Origin: a virus
IMG/VR virus record: IMGVR_UViG_3300045988_153046
Strand: one strand, 5' to 3'
Length of the DNA stretch: 58,315 nucleotides
Made by a program: the position numbers and the translations under genes
The notes under the pieces: model-generated
The model's database searches: none
The model's input: only the letters and a program-made list of their open reading frames with translations
What the model was told of the DNA's origin: nothing
Shown: positions 1 through 58,315 of the stretch, in pieces
Position numbering within the stretch: position 1 is the stretch's first letter
Layout: each line of letters opens with the position of its first letter

Positions 1-119
1 GTTTTTTTTTTTTTTGCGCTCTAAAGATACCCCTCAAAAGTGATTAGGTTAAAGCATGAATACAAAGGCAAGGAGGGTTATTTGATGGGCGTTGCTGAGG
101 ATGTATTAGAGTATCTGAA
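1..119. repeat. Terminal redundancy (identical to 58197..58315); unit genome about 58196 bp
   Basis: Base-by-base identity of G+T14+GCGCTCTAAAG...GTATCTGAA at both window ends. Confidence 0.95.
20..50 (+). promoter_or_regulatory. Bipartite motif copy 1 (putative phage-specific promoter or leader element)
   Basis: TCTAAAGA-N12-GTGATTAGGTT directly after the T14 terminator tail; upstream of 85..381. Confidence 0.6.
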
Positions 120-381
120 AGAGTACCACAATTCAGAAACGAAAGCCATTAAAAGTAGAGGGCTCTGTGAGCTTTTCAATCTACAGAACAGACAAGTAAG
201 GCATTTGGTGAGCGGTCTTAGGCAGAAAGGATCTCCTATCTGTAGCTCTAATAGCGGGTATTGGTATTCAGGGGATCGAGAGGATATTGATAGTACAATT
301 AACCGCCTCTCAGATCAGGTAAGAAATATGAGCCTTACTATTAGAGGGTTGCGTAAGGCTAAAGGAGGGTATCACAAATGA
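85..381 (+). CDS. Putative winged-helix DNA-binding protein
   Basis: ATG 85 lies 8 nt after AGGAGGG. The longer track start at 40 is the GTG of the conserved motif. HTH-like segment LCELFNLQNRQVRHLVSGLRQKG. Confidence 0.5.
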   Translation: MGVAEDVLEYLKEYHNSETKAIKSRGLCELFNLQNRQVRHLVSGLRQKGSPICSSNSGYWYSGDREDIDSTINRLSDQVRNMSLTIRGLRKAKGGYHK

Positions 382-1142
382 GAAAAAAGAGAAACAGGCG
401 GAGAGTAGTGGGGCTGGTGGGGGCTGTAGTACTGGTAGTTATCGGTGTTGGTGTTTTCTCTGGAGAAAAGGCAGTAGAGGTAGATGAGGCTTATAATGCC
501 GTTACTGAAATAAAAGTATTAACTCCTACAGAGATGCCTCTTAGTAGCACTGAAACTCCTATAGAGATTGTAGAGCCTAGTGCTGAGCCAGTTGTTGGAG
601 ATAGAGATCCAGATAATTATACATACCCCTATAATACCGTGAGTGCAGATTGGGGAGCTGAGGTGTATGAGCAAGGCTATAGGTATTATGAGATCCCTGA
701 GGAGTATAGAAATAGCGGCGGCTGTTTTCCTGAGGTTGTACAGGTGTATCTCTGGAGCTTATGTAGAGAGCGTGAGATTGATTATTACATGGTGGTAGCC
801 ATGATTGAGAGAGAAAGTTGTTACAAGTATGATGCTGTAGGAGATGGCGGGGTTAGTATCGGGTATTTGCAGATAGGAGAAAAGTGGCACAAAGATAGGA
901 TGGAGGCTGAGGAGGTATCTGATCTCAAAGATCCCTATGGAAATATCAGAGTAGGGCTTAATTTCTTGCAAGAGCTTAGTAGCCGTTATGCGGATAGCGG
1001 GATGAATTGTGTATTGATGGCTTACAACATGGGAGAAAGTGGTGCTAAGAAATGCTGGAATAACGGCACTTACAGCACTGAGTACTCTAGAGGCATTTTA
1101 GCTAGAGCTGAGGAGATAAGACAGGAAGTAGAAAAGGGATAA
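378..1142 (+). CDS. Membrane-anchored lytic transglycosylase (SLT domain)
   Basis: N-terminal TM helix; catalytic ERES, then GYLQI and MAYNMG motifs typical of SLT/goose-lysozyme-like transglycosylases. Confidence 0.8.
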   Translation: MRKKRNRRRVVGLVGAVVLVVIGVGVFSGEKAVEVDEAYNAVTEIKVLTPTEMPLSSTETPIEIVEPSAEPVVGDRDPDNYTYPYNTVSADWGAEVYEQGYRYYEIPEEYRNSGGCFPEVVQVYLWSLCREREIDYYMVVAMIERESCYKYDAVGDGGVSIGYLQIGEKWHKDRMEAEEVSDLKDPYGNIRVGLNFLQELSSRYADSGMNCVLMAYNMGESGAKKCWNNGTYSTEYSRGILARAEEIRQEVEKG

Positions 1143-1143
1143 C

Positions 1144-1188
1144 AGGAAAGTAAAGGATCAAAGGGAAAAGGTGATCCTTTACTTTCCT
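1144..1188 (+). other. Perfect 17-bp hairpin without a T-run
   Basis: AGGAAAGTAAAGGATCA (1144-1160) pairs with TGATCCTTTACTTTCCT (1172-1188); 11-nt loop. Confidence 0.85.
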
Positions 1189-1203
1189 ATATGGTGAATA
1201 TCT

Positions 1204-1407
1204 ATGTTTGAGATTGGAGAGGTAGTTAGATGGATGGAGCCGCTGGATCATGAGTACAGTTATGGAAAGCTCATAGAGATAAGGCGAAACAGGGCTATCA
1301 TTGAGGAGCTGGGCTATTACTCTGGTAGGATTGTATCTATTCATATCAGGTTTATAAAACACTTAGAGAGGAGTAGCGGCGGTGAGGGTGCGAAACACAA
1401 TAAATGA
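1204..1407 (+). CDS. Hypothetical protein
   Basis: ORF on the coding strand within the operon; no recognisable motif. Confidence 0.4.
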   Translation: MFEIGEVVRWMEPLDHEYSYGKLIEIRRNRAIIEELGYYSGRIVSIHIRFIKHLERSSGGEGAKHNK

Positions 1408-1801
1408 TGAATTACTTAGGGTGAGCTACTCTGGGCCTAAGAATATTAAAAATTTTCTCAGGAATTGGAGCGGGTTAGAGAGCCTTAGCTTAAAGGGTGA
1501 TACGGTAGCTTTATGTATTTTGGCGGATCTAAAGAAAGTAACAGGAATAGATCCAGAGCTTTATGACAGGCATAGTAGAGAGGCATTTGATGAGGGGTAT
1601 AAGGATGGGTGTTTGACTTACTATCAGTTTATGAGCATTGCCTATACTTTAGTGCTTGGGTATTCTCAGGAGGAGATAGCTTATGTGATGGGAGTGGTAG
1701 ATCACTCTGTTATCAATAAAAATATCCATACTGGGATAAAGCGGATTATTAAGGTTTTGGAGGGCGGTGCTGATGAGGATAAAATGCAGGCAGGAGGATG
1801 A
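1382..1801 (+). CDS. Sigma-70 region-4-like HTH protein (possible ArpU-like late regulator)
   Basis: C-terminal LGYSQEEIAYVMGVVDHSVINKNIHTGIKRI resembles a region-4 HTH; about 140 aa; lies upstream of the packaging module; GTG start 9 nt after GAGGAG. Confidence 0.4.
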   Translation: MRVRNTINDELLRVSYSGPKNIKNFLRNWSGLESLSLKGDTVALCILADLKKVTGIDPELYDRHSREAFDEGYKDGCLTYYQFMSIAYTLVLGYSQEEIAYVMGVVDHSVINKNIHTGIKRIIKVLEGGADEDKMQAGG

Positions 1802-2012
1802 TGCTGATAGATGGCTTAGAGAGCATGATCCCTATTATACGAGCAAGAGCGGACATAAGAGCAAAAAGGAAAAATATCCGTATGATACAGCAAGGCAGGA
1901 GAGGACAAAAGCAGAGGTTGAGATCCCTGTAAGTAATCTTAATGCCTCTCAGCGGAGGCAGATGAAAGAGGTTGCTGGGGCGTATGATGAAGATGGTAAT
2001 TTTAATTTGTAG
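1773..2012 (+). CDS. Hypothetical protein
   Basis: ATG 8 nt after GGAGGG; hydrophilic 79-aa ORF. Confidence 0.4.
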   Translation: MRIKCRQEDDADRWLREHDPYYTSKSGHKSKKEKYPYDTARQERTKAEVEIPVSNLNASQRRQMKEVAGAYDEDGNFNL

Positions 2013-2018
2013 GCTTTG

Positions 2019-2074
2019 TACACAATTTTTACATATGACTTGCCTATCTACTGAAAAGAATTGCAGGGTTTTTA
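2019..2074 (+). promoter_or_regulatory. Conserved intergenic element A (shares a TGACTTGCCTATCT core with 11198..11253)
   Basis: 35/56 ungapped identity with element B, including an exact 14-mer; both intergenic, upstream of an RBS. Confidence 0.5.
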
Positions 2075-2101
2075 CACCTTGAATTACATGGAGGTAGAAA
2101 T

Positions 2102-2698
2102 ATGAGTAGTAAGCATGAGATAAAGTATTGTGATCCTCTGGATCTAAAGCCGTATGAGAAAAATCCTAGAGTAAATGATTATGCGGTAAAGAGGGTGCTT
2201 GCCAGTATTGAGGAATTTGGTTTTACTCAACCTATCCTTGTAGATACTGATATGATTATCATAGCAGGACATACACGCAGAGAGGCGGCGATCTTGCAGG
2301 GGATTGAGAGTGTGCCTTATATCGTGGTAGACTGGTTAAGCCCTGAGCAAGTAAAAGCTTATAGGATTGCAGATAATAAGCTTGCTGAGCTGAGTACATG
2401 GGATGAGGAGCTTTTGAAAGAGGAGCTCTTTGAACTGGAGGCAGTTGATTTTCCTCTTGAGGTAATGGGTTTTACAGAGATTGATCTGAGAAATCTATTT
2501 ACAGAGGATGAGCCTGAGGAGAAAGCAGAGAAATCTCCTAAAGAGGAAAAAACTACTCTACCTATGCTGAGATTTGGTAGTAACAGTGTGAGAATTACAG
2601 AGGATGAGTTGATCCTGCTGAGCAATAGATATAATGAGTATATAGAGCTTACTCCAGAGGAGGGTTTTATAACATGGCTGTTAAAGAGGGGGCTTTAG
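2102..2698 (+). CDS. ParB-like nuclease domain protein
   Basis: ParB/Srx N-terminal signature: LKPYEKNPR ... IIAGHTRREAA ... YRIADNKL. Confidence 0.85.
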   Translation: MSSKHEIKYCDPLDLKPYEKNPRVNDYAVKRVLASIEEFGFTQPILVDTDMIIIAGHTRREAAILQGIESVPYIVVDWLSPEQVKAYRIADNKLAELSTWDEELLKEELFELEAVDFPLEVMGFTEIDLRNLFTEDEPEEKAEKSPKEEKTTLPMLRFGSNSVRITEDELILLSNRYNEYIELTPEEGFITWLLKRGL

Positions 2699-2847
2699 AC
2701 TATGTACCTAAAGGCTGGGTAAAGATGGAGGGAGCTCAGACAGCTACACTAGGGTATAGCTGGTACTGTAACGGTAAATCCCGCTTTGGTGGAGAGTTTG
2801 AGTGTGCGTTGGTAAAAGATCAGAGGGATAGTGATGAGGGTGTTTAG
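2674..2847 (+). CDS. Small hypothetical protein (57 aa)
   Basis: ORF read by hand; overlaps both neighbours; below the track length cutoff. Confidence 0.3.
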   Translation: MAVKEGALDYVPKGWVKMEGAQTATLGYSWYCNGKSRFGGEFECALVKDQRDSDEGV

Positions 2848-3130
2848 TAAGACTAGCGAGAAGTGCTTAGCCTGTAAATACTATGATGATTGTGATAGTA
2901 AGAGGATGGTAATGTGTGCGCTAAGAGAGATGCCTCCTACATTAGCGAAATCGGCGGGGCAAAGTGCTGGTATGCCTCTAACGCAGGATCTCTTAGTAAA
3001 ACATGATTATAGAGATATAAAGGTTGGAGAGGATACTACTGTTACCATTGATTTAGAAGATCTAAAGAAACAGATGGAAAAGGATTTTTATAAGGCGTTA
3101 GGTTGTCCTTTTATGAGTAATGGAGCATAA
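2831..3130 (+). CDS. Hypothetical protein
   Basis: ORF ending at a strong terminator. Confidence 0.45.
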   Translation: MMRVFSKTSEKCLACKYYDDCDSKRMVMCALREMPPTLAKSAGQSAGMPLTQDLLVKHDYRDIKVGEDTTVTIDLEDLKKQMEKDFYKALGCPFMSNGA

Positions 3131-3132
3131 GC

Positions 3133-3161
3133 AAGAGAGGCGGGAAAGAGCCTCTCTTTTT
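3133..3161 (+). terminator. Rho-independent terminator
   Basis: AAGAGAGGC / GCCTCTCTT 9-bp stem, 8-nt loop, T5. Confidence 0.85.
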
Positions 3162-3438
3162 ATTGCATTCTCATGAAAAATCCCACTGAAATATAAAGAA
3201 AAGCGGAGGGCGGCGGGAAAGGGGTTTTATACATTATATAAGAGAAATAAAAATAGCAGAAATACGAGCAGTAGTATTAAAGGTACTTACTGAAATAAAA
3301 CAGGAAAAGAGATAGCTATTAGAGTTAGAGAGAATACCATATAAACTCTCTGAGTTATAGTAGCTATCTCTTGATTTATAGAAAAACTACTATAAATCCT
3401 CAAAAATACTAAAGTAGCAGGAAAGGGGGGGGCGGAGA

Positions 3439-3903
3439 GTGGCTAGTTTGAATAAAGAGAACGATTTGCAGAGAGAGGCTTTTGAAATCTACTATGGAAT
3501 GGGTAAAAAGAGGAGCTTAAAGGCTGTGGCAGAGCGGGTAAAGCGTACTGAGCGCACTGTAGCGGGTTGGAGTAGAGCCTATAACTGGGTTGATCGCTGT
3601 TATCAGCGTGAGATTGAGGATGCTAAGGCTGGAGAGGCTAGTAAGGTGGCTCTAGCACAGACTACAGATGTTAAAACACGCTATAGGATCATGATAAATA
3701 ACCTGATGGCAAAGGCTACTAAGCTGGTTGCTGAGGGTAAGCTGGGTATCAGAAATGTACAGGATTTTGAGCGAGTGGTAAAGTTGGATCTCTTGCTTAT
3801 GGGTGAGAGTGTTGATAGATCTGAGCTTGTAGGGGCTACAGAGCTCTCTCAGGCGGATAAGGATAGGCTGGATAAGATAGCTAAGCTCCTTAGTGATAAG
3901 TAA
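3439..3903 (+). CDS. terS: Putative terminase small subunit
   Basis: N-terminal HTH-like segment (KRSLKAVAERVKRTERTVAGWSRAYNW), coiled C-terminus, position upstream of terL; GTG start. Confidence 0.55.
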   Translation: MASLNKENDLQREAFEIYYGMGKKRSLKAVAERVKRTERTVAGWSRAYNWVDRCYQREIEDAKAGEASKVALAQTTDVKTRYRIMINNLMAKATKLVAEGKLGIRNVQDFERVVKLDLLLMGESVDRSELVGATELSQADKDRLDKIAKLLSDK

Positions 3904-3994
3904 GTGTTTTGTGCAATTTGTACAGCGGTATAGGGTTGATCCCCTATGGAAAACACAGAGCAAAAAGACAAATTGCACAAATGGAGGGGCATTA

Positions 3995-4025
3995 TCAAAA
4001 TATAACGCCTGAGAGTGATTAGGTT
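3995..4025 (+). promoter_or_regulatory. Bipartite motif copy 2
   Basis: TCAAAATA-N12-GTGATTAGGTT; followed by TGTTATCAGAA, as in copy 10. Confidence 0.55.
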
Positions 4026-4054
4026 TGTTATCAGAATTAAGGAGGATACTGAAT

Positions 4055-4987
4055 ATGGAGCATAATGTAGTTAAAAGCCCTAAACATTATACGGCTGGTA
4101 GGAAGTTTGAGCCTAAGGATGTTATCAGGGATTGGAAACTCAATTTTAATCTGGGCTCAGCTCTTAAGTATATTGCCAGAGCCGGTAGAAAGGGAGATCC
4201 TGTAGAGGATTTGGAAAAGGCTAGAGAGTATCTGGCTTTTGAGATTGAGGCTCTAAAGGCTGAGAGCGGCAAAAGTAGCAAGGTGGCAGAGGAAAAGTGT
4301 ACTTTTAATCCTCTCTTTGAGGAAAAGGTTATTGATGGGGTACGCTGTGGAGCTATTGAGGTTAGTGTGCCTGAGGGTATGCCTTTAGATGAGGCGATTA
4401 AACAGGTTATTTCTAAGATTGAGGAGGATTGTTTTGTGAAAATCGGAGATGTTGTATATTTCAAAAAGGAAAATAGCCTTATGGGTGAGATTAAGGCTAT
4501 TGATGAGATGGATAGGGCTACTCTCTCTCTATGTAATTCTAGGGTAGAGATTACTGTAGATATGGCTGAGCTGGGAGAAACAAATTCAGTACAGGCACAC
4601 AGAGCTCTAAGCAGTGAGGTACATATCTTAGGCACTCTCTATAAGATCCTCATTGTAGAGGAGGAAGATTACCGATATTCTAAAGAGGCTGATGGGTGGT
4701 GTGATACCTCAGTAAAGGAGCTATTGGTATTCAATTTTAAGCAGGATATGGATAGTGTAAGAGATCTTGCGGCATACCAGAGAAAGGTAATCCGCCATGA
4801 GATTATCCATGCTTTTCTTTATGAGAGCGGGTTGTGGCAGAGTAGTTTTAACTGTAAGGCATGGGCTCAAAATGAGGGGATGGTAGATTGGTTTGCTATA
4901 CAGTCTCCTAAAATCTTTAGGGCGTTTAGAGAGGCTGGAGTAGATGATTTTGAGGAGGTGAGTAATGTTGTGGCAGATTGTGATTAA
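4055..4987 (+). CDS. DUF3310-like N-terminal domain fused to an HExxH (zincin-like) domain
   Basis: N-terminus SPKHYT...ALKYIARAGRKG..EDLEKAREYL is typical of DUF3310. C-terminus has RHEIIHAFLYESG (HExxH). ATG 4055 follows AAGGAGG. Confidence 0.6.
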   Translation: MEHNVVKSPKHYTAGRKFEPKDVIRDWKLNFNLGSALKYIARAGRKGDPVEDLEKAREYLAFEIEALKAESGKSSKVAEEKCTFNPLFEEKVIDGVRCGAIEVSVPEGMPLDEAIKQVISKIEEDCFVKIGDVVYFKKENSLMGEIKAIDEMDRATLSLCNSRVEITVDMAELGETNSVQAHRALSSEVHILGTLYKILIVEEEDYRYSKEADGWCDTSVKELLVFNFKQDMDSVRDLAAYQRKVIRHEIIHAFLYESGLWQSSFNCKAWAQNEGMVDWFAIQSPKIFRAFREAGVDDFEEVSNVVADCD

Positions 4988-5153
4988 AGTGCTATGTGTG
5001 ATTGCTCTCCTGATGAGCGGTGGTACTACCCTATCTTTAGCTAAGCTGAGTAGTGCAGAGCGGGATAAAAAGAAAAAAGAGGCAATGGCTCTAGGGATGC
5101 TGATGAGCTTAATTCTATTTGGGCTGATGTTATACAAGGTAATTATCATTTAG
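4965..5153 (+). CDS. Small membrane protein (2 TM)
   Basis: Two hydrophobic helices flank a KKKKE loop; ends at a terminator. Confidence 0.45.
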   Translation: MLWQIVIKVLCVIALLMSGGTTLSLAKLSSAERDKKKKEAMALGMLMSLILFGLMLYKVIII

Positions 5154-5177
5154 AGAGGCTTTTAGCCTCTCTTTTTA
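5152..5177 (+). terminator. Rho-independent terminator
   Basis: AGAGAGGCT / AGCCTCTCT 9-bp stem, TTT loop, T5. Confidence 0.85.
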
Positions 5178-5204
5178 TTAAGTGGAGGAGGGAGGTTAAG
5201 TGAT

Positions 5205-6683
5205 GTGGATTACAGCAAAGTAAGCCTAGTAGAAAGTGTGATCTCACAGGCTGATAATCCAGATGCCATTATCAAGCACTTAATACTTAACTCTGATTTT
5301 GAGGTAGCTTATTACTTTGTATGCAGATATATCACTAAGCGGAGTATTGAGGGCTTGCATAAAAGCATTATAGCTAATATCTCCCATACTAGGAGTAGCT
5401 TAGATCTTGCTCCTAGAGGTTTTGGTAAGAGTACTGTAGGAGATGTGGATTATTGTATTACCAGAATACTCAGAGAGCCTAATATCCGTATTATGATAGG
5501 CTCTAAAACTCAAACACAGGCGGAGGCTTTTTTGAAAGAGATCCGTACACACTTTGAGCAAAATGAGGATCTTACTAGGATATTTGGTGATTGGAAAGCT
5601 GGTAAGGGTAGTGTGTGGAATGATAGAGAGTTTACAGTGAACAGGCGCACTATCATAAAGAAAGAGGCTACTGTTACAGCTTTGGGAGCCTCTGGAGCGG
5701 TTATCTCTAAGCATTTTGATATTATTGTGGGAGATGATTTGGTAGGGCTTGAAAATGCTAGGACTGAGAGACAGAGGAAAAATCTTAATGAATGGTTTTA
5801 TAGCTCTCTCCTCCCTACCCTAGAGCCTGATGGTGAGATACACATACTGGGTACTAGATATAATCCGCTTGATCTGTATGAGGATCTGATAAAAAGCGGG
5901 AATTACACAGTTAATATCCAGAGAGCGATCCAGCTCCTAGAGGGAAAAGAGGTATCATTGTGGGCGGATAAGTTTAGCATTGAGCGGCTCAAAGAGCTAA
6001 GAGCGGAGAGCGGTAAGATTATCTTTAATATGCAGTACCAAAATGATACTGAGCTTGCCAAAGGGCGTATCTTTAAGGCTCAGTATTTCCGCTATTATGA
6101 GGAGTATAAGCTTGATTATGATTTTCAGACAGCAAAGATCAGAATTAAGGATGCTGAGGGGCTGGATAAGTGGATTAAAGTGCGTGTGTACATGGGTGCA
6201 GACTTGGCTATATCTGAGAATGAGAATAGCAACAATGACTTTTTTGTATTGATGGTAATAGGGGTAGATGAGGCTAAGAATGTGTATATTTTGGACTATG
6301 TAAAAGAGCGGCTAACCTTTAATGCTCAGCTTACCACTACTATCTCTTATGGGCGTGATAAATATCCTATGGTAGAGAGAGTGGGGGTAGAAACTAATCA
6401 ATACCAGAAAGCCTTAGCGCAAGAGCTCAGGCGGCTTAGCCTGTTACCTGTAGTTAATATCAATACCACTAAAGATAAGGTTACTAGAGCTATGCGGAGA
6501 TCCGCTAACTTTGAAAATGGCAAGGTGTACTTTAGAGAGGGCATGGATGATCTGGAGGAGTGCTTATTGCTATTTCCAGAGGTGGATCATGATGATTTAT
6601 TTGATGCGCTGGATCATGCTATGACTGTAGCGGATGCAGGAAATGAGATCAGGGTACTTAACAGATCTGATTTTATAATTTAA
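5205..6683 (+). CDS. terL: Terminase large subunit
   Basis: Walker A APRGFGKST, Walker B IIVGDDLV, C-terminal nuclease motif DDLFDALDHA. Confidence 0.9.
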   Translation: MDYSKVSLVESVISQADNPDAIIKHLILNSDFEVAYYFVCRYITKRSIEGLHKSIIANISHTRSSLDLAPRGFGKSTVGDVDYCITRILREPNIRIMIGSKTQTQAEAFLKEIRTHFEQNEDLTRIFGDWKAGKGSVWNDREFTVNRRTIIKKEATVTALGASGAVISKHFDIIVGDDLVGLENARTERQRKNLNEWFYSSLLPTLEPDGEIHILGTRYNPLDLYEDLIKSGNYTVNIQRAIQLLEGKEVSLWADKFSIERLKELRAESGKIIFNMQYQNDTELAKGRIFKAQYFRYYEEYKLDYDFQTAKIRIKDAEGLDKWIKVRVYMGADLAISENENSNNDFFVLMVIGVDEAKNVYILDYVKERLTFNAQLTTTISYGRDKYPMVERVGVETNQYQKALAQELRRLSLLPVVNINTTKDKVTRAMRRSANFENGKVYFREGMDDLEECLLLFPEVDHDDLFDALDHAMTVADAGNEIRVLNRSDFII

Positions 6684-6687
6684 GCAG

Positions 6688-6712
6688 AAAAGAGCCTATA
6701 GAGGGCTCTTTT
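6688..6712 (+). terminator. Hairpin with T-run (attenuator/terminator)
   Basis: AAAAGAGCC / GGCTCTTTT stem. Confidence 0.6.
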
Positions 6713-6735
6713 AATTTTGAAAAGGAGGTATGGCA

Positions 6736-8274
6736 ATGATTACTAAGCCTATTGATAAGGAGTTTAATGTAGAACAGGAGAGCCAGCGGATAGATCCCTC
6801 TTTTTTGAGTGATTTAATCAGTGCTCACACTAGGAAAATAGCTCCTAAGTACAGGAAGTATCAAAAGCTGTATGAAAACAAGCACAAGGTATTAAACAGA
6901 CAGAAAAAGGATGAAAACAAGCCTAATAACCGTATCGCAAACGATTTTTTCAGTCAGATTATAGATAACACAGTAGGTTACTTTTTGGGTAATCCTGTTA
7001 TCCTTAACTACACTGAGCCTCAGGCTGAAAAAAAGCTTGTAGAGGTAGATCCTAATGATGTGGGCGTGGATCTTGGGGATATTGCTGATACGGCGGTACA
7101 GGATGAGCTTGATAATATCTGTACAGAGAATGATAAGGATGATCTCTTTATTGAGTGGGGCAAAGAGGCAATGATTAAGGGGCTCTCTCATGTGCTGGTG
7201 TACCAGAATGAGGAGAGTAAAACTAAGTTTATGAGGGTAAGCCCTGAGGATTGTATCTTAGTATATAAGAACAGCTCTACTCATGAGGCTAAGTGGAAAA
7301 TCCGTCTGTATGACATTGATACAGAGGATACTAATAAAACTACTCACTATGCAGAGGTGTATGATGCTACAGGCTATGATGTTTTTACTAGCTCTGAGGA
7401 TAGCACTGGAGGTAGGGGTAGCAGGAATGTAGCGGGTTACACTTTCCAGAAAAGAGTATCCCATATTTATGGGCGCATTCCTATTGTTACGCTTTACAAT
7501 AATGAGGAGCAAATGAGCGATCTGGAGAGGATCGAAACTCTTGTAAATGACTACGATAAGGTGCTCTCTGATATGAGTAATGAGTTTGAGGCTTTTAGAA
7601 ATGCCTATCTCATGCTTAAGAACATGGTAGCGGGTAAGGATGCTCTGGATAAGCTTAAGGTAGAGGGTATTCTTGAGGTTATGGAGAATGGTGATGCGAA
7701 ATTCCTTACTAAGCAGATCCAGACAGAGGCTATAGAAAATCATTTAGATAGGCTGGAGCGGAATATCTATAAATTTTCACAAGTGCCTGATCTCTCTGAT
7801 GAGAATTTTGCGGGTAATCTCTCTGGTATTGCTATTAGATTTAAGCTTTTTGGGCTTGAGACTAAGTGCATTATCAAAGAGAGAAAGATGGAGAGGGCAA
7901 TTAAAGAGCTCTTTAAGGTGCTCTATGCTCCTTTGCGGGTACTTACAGGGCATGAGCCTGATGTGTTAAACCTCAAAATAGAGTTTACAAGGAATGTACC
8001 CACTAACACTACTGAGATTGTGGATACCGTGTGTAAGCTGGAGGGTAAGGTGGATCAAGAAACTCTGCTTAGCCTGTTGCCGTTTGTGGATAATCCGAAA
8101 GAGATCCTTGAAAAGCTGGAGGCAGATGCTCAGGCTAAAAAGGCTAGCAGTGATCCTTATAACCCTCAGAATGTAGTAGCAGATGGTAATAATCCATTTC
8201 CTAATTTGAATGGGTTAAATTGGGCTGAGAGCCCTGTAGCAAGCCCTGTAGAGGACAATAGCTCTGAGGGGTAA
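6736..8274 (+). CDS. Portal protein (SPP1 gp6-like)
   Basis: Size, position after terL, and NDFFSQIIDNTVGYFLGNPV-type portal N-region. ATG 6736 has better RBS spacing than 6730. Confidence 0.8.
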   Translation: MITKPIDKEFNVEQESQRIDPSFLSDLISAHTRKIAPKYRKYQKLYENKHKVLNRQKKDENKPNNRIANDFFSQIIDNTVGYFLGNPVILNYTEPQAEKKLVEVDPNDVGVDLGDIADTAVQDELDNICTENDKDDLFIEWGKEAMIKGLSHVLVYQNEESKTKFMRVSPEDCILVYKNSSTHEAKWKIRLYDIDTEDTNKTTHYAEVYDATGYDVFTSSEDSTGGRGSRNVAGYTFQKRVSHIYGRIPIVTLYNNEEQMSDLERIETLVNDYDKVLSDMSNEFEAFRNAYLMLKNMVAGKDALDKLKVEGILEVMENGDAKFLTKQIQTEAIENHLDRLERNIYKFSQVPDLSDENFAGNLSGIAIRFKLFGLETKCIIKERKMERAIKELFKVLYAPLRVLTGHEPDVLNLKIEFTRNVPTNTTEIVDTVCKLEGKVDQETLLSLLPFVDNPKEILEKLEADAQAKKASSDPYNPQNVVADGNNPFPNLNGLNWAESPVASPVEDNSSEG

Positions 8275-8296
8275 TCTGGTAAGGGAGGTAAGGTAA

Positions 8297-10366
8297 ATGG
8301 CTTATACAGGGTATATAAATCCTGAGGTGGCTAAGATGTATGGTATCCCTTATAGCAAGCTTACCGCTAAGCAAAAGAGGATTTTACATGAGGATAGCCT
8401 TAGGAGAGCTAAGCTGATTGATGAGCGAGAAAAGGCGGTTTTAGAGGTAGGGCTGAAAGCCTTTGATGATGAGGCTAAAATGGAGAGGGTGCTTGGCTCT
8501 ATCTACAAAGAGTGCCAGAAAAGTATCTTAGCTGATGTGCAAGAGACTATTGCAAAGGTACAAAAGGCAGGAGGTACATGGAGCTATGCTAATCAGAGTG
8601 CTCTCACTAGGAGTAGGGGGCTTTTTGAACAAATAACTCAGGAGCTCTCTAAGCTGGGGCAGAAAGAGAACACTTTGTTTTATCAGGGGCTCAGTAGTAT
8701 CTATACAGATCAGTACTTAAGGCAGATGTTTACTCTGGGGCAATTCACAGAGGTAAAGGCTAACCTGAGCCGCCTAAATCCTACTTTGATTAAGAAAACG
8801 CTGGATTATCCGTGGAGCGGGGCTATGTTTAGTGATAGGCTCTGGAATGATAAAGAGCGGCTGGGGAGAAATCTCAGATTAGGGCTTACTCAGAGCATGG
8901 TATTAGGTGAGGGTATCCCTGAGATTACTGATAGGATCAACAAAGGCATAGATACAGCTAGGTACAATGCTGAGAGGGTTGCCAGATCAGAAACTAAGCG
9001 GGTATCCTATGTGGCTCATGATGCGGTATATGAGGATACTGGGGTAGAGGAGCTTGAGTATCGGTGTGCAAATGGCGGGGATAGCCGTACTTGTTCTCTC
9101 TGTAGGGCTGATAATGGTAAACACTATCAGAGGGGCAAAGAGCCTACATTGCCTAGACATCCTAACTGTAGGTGTATCTATATCCCTGTAGTACCAGATA
9201 CCTTTAAGGCTGGGGAGCTGAATGAGCTTACTGGCTCTGTTAGAGGGGCTGAAAACTATGAGAAGTGGATGAAAGATAATGCTGATAAGCTAAATGCTGA
9301 TGGTACTCTTAAAGAGGGCTGGGAGAGAGACTGGAAAAACGGCGGTAAGCTGGTGTATAAGGGTAATCCTGTTGAAAAGATTACTCCGAAAGATCTAAAT
9401 GCTATGGTTAAAGAGGATAAGGATACTTTAGGCAGAGTAGACCCCATGTTGCTTACCGATTATCCAGAGCCTTTTTATGCTACTAAGGCAGAGGCTAAAA
9501 ATACTCAGGCTATGATGAGCTATGTGAACGGTTTGGATGGTGCTGATGAGGATGTACTTTCTCTTTACAGGAGTTTAGATAAAGCGTATAATTTTGATGA
9601 GAATGGGATACCCTTTAAGATCTCTCATGGTAAAAGTCATGCTGTGAGTTATCGGTACTCTCTAAGAGATGGTAAGTACTCTGATGTAACTCTTACTATA
9701 CCTAAGCTATCAGGAGATGATTTGGCGGGGCAAATGCAGACTACTCTACATGAGGAAATGCACTTGCTAGATATGCTTTGTGGAAAGAGTAACAGAGAGG
9801 GCGGTAAAAAAGGTGCACGGGTAAGCTCTACCAGTGAGGGGCTTGTAAAAGCCTTTAGTGGGGCGGATGATACCATAGGAGAGAAGATACAAGAGATTTT
9901 TAAGGAGCATGATAAAGAGGTTACTACCATTGCTACTCAGATGAGAAAAAAGTTACAGGATGGAATTGAGGAGTTAAGAGCTCAGTATTTACCTAATGGG
10001 GCTTTTGGTGCTGGATCTGATTATAAGGGGTATAAGAAAGCGGTATCTAAGCTTGAGAGTGCTGTAGAGGCTGAAAGAGACTATCTCAGCAGGAATGTAA
10101 TGGGCGGGGGTATTGGAAACCTTGAGGATATTTATGATGCCCTTTCTGGTGGCAAGCATAGAGATACAGGGGTTGTAAAATACGGTCATGGATCTAGCTA
10201 TTACAGGAGTATGGAAGATCGGAGAGCTGAAACATTGGCTAATTATGGTGCTCTAAGTGTGCTCCGTCCTGATTTGGTGGAATTGTTAGCAGAGGATAAG
10301 CCTGATTTGGTGGAGGCTCTGGCTGGTGCTGTTACAGAAATGCTTGGAATAGTAGGAGGTGTGTAA
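8297..10366 (+). CDS. MuF/SPP1-gp7-like minor head protein with a long C-terminal HExxH-containing extension
   Basis: MuF core: ARSETKRV ... CSLCRADNG ... PRHPNCRCIYIPV. About 350 extra residues contain LHEEMHLLD. Confidence 0.8.
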   Translation: MAYTGYINPEVAKMYGIPYSKLTAKQKRILHEDSLRRAKLIDEREKAVLEVGLKAFDDEAKMERVLGSIYKECQKSILADVQETIAKVQKAGGTWSYANQSALTRSRGLFEQITQELSKLGQKENTLFYQGLSSIYTDQYLRQMFTLGQFTEVKANLSRLNPTLIKKTLDYPWSGAMFSDRLWNDKERLGRNLRLGLTQSMVLGEGIPEITDRINKGIDTARYNAERVARSETKRVSYVAHDAVYEDTGVEELEYRCANGGDSRTCSLCRADNGKHYQRGKEPTLPRHPNCRCIYIPVVPDTFKAGELNELTGSVRGAENYEKWMKDNADKLNADGTLKEGWERDWKNGGKLVYKGNPVEKITPKDLNAMVKEDKDTLGRVDPMLLTDYPEPFYATKAEAKNTQAMMSYVNGLDGADEDVLSLYRSLDKAYNFDENGIPFKISHGKSHAVSYRYSLRDGKYSDVTLTIPKLSGDDLAGQMQTTLHEEMHLLDMLCGKSNREGGKKGARVSSTSEGLVKAFSGADDTIGEKIQEIFKEHDKEVTTIATQMRKKLQDGIEELRAQYLPNGAFGAGSDYKGYKKAVSKLESAVEAERDYLSRNVMGGGIGNLEDIYDALSGGKHRDTGVVKYGHGSSYYRSMEDRRAETLANYGALSVLRPDLVELLAEDKPDLVEALAGAVTEMLGIVGGV

Positions 10367-10367
10367 G

Positions 10368-10592
10368 ATGAGCGAACAGGAAAAAAGAGAAAAAATGCTT
10401 AAGATAGAGGATCTATATGCCTCTGTATTTGGTATTCCTGAGCTTAAGTTTTTTGATCTTAATAGTGAGGAGCTATTGGATGAGAAAATTGAGGTGCTTA
10501 CTCAGTTAAAAAAGGGTAAGCAGATTGGAGATATACCAGATTTTTATAAAGTGTTGGAGAAGATGCCTAAAGAGGGTATCTGGGATCTGTAA
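10368..10592 (+). CDS. Small acidic hypothetical protein (candidate immunity or partner of the MuF extension)
   Basis: ATG 10368 after AGGAGG; overlaps the stop of 8297..10366. Confidence 0.45.
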   Translation: MSEQEKREKMLKIEDLYASVFGIPELKFFDLNSEELLDEKIEVLTQLKKGKQIGDIPDFYKVLEKMPKEGIWDL

Positions 10593-10598
10593 AAAGGG

Positions 10599-10636
10599 CG
10601 GCTACTGGCTTAATTGCTGGTAGCCGTTTTTCTTTT
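10599..10636 (+). terminator. Rho-independent terminator
   Basis: 10-bp stem CGGCTACTGG / CTGGTAGCCG (2 G-U pairs) followed by TTTTTCTTTTT. Confidence 0.7.
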
Positions 10637-10667
10637 TCTAAAAATCTACCTCTCATGTGCTTATGAT
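10637..10667 (+). promoter_or_regulatory. Bipartite motif copy 3
   Basis: TCTAAAAA-N12-GTGCTTATGAT; spacer TACCTC is complementary to the RBS GAGGTA (10677-10682). Confidence 0.55.
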
Positions 10668-10688
10668 TGCATAAAGGAGGTAATTCTT

Positions 10689-11123
10689 ATGTATGTAGTT
10701 GGTATAGGCAATGTAACAGGGTGCAATAAAGCTTATATTTTCCTCAATGATGAGGGTAAACAGAGTAGTAAAAAGGCTACTGAGGATCTCTTGGTAGATG
10801 TGTTTACTCAGGCAGAGGCGGATTGTAGATTTTATTGTCGTATGGGGGAAGATTTAAGAAAAGAATTTGAAAAGCGGCGGGATAAAGTAGAGGAGCGGTA
10901 TCACTTTATCACTGATGAGGAAGTGCAGGAGAAATATAGAGCCTCTGGGTACAGGGGTGGAATAGGGCTTGAGGTAGATCAAAAAGTAAATAATGAGGAA
11001 TGTACTAGGCAATATGCCGCTGTATATGGGTTTTATGATGCGGTAAAGTATGCTAATGAGAGATGGGTGGAGGCTGATAAGCTTAAAAGACAGGCTGGAT
11101 CAGCTTTACACGAAAAATTTTAA
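10689..11123 (+). CDS. Hypothetical protein (moron-like cassette gene)
   Basis: ATG after AAGGAGG; flanked by its own motif and two terminators, inside the head module. Confidence 0.55.
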   Translation: MYVVGIGNVTGCNKAYIFLNDEGKQSSKKATEDLLVDVFTQAEADCRFYCRMGEDLRKEFEKRRDKVEERYHFITDEEVQEKYRASGYRGGIGLEVDQKVNNEECTRQYAAVYGFYDAVKYANERWVEADKLKRQAGSALHEKF

Positions 11124-11135
11124 GAGTTAATGATA

Positions 11136-11164
11136 AAGGAAAGGTGCAGAGCCTTTCCTTTTTA
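11136..11164 (+). terminator. Rho-independent terminator
   Basis: AAGGAAAGG / CCTTTCCTT 9-bp stem, T5. Confidence 0.85.
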
Positions 11165-11197
11165 TTGTAGATTGTGTGTAAAAGTTTTTCAGTACCA

Positions 11198-11253
11198 TAC
11201 ACATTTTATTTGATTGACTTGCCTATCTTTTGGAAGTAGAAAAGGGTTATTGA
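11198..11253 (+). promoter_or_regulatory. Conserved intergenic element B (TTGACT-N17-TAGAAA-like; shares its core with 2019..2074)
   Basis: Exact TGACTTGCCTATCT plus flanking similarity; upstream of the scaffold and capsid genes. Confidence 0.5.
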
Positions 11254-11309
11254 TGTGGTAACTTACGAGGGATCACACGGTAAAACTTAATTTAAGGAGG
11301 ATTAAGAAA

Positions 11310-11957
11310 ATGGCTGAGGAAATCAAAAACACTGAGGTAATCGAAAACAAGGGAGATCAGGCTAACAACACTACTCCTAACTCTGAGGGTGCTGGGGCTG
11401 ATACTACTCCAAAGGTAAAGACTGAGGAGGAAATCAGAGCAGAGCTACAAAAAGAGTTTGACAAGATGGCGGATAAGCGTGTTACTGATGCTATCAAGAA
11501 AAAGGAGAAAGAGTGGGCTGATAAGGCGGCTAAAGATAAGATGAGTGCTGAGGAGAGGGCTCAAGCTGAGGAAAAAGAGCGGCTGGCGGCTCAGGCTAAG
11601 AAAGATTTGGATCTTACCATTAAAGGGCTCAAGCTTGATGTAGTAGATGCTATTGCAGAGCTGGGGCTGGATAGTGGTTTTAGAAACCTGATTGCCGTTG
11701 AGGATTTGGCTAGTATTTCTGAGGAGGAGCGCAAGAAAGCACTTACCGCAAGAGTTAAGAACATGAAAGCCTTGTTTGATGCTGAGGTGAAAAAAGCTGT
11801 AGAAAAGGCTAAGGCTGAATTTCTTAAGGGCTCTACTCCCGCTACAGGTGATAAGCCTGATGGTGATAAGACTGCTTACGATCAGGCTAAGAAAGATGGA
11901 AATGTAAAGGGTATGATCTCCGCTAAGTTGGCGGCTTATCATGCCGAAACAGAATAA
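11310..11957 (+). CDS. Scaffolding protein
   Basis: Highly charged, Ala/Lys/Glu-rich coiled-coil protein immediately upstream of the capsid gene. Confidence 0.65.
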   Translation: MAEEIKNTEVIENKGDQANNTTPNSEGAGADTTPKVKTEEEIRAELQKEFDKMADKRVTDAIKKKEKEWADKAAKDKMSAEERAQAEEKERLAAQAKKDLDLTIKGLKLDVVDAIAELGLDSGFRNLIAVEDLASISEEERKKALTARVKNMKALFDAEVKKAVEKAKAEFLKGSTPATGDKPDGDKTAYDQAKKDGNVKGMISAKLAAYHAETE

Positions 11958-11982
11958 AAAACTATCTTGAAAGTGAGGATAA

Positions 11983-12897
11983 ATGATTATGGCTGATATG
12001 ATTAAGCGTAAGGATTTTTTGGAAAATGAGGTTTTGGATCTCTCTGATGAGATTAAACTGGTATCTCCTACAGATACCCCTCTTACTACTCTTTTGATGG
12101 GTAATGGTAAGGTTGTACCCGCTAATGATATTACTGTTACTTGGCGTGAGAAACAGCTTAACACAAGTAGGGGCACTCTTATTACAGAGGGTGCGGATGC
12201 TGGAGGTGTGATTGTTAGTAGCAGATCCTCCCTCTCTAACCTTTGTCAGATCCTTGAGAAAGTAACCGCTGTATCTGGTACAGCAAGAGCTCTTAAGCCT
12301 AAGGGCGTGGGTGATACTTTTGATGCAGAGGTTAGTGATCGTCTTGTTGAGCTCAAGAGGGATCTGGAGTGGTATTTCCTAAATGGCACTAAAACGGTTG
12401 AGAGTGATGGTACTCCTAGACAGATGAACGGCTTAGTTAATCTGGTTAATGCCGATAATGTCATTACTACTGCTGGAGCTCTCACTGAGGATCATTTTTT
12501 GGATGCGTTTGAGAAAATGTGGGATCATGGCGCTCAGGGTGATTACTACGCTTTTGTAAACTCTACTCAGAAAAGGGCTATCAATGCTCTTGCTAAGGCT
12601 GGTAATAATGTAAGATGGACTATGGATAATGGTACGGTTACTAATGCGCTGGGTATTGGCGTTTCTAAGATCGTATCTGATTTTGGTACTATCAATCTGG
12701 TGCTAAATCGTCATATGGATGTTAATACCATTCTGGCTCTTGACCTTGAGGCGGTTGAGATTGCTGAGCTTAGACCTACTTTTTATGAGGATTTGCCTAA
12801 GGCTGGCGATTATTACAAGGGGCATATTATCAATGAGAGCACTATCAAGCTCCTTAATAGCTATGCTGGTGCTAAAATCGTTGTTACTGGTGCATAA
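11983..12897 (+). CDS. Major capsid protein
   Basis: Position after the scaffold, about 300 aa, strong RBS; family not assigned by eye. Confidence 0.7.
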   Translation: MIMADMIKRKDFLENEVLDLSDEIKLVSPTDTPLTTLLMGNGKVVPANDITVTWREKQLNTSRGTLITEGADAGGVIVSSRSSLSNLCQILEKVTAVSGTARALKPKGVGDTFDAEVSDRLVELKRDLEWYFLNGTKTVESDGTPRQMNGLVNLVNADNVITTAGALTEDHFLDAFEKMWDHGAQGDYYAFVNSTQKRAINALAKAGNNVRWTMDNGTVTNALGIGVSKIVSDFGTINLVLNRHMDVNTILALDLEAVEIAELRPTFYEDLPKAGDYYKGHIINESTIKLLNSYAGAKIVVTGA

Positions 12898-12919
12898 GAG
12901 AGAAAGAGAGGTATAGATT

Positions 12920-13198
12920 ATGGCTAAGGCAGAGAATACCGCTAAGGCGGATAAGGTTAAGGATGAAACTCAGGGGGCTACTCCTGAGGTTAATGAGGGA
13001 GATACTCAGAAAGAGGAAAAGGCTAAGGCAGAGAATACCGCTAAGGCTGAAAAAATCTATAGATTTACCTCTGAAAATAAGTACCTCACTTGTTCCGCTG
13101 TAGGTGTGCAGTTTATTGATGGCAAAGCTGAGACAAAGAGCCTTGAGGCGGCTAAAGTGCTTGCTACTCTTGATGGCGTTAAGCTGATTGAGGAGTAA
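12920..13198 (+). CDS. Hypothetical head-associated protein with an internal duplication
   Basis: AKAENTAKA occurs twice; 27-nt exact DNA repeat at 12922 and 13021. Confidence 0.5.
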   Translation: MAKAENTAKADKVKDETQGATPEVNEGDTQKEEKAKAENTAKAEKIYRFTSENKYLTCSAVGVQFIDGKAETKSLEAAKVLATLDGVKLIEE

Positions 13199-13231
13199 AA
13201 GCCCTCTCAGCAAAGAGAGGAGGTATGCCTC

Positions 13232-13582
13232 ATGGAAAGCCTAGAGAGATGCAGAATACTCTTAGGGCTATCAGAGGATAACACAAAAAAGCTTGAAATC
13301 CTTAATGTGTGTTTGGAAAAGGCTAGAGATGATATAGCCGATTTTTGCAGAGATACCTTTTATGATGAGGATGGGGCTGATGTGTTTCCTAAGGCTCTAA
13401 GGAATGTTCAAGAGGATTTGGCGGTAATGAAGTACCGCAAGCGTGGGGCGGAGGGTGAAACCTCATACTCTCTTAGTGATGAGAATGTATCTTTTGATGA
13501 TCCTTTGCCAGACAGTGTAAAGCAAAGGCTTTATCCCTATAGGCAGTTGTTTCCGATAACAAATGAGCCTAGAGAGGGGTGA
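13232..13582 (+). CDS. Head-tail connector (gp6-like) protein
   Basis: Size, position and N-terminal LLGLSEDNTKKLEILNVCLEKARDDIADFC pattern. Confidence 0.5.
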   Translation: MESLERCRILLGLSEDNTKKLEILNVCLEKARDDIADFCRDTFYDEDGADVFPKALRNVQEDLAVMKYRKRGAEGETSYSLSDENVSFDDPLPDSVKQRLYPYRQLFPITNEPREG

Positions 13583-13587
13583 GCGGT

Positions 13588-13938
13588 ATGCTTGATTGGA
13601 TGCTGGATAAAAGGGTGATTGTAAAGCGGTATAACTCAGAGCTAGGAGAGTATAACCGTCCTAAGAAAACGCTGGAGGAGGTAGGCTCTTATCAATGCCA
13701 TATCTCAGAGAGCAATAGCAATACCTCACAGAAAGCTCCGCAAAAAGAGAATATCACAGATCTTACCCTGTATGTTGAGCATGATGCTGATATACAGGCG
13801 GGAGATGTGCTCTATATCTATGAGCTGGATGAGTATGATGAGATCATAGCTAGCTCTGAGTACAAGGCTCTTGCAGATAAGCCATATAAAAAGCGCACAT
13901 TTCTCTCTGCACCTTTGGTGGGTACTGAGGAGGTGTAA
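13588..13938 (+). CDS. Head closure/adaptor protein (putative)
   Basis: Synteny only. Confidence 0.4.
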   Translation: MLDWMLDKRVIVKRYNSELGEYNRPKKTLEEVGSYQCHISESNSNTSQKAPQKENITDLTLYVEHDADIQAGDVLYIYELDEYDEIIASSEYKALADKPYKKRTFLSAPLVGTEEV

Positions 13939-13941
13939 GCT

Positions 13942-14421
13942 ATGGCTGATACTGGATTTTCTATTGATGGATGGGCTGAGTTTGTAGAAAACTTTGCTAA
14001 ATTCGTGGATAGCTGGGAGGCAAAGAAAGCTATTCTCCTAAAGCGTATGGGTAATATTTACCTAAATAATATGTTGCCGTTTGTGCCTGTAGATACCTCT
14101 AGGCTGGTGGATAGTATTTCTCTTTTCACAGAGGGGATACCTGATGATTATGTAGAGGTAGGCACAAATGTAAAGTATGCCATTTATGTAGATGAGGGTC
14201 ATGTACAACATAAGCGGTTTTTACCAGCGGATAAGCTTACTGTGGGAGGCAAGGCTAAGTATCTAAAGAGCAGGGGTCAGAAAGGCATAATGCTAAAAGA
14301 GAGCTATGTGCAAGGGGCTCATTTCTTGGATAAAGGGCTTACAGCGGCTAAGCCTAGCCTTACACGATTGGTAAATAGCTTTATGGAGGAATGCGCTAGA
14401 GAGGTGGAGGGAGGTAGATAG
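13942..14421 (+). CDS. HK97 gp10-like tail component
   Basis: Synteny and size. Confidence 0.45.
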   Translation: MADTGFSIDGWAEFVENFAKFVDSWEAKKAILLKRMGNIYLNNMLPFVPVDTSRLVDSISLFTEGIPDDYVEVGTNVKYAIYVDEGHVQHKRFLPADKLTVGGKAKYLKSRGQKGIMLKESYVQGAHFLDKGLTAAKPSLTRLVNSFMEECAREVEGGR

Positions 14422-14422
14422 G

Positions 14423-14905
14423 GTGAGATTGCTAAACAGTGTTTGTAAAGTGATCGCCTCTGCTTTTGAGGGTGTTCCAGTACACATAGAGGAAGTACCT
14501 AAGCACTTTGAGCGGGGATGCTTTTATGTGTGCCTCACTACAGGGGATACAGAGTTGTTAAATACTAATGTGTATCAGGATAATCCTATTTTTCAGATCA
14601 TTTACTTTGGTAAGCGGAATGCGGCGGATCAGGTGTATGCAGAGAAATTATATGAGGTAAAAGAGAGCCTAAAAAGGCTCTTTTTGCTTAGTAAGGCATT
14701 GCCTGTAATACCGCTGGAGGGTGTGGAGGAAAAGCCTAGATATGCAAAGTATGAGAGCTATTCTGATGAGCTTAGGATCTCAGAGGGGGCGATTTATGCG
14801 AGGTTAGCTATTAACTTTACAGAGGATCTACCTAAAGCTCCTGATAAGTATGAGCCTATTGGAGAGGTTGATATTATCACGCAAACTAAAATTTCAAATG
14901 GATAA
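14423..14905 (+). CDS. Tail completion protein (putative)
   Basis: Synteny, immediately upstream of the sheath; GTG after GGAGGGAGG. Confidence 0.4.
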   Translation: MRLLNSVCKVIASAFEGVPVHIEEVPKHFERGCFYVCLTTGDTELLNTNVYQDNPIFQIIYFGKRNAADQVYAEKLYEVKESLKRLFLLSKALPVIPLEGVEEKPRYAKYESYSDELRISEGAIYARLAINFTEDLPKAPDKYEPIGEVDIITQTKISNG

Positions 14906-14920
14906 AGGAGGATATACAAT

Positions 14921-16021
14921 ATGGGATTGCCTGATATTGTGATTGAGTTTTCTAAGAAAGCTGTAACAGCTATCCAGAGCGGGGCTTTGGGTATTGTAGG
15001 AGTTATCCTAAAAGATGAAAAAAATAGTGGGGCTATGATCCTGAGGGGTATTGATGAGATCCCCACTGGAGATAGTGCCTTTAGTGCAGAAAATACCGCT
15101 TATTTGGAGAGAGCTTTTATGGGTGCTCCTACTAAGGTTATTGTTTATACAATGGCTAAGGCGGCTGAGGATTATAATGAGGCGTTTAAGTACTTTGCCT
15201 CTCACAAGGTTAGTTACTTGGTAGGTGCTCCTGATATTACTGCTGATGAGGCTAATAAAATGGCTACATGGGTTAAGGGTATCAGACAAAAGGGCATTCG
15301 TAGACCTGTTATTGTAGTGCCTGATACAGCGGGTGATAGCAGGGCGGTAATTGATTTTGATGTGGTTAATTATACTGATGAGGATAAGCCTAAGGCTGGA
15401 GAAACTGAGTTTACTAAGGCTCAGCTCTGTAGCCGTATTGCTGGTATCCTTGCAGGATTGGATCTGAGAATTTCCGCTACTTACAAGCCTCTTGCTGAGA
15501 TTACTTATATCCCTAGTGCAGAGGATGATGAGGTAGATGCCGCCATTGATGCGGGTAAGCTGGTGCTCTACAGTGATGGAGAGCGGATTGTAATTGGTAG
15601 GGGTGTAAACTCTCTGATTACTACCGGTGAGGTAGAGACTGAGGATCTTAAGAAAATCAAGATCTCTGCTATTCAAGATCTGATTGAGGAGGATATTTAC
15701 AGTACTATCAATAGCTCTTATATCGGTAACTACAGTAATAGCTATGATAATAAGTGCTTGCTGATTACCGCTATTAGGGGTTATCTGAGAGGGCTGGAGG
15801 CTACAGAGGGCGGTAAGGGTTATCTGAGAGCGGGTAGCTCTACTGTTGAAATCAATGTAGCTAAGCAGAAACTCTACCTTGAGAGTATCGGTGTGGATAC
15901 CTCTGATATGAGCGAACAGGAAATTAAAGAGGCTAATACTGGCTCTCATGTTTTCCTTAAAGGTACTATCAGTATCCTTGATGCGATTGAGGATGTTGAT
16001 ATTTTCATTAACAAGGAATAA
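14921..16021 (+). CDS. Contractile tail sheath protein (XkdK-like)
   Basis: 366 aa, upstream of the tube gene; PBSX-like order. Confidence 0.75.
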   Translation: MGLPDIVIEFSKKAVTAIQSGALGIVGVILKDEKNSGAMILRGIDEIPTGDSAFSAENTAYLERAFMGAPTKVIVYTMAKAAEDYNEAFKYFASHKVSYLVGAPDITADEANKMATWVKGIRQKGIRRPVIVVPDTAGDSRAVIDFDVVNYTDEDKPKAGETEFTKAQLCSRIAGILAGLDLRISATYKPLAEITYIPSAEDDEVDAAIDAGKLVLYSDGERIVIGRGVNSLITTGEVETEDLKKIKISAIQDLIEEDIYSTINSSYIGNYSNSYDNKCLLITAIRGYLRGLEATEGGKGYLRAGSSTVEINVAKQKLYLESIGVDTSDMSEQEIKEANTGSHVFLKGTISILDAIEDVDIFINKE

Positions 16022-16036
16022 GGGAGGGTTAAAATT

Positions 16037-16471
16037 ATGGCTGTTGAAACAAAGCGTATTTGTAATGGTACTTTTGGTGAGATTTGGCTTGATGGAGATT
16101 ATGTGGGAGAAGTCAAGAAAGCTCAGGCAAAGGTAGAGTACAACAAAGAGGAAATCAAGCAATGCGGTATGTTCTTTACCGATAGTAAGGTTGTAGGCTG
16201 TAAAGGTACAGGATCTCTCACTCTGTTTAAGGTGAGTAGCAGAATGGGGCAAAAGTTAGCTAGCATGGTTAAGAATAAGCAGGATGCAAGGTTTACGGTT
16301 ATTAGTAAGCTGGCTGATCCTGATGCTTACGGTGCTGAGAGAGTATCTTTAGAGGGTGTGCAGTTTGATGATCTTACCCTGTTTGATTGGGAGGCTCAAA
16401 CGCCTGGCGAGGTTGAGGCTCCTTTTATCTTTACAGGATATGAGTATCTGGATGAGATTACTCCTCAGTAA
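16037..16471 (+). CDS. Tail tube protein (XkdM-like)
   Basis: 144 aa after the sheath; NGTFGEIWLDG...GTGSLTLFKV pattern. Confidence 0.75.
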   Translation: MAVETKRICNGTFGEIWLDGDYVGEVKKAQAKVEYNKEEIKQCGMFFTDSKVVGCKGTGSLTLFKVSSRMGQKLASMVKNKQDARFTVISKLADPDAYGAERVSLEGVQFDDLTLFDWEAQTPGEVEAPFIFTGYEYLDEITPQ

Positions 16472-16497
16472 AGGGCACTACTATCAAAGGCAGCTAG

Positions 16498-16543
16498 TGA
16501 GGCGGATGAGGGGTGTAATGATCTCTTATCCGCCTCATTTTTT
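16498..16543 (+). terminator. Rho-independent terminator/attenuator after the tube gene
   Basis: TGAGGCGGAT / ATCCGCCTCA 10-bp stem, T6. Confidence 0.8.
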
Positions 16544-16580
16544 GGTTTAATAAGAAAATAAGAAAATGGAGGGCTATATT

Positions 16581-17060
16581 ATGGCTACTAAAGTAACTAA
16601 CACTACTGAGAAAGTTGAAGTTGTGGAAACGGAAAAGAAAGCGGCGGTAAATGTACTGGATCTCTTGCTGGGGGCTGATGCCGATAAGATTAAGCTCCCT
16701 ACTAGTCAGGTTGAGATCACAAGGTTATCTGAGGCTTTGGGTGATCCATTTATCCTCACTTGTCAGGCTCTTACTCCTGAGAAGTATGAGGAGGTACAGG
16801 ATATGGCTTTGAGCGTGAGTGGTAAAGATGTGGATCTGGATGTATCTCAGCTCCAGCTCTTTACAGTCATGGAGGGAGTAGTTGATGCGGAGGGTAAGCC
16901 CTTGTTTAAGAGCAAAGAGCTTAGAGACAAGTACAAAGTACCTACTCCTAAGGAAGTTGTTAAAAAGGTGCTCCTGAGCGGTGAGATTGTGGCGGTTTAT
17001 ACTGTGATTGCTAAGCTCACTGGATTTGATGATACGGCGGTTAAACAGGTAAAAAACTAA
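16581..17060 (+). CDS. Tail assembly chaperone (XkdN-like), zero-frame product
   Basis: Position between the tube and tape measure; ATG 16581 after GGAGGG. Confidence 0.7.
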   Translation: MATKVTNTTEKVEVVETEKKAAVNVLDLLLGADADKIKLPTSQVEITRLSEALGDPFILTCQALTPEKYEEVQDMALSVSGKDVDLDVSQLQLFTVMEGVVDAEGKPLFKSKELRDKYKVPTPKEVVKKVLLSGEIVAVYTVIAKLTGFDDTAVKQVKN

Positions 17061-17257
17061 TAGAGACAGATGGACTTACTCAGATGATGTACCATTACTG
17101 GGTACATGGTAAAGTGCGTCCGTCTGTCTTTTATTCCATGCCTAGAGGGGAGCTTACAGTGATACAAGCTTTTTATGAAAAAGAGGTGCAGGAGCGCAAT
17201 GAGTTAATCAAGAGCTCCAAAGGTAAAGCTGTATGCCCTCTCTGGTTTTTTATATGA
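16581..17257 (+). CDS. Tail assembly chaperone, -1 frameshift fusion product
   Basis: Slippery A_AAA_AAC at 17051-17057. The -1 frame stays open to TGA 17255-17257 (…YHYWVHGKVRPSVFYSMPRGELTVIQAFYEKE…). Confidence 0.65.
17051..17057 (+). other. -1 programmed ribosomal frameshift heptamer AAAAAAC
   Basis: X_XXY_YYZ in the correct phase, 1 codon before the zero-frame stop. Confidence 0.65.
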
Positions 17258-17279
17258 AATGTAAAGGGGGCGTTATATT

Positions 17280-20033
17280 ATGGCGGTTGAGTTTGGTGCG
17301 AGGCTGAGCTTAAAGGATAATATGGCGGCTACTCTACAGAGAAATCTTGATCTACAGCGGCAATTTACACAACAAACAGCTCAAACTAATGCGGCTGTGC
17401 AGTCTTTAGGCAGGACTAGGGTAAATACCTCTATCAATGCTACAGATAATGCTAGCGGCGTTATTAGAACAGTGAGAGAGGGGTTAAATGCCGCTAATGG
17501 TATGGTAGCAGATCCTGATCTCTCTGTTACTGATAGAGCTACAGAGGTTATCAATAAAGTAAAGGATGGCTTGAGTAAGGTAGCTCATACGGTGGCTAAG
17601 CCTGTGGTGGCAGTCAGAGATACCGCTAGCAAAGGTATTGATAAGATTAAAACAGGGCTGAAAACTGTAGGTAAAACGGTAGCTAAGCCATTTATCCAGT
17701 TGAAAGACAAGGCTAGCCCTATCATAAATAAGATAAAAAACGGCTTAAAGACTATTGGTAAAACAGTAGCTAAGCCGTTTATTGCTCTTAAGGATGGGGC
17801 TAGTAAGATTATTTCAAAGGTAAAGGATGGGCTCAAAACAGTAGGATCTACAGTGGCTAAGGCTACAGTAGCTCTCAAAGATGCCGCTAGTGCTGGGCTG
17901 GATAAGATTAAGAGCACTCTGGCTACACTTGCTAAGGGCGTTACTATTGCAGTTAGTGTAGCGGGGGCTGGAGTTGCCGCCTCTTTGATGCAGGGCGCAA
18001 AGCTGGAGCAAAGTATAGGTGGCGTGGAAACGCTCTTTAAGGGGGATGCTGGTACTGTAAAGGCTAATGCGGATGCCGCCTTTAGAACGGCTGGACTTTC
18101 CGCAAATGAGTACATGGAAACAGTTACTAGCTTTTCTGCCTCCCTCCTACAGTCTCTAAACAATGATACAGCAAAATCCGCTAAGGTTGCTGATATGGCG
18201 ATCATTGATATGTCGGATAATGCTAATAAGTTTGGTACTGATATGAGTAGTATCCAAAATGCCTATCAGGGGTTTGCTAAGCAGAATTATACTATGCTGG
18301 ATAACCTCAAGCTGGGCTATGGTGGCACTAAGGAGGAGATGGAGCGGCTCTTAGTAGATGCTGGTAAGCTCTCAGGGCAAACTTATGATATAAGTAGCCT
18401 CTCTGATGTGTACAACGCTATTCACATTATTCAAAGTGAGATGGGGGTTACTGGCACTACAGCAAAAGAGGCTAGTGAAACTTTCAGCGGATCTTTTGCC
18501 GCTATGAAAGCCTCTGCTAAAAATCTGCTGGGTAATCTGGCGATTGGCGGAGATGTAACTAGCTCAATGGAGCAGTTGGTAGATACAGCTACTACATTCC
18601 TAGCGGGTAATTTGATCCCTATGGTAGTGAATATCTTTACAGGGTTGCCTACAGCGATTAAGAACGGCTTGAGCGGGGCGGCTCCTAAAATTGCCTCAGC
18701 ATTACAGGAGGCTTTACCTCCCTCCGCCTTTAGCTTTTTAGAGGGGCTGGTGGGATCGGTAAAGAATATAGTTAATACTTTCTCTCCTGTGGTACAGCAA
18801 TTAAAGGATATGTTTGCTACTGTAGCTCCTCAGATTATGGATACTCTGGGGAGTGCTTTTGGTGATGGTAGTGGGCTCTTGAGTGGGTTTGCGGATGCTA
18901 TCTCTATGGCAATTCCTACGATTGGAAACTTGCTTACAGGGGTAGCGGATGTAGTAGCTATGATAGCTCCAGTGCTATCCTCTCTGGGGGATATGTTCTT
19001 AGAGGTATTCCCTAGTATTCTGGGGGTAGTGGATGCGGTTATTCCCGCTTTGTTGCCAGTGCTGGAGAGTTTGGGTACGGCTATTCAAACGATTATACCA
19101 GTAGTATCCTCTATCATTCAAACACTGGCAGGGGTGATACAGCAAGTATTACCGATTATTAGCCAAATTGTAACTACTACAATAAATGCTATTATGCCTG
19201 TAATTCAGACTATAGCAGGGTTGATCCAGCAAGCTTTACCGCTCATTCAGAATATCATTACTGTAGTGGCGGGGGCTATTCAAACTGTGATGCCTATTAT
19301 CTCTCAGGTGTTTCAAGAGGTGGGGGCTAAGATTGCTGAGGTTATCCAAACTGTAGTAGTACCTGTGATGGGTGTACTACAGCAAGTATTTGAAACAGTA
19401 GCTCCTATTATTCAGAGTGCTATACAGATAGTGGCTGAGGTGTTTAGTACGGCTTGGACAGTCATAGAGCCTATTATAGATCTTGCAATGACTATCTTTA
19501 ATGCTCTCTGGAGCGTGGTAGAGGCTGTATTTCCAGCTATTCAGGGCGTGATTGAGACGGTATGGGGAGTGTTAGAGCCTATCTTTAGTGCTCTCTCTAC
19601 AGCGTTAGGATGGCTGGGAGATGCTATCAGTACGGTAGGCGGGTGGATCGGCGGAGCGATTGATACAGTAGGCGGCTGGTTAGGCTTTGCCTATGGTAAA
19701 GATCGTGTACCGTACAATAACTATCCCGCTATCTTGCATGAGGGCGAAAAGGTACTTACTAGAAATCAGGCGGATCAGTATGATAGGGTGATGAGTACCA
19801 GAGGTGTAGAGCTTGCGCCTACAGTTAAGCCTCTGGATATTACCTCTGCTAATTCTGAGCCTACTACTGACTCTATACCTGAGCTTAAGGATAGTAGACA
19901 GGAGAATAAAGGATCTAATATCACGATTGAGAAACTTGCGGATACCGTTGTTATTAAGGAAAATGCAGATGTGGATAAGGTGGTACAGGATATGGTTACT
20001 AAATTCCGTAAGCTTGTACCTAATATGGCTTAA
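17280..20033 (+). CDS. Tape measure protein
   Basis: 917 aa, Ala/Val/Ile-rich periodic sequence, located after the chaperone pair. Confidence 0.9.
17505..17939 (+). repeat. Five tandem 87-nt (29-aa) repeats within the tape measure gene
   Basis: VAKPxxxLKDxASxxIxKIKxGLKTxGKT units in series. Confidence 0.8.
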
Positions 20034-20047
20034 GGAGGTGCTGGGAT

Positions 20048-20671
20048 ATGGTGTTTGCAATACAGCAAGAAGATAGCGGTAGAATTGTTTTCCCTGTATC
20101 TCCTGAGAGCTATACAATTTCTGTTTCTAGCAGAAATACGGTAGCTAATGTGTTTCAAGTAGGAGATGTAAACTTAAAGGGAAAGACAGGGTTAAGGGAG
20201 GTATCCCTTAACTCTTTCTTTCCAGCTAAAGATTATAACTTTGCAAAGATGGTAGGCGATCCGCTCTCTTTAGTAACACAGATTGAGGGGTGGAGAAACT
20301 CAGATAATCCTTGCAGGGTTGTAATTGGCAGGGTACTTAACATGGAATGTACCATAGAGAGCTTTTTGTGGGGTGAGCAAGATGGTACTGGAGATATTTA
20401 TTTTACACTTACCTTAAAGGAGTACAAAAGGATCAAAACTAAGAAAGCTAATATCACTGTAGAGACAGATCCGCCTAAGAAAAGGGAAACAAAAAAACCT
20501 AAAAAGAACAGCGGAAAAACCTATACGGTGAAAAGCGGGGATTGTCTTTGGAACATTGCTAAAAAGTTTTATGGAAATGGATCTCAGTACAATAAGATTT
20601 ATGAGGCAAACAAGGACAAAATAAAAAATCCTAATTTGATCTATGTTGGGCAAGTGTTGACTATTCCTTAA
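20048..20671 (+). CDS. XkdP-like tail protein with C-terminal LysM
   Basis: C-terminal [49 protein letters not shown] is a LysM domain. Confidence 0.8.
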
Positions 20672-20680
20672 TGTGAGGGG

Positions 20681-21868
20681 GTGCTGAGGGTGATTGTACT
20701 ACACAAAAATACTGATATTACCGATTATGTGAGTACTATGAGCTGGGGCGGCTCTAAATCGGAGATGGCTAGAAAGCTGGAGCTTAAGATCATCAATGCT
20801 CCACTAGATCCTAATGTGGAAAAGCTTAATATTGCCCTAGCAGATCCTATATATCTGTTTGAGGATGATGGAAAAACAGAGCTTTTCAGAGGTTTTATCA
20901 CAGAGAGGGAGGCTAGTAGTACTACTGGTACTGTAACCTATATAGCCTATGATATTTTGTTTTATACCCTCAAGAGTAAAGCTACTTACAATTTTAGCGG
21001 GAAAACAGCGGAGGCTATTGCTAAGATGGTTTGTAGGGATCTCCAGATCCCTACAGGCTCTATAGCCTCTACTGGGATCTCTCAAAAGCTTATAGTGCAA
21101 AACAAGACTATCTATGAAATCATACAGGAGGCTTATAAAGCGGCTACTGAGCAAAACAAGACGGATTATATTATCAGGGCGGTGAAAGGTAAGCTGTGTG
21201 TGGAAAAGGTAGGCGGTATTGTATGTGAGATAGAGTTAGCTGAGGATAGTAACATTATTTCCAGCAAGTACAAAGAGAGCATTACTAACATGGTGAATAA
21301 GGTTAGGATCTATGATGGTGAGGGCAATGCCGCTGGAGTTGTACAGAATAACAAGGATCTCAAGTATGGTATCTTTCAGACGGTTTACACAAAAGAGGAG
21401 GGCAAAGATCCTACCACTACTGCTAAAAGTATGTTTGTGGGAGTAGAGAAAACCTTTACTCTTGAGTGTGTGGATTTTACAGGTGCTATTACTGGAGCTG
21501 GGGCTATTGTAAAGGATAGCTCTACAGGGCTTAGCGGTGAGGTGTGGATTGATGCGGATACCCATGTGTATCAGAATGGGGTAGGCACAATGAGCCTCAC
21601 AGTAACGCTCAGAGAGCGTAATGATGAGCCTAAGAAAGAGGAGAAATCAGGGAATAAAAAAGAGTACAAAGTAGGGGATATAGTACAGTTTAAGGGCGGT
21701 AATCATTATGTATCCTCTACGGCTACTAAGTCAGGCGGCACTCCCTCCGCTGGCAAGGCTAAGATAACTATTATCAATAAGGGCTCAGCTCATCCCTATC
21801 ACTTAGTTACAGAGGATTGGAGCAGTACTCATGTGTGGGGCTGGGTAGATGAGGGCTCTTTTAGTTAG
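20681..21868 (+). CDS. XkdQ/gpD-like tail protein with a C-terminal SH3-like wall-binding module
   Basis: Synteny; the last ~69 aa are homologous to two repeats in the endolysin (GDIVQF.GG.HY...AKIT...HPYH...GWV). Confidence 0.7.
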   Translation: MLRVIVLHKNTDITDYVSTMSWGGSKSEMARKLELKIINAPLDPNVEKLNIALADPIYLFEDDGKTELFRGFITEREASSTTGTVTYIAYDILFYTLKSKATYNFSGKTAEAIAKMVCRDLQIPTGSIASTGISQKLIVQNKTIYEIIQEAYKAATEQNKTDYIIRAVKGKLCVEKVGGIVCEIELAEDSNIISSKYKESITNMVNKVRIYDGEGNAAGVVQNNKDLKYGIFQTVYTKEEGKDPTTTAKSMFVGVEKTFTLECVDFTGAITGAGAIVKDSSTGLSGEVWIDADTHVYQNGVGTMSLTVTLRERNDEPKKEEKSGNKKEYKVGDIVQFKGGNHYVSSTATKSGGTPSAGKAKITIINKGSAHPYHLVTEDWSSTHVWGWVDEGSFS

Positions 21869-21879
21869 GAGGGGTTTAT

Positions 21880-22308
21880 ATGGCTGATGGCGGTAGCAAT
21901 ATGAAAAATGATGCCTTTTATGCTGAGATGATCCAGATGATGAGAGCGCAAGGCAGTAAAGATAATCCGATTACTTTACAGCTAGGGGTTATGCAGAGTG
22001 CAAACAGCGTAAAGATAGATGATCTGGTGCTGGAGGCTGAGGATCTCTATATAGCGGATTATTTGGTAGCTGGATATACCAGAGAGCTTAAAATCCCCTA
22101 TGTATCTGGTGTAACAGTGGATACTACTCAAAATGATCCCTTTGGTACTGTGGATAGTGAGGGTAATTACCATGATCCAGATACCAGAGTTACCAGACAG
22201 AACAAGATTACCTACACTGATGGGCTTAAAAAGGGCGATCTGGTAGCGGTACAGAAATTGAATGATACAAACAAGTATGTTATTTTGGCAAGAGTAAAGG
22301 AGGCGTAA
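21880..22308 (+). CDS. XkdR-like baseplate protein
   Basis: Synteny and size. Confidence 0.5.
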   Translation: MADGGSNMKNDAFYAEMIQMMRAQGSKDNPITLQLGVMQSANSVKIDDLVLEAEDLYIADYLVAGYTRELKIPYVSGVTVDTTQNDPFGTVDSEGNYHDPDTRVTRQNKITYTDGLKKGDLVAVQKLNDTNKYVILARVKEA

Positions 22309-22310
22309 AA

Positions 22311-22727
22311 ATGAGTTTATTCCCCTTTGCGAGTACTGAGGAGGTTAGCTTAGTTACACCTGATGTAACCGCCTCATCTATTCGTGAATTTGAATATGAT
22401 TTTAAGAAAGGACGGCTCACTGGTAGGATTGTTACTGGGGTGGATGCTCTTTGTGTGTGGGCTTATTTAGCCTTAAAATCTAAGCGGTATAAATGGGTTA
22501 TTTATAGCTGGCAGTATGGAGAGGAATATACTAATCTCATTGGATACAGCTATGATGAGGATTACATGTATTCTGAGGTTAAACGATATATAGAGGAGTG
22601 CCTGTTAGTAAATGAGCATATTACAGGCATAGCGGATTTAGAGGTAGAACAGGTAAAGGATAAACTTCATATTTCCTTTACGCTGGTAACGGAAATTGGA
22701 AGTAAGGAGATGATGGTAGATGTATGA
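22311..22727 (+). CDS. XkdS-like baseplate protein
   Basis: Synteny and size. Confidence 0.5.
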   Translation: MSLFPFASTEEVSLVTPDVTASSIREFEYDFKKGRLTGRIVTGVDALCVWAYLALKSKRYKWVIYSWQYGEEYTNLIGYSYDEDYMYSEVKRYIEECLLVNEHITGIADLEVEQVKDKLHISFTLVTEIGSKEMMVDV

Positions 22728-23799
22728 GAAGCAAACTTTTGAGCGTATTTTACAGCGATCTTTAGAGCGTGTTGGTGTTGATGTGGATAAGCGTGAGGGC
22801 TCTCTGATTATGAATGCTATAGCTCCTGTATCCGCTGAACACGCTAATATTTATATTTTGCTGGATGGGATTATCTCTGATGGGTATGCAGATACCGCTA
22901 ACAGAGATTATCTTATCAGACGGTGTAGAGAGAGGGGCATTGAGCCTCATGCCGCTACTAACGCCGTATTAAAAGGCAAGTTTAACATGGAAATTCCTAT
23001 AGGCTCAAGGTTTAATCTGGAGGAGCTGAATTATGTAGCTATTGAGCTTATAGAGAGTGCTGAGGAGGAAACAGTTACTTATTACTACTATCAAATGAGG
23101 TGTGAAACCTCTGGTACTGAGGGTAATAAGTATTTTGGGGAGCTCTCCAGCATTGATTATATCCACAAGGATCTTGAGGGCTCTTTGGTAGAGCTTTTGA
23201 TACCCGCTGAGGATGAGGAGGATACTGAGATTTTGAGAAATCGGTATTTATCCTCTTTTGCCTCTAGCCCTTTTGGAGGGAATAAGCAGGATTATAAGGA
23301 CAAAACGAACTCTTTAGATGGAGTGGGCGGTACTGTAGTGATCCCTGTATGGAATGGAGGCGGTACAGTTAAGCTCATTATCATTGATAGTGAGTATCAT
23401 GTAGCCTCTGTAGAGTTGGTTAAGGCGGTGCAGGAGGCTATAGATCCAGATCCTCAAGGTACAGGTACAGGCATAGCTCCTATAGGGCATACAGTAACGG
23501 TAGTAAGTGCTGAGGCGTTTGCCGTAGATGTGAGTTGCAATATCACTCTTGTAGAGGGTTATCAACTGGTTACTGTGAAAACTAAGATTAAAGAGGCTCT
23601 TGAGGCGTATTTTCTGGATATGCGTAAAGCGTGGGAAAATGGCGGTTTGGTAGTGCGTATCTCTCAGATTGAAAACAGGATCTTAGGAGTAGATGGGGTG
23701 CTGGATGTAATCAACACTACTGCTAATGGCAGTACTGAAAATCTGGTATTGGAGGCAGATCAATTACCCATTATGGGAGAATTGGAGGTTAAAGCATAA
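22720..23799 (+). CDS. Baseplate J-like protein (XkdT-like)
   Basis: Size and synteny; overlapping start/stop with neighbours. Confidence 0.7.
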   Translation: MYEKQTFERILQRSLERVGVDVDKREGSLIMNAIAPVSAEHANIYILLDGIISDGYADTANRDYLIRRCRERGIEPHAATNAVLKGKFNMEIPIGSRFNLEELNYVAIELIESAEEETVTYYYYQMRCETSGTEGNKYFGELSSIDYIHKDLEGSLVELLIPAEDEEDTEILRNRYLSSFASSPFGGNKQDYKDKTNSLDGVGGTVVIPVWNGGGTVKLIIIDSEYHVASVELVKAVQEAIDPDPQGTGTGIAPIGHTVTVVSAEAFAVDVSCNITLVEGYQLVTVKTKIKEALEAYFLDMRKAWENGGLVVRISQIENRILGVDGVLDVINTTANGSTENLVLEADQLPIMGELEVKA

Positions 23800-24416
23800 T
23801 GGCAAAAGATGTACATTTACTTGAGTATTGGATGCCTTTGCTCAGAAACCTCAAAGAGTTTAAGGAGATTGCAAAAACTGAGGAGCCAGAGCTTAAATAT
23901 ATCTTAGAGGCTATAGATCGTACTCTGAATAATATGTTTATTGAGACAGCGGATGAGTACGGTATAGAGCGGTTTGAGAGCATGATGGGTATTATCCCTA
24001 ATGAGGGAGATGATCTGGAGAAAAGGCGGCTAACAGTGCTCACTATCTGGAATGACTATATACCTTTTACCAGATCTGAGCTGTATAAGAGGCTGGTTAG
24101 TATTTGCGGCTCTGAGAGTGGGTTTGAGATGATAGAAAAGTATCAAGAGTATATCTTAGAGCTTTACACTCATTTAGAGGTATCTGGAGCTTTTGATATG
24201 GTGCTCTCTACACTGGAGGAGATGTTGCCTTGTAACATGGTGGTAGTTTATGAAAATAAAGTACCTGTAAAATCTCCTTTTCAGTACTCTTTTGGAGGGG
24301 TAGGCTGTACTACAGAAAAGGTAAAGCTTAACTACACTGTATCCCTTTCTGAGCAAGCTCCGCTAATTGTTTGTGGTGGATTGGCGGCTAGGGTGATCGA
24401 ACACATTAAAATATAA
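23799..24416 (+). CDS. XkdU-like tail protein
   Basis: Synteny (between the baseplate J gene and the fibre gene). Confidence 0.5.
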   Translation: MAKDVHLLEYWMPLLRNLKEFKEIAKTEEPELKYILEAIDRTLNNMFIETADEYGIERFESMMGIIPNEGDDLEKRRLTVLTIWNDYIPFTRSELYKRLVSICGSESGFEMIEKYQEYILELYTHLEVSGAFDMVLSTLEEMLPCNMVVVYENKVPVKSPFQYSFGGVGCTTEKVKLNYTVSLSEQAPLIVCGGLAARVIEHIKI

Positions 24417-24430
24417 GGAGGATTTACATA

Positions 24431-26632
24431 ATGGCGGATTATAGAAATGCGGTTTTGTGCGTAAATGGTGAAAGGCTACTTGAGTTAGCGGTATCTGGAG
24501 CGGCTCAGATTAAGTTTACCTCTATCAAAACCTCCAGTACAAGATATGAGACTACTCAGCTTAGAGCTCTTACTGATATTGGGGATATTAGACAGAGTAG
24601 CGGGATCTCTGCTAGTACAGAGGATAGCCTTAACACAGTCTCTCTTTATACTTCTTTCTCTAATGCTAAGCTTGCAGAGGGGTATTATGTGAGAAACTTT
24701 GGTATCTATGCGGCTGATCCTGATGATGCTACTGGAGAAACTGAGCTTTTGTATGCGGTGGTTAATGCAGATGAGAGCGTTAATCCAGCTACTTTTATTC
24801 CCGCTTACAGTACTAAGGGTACTAGCGGTGTGGATTTTACCTGTGAGATTGTAGTGGCTAATTCGAGTGAGGTAACTATTAAGCTGGATGAAAATGCTGG
24901 AGTGCCTCTGAGTGTATTTAATACCTTTGCTGAACAGTTTAACGCTGGTATGCAAGCGGTAGATGAAAAGCTTGTAAAAGTGGATACTACTCTTAATGAG
25001 TTTGGTACTACTATTGCAGAGTTTGATACTGTTATTGAGAGTGTAAAAGTATCTCTCAGTGAGCATACTGCTGAGGATGCCCTTTACAGTGAGGCGGGGG
25101 TGCATAACCTTAGATACCATGAGGGAGTATTACAAGTCAAAACTCAAGAGGGTAACTGGGAGGATGCTGGCGGTAGTGGCGGCGGTATCGCTCCTAATGA
25201 TTGCTATGATATAAGTGTGAGGGCTGGTAATTCTAAGCTTACCCTTTTCTGGAGCGATCCTGAGGATACAGTGATTGAGGGGCGAAAGATTTGTACATGG
25301 GCTGGCACTAAACTTGTAGCTAAGGTAGGGGCTTATCCTGAGGATGTCAATGATGGTATTCTCCTTTTGGATAACAAGGTGAGAAATCAGTACTCTAAGA
25401 GCGGAGGTACTGGGTTTGAGTACAATAACCTCAACAATGGCACTACTTATTACTTTGCTCTATTCCCTTACAGCGATCAGAAAGCGGTTAATAAGAGCGA
25501 GAATAACAGGGCAAGCGGTACTCCTCAAGAGTATGTTGTGTATGGCATTGAGATTGATCTTACTAACAGCGATCCTACAAAATGGGCTACTTATACTGAT
25601 GATGCTGTAGGTATGACGGCGGGATCAAGTGCTTTTGATGGTAAGAGCATTTTTGATATTCAGAGCTATACCTTTAAAGATGGGGCAGAGGTAAAGGCTC
25701 TCAGTAAAACCGATAATACAAAGTATGCGGATGGCTCTAGTGCCAGTGCGGATCTCACTAGCGGTACTTATGATATTATGACTAAGTTTAAGAGAGGCGG
25801 GTATTACATTACTCACTCTGGAAACAAGCTTATTATCAAAGTTACTGATGATCCTAATAGAGATGGCTTTTGCTACAAGGCATTTCAGAGAGGCTCAGTT
25901 GATAAAGAGGAGTTTTATCTGGGGCGGTATAAGGGCTACATTGACGGTAACAGTAAACTTCGCTCTTATTCTGGGGTTACGCCTACAGGCAGTAAAACTA
26001 TTTCACAGTTTAGAACAGCGGCACACGCTACAGGGAAAGGCTATGAAAACAGCGGATTTTATCAGCTTGTTTGGCGGCAATGCTTGTACATGGTTAAGTA
26101 TCTTGCAAATAACTCTCAGCTTACTATTGGTAAGGGCTATACTGGAGGCTCCTCAGTTACCAGTACAGGCTCTACTAACGGTAAGGGAGATACCTATGGT
26201 ACTCAGACTAATACAGAGCACATGATCCTCTTTGGAATTGAGGATTTTTGGGGTAATATCTGGGAGTGGATTGATGGGCTTGCTACAGATAGTGCTAGAA
26301 ATATCCTTACAAATACCGATAACTTTCAAGATAACGGTATGGGCGGCGGCTATCTCAGTACCCCTAGTGGCTTATCATCTGATACGGGCGATTGGATGAA
26401 AGACGTGCAGGGCACTAATGATACTGGCTTTGTATTTAAGGCTGGTGGCGGATCGTCCACTACGAGTTTTTGTGATGACGGTCTTCTCTATGGTGGGTGT
26501 GTTGCGAGATTTGGCGGCTATTATAGTGATGGGGGTAATGCGGGTGTTTGTTATCTTTATGTGAGCTATGCGGCGGGTGGTTCTGGTGCTAGCATTGGCG
26601 GTCGCGTCATGTTCCTTGCTCCTAATTCTTGA
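24431..26632 (+). CDS. Tail fibre / receptor-binding protein; DGR target with C-terminal variable region
   Basis: Position after the baseplate genes. GNIWEWIDG (FGE/C-type-lectin-fold signature). The last ~50 codons are the VR copy of the TR. Confidence 0.9.
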   Translation: MADYRNAVLCVNGERLLELAVSGAAQIKFTSIKTSSTRYETTQLRALTDIGDIRQSSGISASTEDSLNTVSLYTSFSNAKLAEGYYVRNFGIYAADPDDATGETELLYAVVNADESVNPATFIPAYSTKGTSGVDFTCEIVVANSSEVTIKLDENAGVPLSVFNTFAEQFNAGMQAVDEKLVKVDTTLNEFGTTIAEFDTVIESVKVSLSEHTAEDALYSEAGVHNLRYHEGVLQVKTQEGNWEDAGGSGGGIAPNDCYDISVRAGNSKLTLFWSDPEDTVIEGRKICTWAGTKLVAKVGAYPEDVNDGILLLDNKVRNQYSKSGGTGFEYNNLNNGTTYYFALFPYSDQKAVNKSENNRASGTPQEYVVYGIEIDLTNSDPTKWATYTDDAVGMTAGSSAFDGKSIFDIQSYTFKDGAEVKALSKTDNTKYADGSSASADLTSGTYDIMTKFKRGGYYITHSGNKLIIKVTDDPNRDGFCYKAFQRGSVDKEEFYLGRYKGYIDGNSKLRSYSGVTPTGSKTISQFRTAAHATGKGYENSGFYQLVWRQCLYMVKYLANNSQLTIGKGYTGGSSVTSTGSTNGKGDTYGTQTNTEHMILFGIEDFWGNIWEWIDGLATDSARNILTNTDNFQDNGMGGGYLSTPSGLSSDTGDWMKDVQGTNDTGFVFKAGGGSSTTSFCDDGLLYGGCVARFGGYYSDGGNAGVCYLYVSYAAGGSGASIGGRVMFLAPNS
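26467..26616 (+). repeat. DGR variable region (VR)
   Basis: 150-nt ungapped match to 26807..26956; 24 mismatches, 23 of them opposite TR adenines. Confidence 0.92.
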
Positions 26633-26639
26633 GGAGCAA
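26616..26639 (+). other. Hairpin at the 3' boundary of VR, spanning the fibre stop codon
   Basis: TTGCTCCT (26616-23) pairs with AGGAGCAA (26632-39); 8-nt loop. Confidence 0.75.
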
Positions 26640-26806
26640 AGGGCGGCATGATGTGATAAGCGGCGGCAAGGGATAACCTGAGGCGGCAAGCACAGAAACA
26701 ATACTACAATTAAATACTGGGCAATGAGGATAGACCTGTGTACGCATTGGAAAACACTTAACACTAAGCTCGTGTGCATTACTCTATTGCTTATAAAAAA
26801 GCAAAA

Positions 26807-26956
26807 TTTTTGTGATAACAGTAATCTCTATGATGGGTGTGTTACGAAATTTGGCGGCAATTATAGTAATGGGGATAATGCAGGTGTTTGTTATCTTAAT
26901 GTGAACAATACGGCGAGTAATTCTAATGCTAACATTGGCGGTCACGTTATATTCCT
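26807..26956 (+). repeat. DGR template repeat (TR)
   Basis: Adenine-rich (AAY codon-rich in the VR frame), invariant donor copy, 200 nt upstream of the RT. Confidence 0.92.
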
Positions 26957-27157
26957 ATACTTTTTTGTATCGTAAAATGCTCATTGCCCTACCTCTCCTA
27001 CATGAGTAGGCACTAGATCCCTCATGGCGTAAGCTGTGGGGGATTTTTGGTAGGTAAAACTTAGTAGCAGGGCTGAGAGGCTCTGTTACGATCCATGAAA
27101 TGTGTTAGTATCGCTGGAAACAGCGTTGAAAACTCAAATTAAAGGAACAGGATAATT

Positions 27158-28225
27158 ATGAAACGATTTGGATATATTTATGAGAAAATCTGTGATTTAG
27201 ATAATCTCAGGGATGCTCATAAGCACGCAAGAAAAGACAAGCTTTATTATAGGGAGGTGAAAATGATTGATAAAAATCCTGATTTTTACCTAAAGCAGAT
27301 ACAAGAGATGCTGATAAATGAAACTTATGAGGTGAGCCCTTATACAGTTTCTATTATCAATGACAAGGGAAAAGATAGAGAGCTGAGGAAACTCCCCTAC
27401 TATCCTGATAGGATCATTCAGTGGGCAATCATGCTCCAGATTGAAAAGATTTTTATGGATGTGTTTATCAGTAGCACTTGTGCCTCTTTAGCGGGGAGGG
27501 GTATTCATACCGCCTCTAAGAAGATCAGGAGATACCTTAAGGAAGATCCAGAGGGTACTAGGTATTGCTATAAGATTGATGTAAAGCATTTTTATCCTAG
27601 TATCAATCATGCAATGCTTAAAAAGCTTCTTAGGAAAAAGTTTAAGGATACTAAGCTTTTAAGGTTGCTGGATAAAATCATTGATAGCTCAGGAGGAGAG
27701 GTAGGTATCCCTATCGGATCTTACCTCTCTCAGTATCTAGCAAACTTTTACCTTGCTTACTTCGATCACTGGATTAAGGAGGAGCTGGGGGTAAAGTACT
27801 ATGTGAGGTACATGGATGATATTGTAATACTTCATAACTCAAAAGAGTATCTCCATGCGCTACACTTCAAAATCAGGGAGTATTTAGGCAGTAACCTCCA
27901 GCTATCTATAAAGGATAATTGGCAAGTATTCCCTACAGCGGTGAGAGGAATAGATTTTGTGGGATATAGGCACTTTTACGGTTATCATCTATTGAGAAAA
28001 ACTACCTATAAGCGGTTTAGAAAGAAAATGCTTAAGATTAGGCGTAAGCAGGAAAAGAAAAAGCCTGTAAACCGTAAAGATTGGAGTAGTTTTAATAGCT
28101 ACAAGGGGCGGTTGCTATGGTGTAACAGCTATAACCTCATAAGACGGTATTTAGAGCCTATTAGGGTGTGGGTGGGAATTTATTACAGTGAGAATATCAA
28201 AAAAGTTAAGGAGGTAGCGGCATGA
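27158..28225 (+). CDS. DGR reverse transcriptase
   Basis: YVRYMDDIVIL (YxDD) catalytic box, PIGSYLSQYLAN (DGR-type IGxxxSQ motif), 355 aa, adjacent TR. Confidence 0.92.
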   Translation: MKRFGYIYEKICDLDNLRDAHKHARKDKLYYREVKMIDKNPDFYLKQIQEMLINETYEVSPYTVSIINDKGKDRELRKLPYYPDRIIQWAIMLQIEKIFMDVFISSTCASLAGRGIHTASKKIRRYLKEDPEGTRYCYKIDVKHFYPSINHAMLKKLLRKKFKDTKLLRLLDKIIDSSGGEVGIPIGSYLSQYLANFYLAYFDHWIKEELGVKYYVRYMDDIVILHNSKEYLHALHFKIREYLGSNLQLSIKDNWQVFPTAVRGIDFVGYRHFYGYHLLRKTTYKRFRKKMLKIRRKQEKKKPVNRKDWSSFNSYKGRLLWCNSYNLIRRYLEPIRVWVGIYYSENIKKVKEVAA

Positions 28226-28494
28226 AAGTATTTGAAAGAGTTACAGGCAGTGAGGCTCAGGCAAAACCTCTTATAGTAGGTAAAACTACTGTATATGTGC
28301 ATGAGGATATTACCCCTGTTACTGAGCCTGATCCCATTACTGGGGAAGTGCCTAAGGGTATGTACACTTACAAAGAGATCCAGTATGAAAAGGATGAGTA
28401 CATTAAGCTCATGGCTGATAAAAATGCGGTTCTTGAAAAACAGGCTACAGATATTCAGATGGCTCTAACTGAGGTATATGAGATGATGCTGTAA
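28222..28494 (+). CDS. XkdW-position hypothetical protein
   Basis: ATGA overlap with the RT stop; synteny with PBSX xkdW. Confidence 0.4.
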   Translation: MKVFERVTGSEAQAKPLIVGKTTVYVHEDITPVTEPDPITGEVPKGMYTYKEIQYEKDEYIKLMADKNAVLEKQATDIQMALTEVYEMML

Positions 28495-28513
28495 AGTAGA
28501 AAGGAGCGGTACT

Positions 28514-28621
28514 ATGGCTAAGATTTATTACGAGCTTATCAAAAAGGGCTTAAAAACTCTGGAGGATGTACCAGAGCGGCTTAGGGTGGAGGTTGAAAAG
28601 CTCTTAGAGAGTGGAGAGTGA
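28514..28621 (+). CDS. Small conserved phage protein (35 aa), paralogue of 28678..28809
   Basis: MAKIYYELIKKGLKTLEDVPERLRVEV aligns with MAVIYATLIVKGKKAITDVPAVIKAQV; RBS AAGGAG. Confidence 0.55.
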   Translation: MAKIYYELIKKGLKTLEDVPERLRVEVEKLLESGE

Positions 28622-28677
28622 TTGATATGCTTATCAATCTTATCCTAAAAATATTTTTCAGAAAGGAGTTAGGTAAA

Positions 28678-28809
28678 ATGGCTGTAATCTATGCTACTCT
28701 TATTGTTAAGGGTAAAAAGGCAATCACTGATGTACCAGCGGTGATTAAGGCTCAGGTTAAGCAGATTTTGATTGATCTGGAAGTGCCTGAGTTGGCAAAC
28801 GAGGAGTAA
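28678..28809 (+). CDS. Small conserved phage protein (43 aa), paralogue of 28514..28621
   Basis: ATG 28678 after AGGAG; the track's longer start is unlikely. Confidence 0.55.
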   Translation: MAVIYATLIVKGKKAITDVPAVIKAQVKQILIDLEVPELANEE

Positions 28810-28864
28810 AAGGGGGCTAAAAGCCCTCTTTTACTAATTTCTGAGAAAGGAGGATAGCCAGTGT

Positions 28865-29203
28865 ATGATTGATCCAGAAATCGCAGAAAGGCTAGTAAAG
28901 GTAGAGGAAAGAGCAAAAAGCAATACTCATCAGATAGAGGAGCTAAAACCTGTAGTAAATGAGATACATACAATCTCTAAAACAATGGTAGAGCTCATGG
29001 GTGAGTGTAGGTGCACTAATGAGAATGTTGATGAGATTAAGCAGGATGTATCTAAGCTAAATGACAAAGTGGAGAACATTGAGAAAGAGCCCGCTAAGGA
29101 GTGGAGCTCAATGAAAAGGACGGTATTTAACACTCTGGTAGGTGCTATGGCGGGTGCTCTGGCTACTGGATTACTGGCTCTCCTAGCTCAGTACCTTCAC
29201 TAA
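28865..29203 (+). CDS. XhlA-like membrane protein (lysis module)
   Basis: N-terminal coiled coil plus a single C-terminal TM helix; position upstream of the holin and endolysin. Confidence 0.6.
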   Translation: MIDPEIAERLVKVEERAKSNTHQIEELKPVVNEIHTISKTMVELMGECRCTNENVDEIKQDVSKLNDKVENIEKEPAKEWSSMKRTVFNTLVGAMAGALATGLLALLAQYLH

Positions 29204-29221
29204 TATTAAGGAGGTAGTGGT

Positions 29222-29659
29222 ATGGTGAGGAAAAGAAAAAGGAGGCGATCCAGTTTATCTACCAGAAAATCTAAGCGAAAGCTGGAGTTTTCTAAGGTTA
29301 TTGTGGTTCTTACAGCGGTACTTTTTATTTTGGCTTTGCTGGATATAAGGTGTGGAGTAAGAGAGGGGCTTGATGTAAGCGGCTATGCTACTCAGCTCAT
29401 AGTAACTACTGGGGGTATTTTTGGAGCCTCTATAATTTTTTATCTCAATAAATCCAAAATTGAAAACCTCTCTAAAGGAAAAATCAGGTTTTTACTACTC
29501 AGGCTGAGGCTGGAGCTAAAGCTTAAAGATAAGATACCTGAGGAAAGTTACCAGATTATCTTAGATGAGTTAAGTAAGCTGGATGCCATGCTTGATAATA
29601 AGCTGGATGGTACTTTAGAGGAGGCTATTCAACATGAGATAGATGTACAAAACTATTAA
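29222..29659 (+). CDS. Membrane protein with a basic N-terminus (2 TM)
   Basis: RKRKRRR N-terminus, two hydrophobic helices. Confidence 0.45.
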   Translation: MVRKRKRRRSSLSTRKSKRKLEFSKVIVVLTAVLFILALLDIRCGVREGLDVSGYATQLIVTTGGIFGASIIFYLNKSKIENLSKGKIRFLLLRLRLELKLKDKIPEESYQIILDELSKLDAMLDNKLDGTLEEAIQHEIDVQNY

Positions 29660-29672
29660 GGAGGGTAATGTT

Positions 29673-29984
29673 ATGACTTTGGCACTGTTTGTAACTCTTG
29701 TTTCTCTCTTTGCGGTTGCAGTATCCCTCATTACTGAGGCTGTAAAGAAGTTTTTGCAAGGGGCGAGGGTAAAGTACTCCGCTAATATCGTGGTACTTAT
29801 TTTATCTATAGTTGTGGCTGTGGGAGGTACAGCTCTGGTATATCTGTTTATGGGTATTCCATATACCACCCCTAATATCGTATGTATGGCACTTATGGCT
29901 GTGGCAGTCTGGGTAGGATCTATGGTGGGCTATGACAAAGTGATCCAGATGCTAGAACAGCTAAAATCATTAAAACTTAAGTAA
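29673..29984 (+). CDS. Holin (putative)
   Basis: About 100 aa, 3 hydrophobic helices, upstream of the endolysin; ATG after AAGGAGGG. Confidence 0.6.
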   Translation: MTLALFVTLVSLFAVAVSLITEAVKKFLQGARVKYSANIVVLILSIVVAVGGTALVYLFMGIPYTTPNIVCMALMAVAVWVGSMVGYDKVIQMLEQLKSLKLK

Positions 29985-30037
29985 TGTGTGTGGGAGAGCT
30001 GTAAAGGGCTCTCCCCTTTTCAAAGGAGGTTATCAAA

Positions 30038-30163
30038 ATGACAGAAAAGCAGGATAAGAGAGAGCTTGCTGAGGAAGTAGAAAAGCTGGATCTTGAAAAA
30101 GGTGAGGAGATCACTGATGAAACTCTCCTTAACCTGAGTGATAATAAGGGGAGGGATGAGTAA
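30038..30163 (+). CDS. Small acidic hypothetical protein (41 aa)
   Basis: ATG after AAGGAGG; TAATG overlap with the endolysin start. Confidence 0.4.
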
Positions 30164-31332
30164 TGGCTTACACAAATAGCCCTTTAGTATCTTACACAAA
30201 GATTAGCCCTAACCGCACAAAAAATAGAAATCATGCCATAGATACGATTACTATTCATTGTGTAGTAGGGCAGTGCTCAGTACAAACGCTGGGCAATATC
30301 TTTGCTCCTACTTCTAGGGGAGCCTCCTCAAATTATGGGGTAGGCTATGATGGCAAGATTGGTATGTATGTAGAAGAAAAGGATAGATCATGGTGCTCCT
30401 CCAGTAGTGTAAATGATAATAGGGCGGTTACTATTGAGGTTGCCAGTGATACCTCTGAGCCTTATGCGGTAAATCAAAAAGCTTATGCCTCCTTGCTTAA
30501 TCTGGTAACGGATATTTGCAAAAGAAACGGAATTAAAAAGCTGATATGGAGCAAAAACAAGAATGAGCGGGTAAACCACTTGAACGGTTGTAATATGACT
30601 GTACACAGAGATTACGCTAACAAGAGTTGTCCAGGCACTTATCTCTATAATAAACATGGAGAGATTGCCGCTGAGGTTAATAAGAGGCTTGGCGCAAATG
30701 CTACTACTCCACAAGCTCCCTCTGCTAATCTTAAGTTTAAGGCTGGGGATATTGTGCAGTTTGCAGGAGGCAAGCATTATAAGAGTGTGGATGCCTCCAG
30801 CGGTAGCACTGTAAAGGCTAGCAAGGCTAAGATCACTCAGGTAGCCAGCGGTAAACATCCCTATCATTGTAGGGCTGTAAATGAGGCTGGAGCTTTTGTG
30901 AGCGGCGTTTATGGCTGGGTAGATGAAAATACCCTTACAGCTATTTCAAACGTCTCTAAGCCAGCTACAGGCTCTACAGGGCTTAAGATAGGGGATCAAG
31001 TAATGTTTACAGGTTGCCTCCACTACACAAGCTCCTATAAAACCGCTACAGCTCATGCTTGTAAGGCTGGGCTTGCTAAAATCACTAAGATCTCTGCTAA
31101 AAATCCTCATCCTTATCATTTGCAAGCGGTAGCGGGTAAGGGATCTACAGTGCATGGCTGGGTAGGTGCTAAGGATATTCAGGCTACAGCAAATACTTAC
31201 ACTGTAAAGAGTGGAGATACCCTTAGTGGCATTGCTAAGAAATATGGTACTACTGTAGCTAAGCTGGTAGAGCTAAATGGTATCAAAAATGCTAATCTGA
31301 TCTATAAAGGTCAGTTAATCAAGCTGCCTTAA
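30163..31332 (+). CDS. Endolysin: N-acetylmuramoyl-L-alanine amidase + 2 SH3-like repeats + LysM
   Basis: Amidase_2-like DTITIHC...NDNRAVTIE...[11 protein letters not shown]; duplicated GD.V.F.G..HY...AKIT...HPYH...GWV; C-terminal Lys[18 protein letters not shown]. Confidence 0.9.
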
Positions 31333-31407
31333 TAGGCTCTCCTATTTTCTTGTGAGGTACAGGCTCTCTATTGTGAGGGCGTGTACCCCATTTTTTTTGT
31401 TTTTCAG

Positions 31408-31436
31408 TTGCTATTTTTATATAAGAGATATATAAT
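31408..31436 (+). promoter_or_regulatory. Sigma-A-type promoter upstream of the integrase
   Basis: TTGCTA-N17-TATAAT. Confidence 0.6.
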
Positions 31437-31579
31437 AGATACAAACGGCTAGAAAGCCCTTAGAGAGCTTTTAAGGGTTGAGGGTAGAGAGTTATACCCC
31501 TGAGCGATTAAAGCGGCTCAGAGGGGCAAGAGCGGGGCTCAGGCGGGGCAAAAAAAAATAAACTAAAGGAGTGTATAGG

Positions 31580-33291
31580 ATGGCTTACAGGAAAGAGCAG
31601 GATACCATAGGATTAAGAGCGGCGTTTTATGCCAGAGTATCTACAGCGGAGGAGGAACAGCTTAACGCTATAGAGCTCCAGATTGAGGAGAACAGAAACG
31701 CTATAGAGCGGCATAAGTGGAAAAAGGTAGATGAGTATATTGATCGGAGCAAGTCTGGTACTATGGTAAAGGGCAGAGATGAGTACCAAAGGCTTTTTGA
31801 TGATCTTTACTCTGATAAGTTTGATGTGGTGGTAATCAAAGATCAGGAGCGGCTCATGAGAAATACTCTTGATTGGTATTTATTCATAAATCGCTTAGTA
31901 TCTACAGGTAAGATCCTTTATATGTACATGGAGGATAGGTTTTACTCTCCTGATGATGCCTTAATTACAGGAATAAAGGCGATTATAGCAGAGGAGTTTA
32001 GTAGAAATCTCTCTAAAAAGCTCCGCAATTATCACGCTGGGAGAGTGGCTAAGGCAAGAGAGGGAAAAGAGATAGATTTACAGGGTAGCGGTAATGTTTT
32101 TGGCTGGGATAAAAAGAGGGTAGGTATATTCTTAATCCAGAGCAAGCAAAAATAAGGCGGCTCATGTGTGAAGGGATCATGGCTAGAAAAGGCTCTACTC
32201 AGATTGCTAAGGAGCTAAATGATGCGGGATACAGAAACACAGTAGGTAAGAAGTGGAAACCTATGGATATTCCTAAGTTTGTGTATGACTGCAAAAATGT
32301 TGGCACTATGATAATCAACAAAGAGAGGCATGATTTTGAGAGCAAGAAAACTATCAAGCTCCCTGAGAGTGAGTGGGTGTATGTTAAAAATGCCTTGCCG
32401 CCTATAGTCACTGAGGAGGAGTGGGCTTTAATTTGTAAAATCCGTGAGGAGAGAGTGATAGCTACAGGCTGTAACAAGCGGGGTAAGAAAACTACAGGAT
32501 TTTCTTTCAGTGGTAAGATCTATTGTGGACTGTGTGATGCGCCATACTGGAGAAAACAGGGAGTATCTAAAGAGGAATACTGGGTATGCAGTACTAAGCA
32601 AACTAAAGGCAGAAAAACAAGGGCTAGAGATGCTGTAGGCGGGAAAGCTGGGGAGTTTAATGCTGAGGGCTGTGATAATGAAAATATCTCTTATGGTGCG
32701 CTCATGGCTATTATGGAGCTTGTTTCAGAGCGGCTAAAGGCAGATACAGGGGTTATTAAAGAATTTATGATAGAAAGGCTTAACGGCTACAAAAAACGCA
32801 TTACAGAGGCTAACAGAGGGGCTACAGAGGCAGATTTACAAAGAGAGCTTGATAGAAAAGATAGGCTCTTAGATGCTTACCTAGATCATATCCTCACAAA
32901 AGAGGAGTATCAAAGAAAAGCCCTAGCTTTAGATGAGAAAATCATGGAGCTCAAAAGAGAAGTAACTGCTAATAGGGGTAATCTGGAGGATTTGAATGAG
33001 ATAGATAGGGTACTGGCAAATATTGATGCAGAGGTAGCAAAATACTTAGATGATAATAGCCAGCTCAAAGTAGAGTACCTTTTAGAGCATTTGGAGAAAG
33101 TGGTTATCTATCCTGATAAGGCGGTTGTTATAATACCGATATTGTGTGAGGGGTTTGTGGTAGATAAAGCTCAGTATGTATCTAGGGAGAAATCTACTGA
33201 GATACAAACTGAAAGCAATGTAATTTATCTGGCAGATGTGAGGTACTGGAACAGAGATATAGAGCTGTATGTACAGTTTGTAGCGGCATAA
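31580..33291 (+). pseudogene. Large serine recombinase (integrase) interrupted by a 1-nt frameshift in an A5 run
   Basis: Resolvase domain (FYARVSTAEEEQ) ends at TAA 32153-55. The +2 frame, open from 32113, continues KEGRYILNPEQAKIRRL... A6 instead of A5 at 32111-15 would fuse them. Confidence 0.85.
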
Positions 33292-33304
33292 TATATAGGG
33301 GTTA

Positions 33305-33335
33305 TCTAAAATAATAAGCCTCCTGTGATTAGATT
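33305..33335 (+). promoter_or_regulatory. Bipartite motif copy 4
   Basis: TCTAAAAT-N12-GTGATTAGATT; spacer CCTCCTG is complementary to the RBS CAGGAGG. Confidence 0.6.
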
Positions 33336-33364
33336 ATTTAGACTAATTGCAGGAGGTTATTTTT

Positions 33365-35038
33365 ATGATTAGAGTAGAGAAACTAGAGAAAGGGCTGTAT
33401 TTTGATGATGCCTACAAACTCTCTTTTAGGTACGATCCTATTACTGTAAGCAAGGTAAAAGAGCTTGCTCAGAGAAGATACTTACCAGAGGATAGGGCTT
33501 GGGAGATCCCTAGCTATGAGTTACCTAACTTGATTGATAAGGTGGGGTTGAATAATATTGATGCTGAGGATGCTCTTGTAGGGGCTTTGAAATCAAAAGA
33601 GATAGAGGATAGGAGAGCGGCTACAGAGGAAAGGCTTAGAGGGATAAAGCCTCTGATAGATTTTGATTTTACTACAGAGCCTCTCCCTCATCAGATAGAG
33701 GCTTTTAATTTTGGGCTACAAAAGGATAAAATGCTTATAGGAGATGAGCAAGGCTTAGGAAAAACAAAAGAGAGCATTGATATTACAGTAGCTAGAAAGC
33801 ATGAGTTAGTAAAAACCTTGATTGTATGCGGGGTAAACTCAGTTAAGTATAACTGGGAGCGTGAGATTAAGCTACACTCCAGAGAAAGCTCTGTAATGAT
33901 TGATGGTAAAACAATGGATCTCAGGGTAAAGCAGATTTATGAGTGGTATAAGAGCTCTAGCTATTTTGGGATTATCAATATTGAGAGCCTGAGGAAAGAG
34001 CAGATACAGGATGCTCTTTTTGATGGTATCAGAGATGGCTATATTGGGGCTGTAATTGTGGATGAGATCCATAAGGCTAAAAATGGCAGTAGCCAGCAAG
34101 GGAAAGCTCTTAGAACACTAAAAACGCCTATAAGATTGGGGCTCTCAGGTACTCCCATGAATAAGGCGGAGGATCTCTGGAATATTCTCACATGGCTAGG
34201 GGTTGAAAATCGTCCTTTTTACAGGTTTAGATCTACTTACTGTGTTATGGGTGGATATGGCGGGTATAAGGTGGTAGGGCATAAAAATCTTGAAAGCCTT
34301 AATGCAGAGCTTAATACTGTGATGCTGAGGCGTAAAAAGGGTGAGGTGCTGGATTTGCCGCCTAAGATCCATAGTACAGAATATGTAGAGCTCACTAAGA
34401 AACAGCAAATTATGTACAGGGATATTAAGAATGGGATCATAGCAGATCTTGAGAATATTCTTACCAGCGTAAATCCGCTTAGCTGTACTTTGAGGCTCAG
34501 ACAGCTTACAGGAGGGTTATTTACTGAGGAAAATCCTAAGCTGGAGAGGCTTATGGATATGTTATCTGAGGAAATTATCCCTAATGGTTATAAGGCTCTT
34601 ATATTTTCTCAGTGGGAGAAAATCACTGAGGTATATTATGAGGCGTTGAAAGAGTATAATCCCGCCTATATTGTAGGCAAGGTATCCCCTGAGGATAGAG
34701 AGGCTGAAAAAGAGCATTTTCAGAATGATCCAGAGTGTAAGCTAGCTATTGGTACTATCGGTGCTATGGGTACTGGATTTACTCTCACTAAGGCTAGTTA
34801 TGTTTTCTTTATAGATAAGGCATGGGTTAGCGGAGATAATGCTCAGGCTGAGGATAGAGCACACAGAATAGGTACAGAGGATACAGTAAATGTTATCTCT
34901 TTGGTGGCTAAAGGTACTATAGATGAGGGAATTGAGGAGTATCTGATTGAAAATCAAGATCTCTTTGATCGCGTAGTAGATGGTAAAGGCTCTAAGCACG
35001 ATATTAGGCAAGTGCTTAATAATCTCTTGAAAATATAG
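33365..35038 (+). CDS. SNF2-family helicase
   Basis: DEQGLGKT, DEIHKAKN, SGTPM, QAEDRAHRIG motifs. Confidence 0.9.
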   Translation: MIRVEKLEKGLYFDDAYKLSFRYDPITVSKVKELAQRRYLPEDRAWEIPSYELPNLIDKVGLNNIDAEDALVGALKSKEIEDRRAATEERLRGIKPLIDFDFTTEPLPHQIEAFNFGLQKDKMLIGDEQGLGKTKESIDITVARKHELVKTLIVCGVNSVKYNWEREIKLHSRESSVMIDGKTMDLRVKQIYEWYKSSSYFGIINIESLRKEQIQDALFDGIRDGYIGAVIVDEIHKAKNGSSQQGKALRTLKTPIRLGLSGTPMNKAEDLWNILTWLGVENRPFYRFRSTYCVMGGYGGYKVVGHKNLESLNAELNTVMLRRKKGEVLDLPPKIHSTEYVELTKKQQIMYRDIKNGIIADLENILTSVNPLSCTLRLRQLTGGLFTEENPKLERLMDMLSEEIIPNGYKALIFSQWEKITEVYYEALKEYNPAYIVGKVSPEDREAEKEHFQNDPECKLAIGTIGAMGTGFTLTKASYVFFIDKAWVSGDNAQAEDRAHRIGTEDTVNVISLVAKGTIDEGIEEYLIENQDLFDRVVDGKGSKHDIRQVLNNLLKI

Positions 35039-35076
35039 GGGGTATATAGTATAATGACAAATAGGAGGCTTGAGGC

Positions 35077-35304
35077 ATGAGAGTAATTACAGTGAATGAG
35101 AGCACTGGTAAAAGGGTGTACTCCAGAAAAGAGGTAGCTACATTGTGCGGGGTATCTACTCAAACTATCCGCCTCTGGGAAGATCTTAAGGTTATTCCTA
35201 GTAGTGAGAGAGATGAGAATGATTATAGATATTGGGATGAGGATGCCCTTGCAAAGATTAAAGAGTATGCGCTGTTACCGCAAAAAGACAGGAGAAAGAA
35301 ATAA
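35077..35304 (+). CDS. MerR-family HTH protein
   Basis: YSRKEVATLCGVSTQTIRLWEDLKVI...YRYWDEDAL. Confidence 0.75.
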   Translation: MRVITVNESTGKRVYSRKEVATLCGVSTQTIRLWEDLKVIPSSERDENDYRYWDEDALAKIKEYALLPQKDRRKK

Positions 35305-35314
35305 GATACAAGAG

Positions 35315-35347
35315 AGAAAGGGGCTTAAATGCCTCTTTCTTTTTTTT
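35315..35347 (+). terminator. Rho-independent terminator
   Basis: AGAAAGGGGC / GCCTCTTTCT stem, T8. Confidence 0.8.
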
Positions 35348-35375
35348 GCCTTAATTTGAGGAATATGAAAGCTAA

Positions 35376-35406
35376 TCTAAAAAATCCTCCCCTTAGTGAT
35401 TATGAT
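35376..35406 (+). promoter_or_regulatory. Bipartite motif copy 5
   Basis: TCTAAAAA-N12-GTGATTATGAT. Confidence 0.55.
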
Positions 35407-35455
35407 TGTTTAGCTCTAAGGTGTTACAGAGTATTTTATTTTAGGGGGTAAAAGT

Positions 35456-35767
35456 ATGGTAAAGATTAGTTTTACTAATGCTCAGGTAAGGGATAGCGGC
35501 TACGGACTTCAAGTAAACGGAGAAAGTCTGGCTGATATTATCTCTATGGCTCTGGGCGCAAAGGTTAAAGGCGTAAACTATGGAGATCCAGACTATGACA
35601 AGATTAAGCCCTTTGAGAGCAATTCTTGTGATGTATCGGTGGTTATCTACCCTCATCCTCAGGGTGTACAAATTGAGGATGATAGTAATGTGTACAATAG
35701 TCTTGAGGAGCTGGAGGAGGATCTTAATGAGCGGATTAAGCAGGAAATTACAGAGGCAAAAAGCTAA
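35456..35767 (+). CDS. Hypothetical protein
   Basis: ATG after AGGGGG; acidic 103 aa. Confidence 0.5.
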   Translation: MVKISFTNAQVRDSGYGLQVNGESLADIISMALGAKVKGVNYGDPDYDKIKPFESNSCDVSVVIYPHPQGVQIEDDSNVYNSLEELEEDLNERIKQEITEAKS

Positions 35768-35780
35768 GTCTGAGGGTACT

Positions 35781-35906
35781 TTGGTGTACAAAAAGAAAGT
35801 AGCTAAAAAGCTAGGTATTTCTGTTGCTGAGCTGGATTATCGTATGAAACGGCGGGAGAAAAATCTTAATAATTTTGATGGAGGTACTGAAAATGGCAAA
35901 GGATAA
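35781..35906 (+). CDS. Small HTH-like hypothetical protein (start uncertain)
   Basis: KKVAKKLGISVAELDYRMKRREKN; the 5' part of track ORF 35580..35906 overlaps 35456..35767. Confidence 0.3.
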   Translation: MVYKKKVAKKLGISVAELDYRMKRREKNLNNFDGGTENGKG

Positions 35907-36108
35907 TTTTACTGCTAAGGTTGCTAGTATGGAGATTGAGTTGGGTATGAGTGTACAAAATAAGAGTGGGATCTGGTGTAAGCCTACTGTTAGAATGAAT
36001 ATCTCTATTGATGGCGGCACTAATGTAGAACAGAGAGAGGCTATCATTAAACAGGCTTTTGATGAAGTATGTGAGAACATTGAAAAAGTGATCTCTGAGA
36101 TGGAATAA
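35893..36108 (+). CDS. Hypothetical protein
   Basis: ATG after GGAGG. Confidence 0.45.
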   Translation: MAKDNFTAKVASMEIELGMSVQNKSGIWCKPTVRMNISIDGGTNVEQREAIIKQAFDEVCENIEKVISEME

Positions 36109-36166
36109 TTGATAGACTGGGATAGGGAGCCTCATGCTCCCTTTTCCCTTTGAGGAGGTGAATATT

Positions 36167-36913
36167 GTGGGAAAAATACAGATTAACAGGCGCAATAACT
36201 TCACTATGGTATCTAATCATGTGCTCAGAAATGAAAACCTCTCTCTTAAAGCTAAGGGGTTGTATGCTTATATGTGGAGTTTGCCTGATAGCTGGGATTA
36301 TTCTGTAGCGGGGCTCACTAAAGTACTCAAAGAGGGCAAAAGTGCTATAAATGAGGCTCTTAAGGAGCTGGAGCATGAGGGCTATTTAGTGCGTACTATT
36401 CTTAGAAAAGGGGGTAAGTTTAGTGATATGGATTACATACTGAATGAAACTCCCTCACCGTTTACCGATTTTCCGTCAGCGGAAAAACCGCAAGCGGAAA
36501 ATCAGCAACAAAGTAATACTATACAAACTAAAGAAGAAAAAACAAAAGATCCTTTTCTTTCAGAAAAGGGCAGAGCCTCAAAAAAGAGCTCTAGTTATGA
36601 TACTATCTTTAATGCTCCAGAGAATGAGTTTATCAGAGAGGCTTTAGTAAAGTGGGTGAAAGCTTGTAAAGGCAGAGGGGTAGGTTTTCAGTATAAAACG
36701 CTTGAGAGATGGGCTGGTATCCTTAGAGATAATACAGGAGAGAGCCCTGAGGTAGCTTTAGCTATTGTGGATCAGAGTATAGAGGCTGGGTGGAAAGATC
36801 TTTATCCACTCAAAAAGAAACAGGCTACTAAGCCTAGAGCGGTATATGAGCCCTTTGATCCAGAGAAAGATAAGCTTGTTACTGATGAGGAGGGCAAGCC
36901 TAAAGTATATTGA
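36167..36913 (+). CDS. Replication initiator/organiser (winged-helix N-domain, DnaD-like C-region)
   Basis: FTMVSNHVLRNENLSLKAKGLYAYMWSLPDSWDYS...LKELEHEGYLVR; GTG after GAGGAGG; upstream of the loader and helicase. Confidence 0.6.
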   Translation: MGKIQINRRNNFTMVSNHVLRNENLSLKAKGLYAYMWSLPDSWDYSVAGLTKVLKEGKSAINEALKELEHEGYLVRTILRKGGKFSDMDYILNETPSPFTDFPSAEKPQAENQQQSNTIQTKEEKTKDPFLSEKGRASKKSSSYDTIFNAPENEFIREALVKWVKACKGRGVGFQYKTLERWAGILRDNTGESPEVALAIVDQSIEAGWKDLYPLKKKQATKPRAVYEPFDPEKDKLVTDEEGKPKVY

Positions 36914-36917
36914 GTTG

Positions 36918-36949
36918 GAGGGGAGTTTTCTCTCCCCTCTAATTTTTTG
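36918..36949 (+). terminator. Rho-independent terminator
   Basis: GAGGGGAG / CTCCCCTC stem, then TAATTTTTT. Confidence 0.7.
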
Positions 36950-36968
36950 TTTGTAGCGTGATTAGGTT
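36938..36968 (+). promoter_or_regulatory. Bipartite motif copy 6
   Basis: TCTAATTT-N12-GTGATTAGGTT. Confidence 0.55.
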
Positions 36969-36996
36969 AGATAAGACTTGTGAGGAGGTAGTGGCT

Positions 36997-37656
36997 GTGA
37001 GATGCTATGCAGAAAGTTATTGCAAAAAAGATAAATCTGAATGTAGTGAGCTTTGCGGCGGTTATCGTGTACTAAGAGCTCTCTATAGGCTGAGTAGGAT
37101 ACCAGTACTCTATCAGTACAATATCCCTCTTACCCCTGAGGATGAGGATATTATAGCTTTTGAGGATCTGGATGCCTTTAAGGAAAATGTTGTACAGAAT
37201 GTAGCAGAGGGGAAAAACCTTTACATCTGGGGTAAGCATACTGGATGCGGTAAAACCTCATGGGCTTGTAAGATAATGGGCTTTTACTTTAGGAGCATAG
37301 CCTTTGAGAGCGGGTTAGAAAATGAGGGGCTATATATTTACCTCCCTACTTTTCTTGAGGATTTAAGAAATTCTTATGGTGCTCCAGATGAGGATTTTGC
37401 TGAGGTACTGGATATGGTGAAAAAGTGTAAGCTCTTGATAATTGATGATATTGGGGCAGAGAAAGTAACTGAGTGGGTTAGAGAGCGGCTTGTTAGTATT
37501 ATCAATACCAGAGTAAGCAGTGGGCTTAGCACTATTTATACCAGTAATCTCTCCCCTGATGAGCTGGTAGAACAATTTGAGGAGCGGGTAGGCAGTAGAG
37601 TAATAGGATGCTCTCAAATTGTAAAAATCTCTGGTAAGGATCGGAGGGGCAGATAA
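36997..37656 (+). CDS. DnaC/IstB-like AAA+ helicase loader
   Basis: Walker A GKHTGCGKTS, Walker B LLIIDDIG. GTG 36997 lies 8 nt after GAGGAGG. The track start 36958 is the motif GTG. Confidence 0.75.
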   Translation: MRCYAESYCKKDKSECSELCGGYRVLRALYRLSRIPVLYQYNIPLTPEDEDIIAFEDLDAFKENVVQNVAEGKNLYIWGKHTGCGKTSWACKIMGFYFRSIAFESGLENEGLYIYLPTFLEDLRNSYGAPDEDFAEVLDMVKKCKLLIIDDIGAEKVTEWVRERLVSIINTRVSSGLSTIYTSNLSPDELVEQFEERVGSRVIGCSQIVKISGKDRRGR

Positions 37657-38984
37657 TGGCGGCGGGAATGATAGAACAAAGTATTATCAGTAAGCTTTTA
37701 GATGGTGGTAGCTTAGATGAGCTCCATGCTAGTAATGTTACCTCTGAGATGTTTCTAACCTGTAAGGATGAGATCTCTTTTATTTTGAGGCACACTGAGC
37801 AATATAAGCAGTTGCCAGATAAGCTCACATTTCTCTCAGAGTTTTCAGAGTTTCAAATGCTGGATGTATCTGAAAACATGGATTACCTGATTTACAAATT
37901 AAAGGAGGCATACACCTATACTAAGCTTGTGCCTATTATCCAGAGTGCCGCTGATAAGGTGAGAGAGGATAGTATTGAGGCTATTGATTTTCTTAAAGAG
38001 GCTCTGGGAGAGCTGGAGAGGGCTGTGCCTGTTAGCGGTAATAAAGATGGTTATGATATTATCTCTCAGGCTAGAGATCGGTGGACTGAGTATAAAAAGC
38101 GGTGTGAGGTAAAGGGGCTTATAGGTATTCCTACTGGTATCCCTAAGCTGGATGAGCTTACTAATGGCTGGCTCTGGGGAGAGGAGCTTGTAGTAATTAC
38201 AGGGCGTACAAATGTGGGTAAAAGTTGGATGGCTGAGTATTTTGCTACAGTGGCTTTTAATCTGGGGCATAAGATTTTGTTTTATTCTGGTGAGATGAGT
38301 AAAGAGATCATAGGCTTTAGATTTGATACGCTCAACAAGCACTTTAGCAATAGTGGGCTCTTAAATGGTGCTGGTACTTTGGGTAAAAAGCCTGATACTG
38401 ATGGTGGTAGCTATCTGGCTGAGGATTATGAGAGTTATATCAATCAGCTCTCACAGAAAAGCGGCTTTGTAGTAGTTACTCCAGATGATTTTAACGGCAG
38501 AAAGCCTAATGTGCAGGAGATTAAAGATCTTGCTATCAAGCATGGGGTGGATATGATTGTGGTGGATCAGCTCTCTCTTATGGCAGACAAGAGGAAAGCA
38601 GATATACCTAGATTGGCTTATGGTAACATTGCAGAGGATCTCTTTTTGATGAGCAAAGAGCTTAAAAAGCCAGTACTTCTTTTAGCTCAGGCTAATAGAG
38701 AGGCTGTGAAAAACCGTAAAAAGGGAGAGAGCCCTGAGCTACATGATTTGGCAGAGAGTGATCTGGTAGGGCAAAACTCAAGTAGAGTATTATCCCTCTC
38801 TGTGATTGATGGCACTCTTAAGATAGCTCTCAAGAAAAATAGGTATGGTGTGAATAACAGAGAGGTACTTATGATCTGGGATATTAACACTGGGTATCTT
38901 GAGCCTCTTGTTAGGGATAATCCAGAGGAAAAGACAGGGGATGAAAAGCCTGAGAGTAAGGAGAAAAAAGATTATGGATTTTAA
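37656..38984 (+). CDS. DnaB-like replicative helicase
   Basis: GRTNVGKSW Walker A, IVVDQLSLM Walker B, 442 aa. Confidence 0.88.
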   Translation: MAAGMIEQSIISKLLDGGSLDELHASNVTSEMFLTCKDEISFILRHTEQYKQLPDKLTFLSEFSEFQMLDVSENMDYLIYKLKEAYTYTKLVPIIQSAADKVREDSIEAIDFLKEALGELERAVPVSGNKDGYDIISQARDRWTEYKKRCEVKGLIGIPTGIPKLDELTNGWLWGEELVVITGRTNVGKSWMAEYFATVAFNLGHKILFYSGEMSKEIIGFRFDTLNKHFSNSGLLNGAGTLGKKPDTDGGSYLAEDYESYINQLSQKSGFVVVTPDDFNGRKPNVQEIKDLAIKHGVDMIVVDQLSLMADKRKADIPRLAYGNIAEDLFLMSKELKKPVLLLAQANREAVKNRKKGESPELHDLAESDLVGQNSSRVLSLSVIDGTLKIALKKNRYGVNNREVLMIWDINTGYLEPLVRDNPEEKTGDEKPESKEKKDYGF

Positions 38985-39174
38985 GCGTGATGAGAAAGTG
39001 CCTAAAGGTAGGTTAATACCTATGTATTTATCAGATGATGGGGATTTGTATAGCCTGAGATTTAAGGATCAGGATCAGCTTGAGGAGATAAGTACTATGA
39101 TGGGCATATTTCTGAGTGGGGTAATCGGTAGCCCTTTAGTACTGGATGGAGAGCCTCTGAATGAGGATTTTTAG
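38974..39174 (+). CDS. Hypothetical protein
   Basis: ATG after AAGGAG. Confidence 0.4.
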   Translation: MDFKRDEKVPKGRLIPMYLSDDGDLYSLRFKDQDQLEEISTMMGIFLSGVIGSPLVLDGEPLNEDF

Positions 39175-39235
39175 AGAGAAATACAAGGTAGTAGATAAGA
39201 CAGAGAAAGAAAAACTAAAAAAGTTTGAGCGGGTA

Positions 39236-39266
39236 TCTAAAAGTAGCCTCTTTTCCTGATTAGATT
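39236..39266 (+). promoter_or_regulatory. Bipartite motif copy 7
   Basis: TCTAAAAG-N12-CTGATTAGATT; the spacer forms a 13-bp stem with the RBS region. Confidence 0.6.
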
Positions 39267-39294
39267 TGAGTATCACAGGAAAGGAGGCTTTTTA

Positions 39295-39783
39295 ATGAGC
39301 ACATTGAGTAGTAAAGCGGTAGCTGAAATGTTAGGTAAGCGGCATGATAACTTTATGAGAAATCTGAGGAGTTATGCGGCTACGCTTGGAGAGAGTGCGT
39401 CTGAGTATCTTATTGAGAGTACCTACAAAGACGGAAAAGGAAAGGTAAGAGCTGGGTATGAGATTACCCTTAAAGGCTGTGATTTGATTGCTGGTAGGAT
39501 TATTGGGGCTAAGAGTGATGAATTTAGAGAAAAGTATAAGCCCTTATTTTCTGAGGGTGAGGGCTCTGAGCCTGTAAAAGAGCGTTGTACCCCTCAGGAG
39601 GTGCATGGTTATACTACTGAGGAGGCGGCTAAGGTATTGGGCTGTAGCCGCCGTACTGTACAGAGAATGATCCAGCGGGGGGAGTTGGCTACTCAAGAGG
39701 TTACTGTGTTAGTGCCTACGGTTAAAACTCTTATAATCCCTGAGGAGTTGGATAGATACCAGAAAGAGAGGGCGGCTGTATGA
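39295..39783 (+). CDS. Rha-like regulatory protein with a C-terminal excisionase-type HTH
   Basis: N-terminus SSKAVAEMLGKRHDNFMRNL; C-terminus YTTEEAAKVLGCSRRTVQRMIQRGEL. Confidence 0.6.
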   Translation: MSTLSSKAVAEMLGKRHDNFMRNLRSYAATLGESASEYLIESTYKDGKGKVRAGYEITLKGCDLIAGRIIGAKSDEFREKYKPLFSEGEGSEPVKERCTPQEVHGYTTEEAAKVLGCSRRTVQRMIQRGELATQEVTVLVPTVKTLIIPEELDRYQKERAAV

Positions 39784-40037
39784 ATTTCTTTGAGATGAAA
39801 TGGCGGCTCTCAGCTTGTAGGGTACAGGCTGGATACACACAGAAAGAGGCGGCTAAGGAGATCGGTGTATCTGAACAAACAGTGATTAGATGGGAACAGG
39901 GTGCATCAGCTCCAAACATGGAGAAAGCTCGAAAGCTAAGTGAGTTGTACCAGATCCCTCTTGCTTACATGGATTGGAGCATGGAGGGTAATGCAAAACC
40001 GCTTAGAGAGCGTGAGATGGGAGGTATTGATGCATGA
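39780..40037 (+). CDS. XRE-family HTH protein
   Basis: AGYTQKEAAKEIGVSEQTVIRWEQG. Confidence 0.75.
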   Translation: MNFFEMKWRLSACRVQAGYTQKEAAKEIGVSEQTVIRWEQGASAPNMEKARKLSELYQIPLAYMDWSMEGNAKPLREREMGGIDA

Positions 40038-40387
40038 ATGAGAAAGTTACTCCTTTCAAAGAGGGTTTTGCTAGAAATTTGCATAGGGCGGTTTGTAACA
40101 AGGGAATTAAGCAAGTAGAGCTTGCAAATGCAGTACACCTACCTCCGACTACAGTAAATGGGTGGTTTAGAGGGGCTCACTATCCAGATTTAGAACAGCT
40201 TTTAGAGTTGTGTAACTATCTAAAAGTTTCTGTGGGAGAGCTGTTAGGGGAGCCTCAGTGTATAGAAAAGGATGTATCTCAAAGAGGGGCATTTATTGTT
40301 AGTGATCCATATTTGGAGACTTGTAATGTTTTGGATTTGGATATGGTGAAAAAGTGCGGAGCTAAGCGAGTAGTGATCGAATTTTGA
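40034..40387 (+). CDS. XRE-family HTH protein
   Basis: KGIKQVELANAVHLPPTTVNGWFRG. Confidence 0.7.
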   Translation: MNEKVTPFKEGFARNLHRAVCNKGIKQVELANAVHLPPTTVNGWFRGAHYPDLEQLLELCNYLKVSVGELLGEPQCIEKDVSQRGAFIVSDPYLETCNVLDLDMVKKCGAKRVVIEF

Positions 40388-40430
40388 TATAAAAAAAGAG
40401 AGGAGGCTTACTCCTCCCCTCTCTTGCTAA

Positions 40431-40829
40431 TTACTTAGCGATCTTGATAGCTATGGTTGCTAACAGGTGCTTGTCCTCCTCTGAAAGCTTGAGATAAAGC
40501 CTAAGGAATTGCACTAGCTCACTATCTGTACCTAACCTCTGCTGTAGCTCTGAGAGCTCTTTGTTGGGGAGGCTCTCAGGAGAGAAGTTAAAGAAGTGTT
40601 CTATGGGAGCATTAAGGTAAGTAGCTAGCCGCTGTAATCGCTCCATATCAGGGAGATGCCTACCAGTATTCCATGCTGAGATGGTAGTAGGTGGTATCTC
40701 AAGAGCATCAGCAATATCTTTATTGCTTTTTTTCCTTAGGGCTTTGTAGTAAGCCATTGCCCTAGAAAAGCTCTCATTGAGGGGGGATTTGTTAGACACG
40801 TTTTCACCTCCTCTCTTTGAGGCATACAA
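40431..40829 (-). CDS. XRE/CI-like repressor (only credible minus-strand gene)
   Basis: KKSNKDIADALEIPPTTISAWNTGRHLPDMERLQRLATYL; GGAGG RBS on the minus strand; divergent from a consensus promoter. Confidence 0.8.
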   Translation of the reverse strand: MYASKRGGENVSNKSPLNESFSRAMAYYKALRKKSNKDIADALEIPPTTISAWNTGRHLPDMERLQRLATYLNAPIEHFFNFSPESLPNKELSELQQRLGTDSELVQFLRLYLKLSEEDKHLLATIAIKIAK

Positions 40830-40901
40830 GTATTATACAGTTAAACAAGCGTTTTGTAAAGTCCGAACATCAAAAAAGTTAGTTAAACTGTATTTATGCT
40901 A

Positions 40902-40930
40902 TTGACAGGCGGTTAAGCGAGTGATATAAT
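40902..40930 (+). promoter_or_regulatory. Consensus sigma-A promoter (early rightward)
   Basis: TTGACA-N17-TATAAT with a TG extended -10. Confidence 0.8.
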
Positions 40931-40988
40931 GTTTGACAAGTGGAAAAGCTTTATAGTGGGGATGCTTTGTTTTTTTTTGCGCCTATTG

Positions 40989-41007
40989 AAACTTGTTAAA
41001 CAAGTTT
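40989..41007. promoter_or_regulatory. 19-bp perfect palindrome (candidate operator)
   Basis: AAACTTGTT-A-AACAAGTTT; the GTTAAACAAG half-site recurs at 40840 and, degenerate, at 40882. Confidence 0.55.
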
Positions 41008-41044
41008 TTTGGGATAAACATTACATTATAGGAGGTAAAGGAAA

Positions 41045-41428
41045 ATGGATCTTAAGGAATTGTATCAAGCCTACAAGGTCAAAAAGCTTGCTTTTGAGGC
41101 GGCTAAGAAAGATGAGGAGAAGTTCAAAAAGCTCCTCAAGGATGCTATGGAGGAGGCTGGAGAAAAAGCCTTTACAGATGATGAGGGCTATCTGTTTGAG
41201 CGTATCCCCTCAGAGCGCAAGAGCATTGATGAGGAAAAGCTTTTAGCTGAGCTCCATGAGAGAAAGCTGGAGGATTGTATCAGCTTTAAGGAGGTAGTGG
41301 ATGAGGATGCCACTATGGAGGCGGTAGAGGCTGGTAGGTTGCCTCAAGAGGTGCTCAGTGATTGCCTCAAGACTACACCTATTGTAACTCTCAAGCTTAC
41401 AGCTCCTAAGCGGGGCTCTAAAAAGTGA
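41045..41428 (+). CDS. Hypothetical coiled-coil protein (first early gene)
   Basis: ATG after AGGAGG. Confidence 0.55.
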   Translation: MDLKELYQAYKVKKLAFEAAKKDEEKFKKLLKDAMEEAGEKAFTDDEGYLFERIPSERKSIDEEKLLAELHERKLEDCISFKEVVDEDATMEAVEAGRLPQEVLSDCLKTTPIVTLKLTAPKRGSKK

Positions 41429-42450
41429 TTACTGTATGGAGTACCCCTCTGATAGCTAGTGTGGAACAGGTAGTTAGTGATCTCAAGTTGGAACGCTTTG
41501 AGGAGGGGCTACTCAGAGAAATCAACAATACAGGATCGGATCTTATGTGTACTTGCCCTTTTCACAAAGGCGGCAGGGAAAATAAGCCATCTTGCGGAGT
41601 GCTTCTGAGAGAAAAGCTGGTTAAGGAGCGCAAGTATGAGGCGGGTACTGTGCATTGCTACACTTGCGGCTATACAGCGGATTTGCCTCAGTTTGTGGCG
41701 GATTTTCTAGGGCTCACCTCTCCAGTACAGGGCTTTAAGTGGCTGGTAGCTAGGTATAACTACAATTCCTCAAGTAGAGAGCCCATAGAGCTAAATCTGT
41801 ACAGAGGACAAGCTCCACAAGCCTCTTACATGGATGAGGCTGAGGTAGAGAGGTTTTATCAGGAGCTCCTAAAGAGTAAGGCGGCGTGTGAGTATCTACA
41901 CAAAAGAGCCTTATCTGATTGGCTGATAGATGCTTTTAAGCTGGGGTTTGATCCTGAGGATGGGGTTGTCTTATTCCCTGTCAGGGATATGAGCGGGAAA
42001 GTGGTTTTTTATAAAGGCAGGAGCCTCAAAGGAAAGCATTTCTATAACGCTAAGGACATTGATAAAACCTCTCAGATTTTCGGTTTGTATGAGCTTTGTA
42101 ATGGGCGGTTTCCTTATGGGGCGGCTACTCCTGAGGATGAGATCTGGATTGCAGAGAGTGAGATTGATGCTCTGAGCCTGATGGAGTATGGCAAGTATGC
42201 CGTAGCTATCATGGGATCTCATATCTCAGAGGCTCAGTGTAAAGAGCTGGAGAGTACCCCTTTTAGGCGGTTTGTACTGGCTCTTGATAATGATGAGGCT
42301 GGGAGAAAGGGAGCGGCTCAGATAAAGCGGCTCTTGATACCAAAGGGCTTTAGGTTTACTAATCTCCGCTGGGATACGGATCTTAAGGATATTAACGATT
42401 TGGTAACGCATTACAGAGGTAGCTGGATGGACTACCTCACAGGATATTAA
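41425..42450 (+). CDS. DNA primase (CHC2 zinc finger + TOPRIM)
   Basis: CTCPFHKGGRENKPSC...HCYTCGY; TOPRIM IAESEIDALSL...LALDNDEAGRKG. Confidence 0.9.
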   Translation: MITVWSTPLIASVEQVVSDLKLERFEEGLLREINNTGSDLMCTCPFHKGGRENKPSCGVLLREKLVKERKYEAGTVHCYTCGYTADLPQFVADFLGLTSPVQGFKWLVARYNYNSSSREPIELNLYRGQAPQASYMDEAEVERFYQELLKSKAACEYLHKRALSDWLIDAFKLGFDPEDGVVLFPVRDMSGKVVFYKGRSLKGKHFYNAKDIDKTSQIFGLYELCNGRFPYGAATPEDEIWIAESEIDALSLMEYGKYAVAIMGSHISEAQCKELESTPFRRFVLALDNDEAGRKGAAQIKRLLIPKGFRFTNLRWDTDLKDINDLVTHYRGSWMDYLTGY

Positions 42451-42463
42451 AGGAGGATGCAGG

Positions 42464-43060
42464 ATGAACACAGGAAAAAGGACAAATGAGGAATTGGTAA
42501 TAGTTTATAGGATTACCAGAGATGAGAGTTATTTAGCAGAGCTCATAAAGCAGAACAGGGGGCTCTTGTATATGATTGTTGAGCCGTTTGTACATAGTAT
42601 CCCTAATGCAGAGCTTGAGGATCTTACCAGTGAGGCTTATATCCCCATGCTGAGGGCTATTGAGGATTTTGATGAGGCTAGGGGGCTTACCTTTGCTAAT
42701 CTGCTTAAGGTGTATGTGCGCCAGCATTTGAGCCGCCTTTACAATGAGGCTACACGCCAGAAACGCTATAACGGATCTACCAGTGTTGGCTATGAAAGCC
42801 TTACAGAGATCAATAGAGAGGGTGGATCTGAGGGAGACAGCTATTTTACTGTAGATTGTGAGGATTTTAACTCTGTAGAGTTTATGCAGTTTATCAATTC
42901 CTTAGAGCTGAATGAGAAAGAGACGGTAGCTGTAAATGTACTCATGGCTGGAGGTACTAAGGGTGAGGTGGCAAAAGCTCTTAAGTGTACTCCAGCTACG
43001 GCAAATTATTATTTCAAACAGATTAGGAGAAAGTTTGTTTTGGCGGGTTATGCGCTCTAA
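42464..43060 (+). CDS. Phage-encoded sigma-70-family factor (regions 2 and 4)
   Basis: Region-2-like DLTSEAYIPMLRAIEDFDEARGLTFANLLKVYVRQHL; region-4 HTH GTKGEVAKALKCTPATANYYFKQIRRKF. Confidence 0.75.
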   Translation: MNTGKRTNEELVIVYRITRDESYLAELIKQNRGLLYMIVEPFVHSIPNAELEDLTSEAYIPMLRAIEDFDEARGLTFANLLKVYVRQHLSRLYNEATRQKRYNGSTSVGYESLTEINREGGSEGDSYFTVDCEDFNSVEFMQFINSLELNEKETVAVNVLMAGGTKGEVAKALKCTPATANYYFKQIRRKFVLAGYAL

Positions 43061-43086
43061 AAAATGCCCTACTTTCTGATTAAGTT
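43056..43086 (+). promoter_or_regulatory. Bipartite motif copy 8 (overlaps the sigma gene stop codon)
   Basis: TCTAAAAA-N12-CTGATTAAGTT. Confidence 0.55.
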
Positions 43087-43138
43087 AATTGTAAGAAATC
43101 AGAGGATAGAAGATTAAGAAAGTGAGGCGGTGTATGGG

Positions 43139-43300
43139 ATGAGAGTTATTAACACGCTTTTAGCGATTGTAAGCGGCAGAGCTATTGTACTGGTAAGGCG
43201 TGATGAGCATAAAGCTGATGTGCTGATGGGTAGAGATGTATCTAGGCAATTCGCTATTAGCAGTATGGTAGGGGCTGTAAAATCTTTGATGCAAGCATAA
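43139..43300 (+). CDS. Small hypothetical protein (53 aa)
   Basis: Hand-read ORF with a weak RBS (GTGAGG); fills an otherwise empty 270-nt gap. Confidence 0.35.
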   Translation: MRVINTLLAIVSGRAIVLVRRDEHKADVLMGRDVSRQFAISSMVGAVKSLMQA

Positions 43301-43329
43301 AACAATGTTTAGCAGGAGGTATAAAGGAT

Positions 43330-43980
43330 ATGAGTTTGCAGGATTTGATTAAAAAATATGATAACGGCGGTTTTTCTAAAACAGGCTGGTTTCAGCTTAA
43401 GGATGATGGAGATAGTGCTCAAGTACGCCTCCTCCATAAAGGGGAGATTGGCACAGATCCCACTACTGGAGAGCCTGAGTATGATTTTCCTATCTATGAG
43501 GTGCATAAGCTTGATGTTGATGGCTCTGGGAGAGATCGCACTGTACTTTGTAAGGGTGAGAGCTGTGAGCTGTGCAGAGCGGGTAATAAGCCTAGCTTGA
43601 GAATGTTTATCCAGTTGGTTAATCTGGATGAAAAGGATAAGGAAAAACAGGTACAGCTCTGGGAGCGTGGGCTTACCGACATTAAGCAGATGATCGGTCT
43701 TACCTCTGAGTATGGGGATCTTACTAAGCGTAATATTAAGATTGTAAGATCTGGCTCTAAGGGCTCTTTGAAAACTACCTATCAATATTTCCCTAAAGAT
43801 CCCTCTGAGATGGAAGTACCAGAGGCTCAAAAGCTGGTAGGCTCTCTCATTCTGGATTTGGATAAAGAGGATCAGATTAAGGCTATTGAGGGTAGGCTAC
43901 AGCTTAGCAAGGGCGGTAACAATGCTGATAATGAGGGCTCTAGCAGGGGCGGTAGATCGGCGGCAAACAGAGTATTTTAA
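43330..43980 (+). CDS. Putative single-stranded DNA-binding protein (gp32-like)
   Basis: H-x15-C-x4-C-x2-C (HKLDV...CKGESCELC) resembles the gp32 zinc site; Gly/Ser/Arg tail ending in F; located upstream of the polymerase. Confidence 0.45.
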   Translation: MSLQDLIKKYDNGGFSKTGWFQLKDDGDSAQVRLLHKGEIGTDPTTGEPEYDFPIYEVHKLDVDGSGRDRTVLCKGESCELCRAGNKPSLRMFIQLVNLDEKDKEKQVQLWERGLTDIKQMIGLTSEYGDLTKRNIKIVRSGSKGSLKTTYQYFPKDPSEMEVPEAQKLVGSLILDLDKEDQIKAIEGRLQLSKGGNNADNEGSSRGGRSAANRVF

Positions 43981-44046
43981 CAGGTAGTACAGGATGGTAG
44001 GGAGGTTAGAGATAGCCTCCCTACTGCTATAAAGGAGGTAAATTCT

Positions 44047-46221
44047 ATGGATAGAGGGCTATCCCTTGATTTGAGTAGAGAGGCTGTATCTTATGATGAT
44101 ATTAGTAGCCGCCTTGCTCATAAGAAAATCAGTAATGTAGCGGTTAAGCGTAATCATAATACTCTTGTTAAGGCTCTGGAGGTAATACATGAGCTGGTAA
44201 AGAGCGGTAGGCTTAAGGCTGAGGGTGAGGTAGAAATTATCCGTACCCCTGAGAGGCTTAAGGAGTATATGGATCATGTAAAGGCTACAGGGAGAGAGTA
44301 TGTAGTAGATGTAGAGACTACAGGACTTGATGTATATAAGGATATTCTGGTGGGGATCTGTTTATTCGCTCCAGATGAGCCTAGTGCTTATGTACCCTTT
44401 AATCATACGGATCTGGAAAATAAAAGAGTGGTAGGGCAAATGACTGAGGAGGAGTGTAAGGCTGTAATGCTCCCCTATTTAGCGGATGCCTCACTAAAGG
44501 TTATCAATCACAATATCAAGTTTGATGATAAAAACTTTATTTTTCAGTGGGGGCAAAGGATCGCGAATGTTTGGTGGGATACTGAGATAGCGGCATGGGT
44601 GCTCAATGAAAATGAGAAACACGGATTAAAGCCGCTGTATAACAAGTATATCCTTGAGGGTGAGGGATCAGATGAGGATTTTGGAGATCTGTTTGAGGGT
44701 ATTCCCGCTAACTACATTCCCATTGATATATTTGGTATTTATGGTGCTAATGATGGTTTCAAAACATGGGCTCTTTATCAGTTTCAAAAAGAGTATTTGA
44801 GAGAGGATGCTGAGAGAAAAGACTATCAGCGGCTTTATTGGGTTTTTCGTAATGTTGAGATGCCTTTGATTGATGTATGTGCAGATATGGAGCTCAGGGG
44901 TGTAGAGATCAGAGAGGATTATGCTAAAGAGCTCTCAGAGATTTTCAATAAGGAAATGCATGAGGCAGAGGATAAGTGTGATGAGTATGTAAAGGGCTTT
45001 GAGGAATTTATCAAAGATCATCCTACTCTGATGAGGCTTACTAAAGGTACTTGTAAAATCAATTACAATTCTCCCTCTCAGGTGGCTTGTTTGCTTTATG
45101 ATGTGTTTGGGCTTAAGAGTGTGAGCCGCAAAGAGCCTAGAGGCACTGAAGATAAGATTATCCAGCAACATAGGCGCAAGGCAAAAAAGGCGGGCACTAA
45201 AAAGGGAGAGCGGTTTGTAGAATTTCTGGATAACTACCAGAGATACAAAGAATGCGGAAAGCTCTTAGGTACTTACATTGATAAGATACCCGCTGTGAAA
45301 GATGAAAAAACAAATGCGGTACATACTACTTTTAATCAGTATGGAGCTCGTACAGGCAGATTTAGTAGCTCTGATAGTGTTACTAAGGTAAACCTACAGA
45401 ACATCCCTAGCCATGAGAAACGGATTAGAAAGATTTTTAGGGCTAGAGAGGGGTATAAGCTGGTAGGCGGAGATTTTAGCCAGATTGAGCCTAGAGTACT
45501 TGCCTATGTATCTGGTGATGAGAATATGATAGAGGCTTACAGAGAGGGTAAGGATCTGTATGCAATCATGGGATCTAGGGTGTATGGTGTGCCTTATGAT
45601 GAGTGTAGAGAGTTTTATCCTGATGGTACTGTAAATCCTGAGGGTAAAGAGAGGCGCACTACTATGAAAAGTGTGCTCTTAGGTATCATGTATGAGCGTG
45701 GAGCGGCGGCTATTGGAGAGCAATTTGATAAGAGTGCTCAGTGGGCTCAGGAGCTTATTGATAGCTTTTATAAGAGTTTTCCAAAGGTGGCTCAGCTCAG
45801 GCTTAAGATTGAAAAGATGGCGGAGGAGTACGGCTATGTTACTACTATTTGTGGTAGAAAGCGGAGGCTCCCTGATATGCAGATACCAGATAGGGATGAT
45901 TATAAGTATCAGGAGGCTCATAGGCAGAGCCTTAACAGCGTGATACAGGGTAGCTCAGCGGATATTATGAAATTGGCTATGATCGCTATCTATAACGATC
46001 CTCAGTATAAAGATCTGGATTGTCACATGGTTATTACAGTGCATGATGAGCTTATTATGGAAGTACCTGTAGAGAATGTAAAAGCTGGGGCAGATCTCTT
46101 AGTATCCGTTATGAAAAGAGTGGGGCATGAGCTTATTGAGTTGCCTATGAGCGTGGATGCTGAGGTTACCGATTACTGGTATGGAGAAAACCTTGCAGAC
46201 GATTTTTTAGAGGAGGAGTAA
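44047..46221 (+). CDS. Family A DNA polymerase with a 3'-5' exonuclease domain
   Basis: Exo I VVDVETTGLD; motif A GGDFSQIEPRVLA; motif B RRTTMKSVLLGIMY; motif C ITVHDELIME. Confidence 0.95.
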   Translation: MDRGLSLDLSREAVSYDDISSRLAHKKISNVAVKRNHNTLVKALEVIHELVKSGRLKAEGEVEIIRTPERLKEYMDHVKATGREYVVDVETTGLDVYKDILVGICLFAPDEPSAYVPFNHTDLENKRVVGQMTEEECKAVMLPYLADASLKVINHNIKFDDKNFIFQWGQRIANVWWDTEIAAWVLNENEKHGLKPLYNKYILEGEGSDEDFGDLFEGIPANYIPIDIFGIYGANDGFKTWALYQFQKEYLREDAERKDYQRLYWVFRNVEMPLIDVCADMELRGVEIREDYAKELSEIFNKEMHEAEDKCDEYVKGFEEFIKDHPTLMRLTKGTCKINYNSPSQVACLLYDVFGLKSVSRKEPRGTEDKIIQQHRRKAKKAGTKKGERFVEFLDNYQRYKECGKLLGTYIDKIPAVKDEKTNAVHTTFNQYGARTGRFSSSDSVTKVNLQNIPSHEKRIRKIFRAREGYKLVGGDFSQIEPRVLAYVSGDENMIEAYREGKDLYAIMGSRVYGVPYDECREFYPDGTVNPEGKERRTTMKSVLLGIMYERGAAAIGEQFDKSAQWAQELIDSFYKSFPKVAQLRLKIEKMAEEYGYVTTICGRKRRLPDMQIPDRDDYKYQEAHRQSLNSVIQGSSADIMKLAMIAIYNDPQYKDLDCHMVITVHDELIMEVPVENVKAGADLLVSVMKRVGHELIELPMSVDAEVTDYWYGENLADDFLEEE

Positions 46222-46253
46222 AGATGAGTATGTTGGAATGAGCTAAAAAAGAA

Positions 46254-46880
46254 GTGGAAATAGCCAGCAAGAGGGAAAGAGGAGATAAGCCTGATGGTGA
46301 GTTTGATTATGGCTGTGCTTGCTATAGTGGGGCTTTGGAGGCGTTTGAGGTGCTCTGTAATCAGGGGCATAGTGGTATGAGTATTGGCTTTACAAAACAG
46401 ATCCTTAACAGGTTGATAGATGGAAAACCTCTTACTCCCATTGAAGATACTGAGGATGTATGGAATTTAACACATAGAGAGGGAAAGATTAAACATTATC
46501 AGTGTAGCCGCATGAGTAGCTTGTTTAAGGATGTATCAGAGGATGGCAAGATTACTTATTCAGATGTTAATAGAGTATGCGGGGTTGATTGTAATTCTGG
46601 GGCTACATATCACTCAGGGTTAGTAAGTAGGGTGGTTAATGAAATGTACCCTATCCAGATGCCCTATATTCCAAAATCTCCTTATAGAGTGTTTTGTGAG
46701 GATTTTCTAACTGATAAGAAAAATGGAGATTTTGATACGGTTGGTATTTTTTATTTAATTGATCCTGATGGGGAGAGAGTGGAAATAAACCGATTTTTTA
46801 AGGAGAGTAGCTTAGGGTTTTCGGAGATCTCTAAAGATGAGTATATGGAAAGAAAGAGTAATAGAATAGCGTTAAAGTAG
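46254..46880 (+). CDS. Hypothetical protein
   Basis: Long ORF on the coding strand; GTG start uncertain. Confidence 0.5.
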   Translation: MEIASKRERGDKPDGEFDYGCACYSGALEAFEVLCNQGHSGMSIGFTKQILNRLIDGKPLTPIEDTEDVWNLTHREGKIKHYQCSRMSSLFKDVSEDGKITYSDVNRVCGVDCNSGATYHSGLVSRVVNEMYPIQMPYIPKSPYRVFCEDFLTDKKNGDFDTVGIFYLIDPDGERVEINRFFKESSLGFSEISKDEYMERKSNRIALK

Positions 46881-46911
46881 TCTAAAATGAGCCTCCCTTT
46901 GTGATTAAGAT
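46881..46911 (+). promoter_or_regulatory. Bipartite motif copy 9
   Basis: TCTAAAAT-N12-GTGATTAAGAT; the spacer forms a perfect 12-bp stem with the methylase RBS. Confidence 0.6.
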
Positions 46912-46937
46912 CGGTAAACACAAAGGGAGGTATAGTT

Positions 46938-47492
46938 TTGAAAGTAGACATTTTTAGAACGGATAAAAAATACGGCGTGATTTATGCAGATCCAGCATGG
47001 ACTTACAGAGATAAAGCCCTTGCGGGTAATCGTGGAGCGGGTTGCAAATATCCTGTTATGAGTTTAGAGGATATTTGTAGATTGCCTGTAAAAGATCTGG
47101 CGGCGGATGATTGTGTATTGTTTTTGTGGGTTACTATGCCTAAGCTAAATGAGGCTTTTGATGTAATGAAAGCGTGGGGGTTTGAGTACAAAACTTGCGC
47201 TTTTACATGGGTTAAGCAAAACAGAAAATCAGATCGCCTTTTTTGGGGTATGGGGAGGTGGACTAGAGCTAATGCGGAGTTGTGCCTGTTAGGTACTAAG
47301 GGAAAACCTAAAAGAGAGGATGCTGGGGTACATAGTGTTATTATTTCTCATGTTGAGGAGCATAGCAAAAAGCCAGCAGAAACAAGAGATCGCATTGTAA
47401 GGCTATTAGGTGCGGGGGAGGGCATACAAAAGATAGAGCTTTTTGCAAGGCAGACAGTAGAGGGCTGGGATTGCTGGGGGAATGAGGTATAG
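46938..47492 (+). CDS. MT-A70-family N6-adenine DNA methyltransferase
   Basis: VIYADPAWTY (DPPW motif), EHSKKP; TTG start after AAGGGAGG. Confidence 0.88.
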   Translation: MKVDIFRTDKKYGVIYADPAWTYRDKALAGNRGAGCKYPVMSLEDICRLPVKDLAADDCVLFLWVTMPKLNEAFDVMKAWGFEYKTCAFTWVKQNRKSDRLFWGMGRWTRANAELCLLGTKGKPKREDAGVHSVIISHVEEHSKKPAETRDRIVRLLGAGEGIQKIELFARQTVEGWDCWGNEV

Positions 47493-47495
47493 AGT

Positions 47496-47777
47496 ATGAG
47501 AGTGTACATAGCTGGAGCAATGACAGGAATATTTTATTATAAAAAGCCCTTTATGGAGGCAGAAAAGGATCTTAAGGGGCTGGGGCATATCGTAGTTAAT
47601 CCCGCATATTTATCAGAGGGCTTAGCTGATTACTTTGAAATCAATAAAGCTATGATAGATCAGTGTGATGCTATCTATGTGCTAGAGGGCTGGGAGAAGT
47701 CTATAGGCACTAAAAAGGAAATTGAATATTGTAAGAGTAAAGGCTGGAAAGATGCGGTGCAGATTATTTACCAGTGA
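47496..47777 (+). CDS. DUF4406 / nucleoside 2-deoxyribosyltransferase-like protein
   Basis: MRVYIAGAMTG...VVNPA...QCDAIYVLEGWEKSIGTKKE. Confidence 0.7.
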   Translation: MRVYIAGAMTGIFYYKKPFMEAEKDLKGLGHIVVNPAYLSEGLADYFEINKAMIDQCDAIYVLEGWEKSIGTKKEIEYCKSKGWKDAVQIIYQ

Positions 47778-47810
47778 TAGAGGAGGGGCTGTAGAGGCTC
47801 CTCTTTCTTT

Positions 47811-47841
47811 TCTAAAAATCTGGGCGGTATCTGATTAGGTT
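47811..47841 (+). promoter_or_regulatory. Bipartite motif copy 10
   Basis: TCTAAAAA-N12-CTGATTAGGTT after a terminator-like hairpin. Confidence 0.6.
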
Positions 47842-47868
47842 TGTTATCAGAAAACAGGAGGGCAAAGG

Positions 47869-48876
47869 ATGGGCTTAAAGAGTTTAATTAAAGTGGCTGA
47901 GGGTAAAAATGCCGCTAATGTATCATTTGAGGATAAGTTTATTAAGGAGTATAAGGCGGCTGTACAGCGGCAGGAGGAAAGAGAGAGGCAAGTATATCCC
48001 TCTGATTATTTCCGTCCTAGCTCTATGTATGGCTGTGAGAGAATGTTATTTTTTCAGCGTATCCATAGCGGCTCTAGTAATGGAGATCAGATGGATACTA
48101 ATCTTATTGAGATCTGTAATAGCGGTACAGATAGGCACTTACGCATACAGCACTTAGTAGAGGATATGGAGGGTGTTGAGTGCTTAGATCTTGAGGATGC
48201 AGTAAAAGAGGCTCAGCAAAAAGGAATTAAAACAGAGTTTGTAGGCTGGAATGAGGATCACACAGAGGCTAGATGTAAAAATGATGAGCTCCATATTTTC
48301 TTTCAACCTGATGGGGTTATTCATTTTTTGGGGCGTGATGCGATCTTAGAAATCAAAACAGAGAGTACTTATCAGCACTCTAACCGCTATGAGCCTAAAG
48401 AGGATCATAAGTATCAGGCTACTTGTTATGGTATGGGGCTTGGTATTGATTATGTTCTTTTCCTGTATGAGGATCGTAATTTTTGCGGGAAAAAGGCTTA
48501 TCTCTGGAAAATTACTGATGAGATGAAAGCTACAGTACTCAGTAAGATCCAGAGGGTTACTAAGGCTATTGAGATTGGTATCCCTCCTGAGAAAGATGAG
48601 AATAAATGTACCTATTGTATGTACAAGCATGAGTGTAAGCTAGCGGATGCTGGTAAGTGGGTAGATCCTAGAGAGCCTAAAGAAAAGCCTAAAAAAGCCG
48701 CTAAGAGCACTAAAAAGGCGGCGGCAAGTAAATCTACTGCTAAGAAATTAAAGGCGGCTACAGAGGGCAAGAAAGCCTCTACAGCTACTATTAAAAAGGC
48801 TTTGAAAGAGCAAGAGGAGAGAGAGATGAGCAGAGCCCTTTTAGAGGCTCAGATTGGAGAGGAGGTAAATTATTGA
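47869..48876 (+). CDS. Cas4/RecB-like PD-(D/E)XK exonuclease with a Lys/Ala-rich C-terminal tail
   Basis: N-terminal Cys (MYGCERM), D...EIK core (DAILEIKTE), YQATCY, C-terminal CTYCMYKHEC cluster, then KEKPKKAAKSTKKAAASKSTAKKLKA. Confidence 0.7.
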   Translation: MGLKSLIKVAEGKNAANVSFEDKFIKEYKAAVQRQEERERQVYPSDYFRPSSMYGCERMLFFQRIHSGSSNGDQMDTNLIEICNSGTDRHLRIQHLVEDMEGVECLDLEDAVKEAQQKGIKTEFVGWNEDHTEARCKNDELHIFFQPDGVIHFLGRDAILEIKTESTYQHSNRYEPKEDHKYQATCYGMGLGIDYVLFLYEDRNFCGKKAYLWKITDEMKATVLSKIQRVTKAIEIGIPPEKDENKCTYCMYKHECKLADAGKWVDPREPKEKPKKAAKSTKKAAASKSTAKKLKAATEGKKASTATIKKALKEQEEREMSRALLEAQIGEEVNY

Positions 48877-49367
48877 TGCCTACTAATTTAGGTAAAGTTT
48901 TTGAGGCAGAGATAAAAGCCTCTATTCCCTCTGATTTTTATGTAGAACGATACAAAGATGATACCTCTGGTTTTCATGGGGTTACTAATCCAGCGGATTT
49001 TAGGCTCTATAAATACCCTCTTACCTTTTTACTGGAGCTGAAAACACATAAGGGCAAGAGTATCCCATTGGCAAAGATAAGAGATAATCAGGTAAAGGGT
49101 ATGTATCAAGCCTCTCAGCACAAAGGGATCTATTGTGGGTTTATCCTCAATTACAGGGATATAGAGGAAACTTATTACATAACAGTAGCTCAGATGGCGG
49201 ATTTTATCTGTGCTGGAGAGAGAAAGAGTATCCCTGTAGATTGGTGTAGAGAGAACGGCGTACAGATAGCTCAGCATAAGAAAAGGGTTAGATATACCTA
49301 TGATTTAAGAGAATGGCTAGGGCGGTATTTCTCTTATTGGAATGAGCATAAGGAGGCGTTTTTATGA
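48873..49367 (+). CDS. RecU-like Holliday junction resolvase (putative)
   Basis: PADFRLY...LLELKTHKG matches a D-x(n)-E-x-K nuclease core; recombination-module context. Confidence 0.55.
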   Translation: MMPTNLGKVFEAEIKASIPSDFYVERYKDDTSGFHGVTNPADFRLYKYPLTFLLELKTHKGKSIPLAKIRDNQVKGMYQASQHKGIYCGFILNYRDIEETYYITVAQMADFICAGERKSIPVDWCRENGVQIAQHKKRVRYTYDLREWLGRYFSYWNEHKEAFL

Positions 49368-49564
49368 GTGATAAAAGATGTAAAGGTTATGTAGGGGTAG
49401 CCTGTGTAGACGGGAGTTGCCCTATGGCTAATAGGGATGAGTATGAGGATTACTGTACCCCTATTGTAAATAGTTGTGATGAGTGCGGTTGTTATAAAGG
49501 TTGTGAGGATTGTGCTTTGTTTGGTACAGAGTATTGTATAAAGGAGGGTGGTAAGGATGTATAA
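49364..49564 (+). CDS. Cysteine-rich small protein
   Basis: 11 Cys in 66 aa. Confidence 0.45.
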   Translation: MSDKRCKGYVGVACVDGSCPMANRDEYEDYCTPIVNSCDECGCYKGCEDCALFGTEYCIKEGGKDV

Positions 49565-49880
49565 AGACAGTTTAGGAAAAGTGTACGTAGAGATCATTGA
49601 TGCAATTTTACAAAAAGAGGGGTTTACTAGATGGTCTACGGAAAGATCGGAAAACTGTGTAGAATATCATTATTGGGATAATTTTTATGGGATAAATCTT
49701 TGGGTTAATCCTGATACTGAGGAGTTTAGATTTGAGTGGGCAGTACCTTGTACAATTTTTTCTATTAAATGCCCTAAGTGCTCTCCTATTACAAATGCAG
49801 AGCATTTTACAAAAATGCTTTTTAGATTTAGAGAGTGCGTAAAAATTATGAAAGAGGGGCTAAGAAATGGTACAGAGTGA
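49557..49880 (+). CDS. Hypothetical protein
   Basis: ATG after AAGGAGGG. Confidence 0.45.
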   Translation: MYKDSLGKVYVEIIDAILQKEGFTRWSTERSENCVEYHYWDNFYGINLWVNPDTEEFRFEWAVPCTIFSIKCPKCSPITNAEHFTKMLFRFRECVKIMKEGLRNGTE

Positions 49881-50415
49881 TAGGCTTAAAGCCATTATTA
49901 AAGAGGTACAAGAGGAGAGTACCCCTGTTATCCAGCTCTCTAATAAGCTCATAGAAGATTTTAGCAAAGAGCTTGATAGTGCTATCTCTGAGTTAAATAT
50001 GATTATGGAGAGTATAGGGGAAAACAGTATAGATGATATTCCTGATACTCAGATTGAGTATTACTGTGTTAAGATCCCCTCTCTGATGTACTATGCAGGG
50101 CAAAGGGTTGAGGAGCTGGGGATGCAGTCTGATTTAGCCGCAAATGATAATAAAGTAGCTCTTAATGAGGCTTTGCTTAAGGTGAGCGGTACAGTAGTAG
50201 AGAAAAAGGCAAGGGCTGAAAAAATCACAGAGGATAAGGCTCTGGTAGCGGCTATTTATAAGAGAGCCTACAATACTCTAAAGGTTAAGCTGGAGATGGC
50301 TGAAAAGATATACAGCGGATTAAAGAAAGCCCTCAGTAAGAGGATTGCTGAGGTGGATCTGGATCGCTTTAGTAAAGACCGATACACAAGAGAAAGGGTT
50401 GAGGATGATGAGTAA
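49867..50415 (+). CDS. Hypothetical coiled-coil protein
   Basis: ORF in the operon. Confidence 0.45.
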   Translation: MVQSDRLKAIIKEVQEESTPVIQLSNKLIEDFSKELDSAISELNMIMESIGENSIDDIPDTQIEYYCVKIPSLMYYAGQRVEELGMQSDLAANDNKVALNEALLKVSGTVVEKKARAEKITEDKALVAAIYKRAYNTLKVKLEMAEKIYSGLKKALSKRIAEVDLDRFSKDRYTRERVEDDE

Positions 50416-50839
50416 ATCAGATTTAGAGGATATGTATCATACTTGCAGATGGTGTAAGTATTATCAGGACGGTAAGTGTGTTCATGAGGCTTTTGCTGGT
50501 ACTCAGATTGATGTTGCTGGTATATATCAGGTGGCGGAGGATGGTAGGCTCTCAGGAGTAATAGAGGAAACATTGAATAGTGTAGATACCTCTAAAATGG
50601 AGAGTGATCTGGGGAGCGTGCTTAAGAGCTTTAATCTTAGCGATAAGAGGATCAAAGGATTTTTTGAGGCTTTTGGTGATTGCCTTGTTGAGTTTTTTGA
50701 TGGGGTGTGCAAAGAGGCTCTTGATGAGGCTGTATCAAGACTATATCAGAGTGATGCAGAGCAAAGGAGTAAAGAGGCTGAGGGTGGCGGCGTTGAGATT
50801 GCCGATCCTCATAGCTTTTACTGTAAGGAGTTTTTCTAA
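50405..50839 (+). CDS. Hypothetical Cys-containing protein
   Basis: ATG pair at 50405/50408; CRWCKYYQDGKC. Confidence 0.45.
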   Translation: MMSKSDLEDMYHTCRWCKYYQDGKCVHEAFAGTQIDVAGIYQVAEDGRLSGVIEETLNSVDTSKMESDLGSVLKSFNLSDKRIKGFFEAFGDCLVEFFDGVCKEALDEAVSRLYQSDAEQRSKEAEGGGVEIADPHSFYCKEFF

Positions 50840-51012
50840 TGGCAGTAATTAAAGGGATTGCTATAGCGGTGCTGGTGGTAGTACTTGTTTTTATCGTCTT
50901 TCTGGTAGTGGTAATGGCGTACAGTACTTATCTAAGTATCCCTTATGATGAGTGGGTAGAAAGCGATAAAAAGAAAAGAGGTAAGAAATATGGGAGAAAC
51001 AGTGATAGATAA
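50839..51012 (+). CDS. Small single-pass membrane protein (57 aa)
   Basis: TAATG coupling; a 20-residue hydrophobic helix followed by a basic tail. Confidence 0.4.
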   Translation: MAVIKGIAIAVLVVVLVFIVFLVVVMAYSTYLSIPYDEWVESDKKKRGKKYGRNSDR

Positions 51013-51244
51013 GCTTAATACCTTTTTGGGTGAGCTGGAGCAAAGAGGTATCGAGATAAGCGGAGAAACTTGCTTTATTTGTAATGATGGGGCGGTTTTG
51101 TTTGTACCTAATGAGGGAGGTGCTGTAGATATTACAGTAGTGAGAAATCCAGTACCTATTGATTATACTTTAGGGATCACTGATGAGGACGCTAAGCTCT
51201 GGGAAACTACAGAGGGGCTAATGAATGAATTAGGAGGAGACTAA
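50990..51244 (+). CDS. Hypothetical protein
   Basis: ORF in the operon. Confidence 0.45.
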   Translation: MGETVIDKLNTFLGELEQRGIEISGETCFICNDGAVLFVPNEGGAVDITVVRNPVPIDYTLGITDEDAKLWETTEGLMNELGGD

Positions 51245-51245
51245 A

Positions 51246-51698
51246 ATGCAGATTGAAGTAAACGGAATGATTATGGAGTTTGATGAGAAATTGTTGCTTA
51301 AGCAAGAAATCAAAGTAGGCGATAATGTACAGGTACTCAAAAAGGGCTACTCTAGCTATGAGTGTTATGCTGGTGTTATTACTCAGCTCTTACCTTTTAA
51401 GGACAAGCCAGCAATGGAGGTTATGTATCTTGAAAATGGCTATTCTAATTGCGAGATTAAAAAGCTGGTAATAGTGCAGGGGGCAGAGGGAGAGGATACT
51501 CCAAAGATTATTAAAATGGATGATAAGTTTCTACCATTCACAAAAGAGCGTTGTGTGGATCTTCTCCAGCAAGATATTACAAAGAAAGAGAATGCTTTGG
51601 CAGAGGCTAGATTAAAGCTAGAGTATTTCCAGACATATTTTAATCGCTATTTTGAGGAAATCCCTAAGCAGGAGGAGGGCGGCAATGGCGGAGATTGA
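51246..51698 (+). CDS. Hypothetical protein
   Basis: ORF in the operon. Confidence 0.45.
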   Translation: MQIEVNGMIMEFDEKLLLKQEIKVGDNVQVLKKGYSSYECYAGVITQLLPFKDKPAMEVMYLENGYSNCEIKKLVIVQGAEGEDTPKIIKMDDKFLPFTKERCVDLLQQDITKKENALAEARLKLEYFQTYFNRYFEEIPKQEEGGNGGD

Positions 51699-52692
51699 TA
51701 ACCTCATAGCTGAGGTAAATAAGAAGTATAAAACAGGCATTATCAGAAAAGCCTCAGATCTTAAGAGTGTTGAGTTTATTCCATACACCTCTCCTCAGAT
51801 GAATTACATAACTAGGGGCGGAGTACCTGTAGGGCGTATGGTTGAGCTGGTGGGGTTGCCTCAGAGCGGTAAAACTACTACAGCATTAGATGTACTCTCA
51901 AACTATCAGAAAAAGTATCCTGAGCGGTATGCTGTATATCTGGATGCAGAGAACACTCTGGATAAAGACTGGGGAGAAACTCTTGGGGTAAGCTGGGAGA
52001 GTGTTATCTTAATTCAACCTGAGAGCGAGTATGGGGAGGATCTCTTAGATATGCTCTTAGATTATATCCGCTCAGGCAAGGTAGGGATGGTAGTGCTTGA
52101 TAGTGCTCCCTTTATTGTGCCAAAGGGGGTAGCGGAAAAAGGACTTGATGAGAAAAGTTACGGCGGCAATAGTGCTCTGATGAAAGCCTTTTGTGATAAG
52201 GTGATCCCTCTTTGTAAAAAGTATGAGTGTACTTTTTTACTGCTCAATCAGCTAAGGGAGAACATTGGAAATCCTTATAAGCCGTTTAAGATCCCTTGTG
52301 GTACAGCTCTTACTCATGCCTGTAGTGAGATCCTCTGGTTTACAAAAGGGGCTTTGCTGGATGAGAAATACAAAGAGGTAAGCAGTAACTACCCTAATCC
52401 TATTGGTAATCTGGTATCTGTGAAGATGGAGAAAAACAAAGTTACCAGAAATGATAGGCGGCTGGGTACATATACCCTCAATTATGAGAGAGGAGTAGAT
52501 GCTGTAAAGGATACTCTGGATTTAGGGATGGTGCTGGGTATCATTGTTCAAACTGGGGCATGGTACAAGATTACAGATACTCAGGGCAAAGAAGTAAAGC
52601 TACAGGGCTTTAGTGGGGTGCAGGATTATTACTACAATGATCTTGATGAGCTGGAGGCTCTGAAAGCTGAGGTATATGAGGCTACGAGATGA
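51685..52692 (+). CDS. RecA-family recombinase
   Basis: Walker A GLPQSGKTT, Walker B MVVLDSA, LLNQLRENIG; ATG 51685 after AGGAGGAGGG. Confidence 0.85.
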   Translation: MAEIDNLIAEVNKKYKTGIIRKASDLKSVEFIPYTSPQMNYITRGGVPVGRMVELVGLPQSGKTTTALDVLSNYQKKYPERYAVYLDAENTLDKDWGETLGVSWESVILIQPESEYGEDLLDMLLDYIRSGKVGMVVLDSAPFIVPKGVAEKGLDEKSYGGNSALMKAFCDKVIPLCKKYECTFLLLNQLRENIGNPYKPFKIPCGTALTHACSEILWFTKGALLDEKYKEVSSNYPNPIGNLVSVKMEKNKVTRNDRRLGTYTLNYERGVDAVKDTLDLGMVLGIIVQTGAWYKITDTQGKEVKLQGFSGVQDYYYNDLDELEALKAEVYEATR

Positions 52693-52695
52693 GAG

Positions 52696-52722
52696 AGGAG
52701 GGGCTGAGGCTCCTCCTTTTTT
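52696..52722 (+). terminator. Rho-independent terminator
   Basis: 9-bp stem AGGAGGGGC / GCTCCTCCT with a TGAG loop, T6. Confidence 0.8.
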
Positions 52723-52723
52723 A

Positions 52724-52754
52724 TCTAAAAAAACTCTCTTTAAGTGATTAGGTT
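52724..52754 (+). promoter_or_regulatory. Bipartite motif copy 11
   Basis: TCTAAAAA-N12-GTGATTAGGTT; a 15-bp stem links it to the RBS. Confidence 0.6.
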
Positions 52755-52781
52755 GTTTATCACTTAAGGGGAGGGATATGA

Positions 52782-53535
52782 GTGCCTACAACAATGAGTA
52801 TTGAGGAAATGCGTAAGCATGAATGGGTTGTTAGTTGGAGCGGAGGCAAAGATAGTACAGCTACTATTATTTTATGTCATAAATACGGCATACCGATTAA
52901 AAGGATTGTGTATGTTAGCATGATGTATGATGAAAAGCTCCCCGCTACTTTGCCTATTATGACAGAGTTTGTAGATAGAGCTAAAGAAGTGTTTGAGAAT
53001 TGGGGGTATCCTGTAGATATAATTGAGGGTGTATATACAGCTAAAGATTTTATCAATAAGGTTTATTTCAAGTCAAAGTATGAGTATAAAAACGGTAAAC
53101 CTTATGGGGTAAGTGCTTTTTGTAGAGCCGCTTGTAAGTTTACAGGAGTTAAATCTGCTACAATTAGGAAATCCCTAGAGGGCTCTAGCTATTATGAGAT
53201 GTTAGGTTATGCTTGTGATGAGGATGAGCGGCTTGATCGCTTGACAGAGACTAAGCAATCTATCATGGTTACTTTGGGGGGTTAAAGAAACTGATACTTT
53301 TTCTATTTGCGAAAATTATAATCTACTTTCTCCGCTGTATGGTTTAGGGTTTAGTGGGGATGGGTGTTGGTTTTGTCCTAATGCGGCAAAAGCTGAGAGA
53401 GCCTACATCAGAGACAATTATCCAGATCTTATAGCGGAGATTTTGTGGATGATTGAAATGTGTGGGTATGATGTATCCTCAATAGCTCATAGAAATCACT
53501 GGGTAGAGGATTATTATAAAGGAAAGCTCAAATAA
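52782..53535 (+). pseudogene. PAPS-reductase-family (PP-loop) protein split by a 1-nt frameshift in a G6 run
   Basis: SWSGGKDST PP-loop. The ORF stops at 53283-85, but the +1 frame continues VKETDTFSICENYNLLSPLY...GCWFCPNA to TAA 53533-35. G5 instead of G6 (53276-81) would fuse them. Confidence 0.8.
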
Positions 53536-53613
53536 GGGAGCCAGTAAAAGCGGAGAAGTTTTAAGCTCTCTGCTTTTATAGTAAAAAATATATAAGGGAT
53601 ATATAAAAAGTGC

Positions 53614-53642
53614 TTGACAATGGTATATAGGGGGTATATTAT
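53614..53642 (+). promoter_or_regulatory. Sigma-A-type promoter
   Basis: TTGACA-N17-TATTAT. Confidence 0.7.
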
Positions 53643-53686
53643 GAAGATAATCTAAGAGATACAAACTGAAAGCAGGAGGTAAGGAT

Positions 53687-53875
53687 ATGACACAGGAACA
53701 AGTAAAGGAATTAAAGGTAGGTAGCAGAGTAGTGGATCTTTTAGAGGATACTCTGGAGGTAGTAAAGATAGATGGGCTCTTGTATGAGCTTAAGTGGGTG
53801 CGTGAGGATGGAACGCTCTCACAGGGTAGCCAGATAGCAGTACCCTCACACTTTGAGTATATGAGATTGGCATAA
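53687..53875 (+). CDS. Hypothetical protein
   Basis: ATG after AGGAGG. Confidence 0.5.
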   Translation: MTQEQVKELKVGSRVVDLLEDTLEVVKIDGLLYELKWVREDGTLSQGSQIAVPSHFEYMRLA

Positions 53876-53887
53876 GGAGGAGATATT

Positions 53888-54112
53888 GTGTTAGAGAATA
53901 AGATCAGGAGATATAAGATCATGGATGCACATAGAGCTCTCATTAGAAAAGGGCTCTACAGACAGGCTCAGCTTGTTATGAAATCTTTAGCAGATGGTAA
54001 GGTTACTCTCTGGCTGGATGATGATAGCTGGGCGGTAGAGAGCCTCCTAGAGGGGATGGGATGCCGTATTTGGTATGATGGTAGAGGAAATAAAGCAGTA
54101 GCTCATGTATGA
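53888..54112 (+). CDS. Hypothetical protein
   Basis: GTG after AAGGAGG. Confidence 0.45.
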   Translation: MLENKIRRYKIMDAHRALIRKGLYRQAQLVMKSLADGKVTLWLDDDSWAVESLLEGMGCRIWYDGRGNKAVAHV

Positions 54113-54125
54113 GGAGGTGGCTTAG

Positions 54126-54278
54126 ATGTTTACAGTATATATTAAGAGTGCAGGAGTAAAAAAGTTTCTTACTCAGTTTGAAACAGAGGCACAGGCGGAG
54201 AGTTTTTGTAGATCTTACGGATGGGAGTATGTTGATGAGAATGAGTTTGTATGGGATATGGACTATGAGGAGGTATAG
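54126..54278 (+). CDS. Small hypothetical protein (50 aa)
   Basis: Hand-read; ATG after GAGGAGG. Confidence 0.45.
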   Translation: MFTVYIKSAGVKKFLTQFETEAQAESFCRSYGWEYVDENEFVWDMDYEEV

Positions 54279-54281
54279 GTT

Positions 54282-54461
54282 ATGATTAAGTGTGTTCGGT
54301 GTGGGGATGAGTATAATGCTGAGGATCTTAGAGAGCTTAGGGAGATGGGAGAGGAATATAACAAAGAGCCTTTTCTTTGTCCTGATTGCTGGGATGATTT
54401 TCATAGGTTAGATAGTGAGGATCAGTTAAAGTACTTAGTAGCGGGTAGATATGATTGGTAA
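54282..54461 (+). CDS. Small zinc-ribbon protein (59 aa)
   Basis: CVRCG ... CPDC; hand-read; ATG after GAGGAGG. Confidence 0.5.
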   Translation: MIKCVRCGDEYNAEDLRELREMGEEYNKEPFLCPDCWDDFHRLDSEDQLKYLVAGRYDW

Positions 54462-54618
54462 AATCCCATCTGATGATGATCTACTGGGCATAGATCGAAA
54501 CCTCCTTTTAGGAGGTCATGGGAGCCCATCGGCAAAGAGGGAAAGATGCCGCCTCTTTTACATAGATTGTACTTTGATAACTACATACTGAGGACAGGTG
54601 CGGAGATGCTGTGGGTAC

Positions 54619-54647
54619 TTGAAAATATTATATAGCTGGTATATAAT
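54619..54647 (+). promoter_or_regulatory. Sigma-A-type promoter
   Basis: TTGAAA-N17-TATAAT. Confidence 0.7.
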
Positions 54648-54663
54648 TTAGGAGGCGGCGATT

Positions 54664-55116
54664 ATGAGAGGAATGGAGATAAGGGATAGGGCAGATTTAT
54701 ACAAGAGCTATTTTAGTGATTGTAAGGCTGTAGAGCCTGTAAAATCCCTTTTACATAAGGGAGTACCTGTAGATAAGCTTGATGCTCTTGAGGCAATTAG
54801 AGCCCTCAATACTGAGTTATCTGATTTGTACATGGTAGAGATCCCTGTTATCACTTGCTGGGTAAGGGATAGTAACTATGTGCCAGAAACTAGAGAGATA
54901 TATCTTACTGAGCCTGATCTTAAAGACTTTCTCCACAATTTCAGACATCATTTACAGAATATTGAGCGGCGATATGAGCGGAGAGGGCTCACTACAGAGG
55001 GAAATCAGGAGATAGCTCAAATGCCCTATAAGGATTGCTTGTACAAGCTGAGGGGTGAGGATGATGCTATAGCGTGGAGTAAAATGCTTTTAGATATTTG
55101 TAATTATAAATCATAA
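54664..55116 (+). CDS. Hypothetical protein
   Basis: ATG after AGGAGG. Confidence 0.5.
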   Translation: MRGMEIRDRADLYKSYFSDCKAVEPVKSLLHKGVPVDKLDALEAIRALNTELSDLYMVEIPVITCWVRDSNYVPETREIYLTEPDLKDFLHNFRHHLQNIERRYERRGLTTEGNQEIAQMPYKDCLYKLRGEDDAIAWSKMLLDICNYKS

Positions 55117-55128
55117 GGAGGTAGCGGT

Positions 55129-55377
55129 ATGAAATGCCCTAAGTGTGGCAGTGAGAATGTATCTGTACAGGTGGTTACAGAAACGGAGCTAAAGGAAAAG
55201 AAACATGGTGTTATCTGGTGGGTTTGTGTAGGTTGGTGGTGGATACCTATTAAGTGGCTTGTGTTCACTTTGCCAGCATTGATTATAGCCATTTTCAAGC
55301 CTAAGAAGTACAAGACAAAAACACATACTAAGAAAATGGCAGTGTGCAATAATTGCGGTAAGAGCTGGAATGTGTAA
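55129..55377 (+). CDS. Membrane zinc-ribbon protein
   Basis: CPKCG ... CNNCG flank a Trp-rich TM segment. Confidence 0.55.
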   Translation: MKCPKCGSENVSVQVVTETELKEKKHGVIWWVCVGWWWIPIKWLVFTLPALIIAIFKPKKYKTKTHTKKMAVCNNCGKSWNV

Positions 55378-55405
55378 GTAAATCCTATTTTAGTAAAACA
55401 GGTAG

Positions 55406-55443
55406 AGAGCTGATCTAAGTAAAGGATCAGCTCTTTCTTTTTG
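55406..55443 (+). terminator. Rho-independent terminator
   Basis: AGAGCTGATC / GATCAGCTCT 10-bp stem, T-rich tail. Confidence 0.85.
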
Positions 55444-55474
55444 TCTAAAAAAGCCCTTTCAATGTGATTATATT
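55444..55474 (+). promoter_or_regulatory. Bipartite motif copy 12
   Basis: TCTAAAAA-N12-GTGATTATATT. Confidence 0.55.
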
Positions 55475-55482
55475 AGGTATCA

Positions 55483-56328
55483 ATGAAAGAGAGGAGGGTT
55501 AGTGGGGTGAAAGAAAAGAAACGGATAACTTCTACAGATATTAAGGTTGCTCTCAAAGAGATGCACAATAGCAGATCTACTTATTTTATTACTGAGTGCA
55601 AAACCTGTAGTACATACTTTCCAGATCCTCAGGGATTACTTATTTTTGATGGGTTGGCTATTACAAAGAGCTATACTAAGCCTTGTATTGTCGGTTATGA
55701 GATTAAGGTTAGCAGGAGTGATTTTCTGGGGGATAATAAGTGGCATTTGTATCTCCAGTATTGTAATGAGTTTTTCTTTGTAGTGCCTAAGGGGTTAGTT
55801 TCAAAAGATGAGCTCCCTGAGGGTGTGGGGCTTATCTATTATGATCCAGATGCTAAGCAAGAGCTGAGAACAGTTAAGAAAGCTCAGTACAGGAAGATTG
55901 AGGAGCCTGTAGGGGTGTATAAGTATATAATTTATAGCCGCCTAGAGGAAGATAGGATACCCTTTTATGAGGACAGGGCTACTTATGCTGAGGATTACAT
56001 TGAGGATAAATCTTACAAGAAAGCTATAGGAGATCAGCTAGGCTCTAAAATGGCAGTAGAGCTACAGGGTGCTCTAAAAAAGCTGGATAGCCTATCTCAT
56101 GTGGAGCAGGAAGTTGAACGCTGGAGAAAGGTTGAAAAGGTACTTAGAAAGCATAATATTTTTAGATGGTATTGGGGAAATGATGCAGTGGAGGATAAAT
56201 GGCTAGAGGATCTGGATGAGGCTCTTAGTGGCTCTGTATTGCCTAGAGATGTAGATACTTTGGAGAGACAGTTGCTAATAGCGTTGGATACTGTAAAACA
56301 GCTTAAGGAGGGTAATGCGGATGATTAA
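55483..56328 (+). CDS. MmcB-like PD-(D/E)XK protein
   Basis: GYEIKVSRSDFLGDNKW..YLQYCNEFFFVVP; GTG 55507 is an alternative start with better RBS spacing. Confidence 0.6.
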   Translation: MKERRVSGVKEKKRITSTDIKVALKEMHNSRSTYFITECKTCSTYFPDPQGLLIFDGLAITKSYTKPCIVGYEIKVSRSDFLGDNKWHLYLQYCNEFFFVVPKGLVSKDELPEGVGLIYYDPDAKQELRTVKKAQYRKIEEPVGVYKYIIYSRLEEDRIPFYEDRATYAEDYIEDKSYKKAIGDQLGSKMAVELQGALKKLDSLSHVEQEVERWRKVEKVLRKHNIFRWYWGNDAVEDKWLEDLDEALSGSVLPRDVDTLERQLLIALDTVKQLKEGNADD

Positions 56329-56515
56329 GGCTGAGTATAAGGGTATCTCTGATGAAATTTTAGGCTGTGATCTGAGAAATGGTAAGGTGTATCCTATCTC
56401 TACATATTGCAGTAAAAATAAGTTGGTGGTAAGGGTTATGAGGCTGGAGTTTGAGTATCGTAACCTTGAGGAGTTTTGTAAGTATTGGAGAGTGAGGGCG
56501 GTTTGTCATGGGTAG
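56321..56515 (+). CDS. Hypothetical protein
   Basis: ATG 9 nt after AAGGAGG. Confidence 0.4.
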   Translation: MIKAEYKGISDEILGCDLRNGKVYPISTYCSKNKLVVRVMRLEFEYRNLEEFCKYWRVRAVCHG

Positions 56516-56855
56516 AGCGGAAAGGCGTAGAATAGAAAAAGAGAAAGGTAAGGCTCAAAAAGTATATACTCTCACTCAGGCTCAGATAGATGCTATGAAA
56601 AAAGCGGCGGTAGATGAGGCGGTAAGTACAGGGTTTATCCTTATGTTAGCCATACCTATTACAATTCTCCATGATAAATACTGGGTGAAAACCGCTAGTA
56701 AGAAATTGCCTAAGTTTGTAGATCAGTGCTTAGATCTCTATGATAGCTATAATAAGGGGTATGTAACTCTTGATGATCTTAGAGCTACTCTTTGGGAGGA
56801 GGGCGGTATTAGGATTGAGAGGTCTGATAATTTAGGAGGTAGTAAGGAGGGATAA
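56508..56855 (+). CDS. Hypothetical protein with one TM helix
   Basis: ORF in the operon. Confidence 0.4.
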   Translation: MGRAERRRIEKEKGKAQKVYTLTQAQIDAMKKAAVDEAVSTGFILMLAIPITILHDKYWVKTASKKLPKFVDQCLDLYDSYNKGYVTLDDLRATLWEEGGIRIERSDNLGGSKEG

Positions 56856-56859
56856 TACT

Positions 56860-57072
56860 GTGATAGGTATAAAAAGTGCATATAAATCATGTACCCTTTT
56901 AGAATGCCCTGTAGGATTATTTCTATCTATTGACAAGAGTGAGTTATGCTTAAAGACTGAGTATGGATTGGATGCTTATATAGTTTCTACTGGAGAGGCA
57001 TTTTGTGGAGGGGCTACTACTACAGAGGAGTTTGCTAAGGTAAGGGTTATTCCCTGTACGCTTATCTATTAG
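56860..57072 (+). CDS. Hypothetical protein
   Basis: GTG after AAGGAGGG. Confidence 0.4.
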   Translation: MIGIKSAYKSCTLLECPVGLFLSIDKSELCLKTEYGLDAYIVSTGEAFCGGATTTEEFAKVRVIPCTLIY

Positions 57073-57084
57073 GAGGTTGTGAGA

Positions 57085-57519
57085 GTGAATAACAGTACTA
57101 GAGCTAAGAGCTCTAAACAGGAGAAACGGATAGCAAAAGCTCTAGACGGGCGGCAAGTGATCGGATCAGGCTCTACCCCATTTCTTAAGGGTGATGTAGT
57201 AGCGGGTAAGCTCTTTGTAGAGGCTAAAACAAAGATGGAGCTTAGCAAGAGTATCTCTGTTAAAAAAGAGTGGTTGGAAAAGGCTAAGGAGCAAGCTCTT
57301 AGTACTAGAAAAGAGGATTATACAGTAGCTATTTCTTTTGGTGAGCCTAAGGAGTATTACATACTTGAGGATAGTTTTTTTGAAGATCTGTATAAGGCTA
57401 GGGAGGCTCTTAGGGCGGTAATAGATGAGATTGGCGGCTTAGAGGATCATCCATTGGGGCTAGAGAGCGGAGAAATACACAGTATAAAAAAGGTGATAAG
57501 GGGGAGGTATGGTGGGTAA
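57085..57519 (+). CDS. PD-(D/E)XK nuclease, Holliday-junction-resolvase-like (putative)
   Basis: GSGSTPFLKGDVV...FVEAKTK matches a D...E.K core. Confidence 0.5.
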   Translation: MNNSTRAKSSKQEKRIAKALDGRQVIGSGSTPFLKGDVVAGKLFVEAKTKMELSKSISVKKEWLEKAKEQALSTRKEDYTVAISFGEPKEYYILEDSFFEDLYKAREALRAVIDEIGGLEDHPLGLESGEIHSIKKVIRGRYGG

Positions 57520-57724
57520 GGACTGGTGCAAGAGGTTAAGGCAGAGGTTTTGTAGGCACAGCTACTCAGCTATTAACCTTGAAACTACACGATATAAACA
57601 CAATATCATTTTTTCTAATAGGTGTGTGAAATGTGGCAAAGTTTATAGTATGTGGGTAAGTGAGTGGGATATTGATATTTGGCTTAAAAGCGATTTAATG
57701 CGGAGGATGAGTGGTAATGAGTGA
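57509..57724 (+). CDS. Hypothetical protein (CxxC pair)
   Basis: ORF in the operon. Confidence 0.4.
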   Translation: MVGKDWCKRLRQRFCRHSYSAINLETTRYKHNIIFSNRCVKCGKVYSMWVSEWDIDIWLKSDLMRRMSGNE

Positions 57725-57851
57725 GTGTTGTGGTACTTGTGCTTTTAATCGGTACTCTGATGGAGAGTTTGTATGTGGAAATTCTGAGAGTGAGGCTTAT
57801 GGATGCCCTACTGCTTACTCTGATAGTTGTGAGGAGTATGAGGAAAAATGA
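57718..57851 (+). pseudogene. Small Cys-rich protein, apparently frameshifted
   Basis: MSECCGTCAFNRYSDGEFVCG, then the -1 frame reads NSESEAYGCPTAYSDSCEEYEEK* ending at 57851. One extra A at 57780-81 would join them. Confidence 0.35.
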
Positions 57852-58162
57852 GAGCTAAGCGAAATCTGAGAGAGCTAAATTATAAGGTGGCTGATTATTA
57901 TGGGTATGAGGCTCAGAGTAATCAGCTAGTAGAGGAATGTGCAGAGCTCATACAGGCAGTAAATAAGTATAGGAGAGCTAGAGGTATAGGGCAAGCTACT
58001 CCAGTGGAGCTCATGGATGCTAAAGCTAATCTAATTGAGGAGATTGTAGATGTAGAGGTGATGCTGGAACAGGTTAAGTATTTGCTACATATCTCAGAGA
58101 TGGATCTGCTTGCAGTGAGGGATAAAAAGATGAGCCGTACTTTAGAGCGGATGAGCACATAA
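57848..58162 (+). CDS. MazG-like nucleotide pyrophosphohydrolase
   Basis: QLVEECAELIQAVNKYRR ... LIEEIVDVEVMLEQ matches the EExxE/ExxD metal-binding helices. Confidence 0.65.
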   Translation: MRAKRNLRELNYKVADYYGYEAQSNQLVEECAELIQAVNKYRRARGIGQATPVELMDAKANLIEEIVDVEVMLEQVKYLLHISEMDLLAVRDKKMSRTLERMST

Positions 58163-58175
58163 TTACTTTTTAATG

Positions 58176-58211
58176 AGAGAGGGTAACTCCTCTCTTGTTT
58201 TTTTTTTTTTT
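58176..58211 (+). terminator. Strong rho-independent terminator
   Basis: AGAGAGG / CCTCTCT stem followed by T14. Confidence 0.85.
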
Positions 58212-58315
58212 GCGCTCTAAAGATACCCCTCAAAAGTGATTAGGTTAAAGCATGAATACAAAGGCAAGGAGGGTTATTTGATGGGCGTTGCTGAGGATGT
58301 ATTAGAGTATCTGAA
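58197..58315. repeat. Terminal redundancy (copy of 1..119)
   Basis: Exact identity with the window start. Confidence 0.95.
58216..58246 (+). promoter_or_regulatory. Bipartite motif copy 1 repeated within the terminal redundancy
   Basis: Same sequence as 20..50. Confidence 0.6.

Follow-up and report, generated by a model that had tools for sequence, protein, structure and literature searches.

A hairpin across a putative phage sigma-factor promoter may insulate translation of a PAPS-reductase-like gene in an uncultivated phage with a probable Clostridia host

Introduction

In the Mu Com/mom system, a stable hairpin occludes the Shine-Dalgarno sequence, and a trans-acting RNA-binding protein opens this hairpin in the gene's own mRNA. 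Hairpins that sequester the ribosome-binding site (RBS) unless transcription initiates at a late promoter inside them are described for the T4 genes e, soc, 49, I-TevI/II/III and segB, and for Aeh1 mobE (PMC3014915; PMC2988022). According to these reports, the RBS of such genes is buried in a long early RNA, and a late promoter within the DNA of the 5' strand gives rise to RNA that is translated (PMC3014915; PMC2988022). A further type of composite element are the promoter-early stem-loops (PeSLs), cassettes of terminator and promoter that occur as intergenic repeats in T4-type phages (PMC2839356; PMC4122927).

Here we report on a stem upstream of a PAPS-reductase-like gene in an uncultivated phage. 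As in T4 e, soc and 49, the Shine-Dalgarno sequence is predicted to be paired within a stable helix when the RNA is initiated upstream, which is one of the properties of the T4-type sequestering hairpins. We consider it rather probable that this stem acts as a translational insulator of the T4-lysozyme type with a promoter located inside the hairpin, a mechanism that we infer from sequence and computed folds.

The stem and the gene downstream

The window, by which we denote the whole stretch of 58,315 nucleotides that was analysed (IMG/VR virus record IMGVR_UViG_3300045988_153046), is a single phage genome of 58,196 bp with a terminal overlap of 119 bp. The annotated genes are all located on the + strand, save one CI-like repressor gene on the - strand. 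A DNA search of the range 51652-53900 in a collection of cultured phages found nothing, and TerL is only ~29% identical to Bacillus phage proteins. The coordinates of all features discussed below are listed in Table 1.

The gene downstream of the stem displays, besides its match to phrog_424, weak Pfam matches to PAPS_reduct (1.3e-3) and tRNA_Me_trans (2.6e-4). We take GTG 52782 to be its real start codon because one ortholog (L001) has ATG at this place, followed by the same N-terminus; ATG 52778 is out-of-frame.

Table 1. Coordinates of the stem, the motif elements, the neighbouring genes and the hairpins of other motif copies (positions refer to the window; the two copies listed last are from related phages)
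Feature	Position	Strand	Remarks
5' arm CTCTCTTTAAGTGAT	52734-52748	+	anti-Shine-Dalgarno stretch rich in pyrimidines (within the promoter spacer), followed by GTGAT of the right box; motif positions 11-25
Loop TAGGTTGTTT, 10 nt	52749-52758	+	right box (3' half) and the 4 nt after it
3' arm ATCACTTAAGGGGAG	52759-52773	+	from fold and inverted repeat
Left box TCTAAAA	52724-52730	+	motif positions 1-7; putative -35-type element
Right box GTGATTAGGTT	52744-52754	+	motif positions 21-31; putative -10-type element
TATCA	52758-52762	+	motif positions 35-39; T35 90%, A36 87%; predicted start region, best guess A52762
Shine-Dalgarno AGGGGAGGG	52767-52775	+	core GGAGG 52770-52774; 7 nt before the GTG start codon
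PAPS-reductase-like / PP-loop ATPase gene	52782-53285	+	GTG start, 167 aa; phrog_424 7.3e-15
Intrinsic terminator	52687-52726	+	18-bp stem; ends RecA/UvsX-like gene (stop 52692); U-run abuts and overlaps the left box
Sigma-70-family factor, 198 aa	42464-43060	+	phrog_351 2.6e-15; Pfam Sigma70_r2 5.5e-6; proposed reader of the motif
Host-type promoter TTGACA-17-(TG)TATAAT	40902-40930	+	12/12 consensus, TG extension; heads the operon that ends with the sigma gene
CI-like repressor gene	40431-40829	-	divergent from the promoter 40902-40930
Sister copy 4, SNF2 helicase gene	33305-33385	+	CCTCCTG/CAGGAGG plus inner ATTAG/CTAAT helix, then T-run
Sister copy 7, Rha-like regulator gene	39236-39297	+	13-bp stem GCCTCTTTTCCTG/CAGGAAAGGAGGC, then TTTTT
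Sister copy 9, methyltransferase gene	46881-46941	+	12-bp perfect stem CCTCCCTTTGTG/CACAAAGGGAGG in a 27-nt imperfect inverted repeat
Sister copy 10	47811-47841	+	after terminator 47780-47806; CTGAT/ATCAG inner helix only
Family copy L064			stem ACCTCCTGTGATTAG / CTAATCACAGGAGGT
Family copy L115			stem ATACCCTCCTTTTGTG / CACAAAAGGAGGGTAT

The two arms pair through 13 Watson-Crick and 2 G-U pairs around the 10-nt loop. This is the stem that had been described from the letters of the sequence before, and both the sequence and RNAfold agree with that description. Comparison of the 5' arm with the reverse complement of the 3' arm displays 2 mismatches, each of them a T opposite a G. In RNAfold the 15-bp hairpin is the minimum-energy as well as the centroid structure (-19.8 kcal/mol, z -2.9), and 2 of 200 shuffles fold equally well. 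The stem corresponds to I13 among the 29 inverted repeats in the window. Rfam 15, searched at gathering score, displays no match anywhere in the window.

That the stem includes GTGAT of the right box (52744-52748) and the RBS part AAGGGGAG, as the sequence-only reading had pointed out, is directly seen in the sequence. It pairs 4 of the 5 bases of the Shine-Dalgarno core and covers the Shine-Dalgarno portion 52767-52773. The computed probability that the Shine-Dalgarno sequence of this copy (copy 52724) is unpaired is 0.08 in the long RNA versus 0.40 in an RNA that starts at motif position 38. In a joint fold of the range 52680-52800, the hairpin of the upstream terminator and the 15-bp stem are both formed, next to each other (-50.9 kcal/mol, z -6.6). 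The 3' arm is followed by GGGATATGAGTG / GGATATGA, where the longest T-run is 1; the stem of copy 52724 therefore lacks the combination of a G+C-rich stem and an immediate U-tract that characterizes intrinsic terminators.

The two-box motif and a candidate sigma factor

The stem overlaps a motif of two boxes, TCTAAAA-N13-(G/C)TGATTAGGTT, which is found in 12 distinct copies in the window (13 matches when the terminal overlap is counted), with 0.41 expected. All 12 copies are intergenic and on the + strand, and half of them follow directly after a terminator, forming terminator-motif cassettes at 20, 10637, 36938, 47811, 52724 and 55444. The copy numbers used in the sequence-only reading fit this set, copy 10 being the one at 47811 and copy 11 the one at 52724.

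In IMG/VR the exact motif is present in 117 stretches, with 2-4 copies on many contigs. A Shine-Dalgarno sequence and start codon are located downstream in 127 of 141 unique motif instances. A scan of 596 Gb of prokaryotic genomes, which was used only as a background estimate and for hints about the host, yielded just 81 motif stretches, mostly singletons, where a rough estimate of the chance expectation is ~70. Contigs of metagenome bins (MAGs) assigned to Lachnospiraceae, Clostridium sp. and Bacillota carry 2-3 copies each. Because the multi-copy matches in the genomes are contigs binned with these taxa, the host is probably a gut member of the Clostridia. A literature search for TGATTAGGTT returned only unrelated primer matches, and none of the papers searched contains the motif in this context.

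For further analysis, a family set of 84 non-redundant motif copies from related phages was compiled, the 13-nt spacing of the boxes being required by the search pattern. Outside of this pattern, the conserved positions are G21 (76%), A32 (69%), T35 and A36 (Table 1), and positions 37-39 are conserved to only ~60%. No conserved element is present upstream of the left box in the 84 copies. The Shine-Dalgarno sequence begins at motif position 40 at the earliest and usually at 45-49, so its distance from the motif varies; the start codon lies 54-87 nt from the first base of the left box.

The centres of the boxes are ~22.5 bp apart, and TA(TCA), which begins 4 nt past the right box, lies another ~10 bp away. 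A -35 element, a -10 element and a transcription start are arranged in this way, which leads us to read the motif as a putative phage-sigma promoter; the start site at 52758-52762 is predicted from sigma-70 geometry. Two conserved elements at fixed spacing (a spacing preset by the scan), on the coding strand and upstream of genes, are also what is expected of a promoter of the sigma-70 family. The assignment of the boxes to -35 and -10 is drawn solely from this geometry and should be taken as provisional, the right box being a poor match to any characterised -10 consensus. Readings of the right box and TATCA as sigma-54 or sigma-28 elements, or of TATCAA as a -10 element, were rejected, as their spacings do not fit the position frequencies. 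Judged from these sequence features, the motif is most likely the promoter of a phage-encoded sigma factor, with transcription predicted to start near A52762.

A candidate for this factor is encoded in the window itself. The sigma gene product matches the NCBIfam sigma70-ECF superfamily at 4e-8, which is below the curated cut-off; its region 2 resembles RpoS/SigA, and its C-terminus displays a weak, sub-threshold match to a GerE-type helix-turn-helix. Sigma gene, consensus promoter and divergent CI-like repressor gene together are the layout of an early-expressed phage sigma. Homologs of the sigma factor (62-85% identity) were found in 33 related loci, all 33 of which carry between 1 and 7 motif copies on the same strand, and a motif copy is usually located at the sigma stop codon. 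The motif and its candidate sigma co-occur, within one phage lineage and hence not as independent evidence.

Hairpins across the motif copies

The N13 spacer of many copies consists largely of pyrimidines and can pair with the Shine-Dalgarno sequence downstream as well as with the bases that flank it. Strong hairpins (<=-18 kcal/mol) are formed by 32 of the 84 family copies and by 4 of the 12 copies in the window (33305, 39236, 46881 and 52724). Over the family, the mean probability that the Shine-Dalgarno sequence is unpaired is 0.21 when the spacer is included versus 0.73 for RNA from position 38 (p = 4e-15). No sequestering hairpin is present at the canonical sigma-70-type promoters at 35027, 53614 and 54619, which are directly followed by a Shine-Dalgarno sequence and a start codon.

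The pairing was assessed by an alignment-free duplex test, in which motif positions 5-25 are paired with the downstream segment of their own copy or of other copies. For the 84 copies, the duplex energy of the spacer with its own Shine-Dalgarno segment is -14.9 kcal/mol versus -11.9 kcal/mol for non-cognate segments, a difference reached in 0 of 10000 permutations; a control segment of equal length from upstream of the left box gives only -7.7 kcal/mol. The same test within gene groups is decisive in two out of eight: the methyltransferase group (-24.5 vs -18.6 kcal/mol) and the Rha-like group (-24.3 vs -18.1 kcal/mol), both with 0/5000. One further group is marginal (254/5000), and within-group covariation is absent from the remaining 5 of the 8 groups, where the SNF2 stem is strong but invariant, leaving the test no power, and the others have weak hairpins. 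A MAFFT/RNAalifold alignment of the Rha-like group was discarded, since the 3' arms were misaligned and the consensus meaningless, and the alignment-free tests were used instead.

In the alignment of the methyltransferase group (A1), 8 of 15 pairs display double changes. The covariation value of this alignment is 0.379 versus 0.204±0.033 after shuffling (0/500), and registers slid along the alignment give 0.10-0.22. The hairpins are under selection, in a subset of the copies only.

A compensatory change around TGAT...ATCA had been proposed before (C...G versus G...C in copies 10 and 11). It is literally present in these two copies, and it does not extend to a general covariation: of the 35 family copies that have ATCA at motif positions 36-39, 13 display a Watson-Crick pair between positions 21 and 40, where the marginal frequencies predict 11.7, and compensation at this place was rejected. 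The true covariation is that of the N13 spacer with the Shine-Dalgarno flank, not that of the flank of TGAT...ATCA.

Orthologous leaders

Protein-guided searches for the PAPS-reductase-like gene, among them a metagenome scan that yielded only 5 loci, gave 3 distinct leaders, including that of the window (L122 is identical, and L121 is near-identical to L001). The orthologs L119 (89% amino-acid identity) and L001/L121 (72%) have the same layout of terminator, motif and hairpin as the window, with a separate upstream terminator and no T-run after the stem. The cassette is absent altogether from two other orthologs, L120 and L123.

A comparison with homologues had been suggested as a test of the stem, and the stem is kept in all 3 distinct leaders. 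It consists of a continuous 15 bp in the window (-19.8 kcal/mol, see above), of an outer and an inner helix with a small bulge between them in L119 (-17.7 kcal/mol), and of two helices with a small bulge in L001, where CUCCCCUC pairs with a G-run (-26.2 kcal/mol). RNAs taken from the predicted start display no significant structure in the three orthologs (z -0.5, -0.2 and -0.6). With n=3, the changes between the leaders are compatible with the fold and not strictly compensatory, as the 3' arms are rich in G, which can pair with C as well as with U.

Proposed mechanism and alternatives

This data may suggest the following mechanism. The phage sigma factor would be expressed early from the consensus host promoter at 40902, and would read TCTAAAA and GTGATTAGGTT at copy 52724 as -35-type and -10-type boxes. 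Transcription would start at about A52762, yielding a leader of ~20 nt with a free Shine-Dalgarno sequence, from which the PAPS-reductase-like gene would be translated. The 5' arm sits between the two conserved boxes, and with the right box as -10 element the geometry puts the predicted start downstream of 52754. Since the 5' arm lies in the spacer, the RNA made by the promoter itself would be devoid of it, and only read-through RNA would fold the hairpin. RNA reading in through the terminator at 52687-52726 would carry the spacer, and its 5' arm would pair with the Shine-Dalgarno region and block binding of 30S subunits. As a result, expression of the PAPS-reductase-like gene would come solely from the sigma-dependent promoter of this gene. 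At sister copies without an upstream terminator, the hairpin together with its U-run would also terminate the upstream unit.

At copy 52724, where a separate terminator is present upstream and no T-run follows the stem, the role that remains for the hairpin would for this reason be translational silencing of residual or antiterminated read-through. The terminator before this copy is strong, so that the hairpin may meet with little read-through RNA. Since the upstream unit (from 47811) has the same class of promoter, it is not obvious that read-through transcripts and local ones would differ in timing; the benefit would rather be insulation of the expression level. The sequence-only reading had interpreted the stem as a leader stem. 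This holds in so far as the stem is real, sequesters the RBS and is kept in orthologs; on the other hand, the mRNA of the gene itself probably does not contain the stem, given that the 5' arm is located inside the putative promoter.

The hairpin may instead be a true leader riboregulator, which we consider unlikely. The mRNA of the gene would then start upstream of the 5' arm, every transcript would contain the hairpin, and a trans-acting factor would be needed. TCTAAAA would be a -10 element without a -35 counterpart, comparable to the T4 late promoter TATAAATA, with which TCTAAAAA shares 6 of 8 positions, and the stem would be opened by an RNA-binding protein on the conserved GUGAUUAGGUU, by a helicase or by RNase III cleavage, as in Mu Com/mom. 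Such a role would be in line with a very stable stem that covers the Shine-Dalgarno sequence and with the strong conservation of GTGATTAGGTT, which is often located in the loop; moreover, a start ~7 nt after the left box would leave 11 bp of the stem of copy 52724. However, a start 6-8 nt past TCTAAAA (about positions 13-17) cuts the anti-Shine-Dalgarno core, which usually occupies motif positions 12-17, and the region upstream of the left box is devoid of conserved elements (see above). The right box is found in the stem or in the loop depending on the copy (compare L064 with the window), which fits an element of double-stranded DNA, unlike recognition in RNA. It is rigidly spaced to the left box and variably spaced to the Shine-Dalgarno sequence. 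A sigma factor of two domains would also be expected to read two boxes.

In a broader form, the hairpin would act on the expression of its own gene either as part of this gene's mRNA, where a phage factor would open it at GUGAUUAGGUU, or at the level of DNA, the sigma holoenzyme making use of an extruded sense-strand hairpin as at the N4 virion-RNA-polymerase promoters. We give little credence to this proposal. If true, it would describe a previously undescribed regulatory RNA/DNA element that is common to uncultivated Clostridia phages.

It is also improbable that the stem is primarily a DNA-level element, i.e. that a dimeric phage regulator binds the inverted repeat (or at least its core GTGAT-N10-ATCAC) as an operator that overlaps the promoter, or that the repeat is extruded as a hairpin at the promoter as in N4. 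TGAT-N10-ATCA is found 5 times in the window versus 1.19 expected, and in 35 of the 84 family copies, and several helix-turn-helix regulators are encoded in the window (genes at 39295, 39780, 40034 and 40431). Yet the half-site of an operator would be conserved, whereas the outer 10 bp differ between copies and covary, and motif positions 37-39 display just the low conservation given above. In addition, the stem contains G-U pairs on the sense strand, and in 59 of the 84 copies the stability of this strand exceeds that of the antisense strand (p = 2e-7), which points to RNA of the coding strand or a sense-strand structure and not to a palindrome of double-stranded DNA.

That the hairpin is primarily a terminator or 3'-end structure of the upstream unit, with the occlusion of the Shine-Dalgarno sequence being incidental, appears quite improbable for the stem studied here. 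In the 84 family copies, hairpin strength does track the T-run that immediately follows the 3' arm, between the Shine-Dalgarno sequence and the start codon (Spearman rho -0.64, p = 4e-11), and the window copies with the strongest T-runs (33305, 39236 and 46881) are without a separate upstream terminator. In these T-run copies, the hairpin probably also terminates the upstream unit and encloses the next promoter, the 3' arm being the next RBS. An inverse correlation of hairpin strength with the upstream terminator, which had been expected, is absent (rho 0.05). Copy 52724, by contrast, has no T-run and is already provided with a canonical terminator at 52687-52726, as are L001 and L119, and its 10-nt loop exceeds the loop of typical intrinsic terminators.

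Finally, an accidental match of a promoter spacer rich in pyrimidines to an RBS rich in purines, where any CCTCC-like spacer pairs with GGAGG and the non-cognate average is already -11.9 kcal/mol, can hardly account for cognate pairing that beats all permutations, for the double compensatory changes in A1, for a fold that persists in diverged orthologs and for a control segment upstream of the left box that pairs so much more weakly.

Implications

If the insulator reading is correct, uncultivated phages of gut Clostridia build translational, and in some copies transcriptional, insulation into the spacers of their sigma promoters. A module of ~60 nt would then comprise the stop signal of the upstream unit, the next promoter and the next RBS. 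It would extend a T4 mechanism of few genes to another phage lineage, another type of promoter and multiple promoters per genome. For the annotation of related phages, the analysis provides a defined promoter motif and a candidate for the sigma factor, together with the lesson that a strong 'leader stem' over an RBS need not regulate the gene's own mRNA. The compact design of the insulator may be of use in synthetic biology.

Comparison with known systems

Like phage Mu mom, the locus displays a stable hairpin over the Shine-Dalgarno sequence of a gene of DNA-modification type. Unlike in Mu Com/mom, neither a trans-acting factor of this kind nor a need for it is indicated here.

With the PeSLs, the cassettes share the repeated intergenic combination of stem-loop or terminator with a promoter, which is seen at six copies in the window, and the modular character, the cassette being missing from the orthologs L120 and L123. 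They differ in that PeSLs consist of an early promoter for host sigma-70 with a stem-loop upstream of it, whereas here the putative promoter is enclosed by the stem-loop, whose 3' arm serves the next gene as RBS.

An early sigma factor and a phage-specific motif before later gene blocks are also known from phage sigma cascades (SPO1 gp28 and gp33/34; T4 gp55; the phiEco32/7-11 sigma, PMC8948821). Unlike in these cascades, the sigma factor encoded in the window is only distantly related to characterised sigmas. To our knowledge, TCTAAAA-N13-GTGATTAGGTT does not match any consensus of the SPO1, T4 and phiEco32/7-11 sigma systems.

There is, finally, the likeness to the sequestering hairpins of T4. 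Here, however, the 5' arm would be located in the spacer of a two-element promoter, whereas the arm in T4 is adjacent to a late promoter that has only a -10 element. The device is used repeatedly at one class of motif, with 4 strong hairpins among 12 copies in the genome and in about one third of the 84 family copies; it belongs to a lineage of probable Clostridia hosts, it carries a U-run in some copies, and it is known from sequence alone. We hypothesize that the mechanism is of the known T4 kind, and that the novelty would be the location of an anti-Shine-Dalgarno arm between the -35 and -10 elements of a phage-sigma promoter. Equally new would be its use at several promoters per genome, the covariation that maintains it throughout a family of uncultivated phages of Clostridia, and its fusion with a terminator in some of the copies.

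Hairpins followed by T-runs

A run of T lies directly 3′ of several strong spacer/Shine-Dalgarno hairpins, in which a 5′ arm from the promoter spacer pairs with the downstream Shine-Dalgarno region, and fills the gap that separates the Shine-Dalgarno sequence from the start codon. This arrangement is found at the copies of the two-box motif (TCTAAAA-N13-right box, a putative phage-sigma promoter) of the SNF2 helicase gene (33305-33385), the Rha-like gene (39236-39297) and the methyltransferase gene (46881-46941), as well as at many related loci; the association of hairpin strength with the T-run has a rho of -0.64. Hairpin and T-run together make a terminator-like module, inside which lie the next promoter and the next ribosome-binding site. 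Directly 5′ of the hairpin-guarded methyltransferase gene, positions 46254-46880 encode a protein homologous to the Thoeris anti-defence inhibitor Tad3 (Pfam PF25185, 9e-28). The twelfth motif copy, located in the structural-gene region, is degenerate, with the right box GTGCTTATGAT.

Leader of the PAPS-reductase-like gene

The orthologous leaders of the related loci L001 and L121 contain a G-run that doubles as Shine-Dalgarno sequence and as 3′ arm of the hairpin. Its length is 11 G in L001 (2981-2993) versus 9 G in L121, while the contigs are otherwise near-identical. This difference could be a sequencing error, or the tract could be prone to slippage and thereby tune the hairpin. In the window, an out-of-frame ATG lies 4 nt 5′ of the GTG start and begins an ORF of 8 codons (52778-52804) that overlaps the 5′ end of the PAPS-reductase-like gene; this ORF has a counterpart in the related locus L119 and none in L001. 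No convincing + strand ORF was found in the approximately 330 nt 3′ of the gene (53286-53613), a stretch located 5′ of the sigma-70-type promoter 53614.

Other regulatory regions and repeats

The region 40431-40930 is a lysogeny-type switch, in which a CI-like gene is accompanied by a divergent promoter pair; no integrase was noticed among the window proteins scanned. Besides the two-box motif, another repeated motif, TATATAGGGG(N)TA, occurs four times in the window (0.98 expected), within the spacers of sigma-70-type promoters (35027, 53614) and just 5′ of the two-box copy 33305, and may represent an operator for one of the helix-turn-helix regulators.

Coordinates of regulatory features and repeats in the window
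Feature	Position	Strand	Remarks
CI-like HTH_3 gene	40431-40829	-	own terminator 40394-40425
Near-consensus promoter	40832-40860	-	divergent pair
Near-consensus promoter	40902-40930	+	divergent pair
Twelfth motif copy	10637-10667		after terminator, before ATG 10690
TATATAGGGG(N)TA copies	33292, 35032, 53589, 53624	+	motif repeat
Inverted repeat, perfect, 17 bp	1144-1188		11-nt loop; 3′ of SLT-domain gene
Inverted repeat, 20 bp, 90%	20180-20223		
Direct repeat, 150 nt, 84%	26467-26956		units at 26467/26807

Genome ends

An exact direct repeat of 119 bp is present at both ends of the window (1-119 and 58197-58315), which is a complete phage genome of 58,196 bp, circular or terminally redundant.
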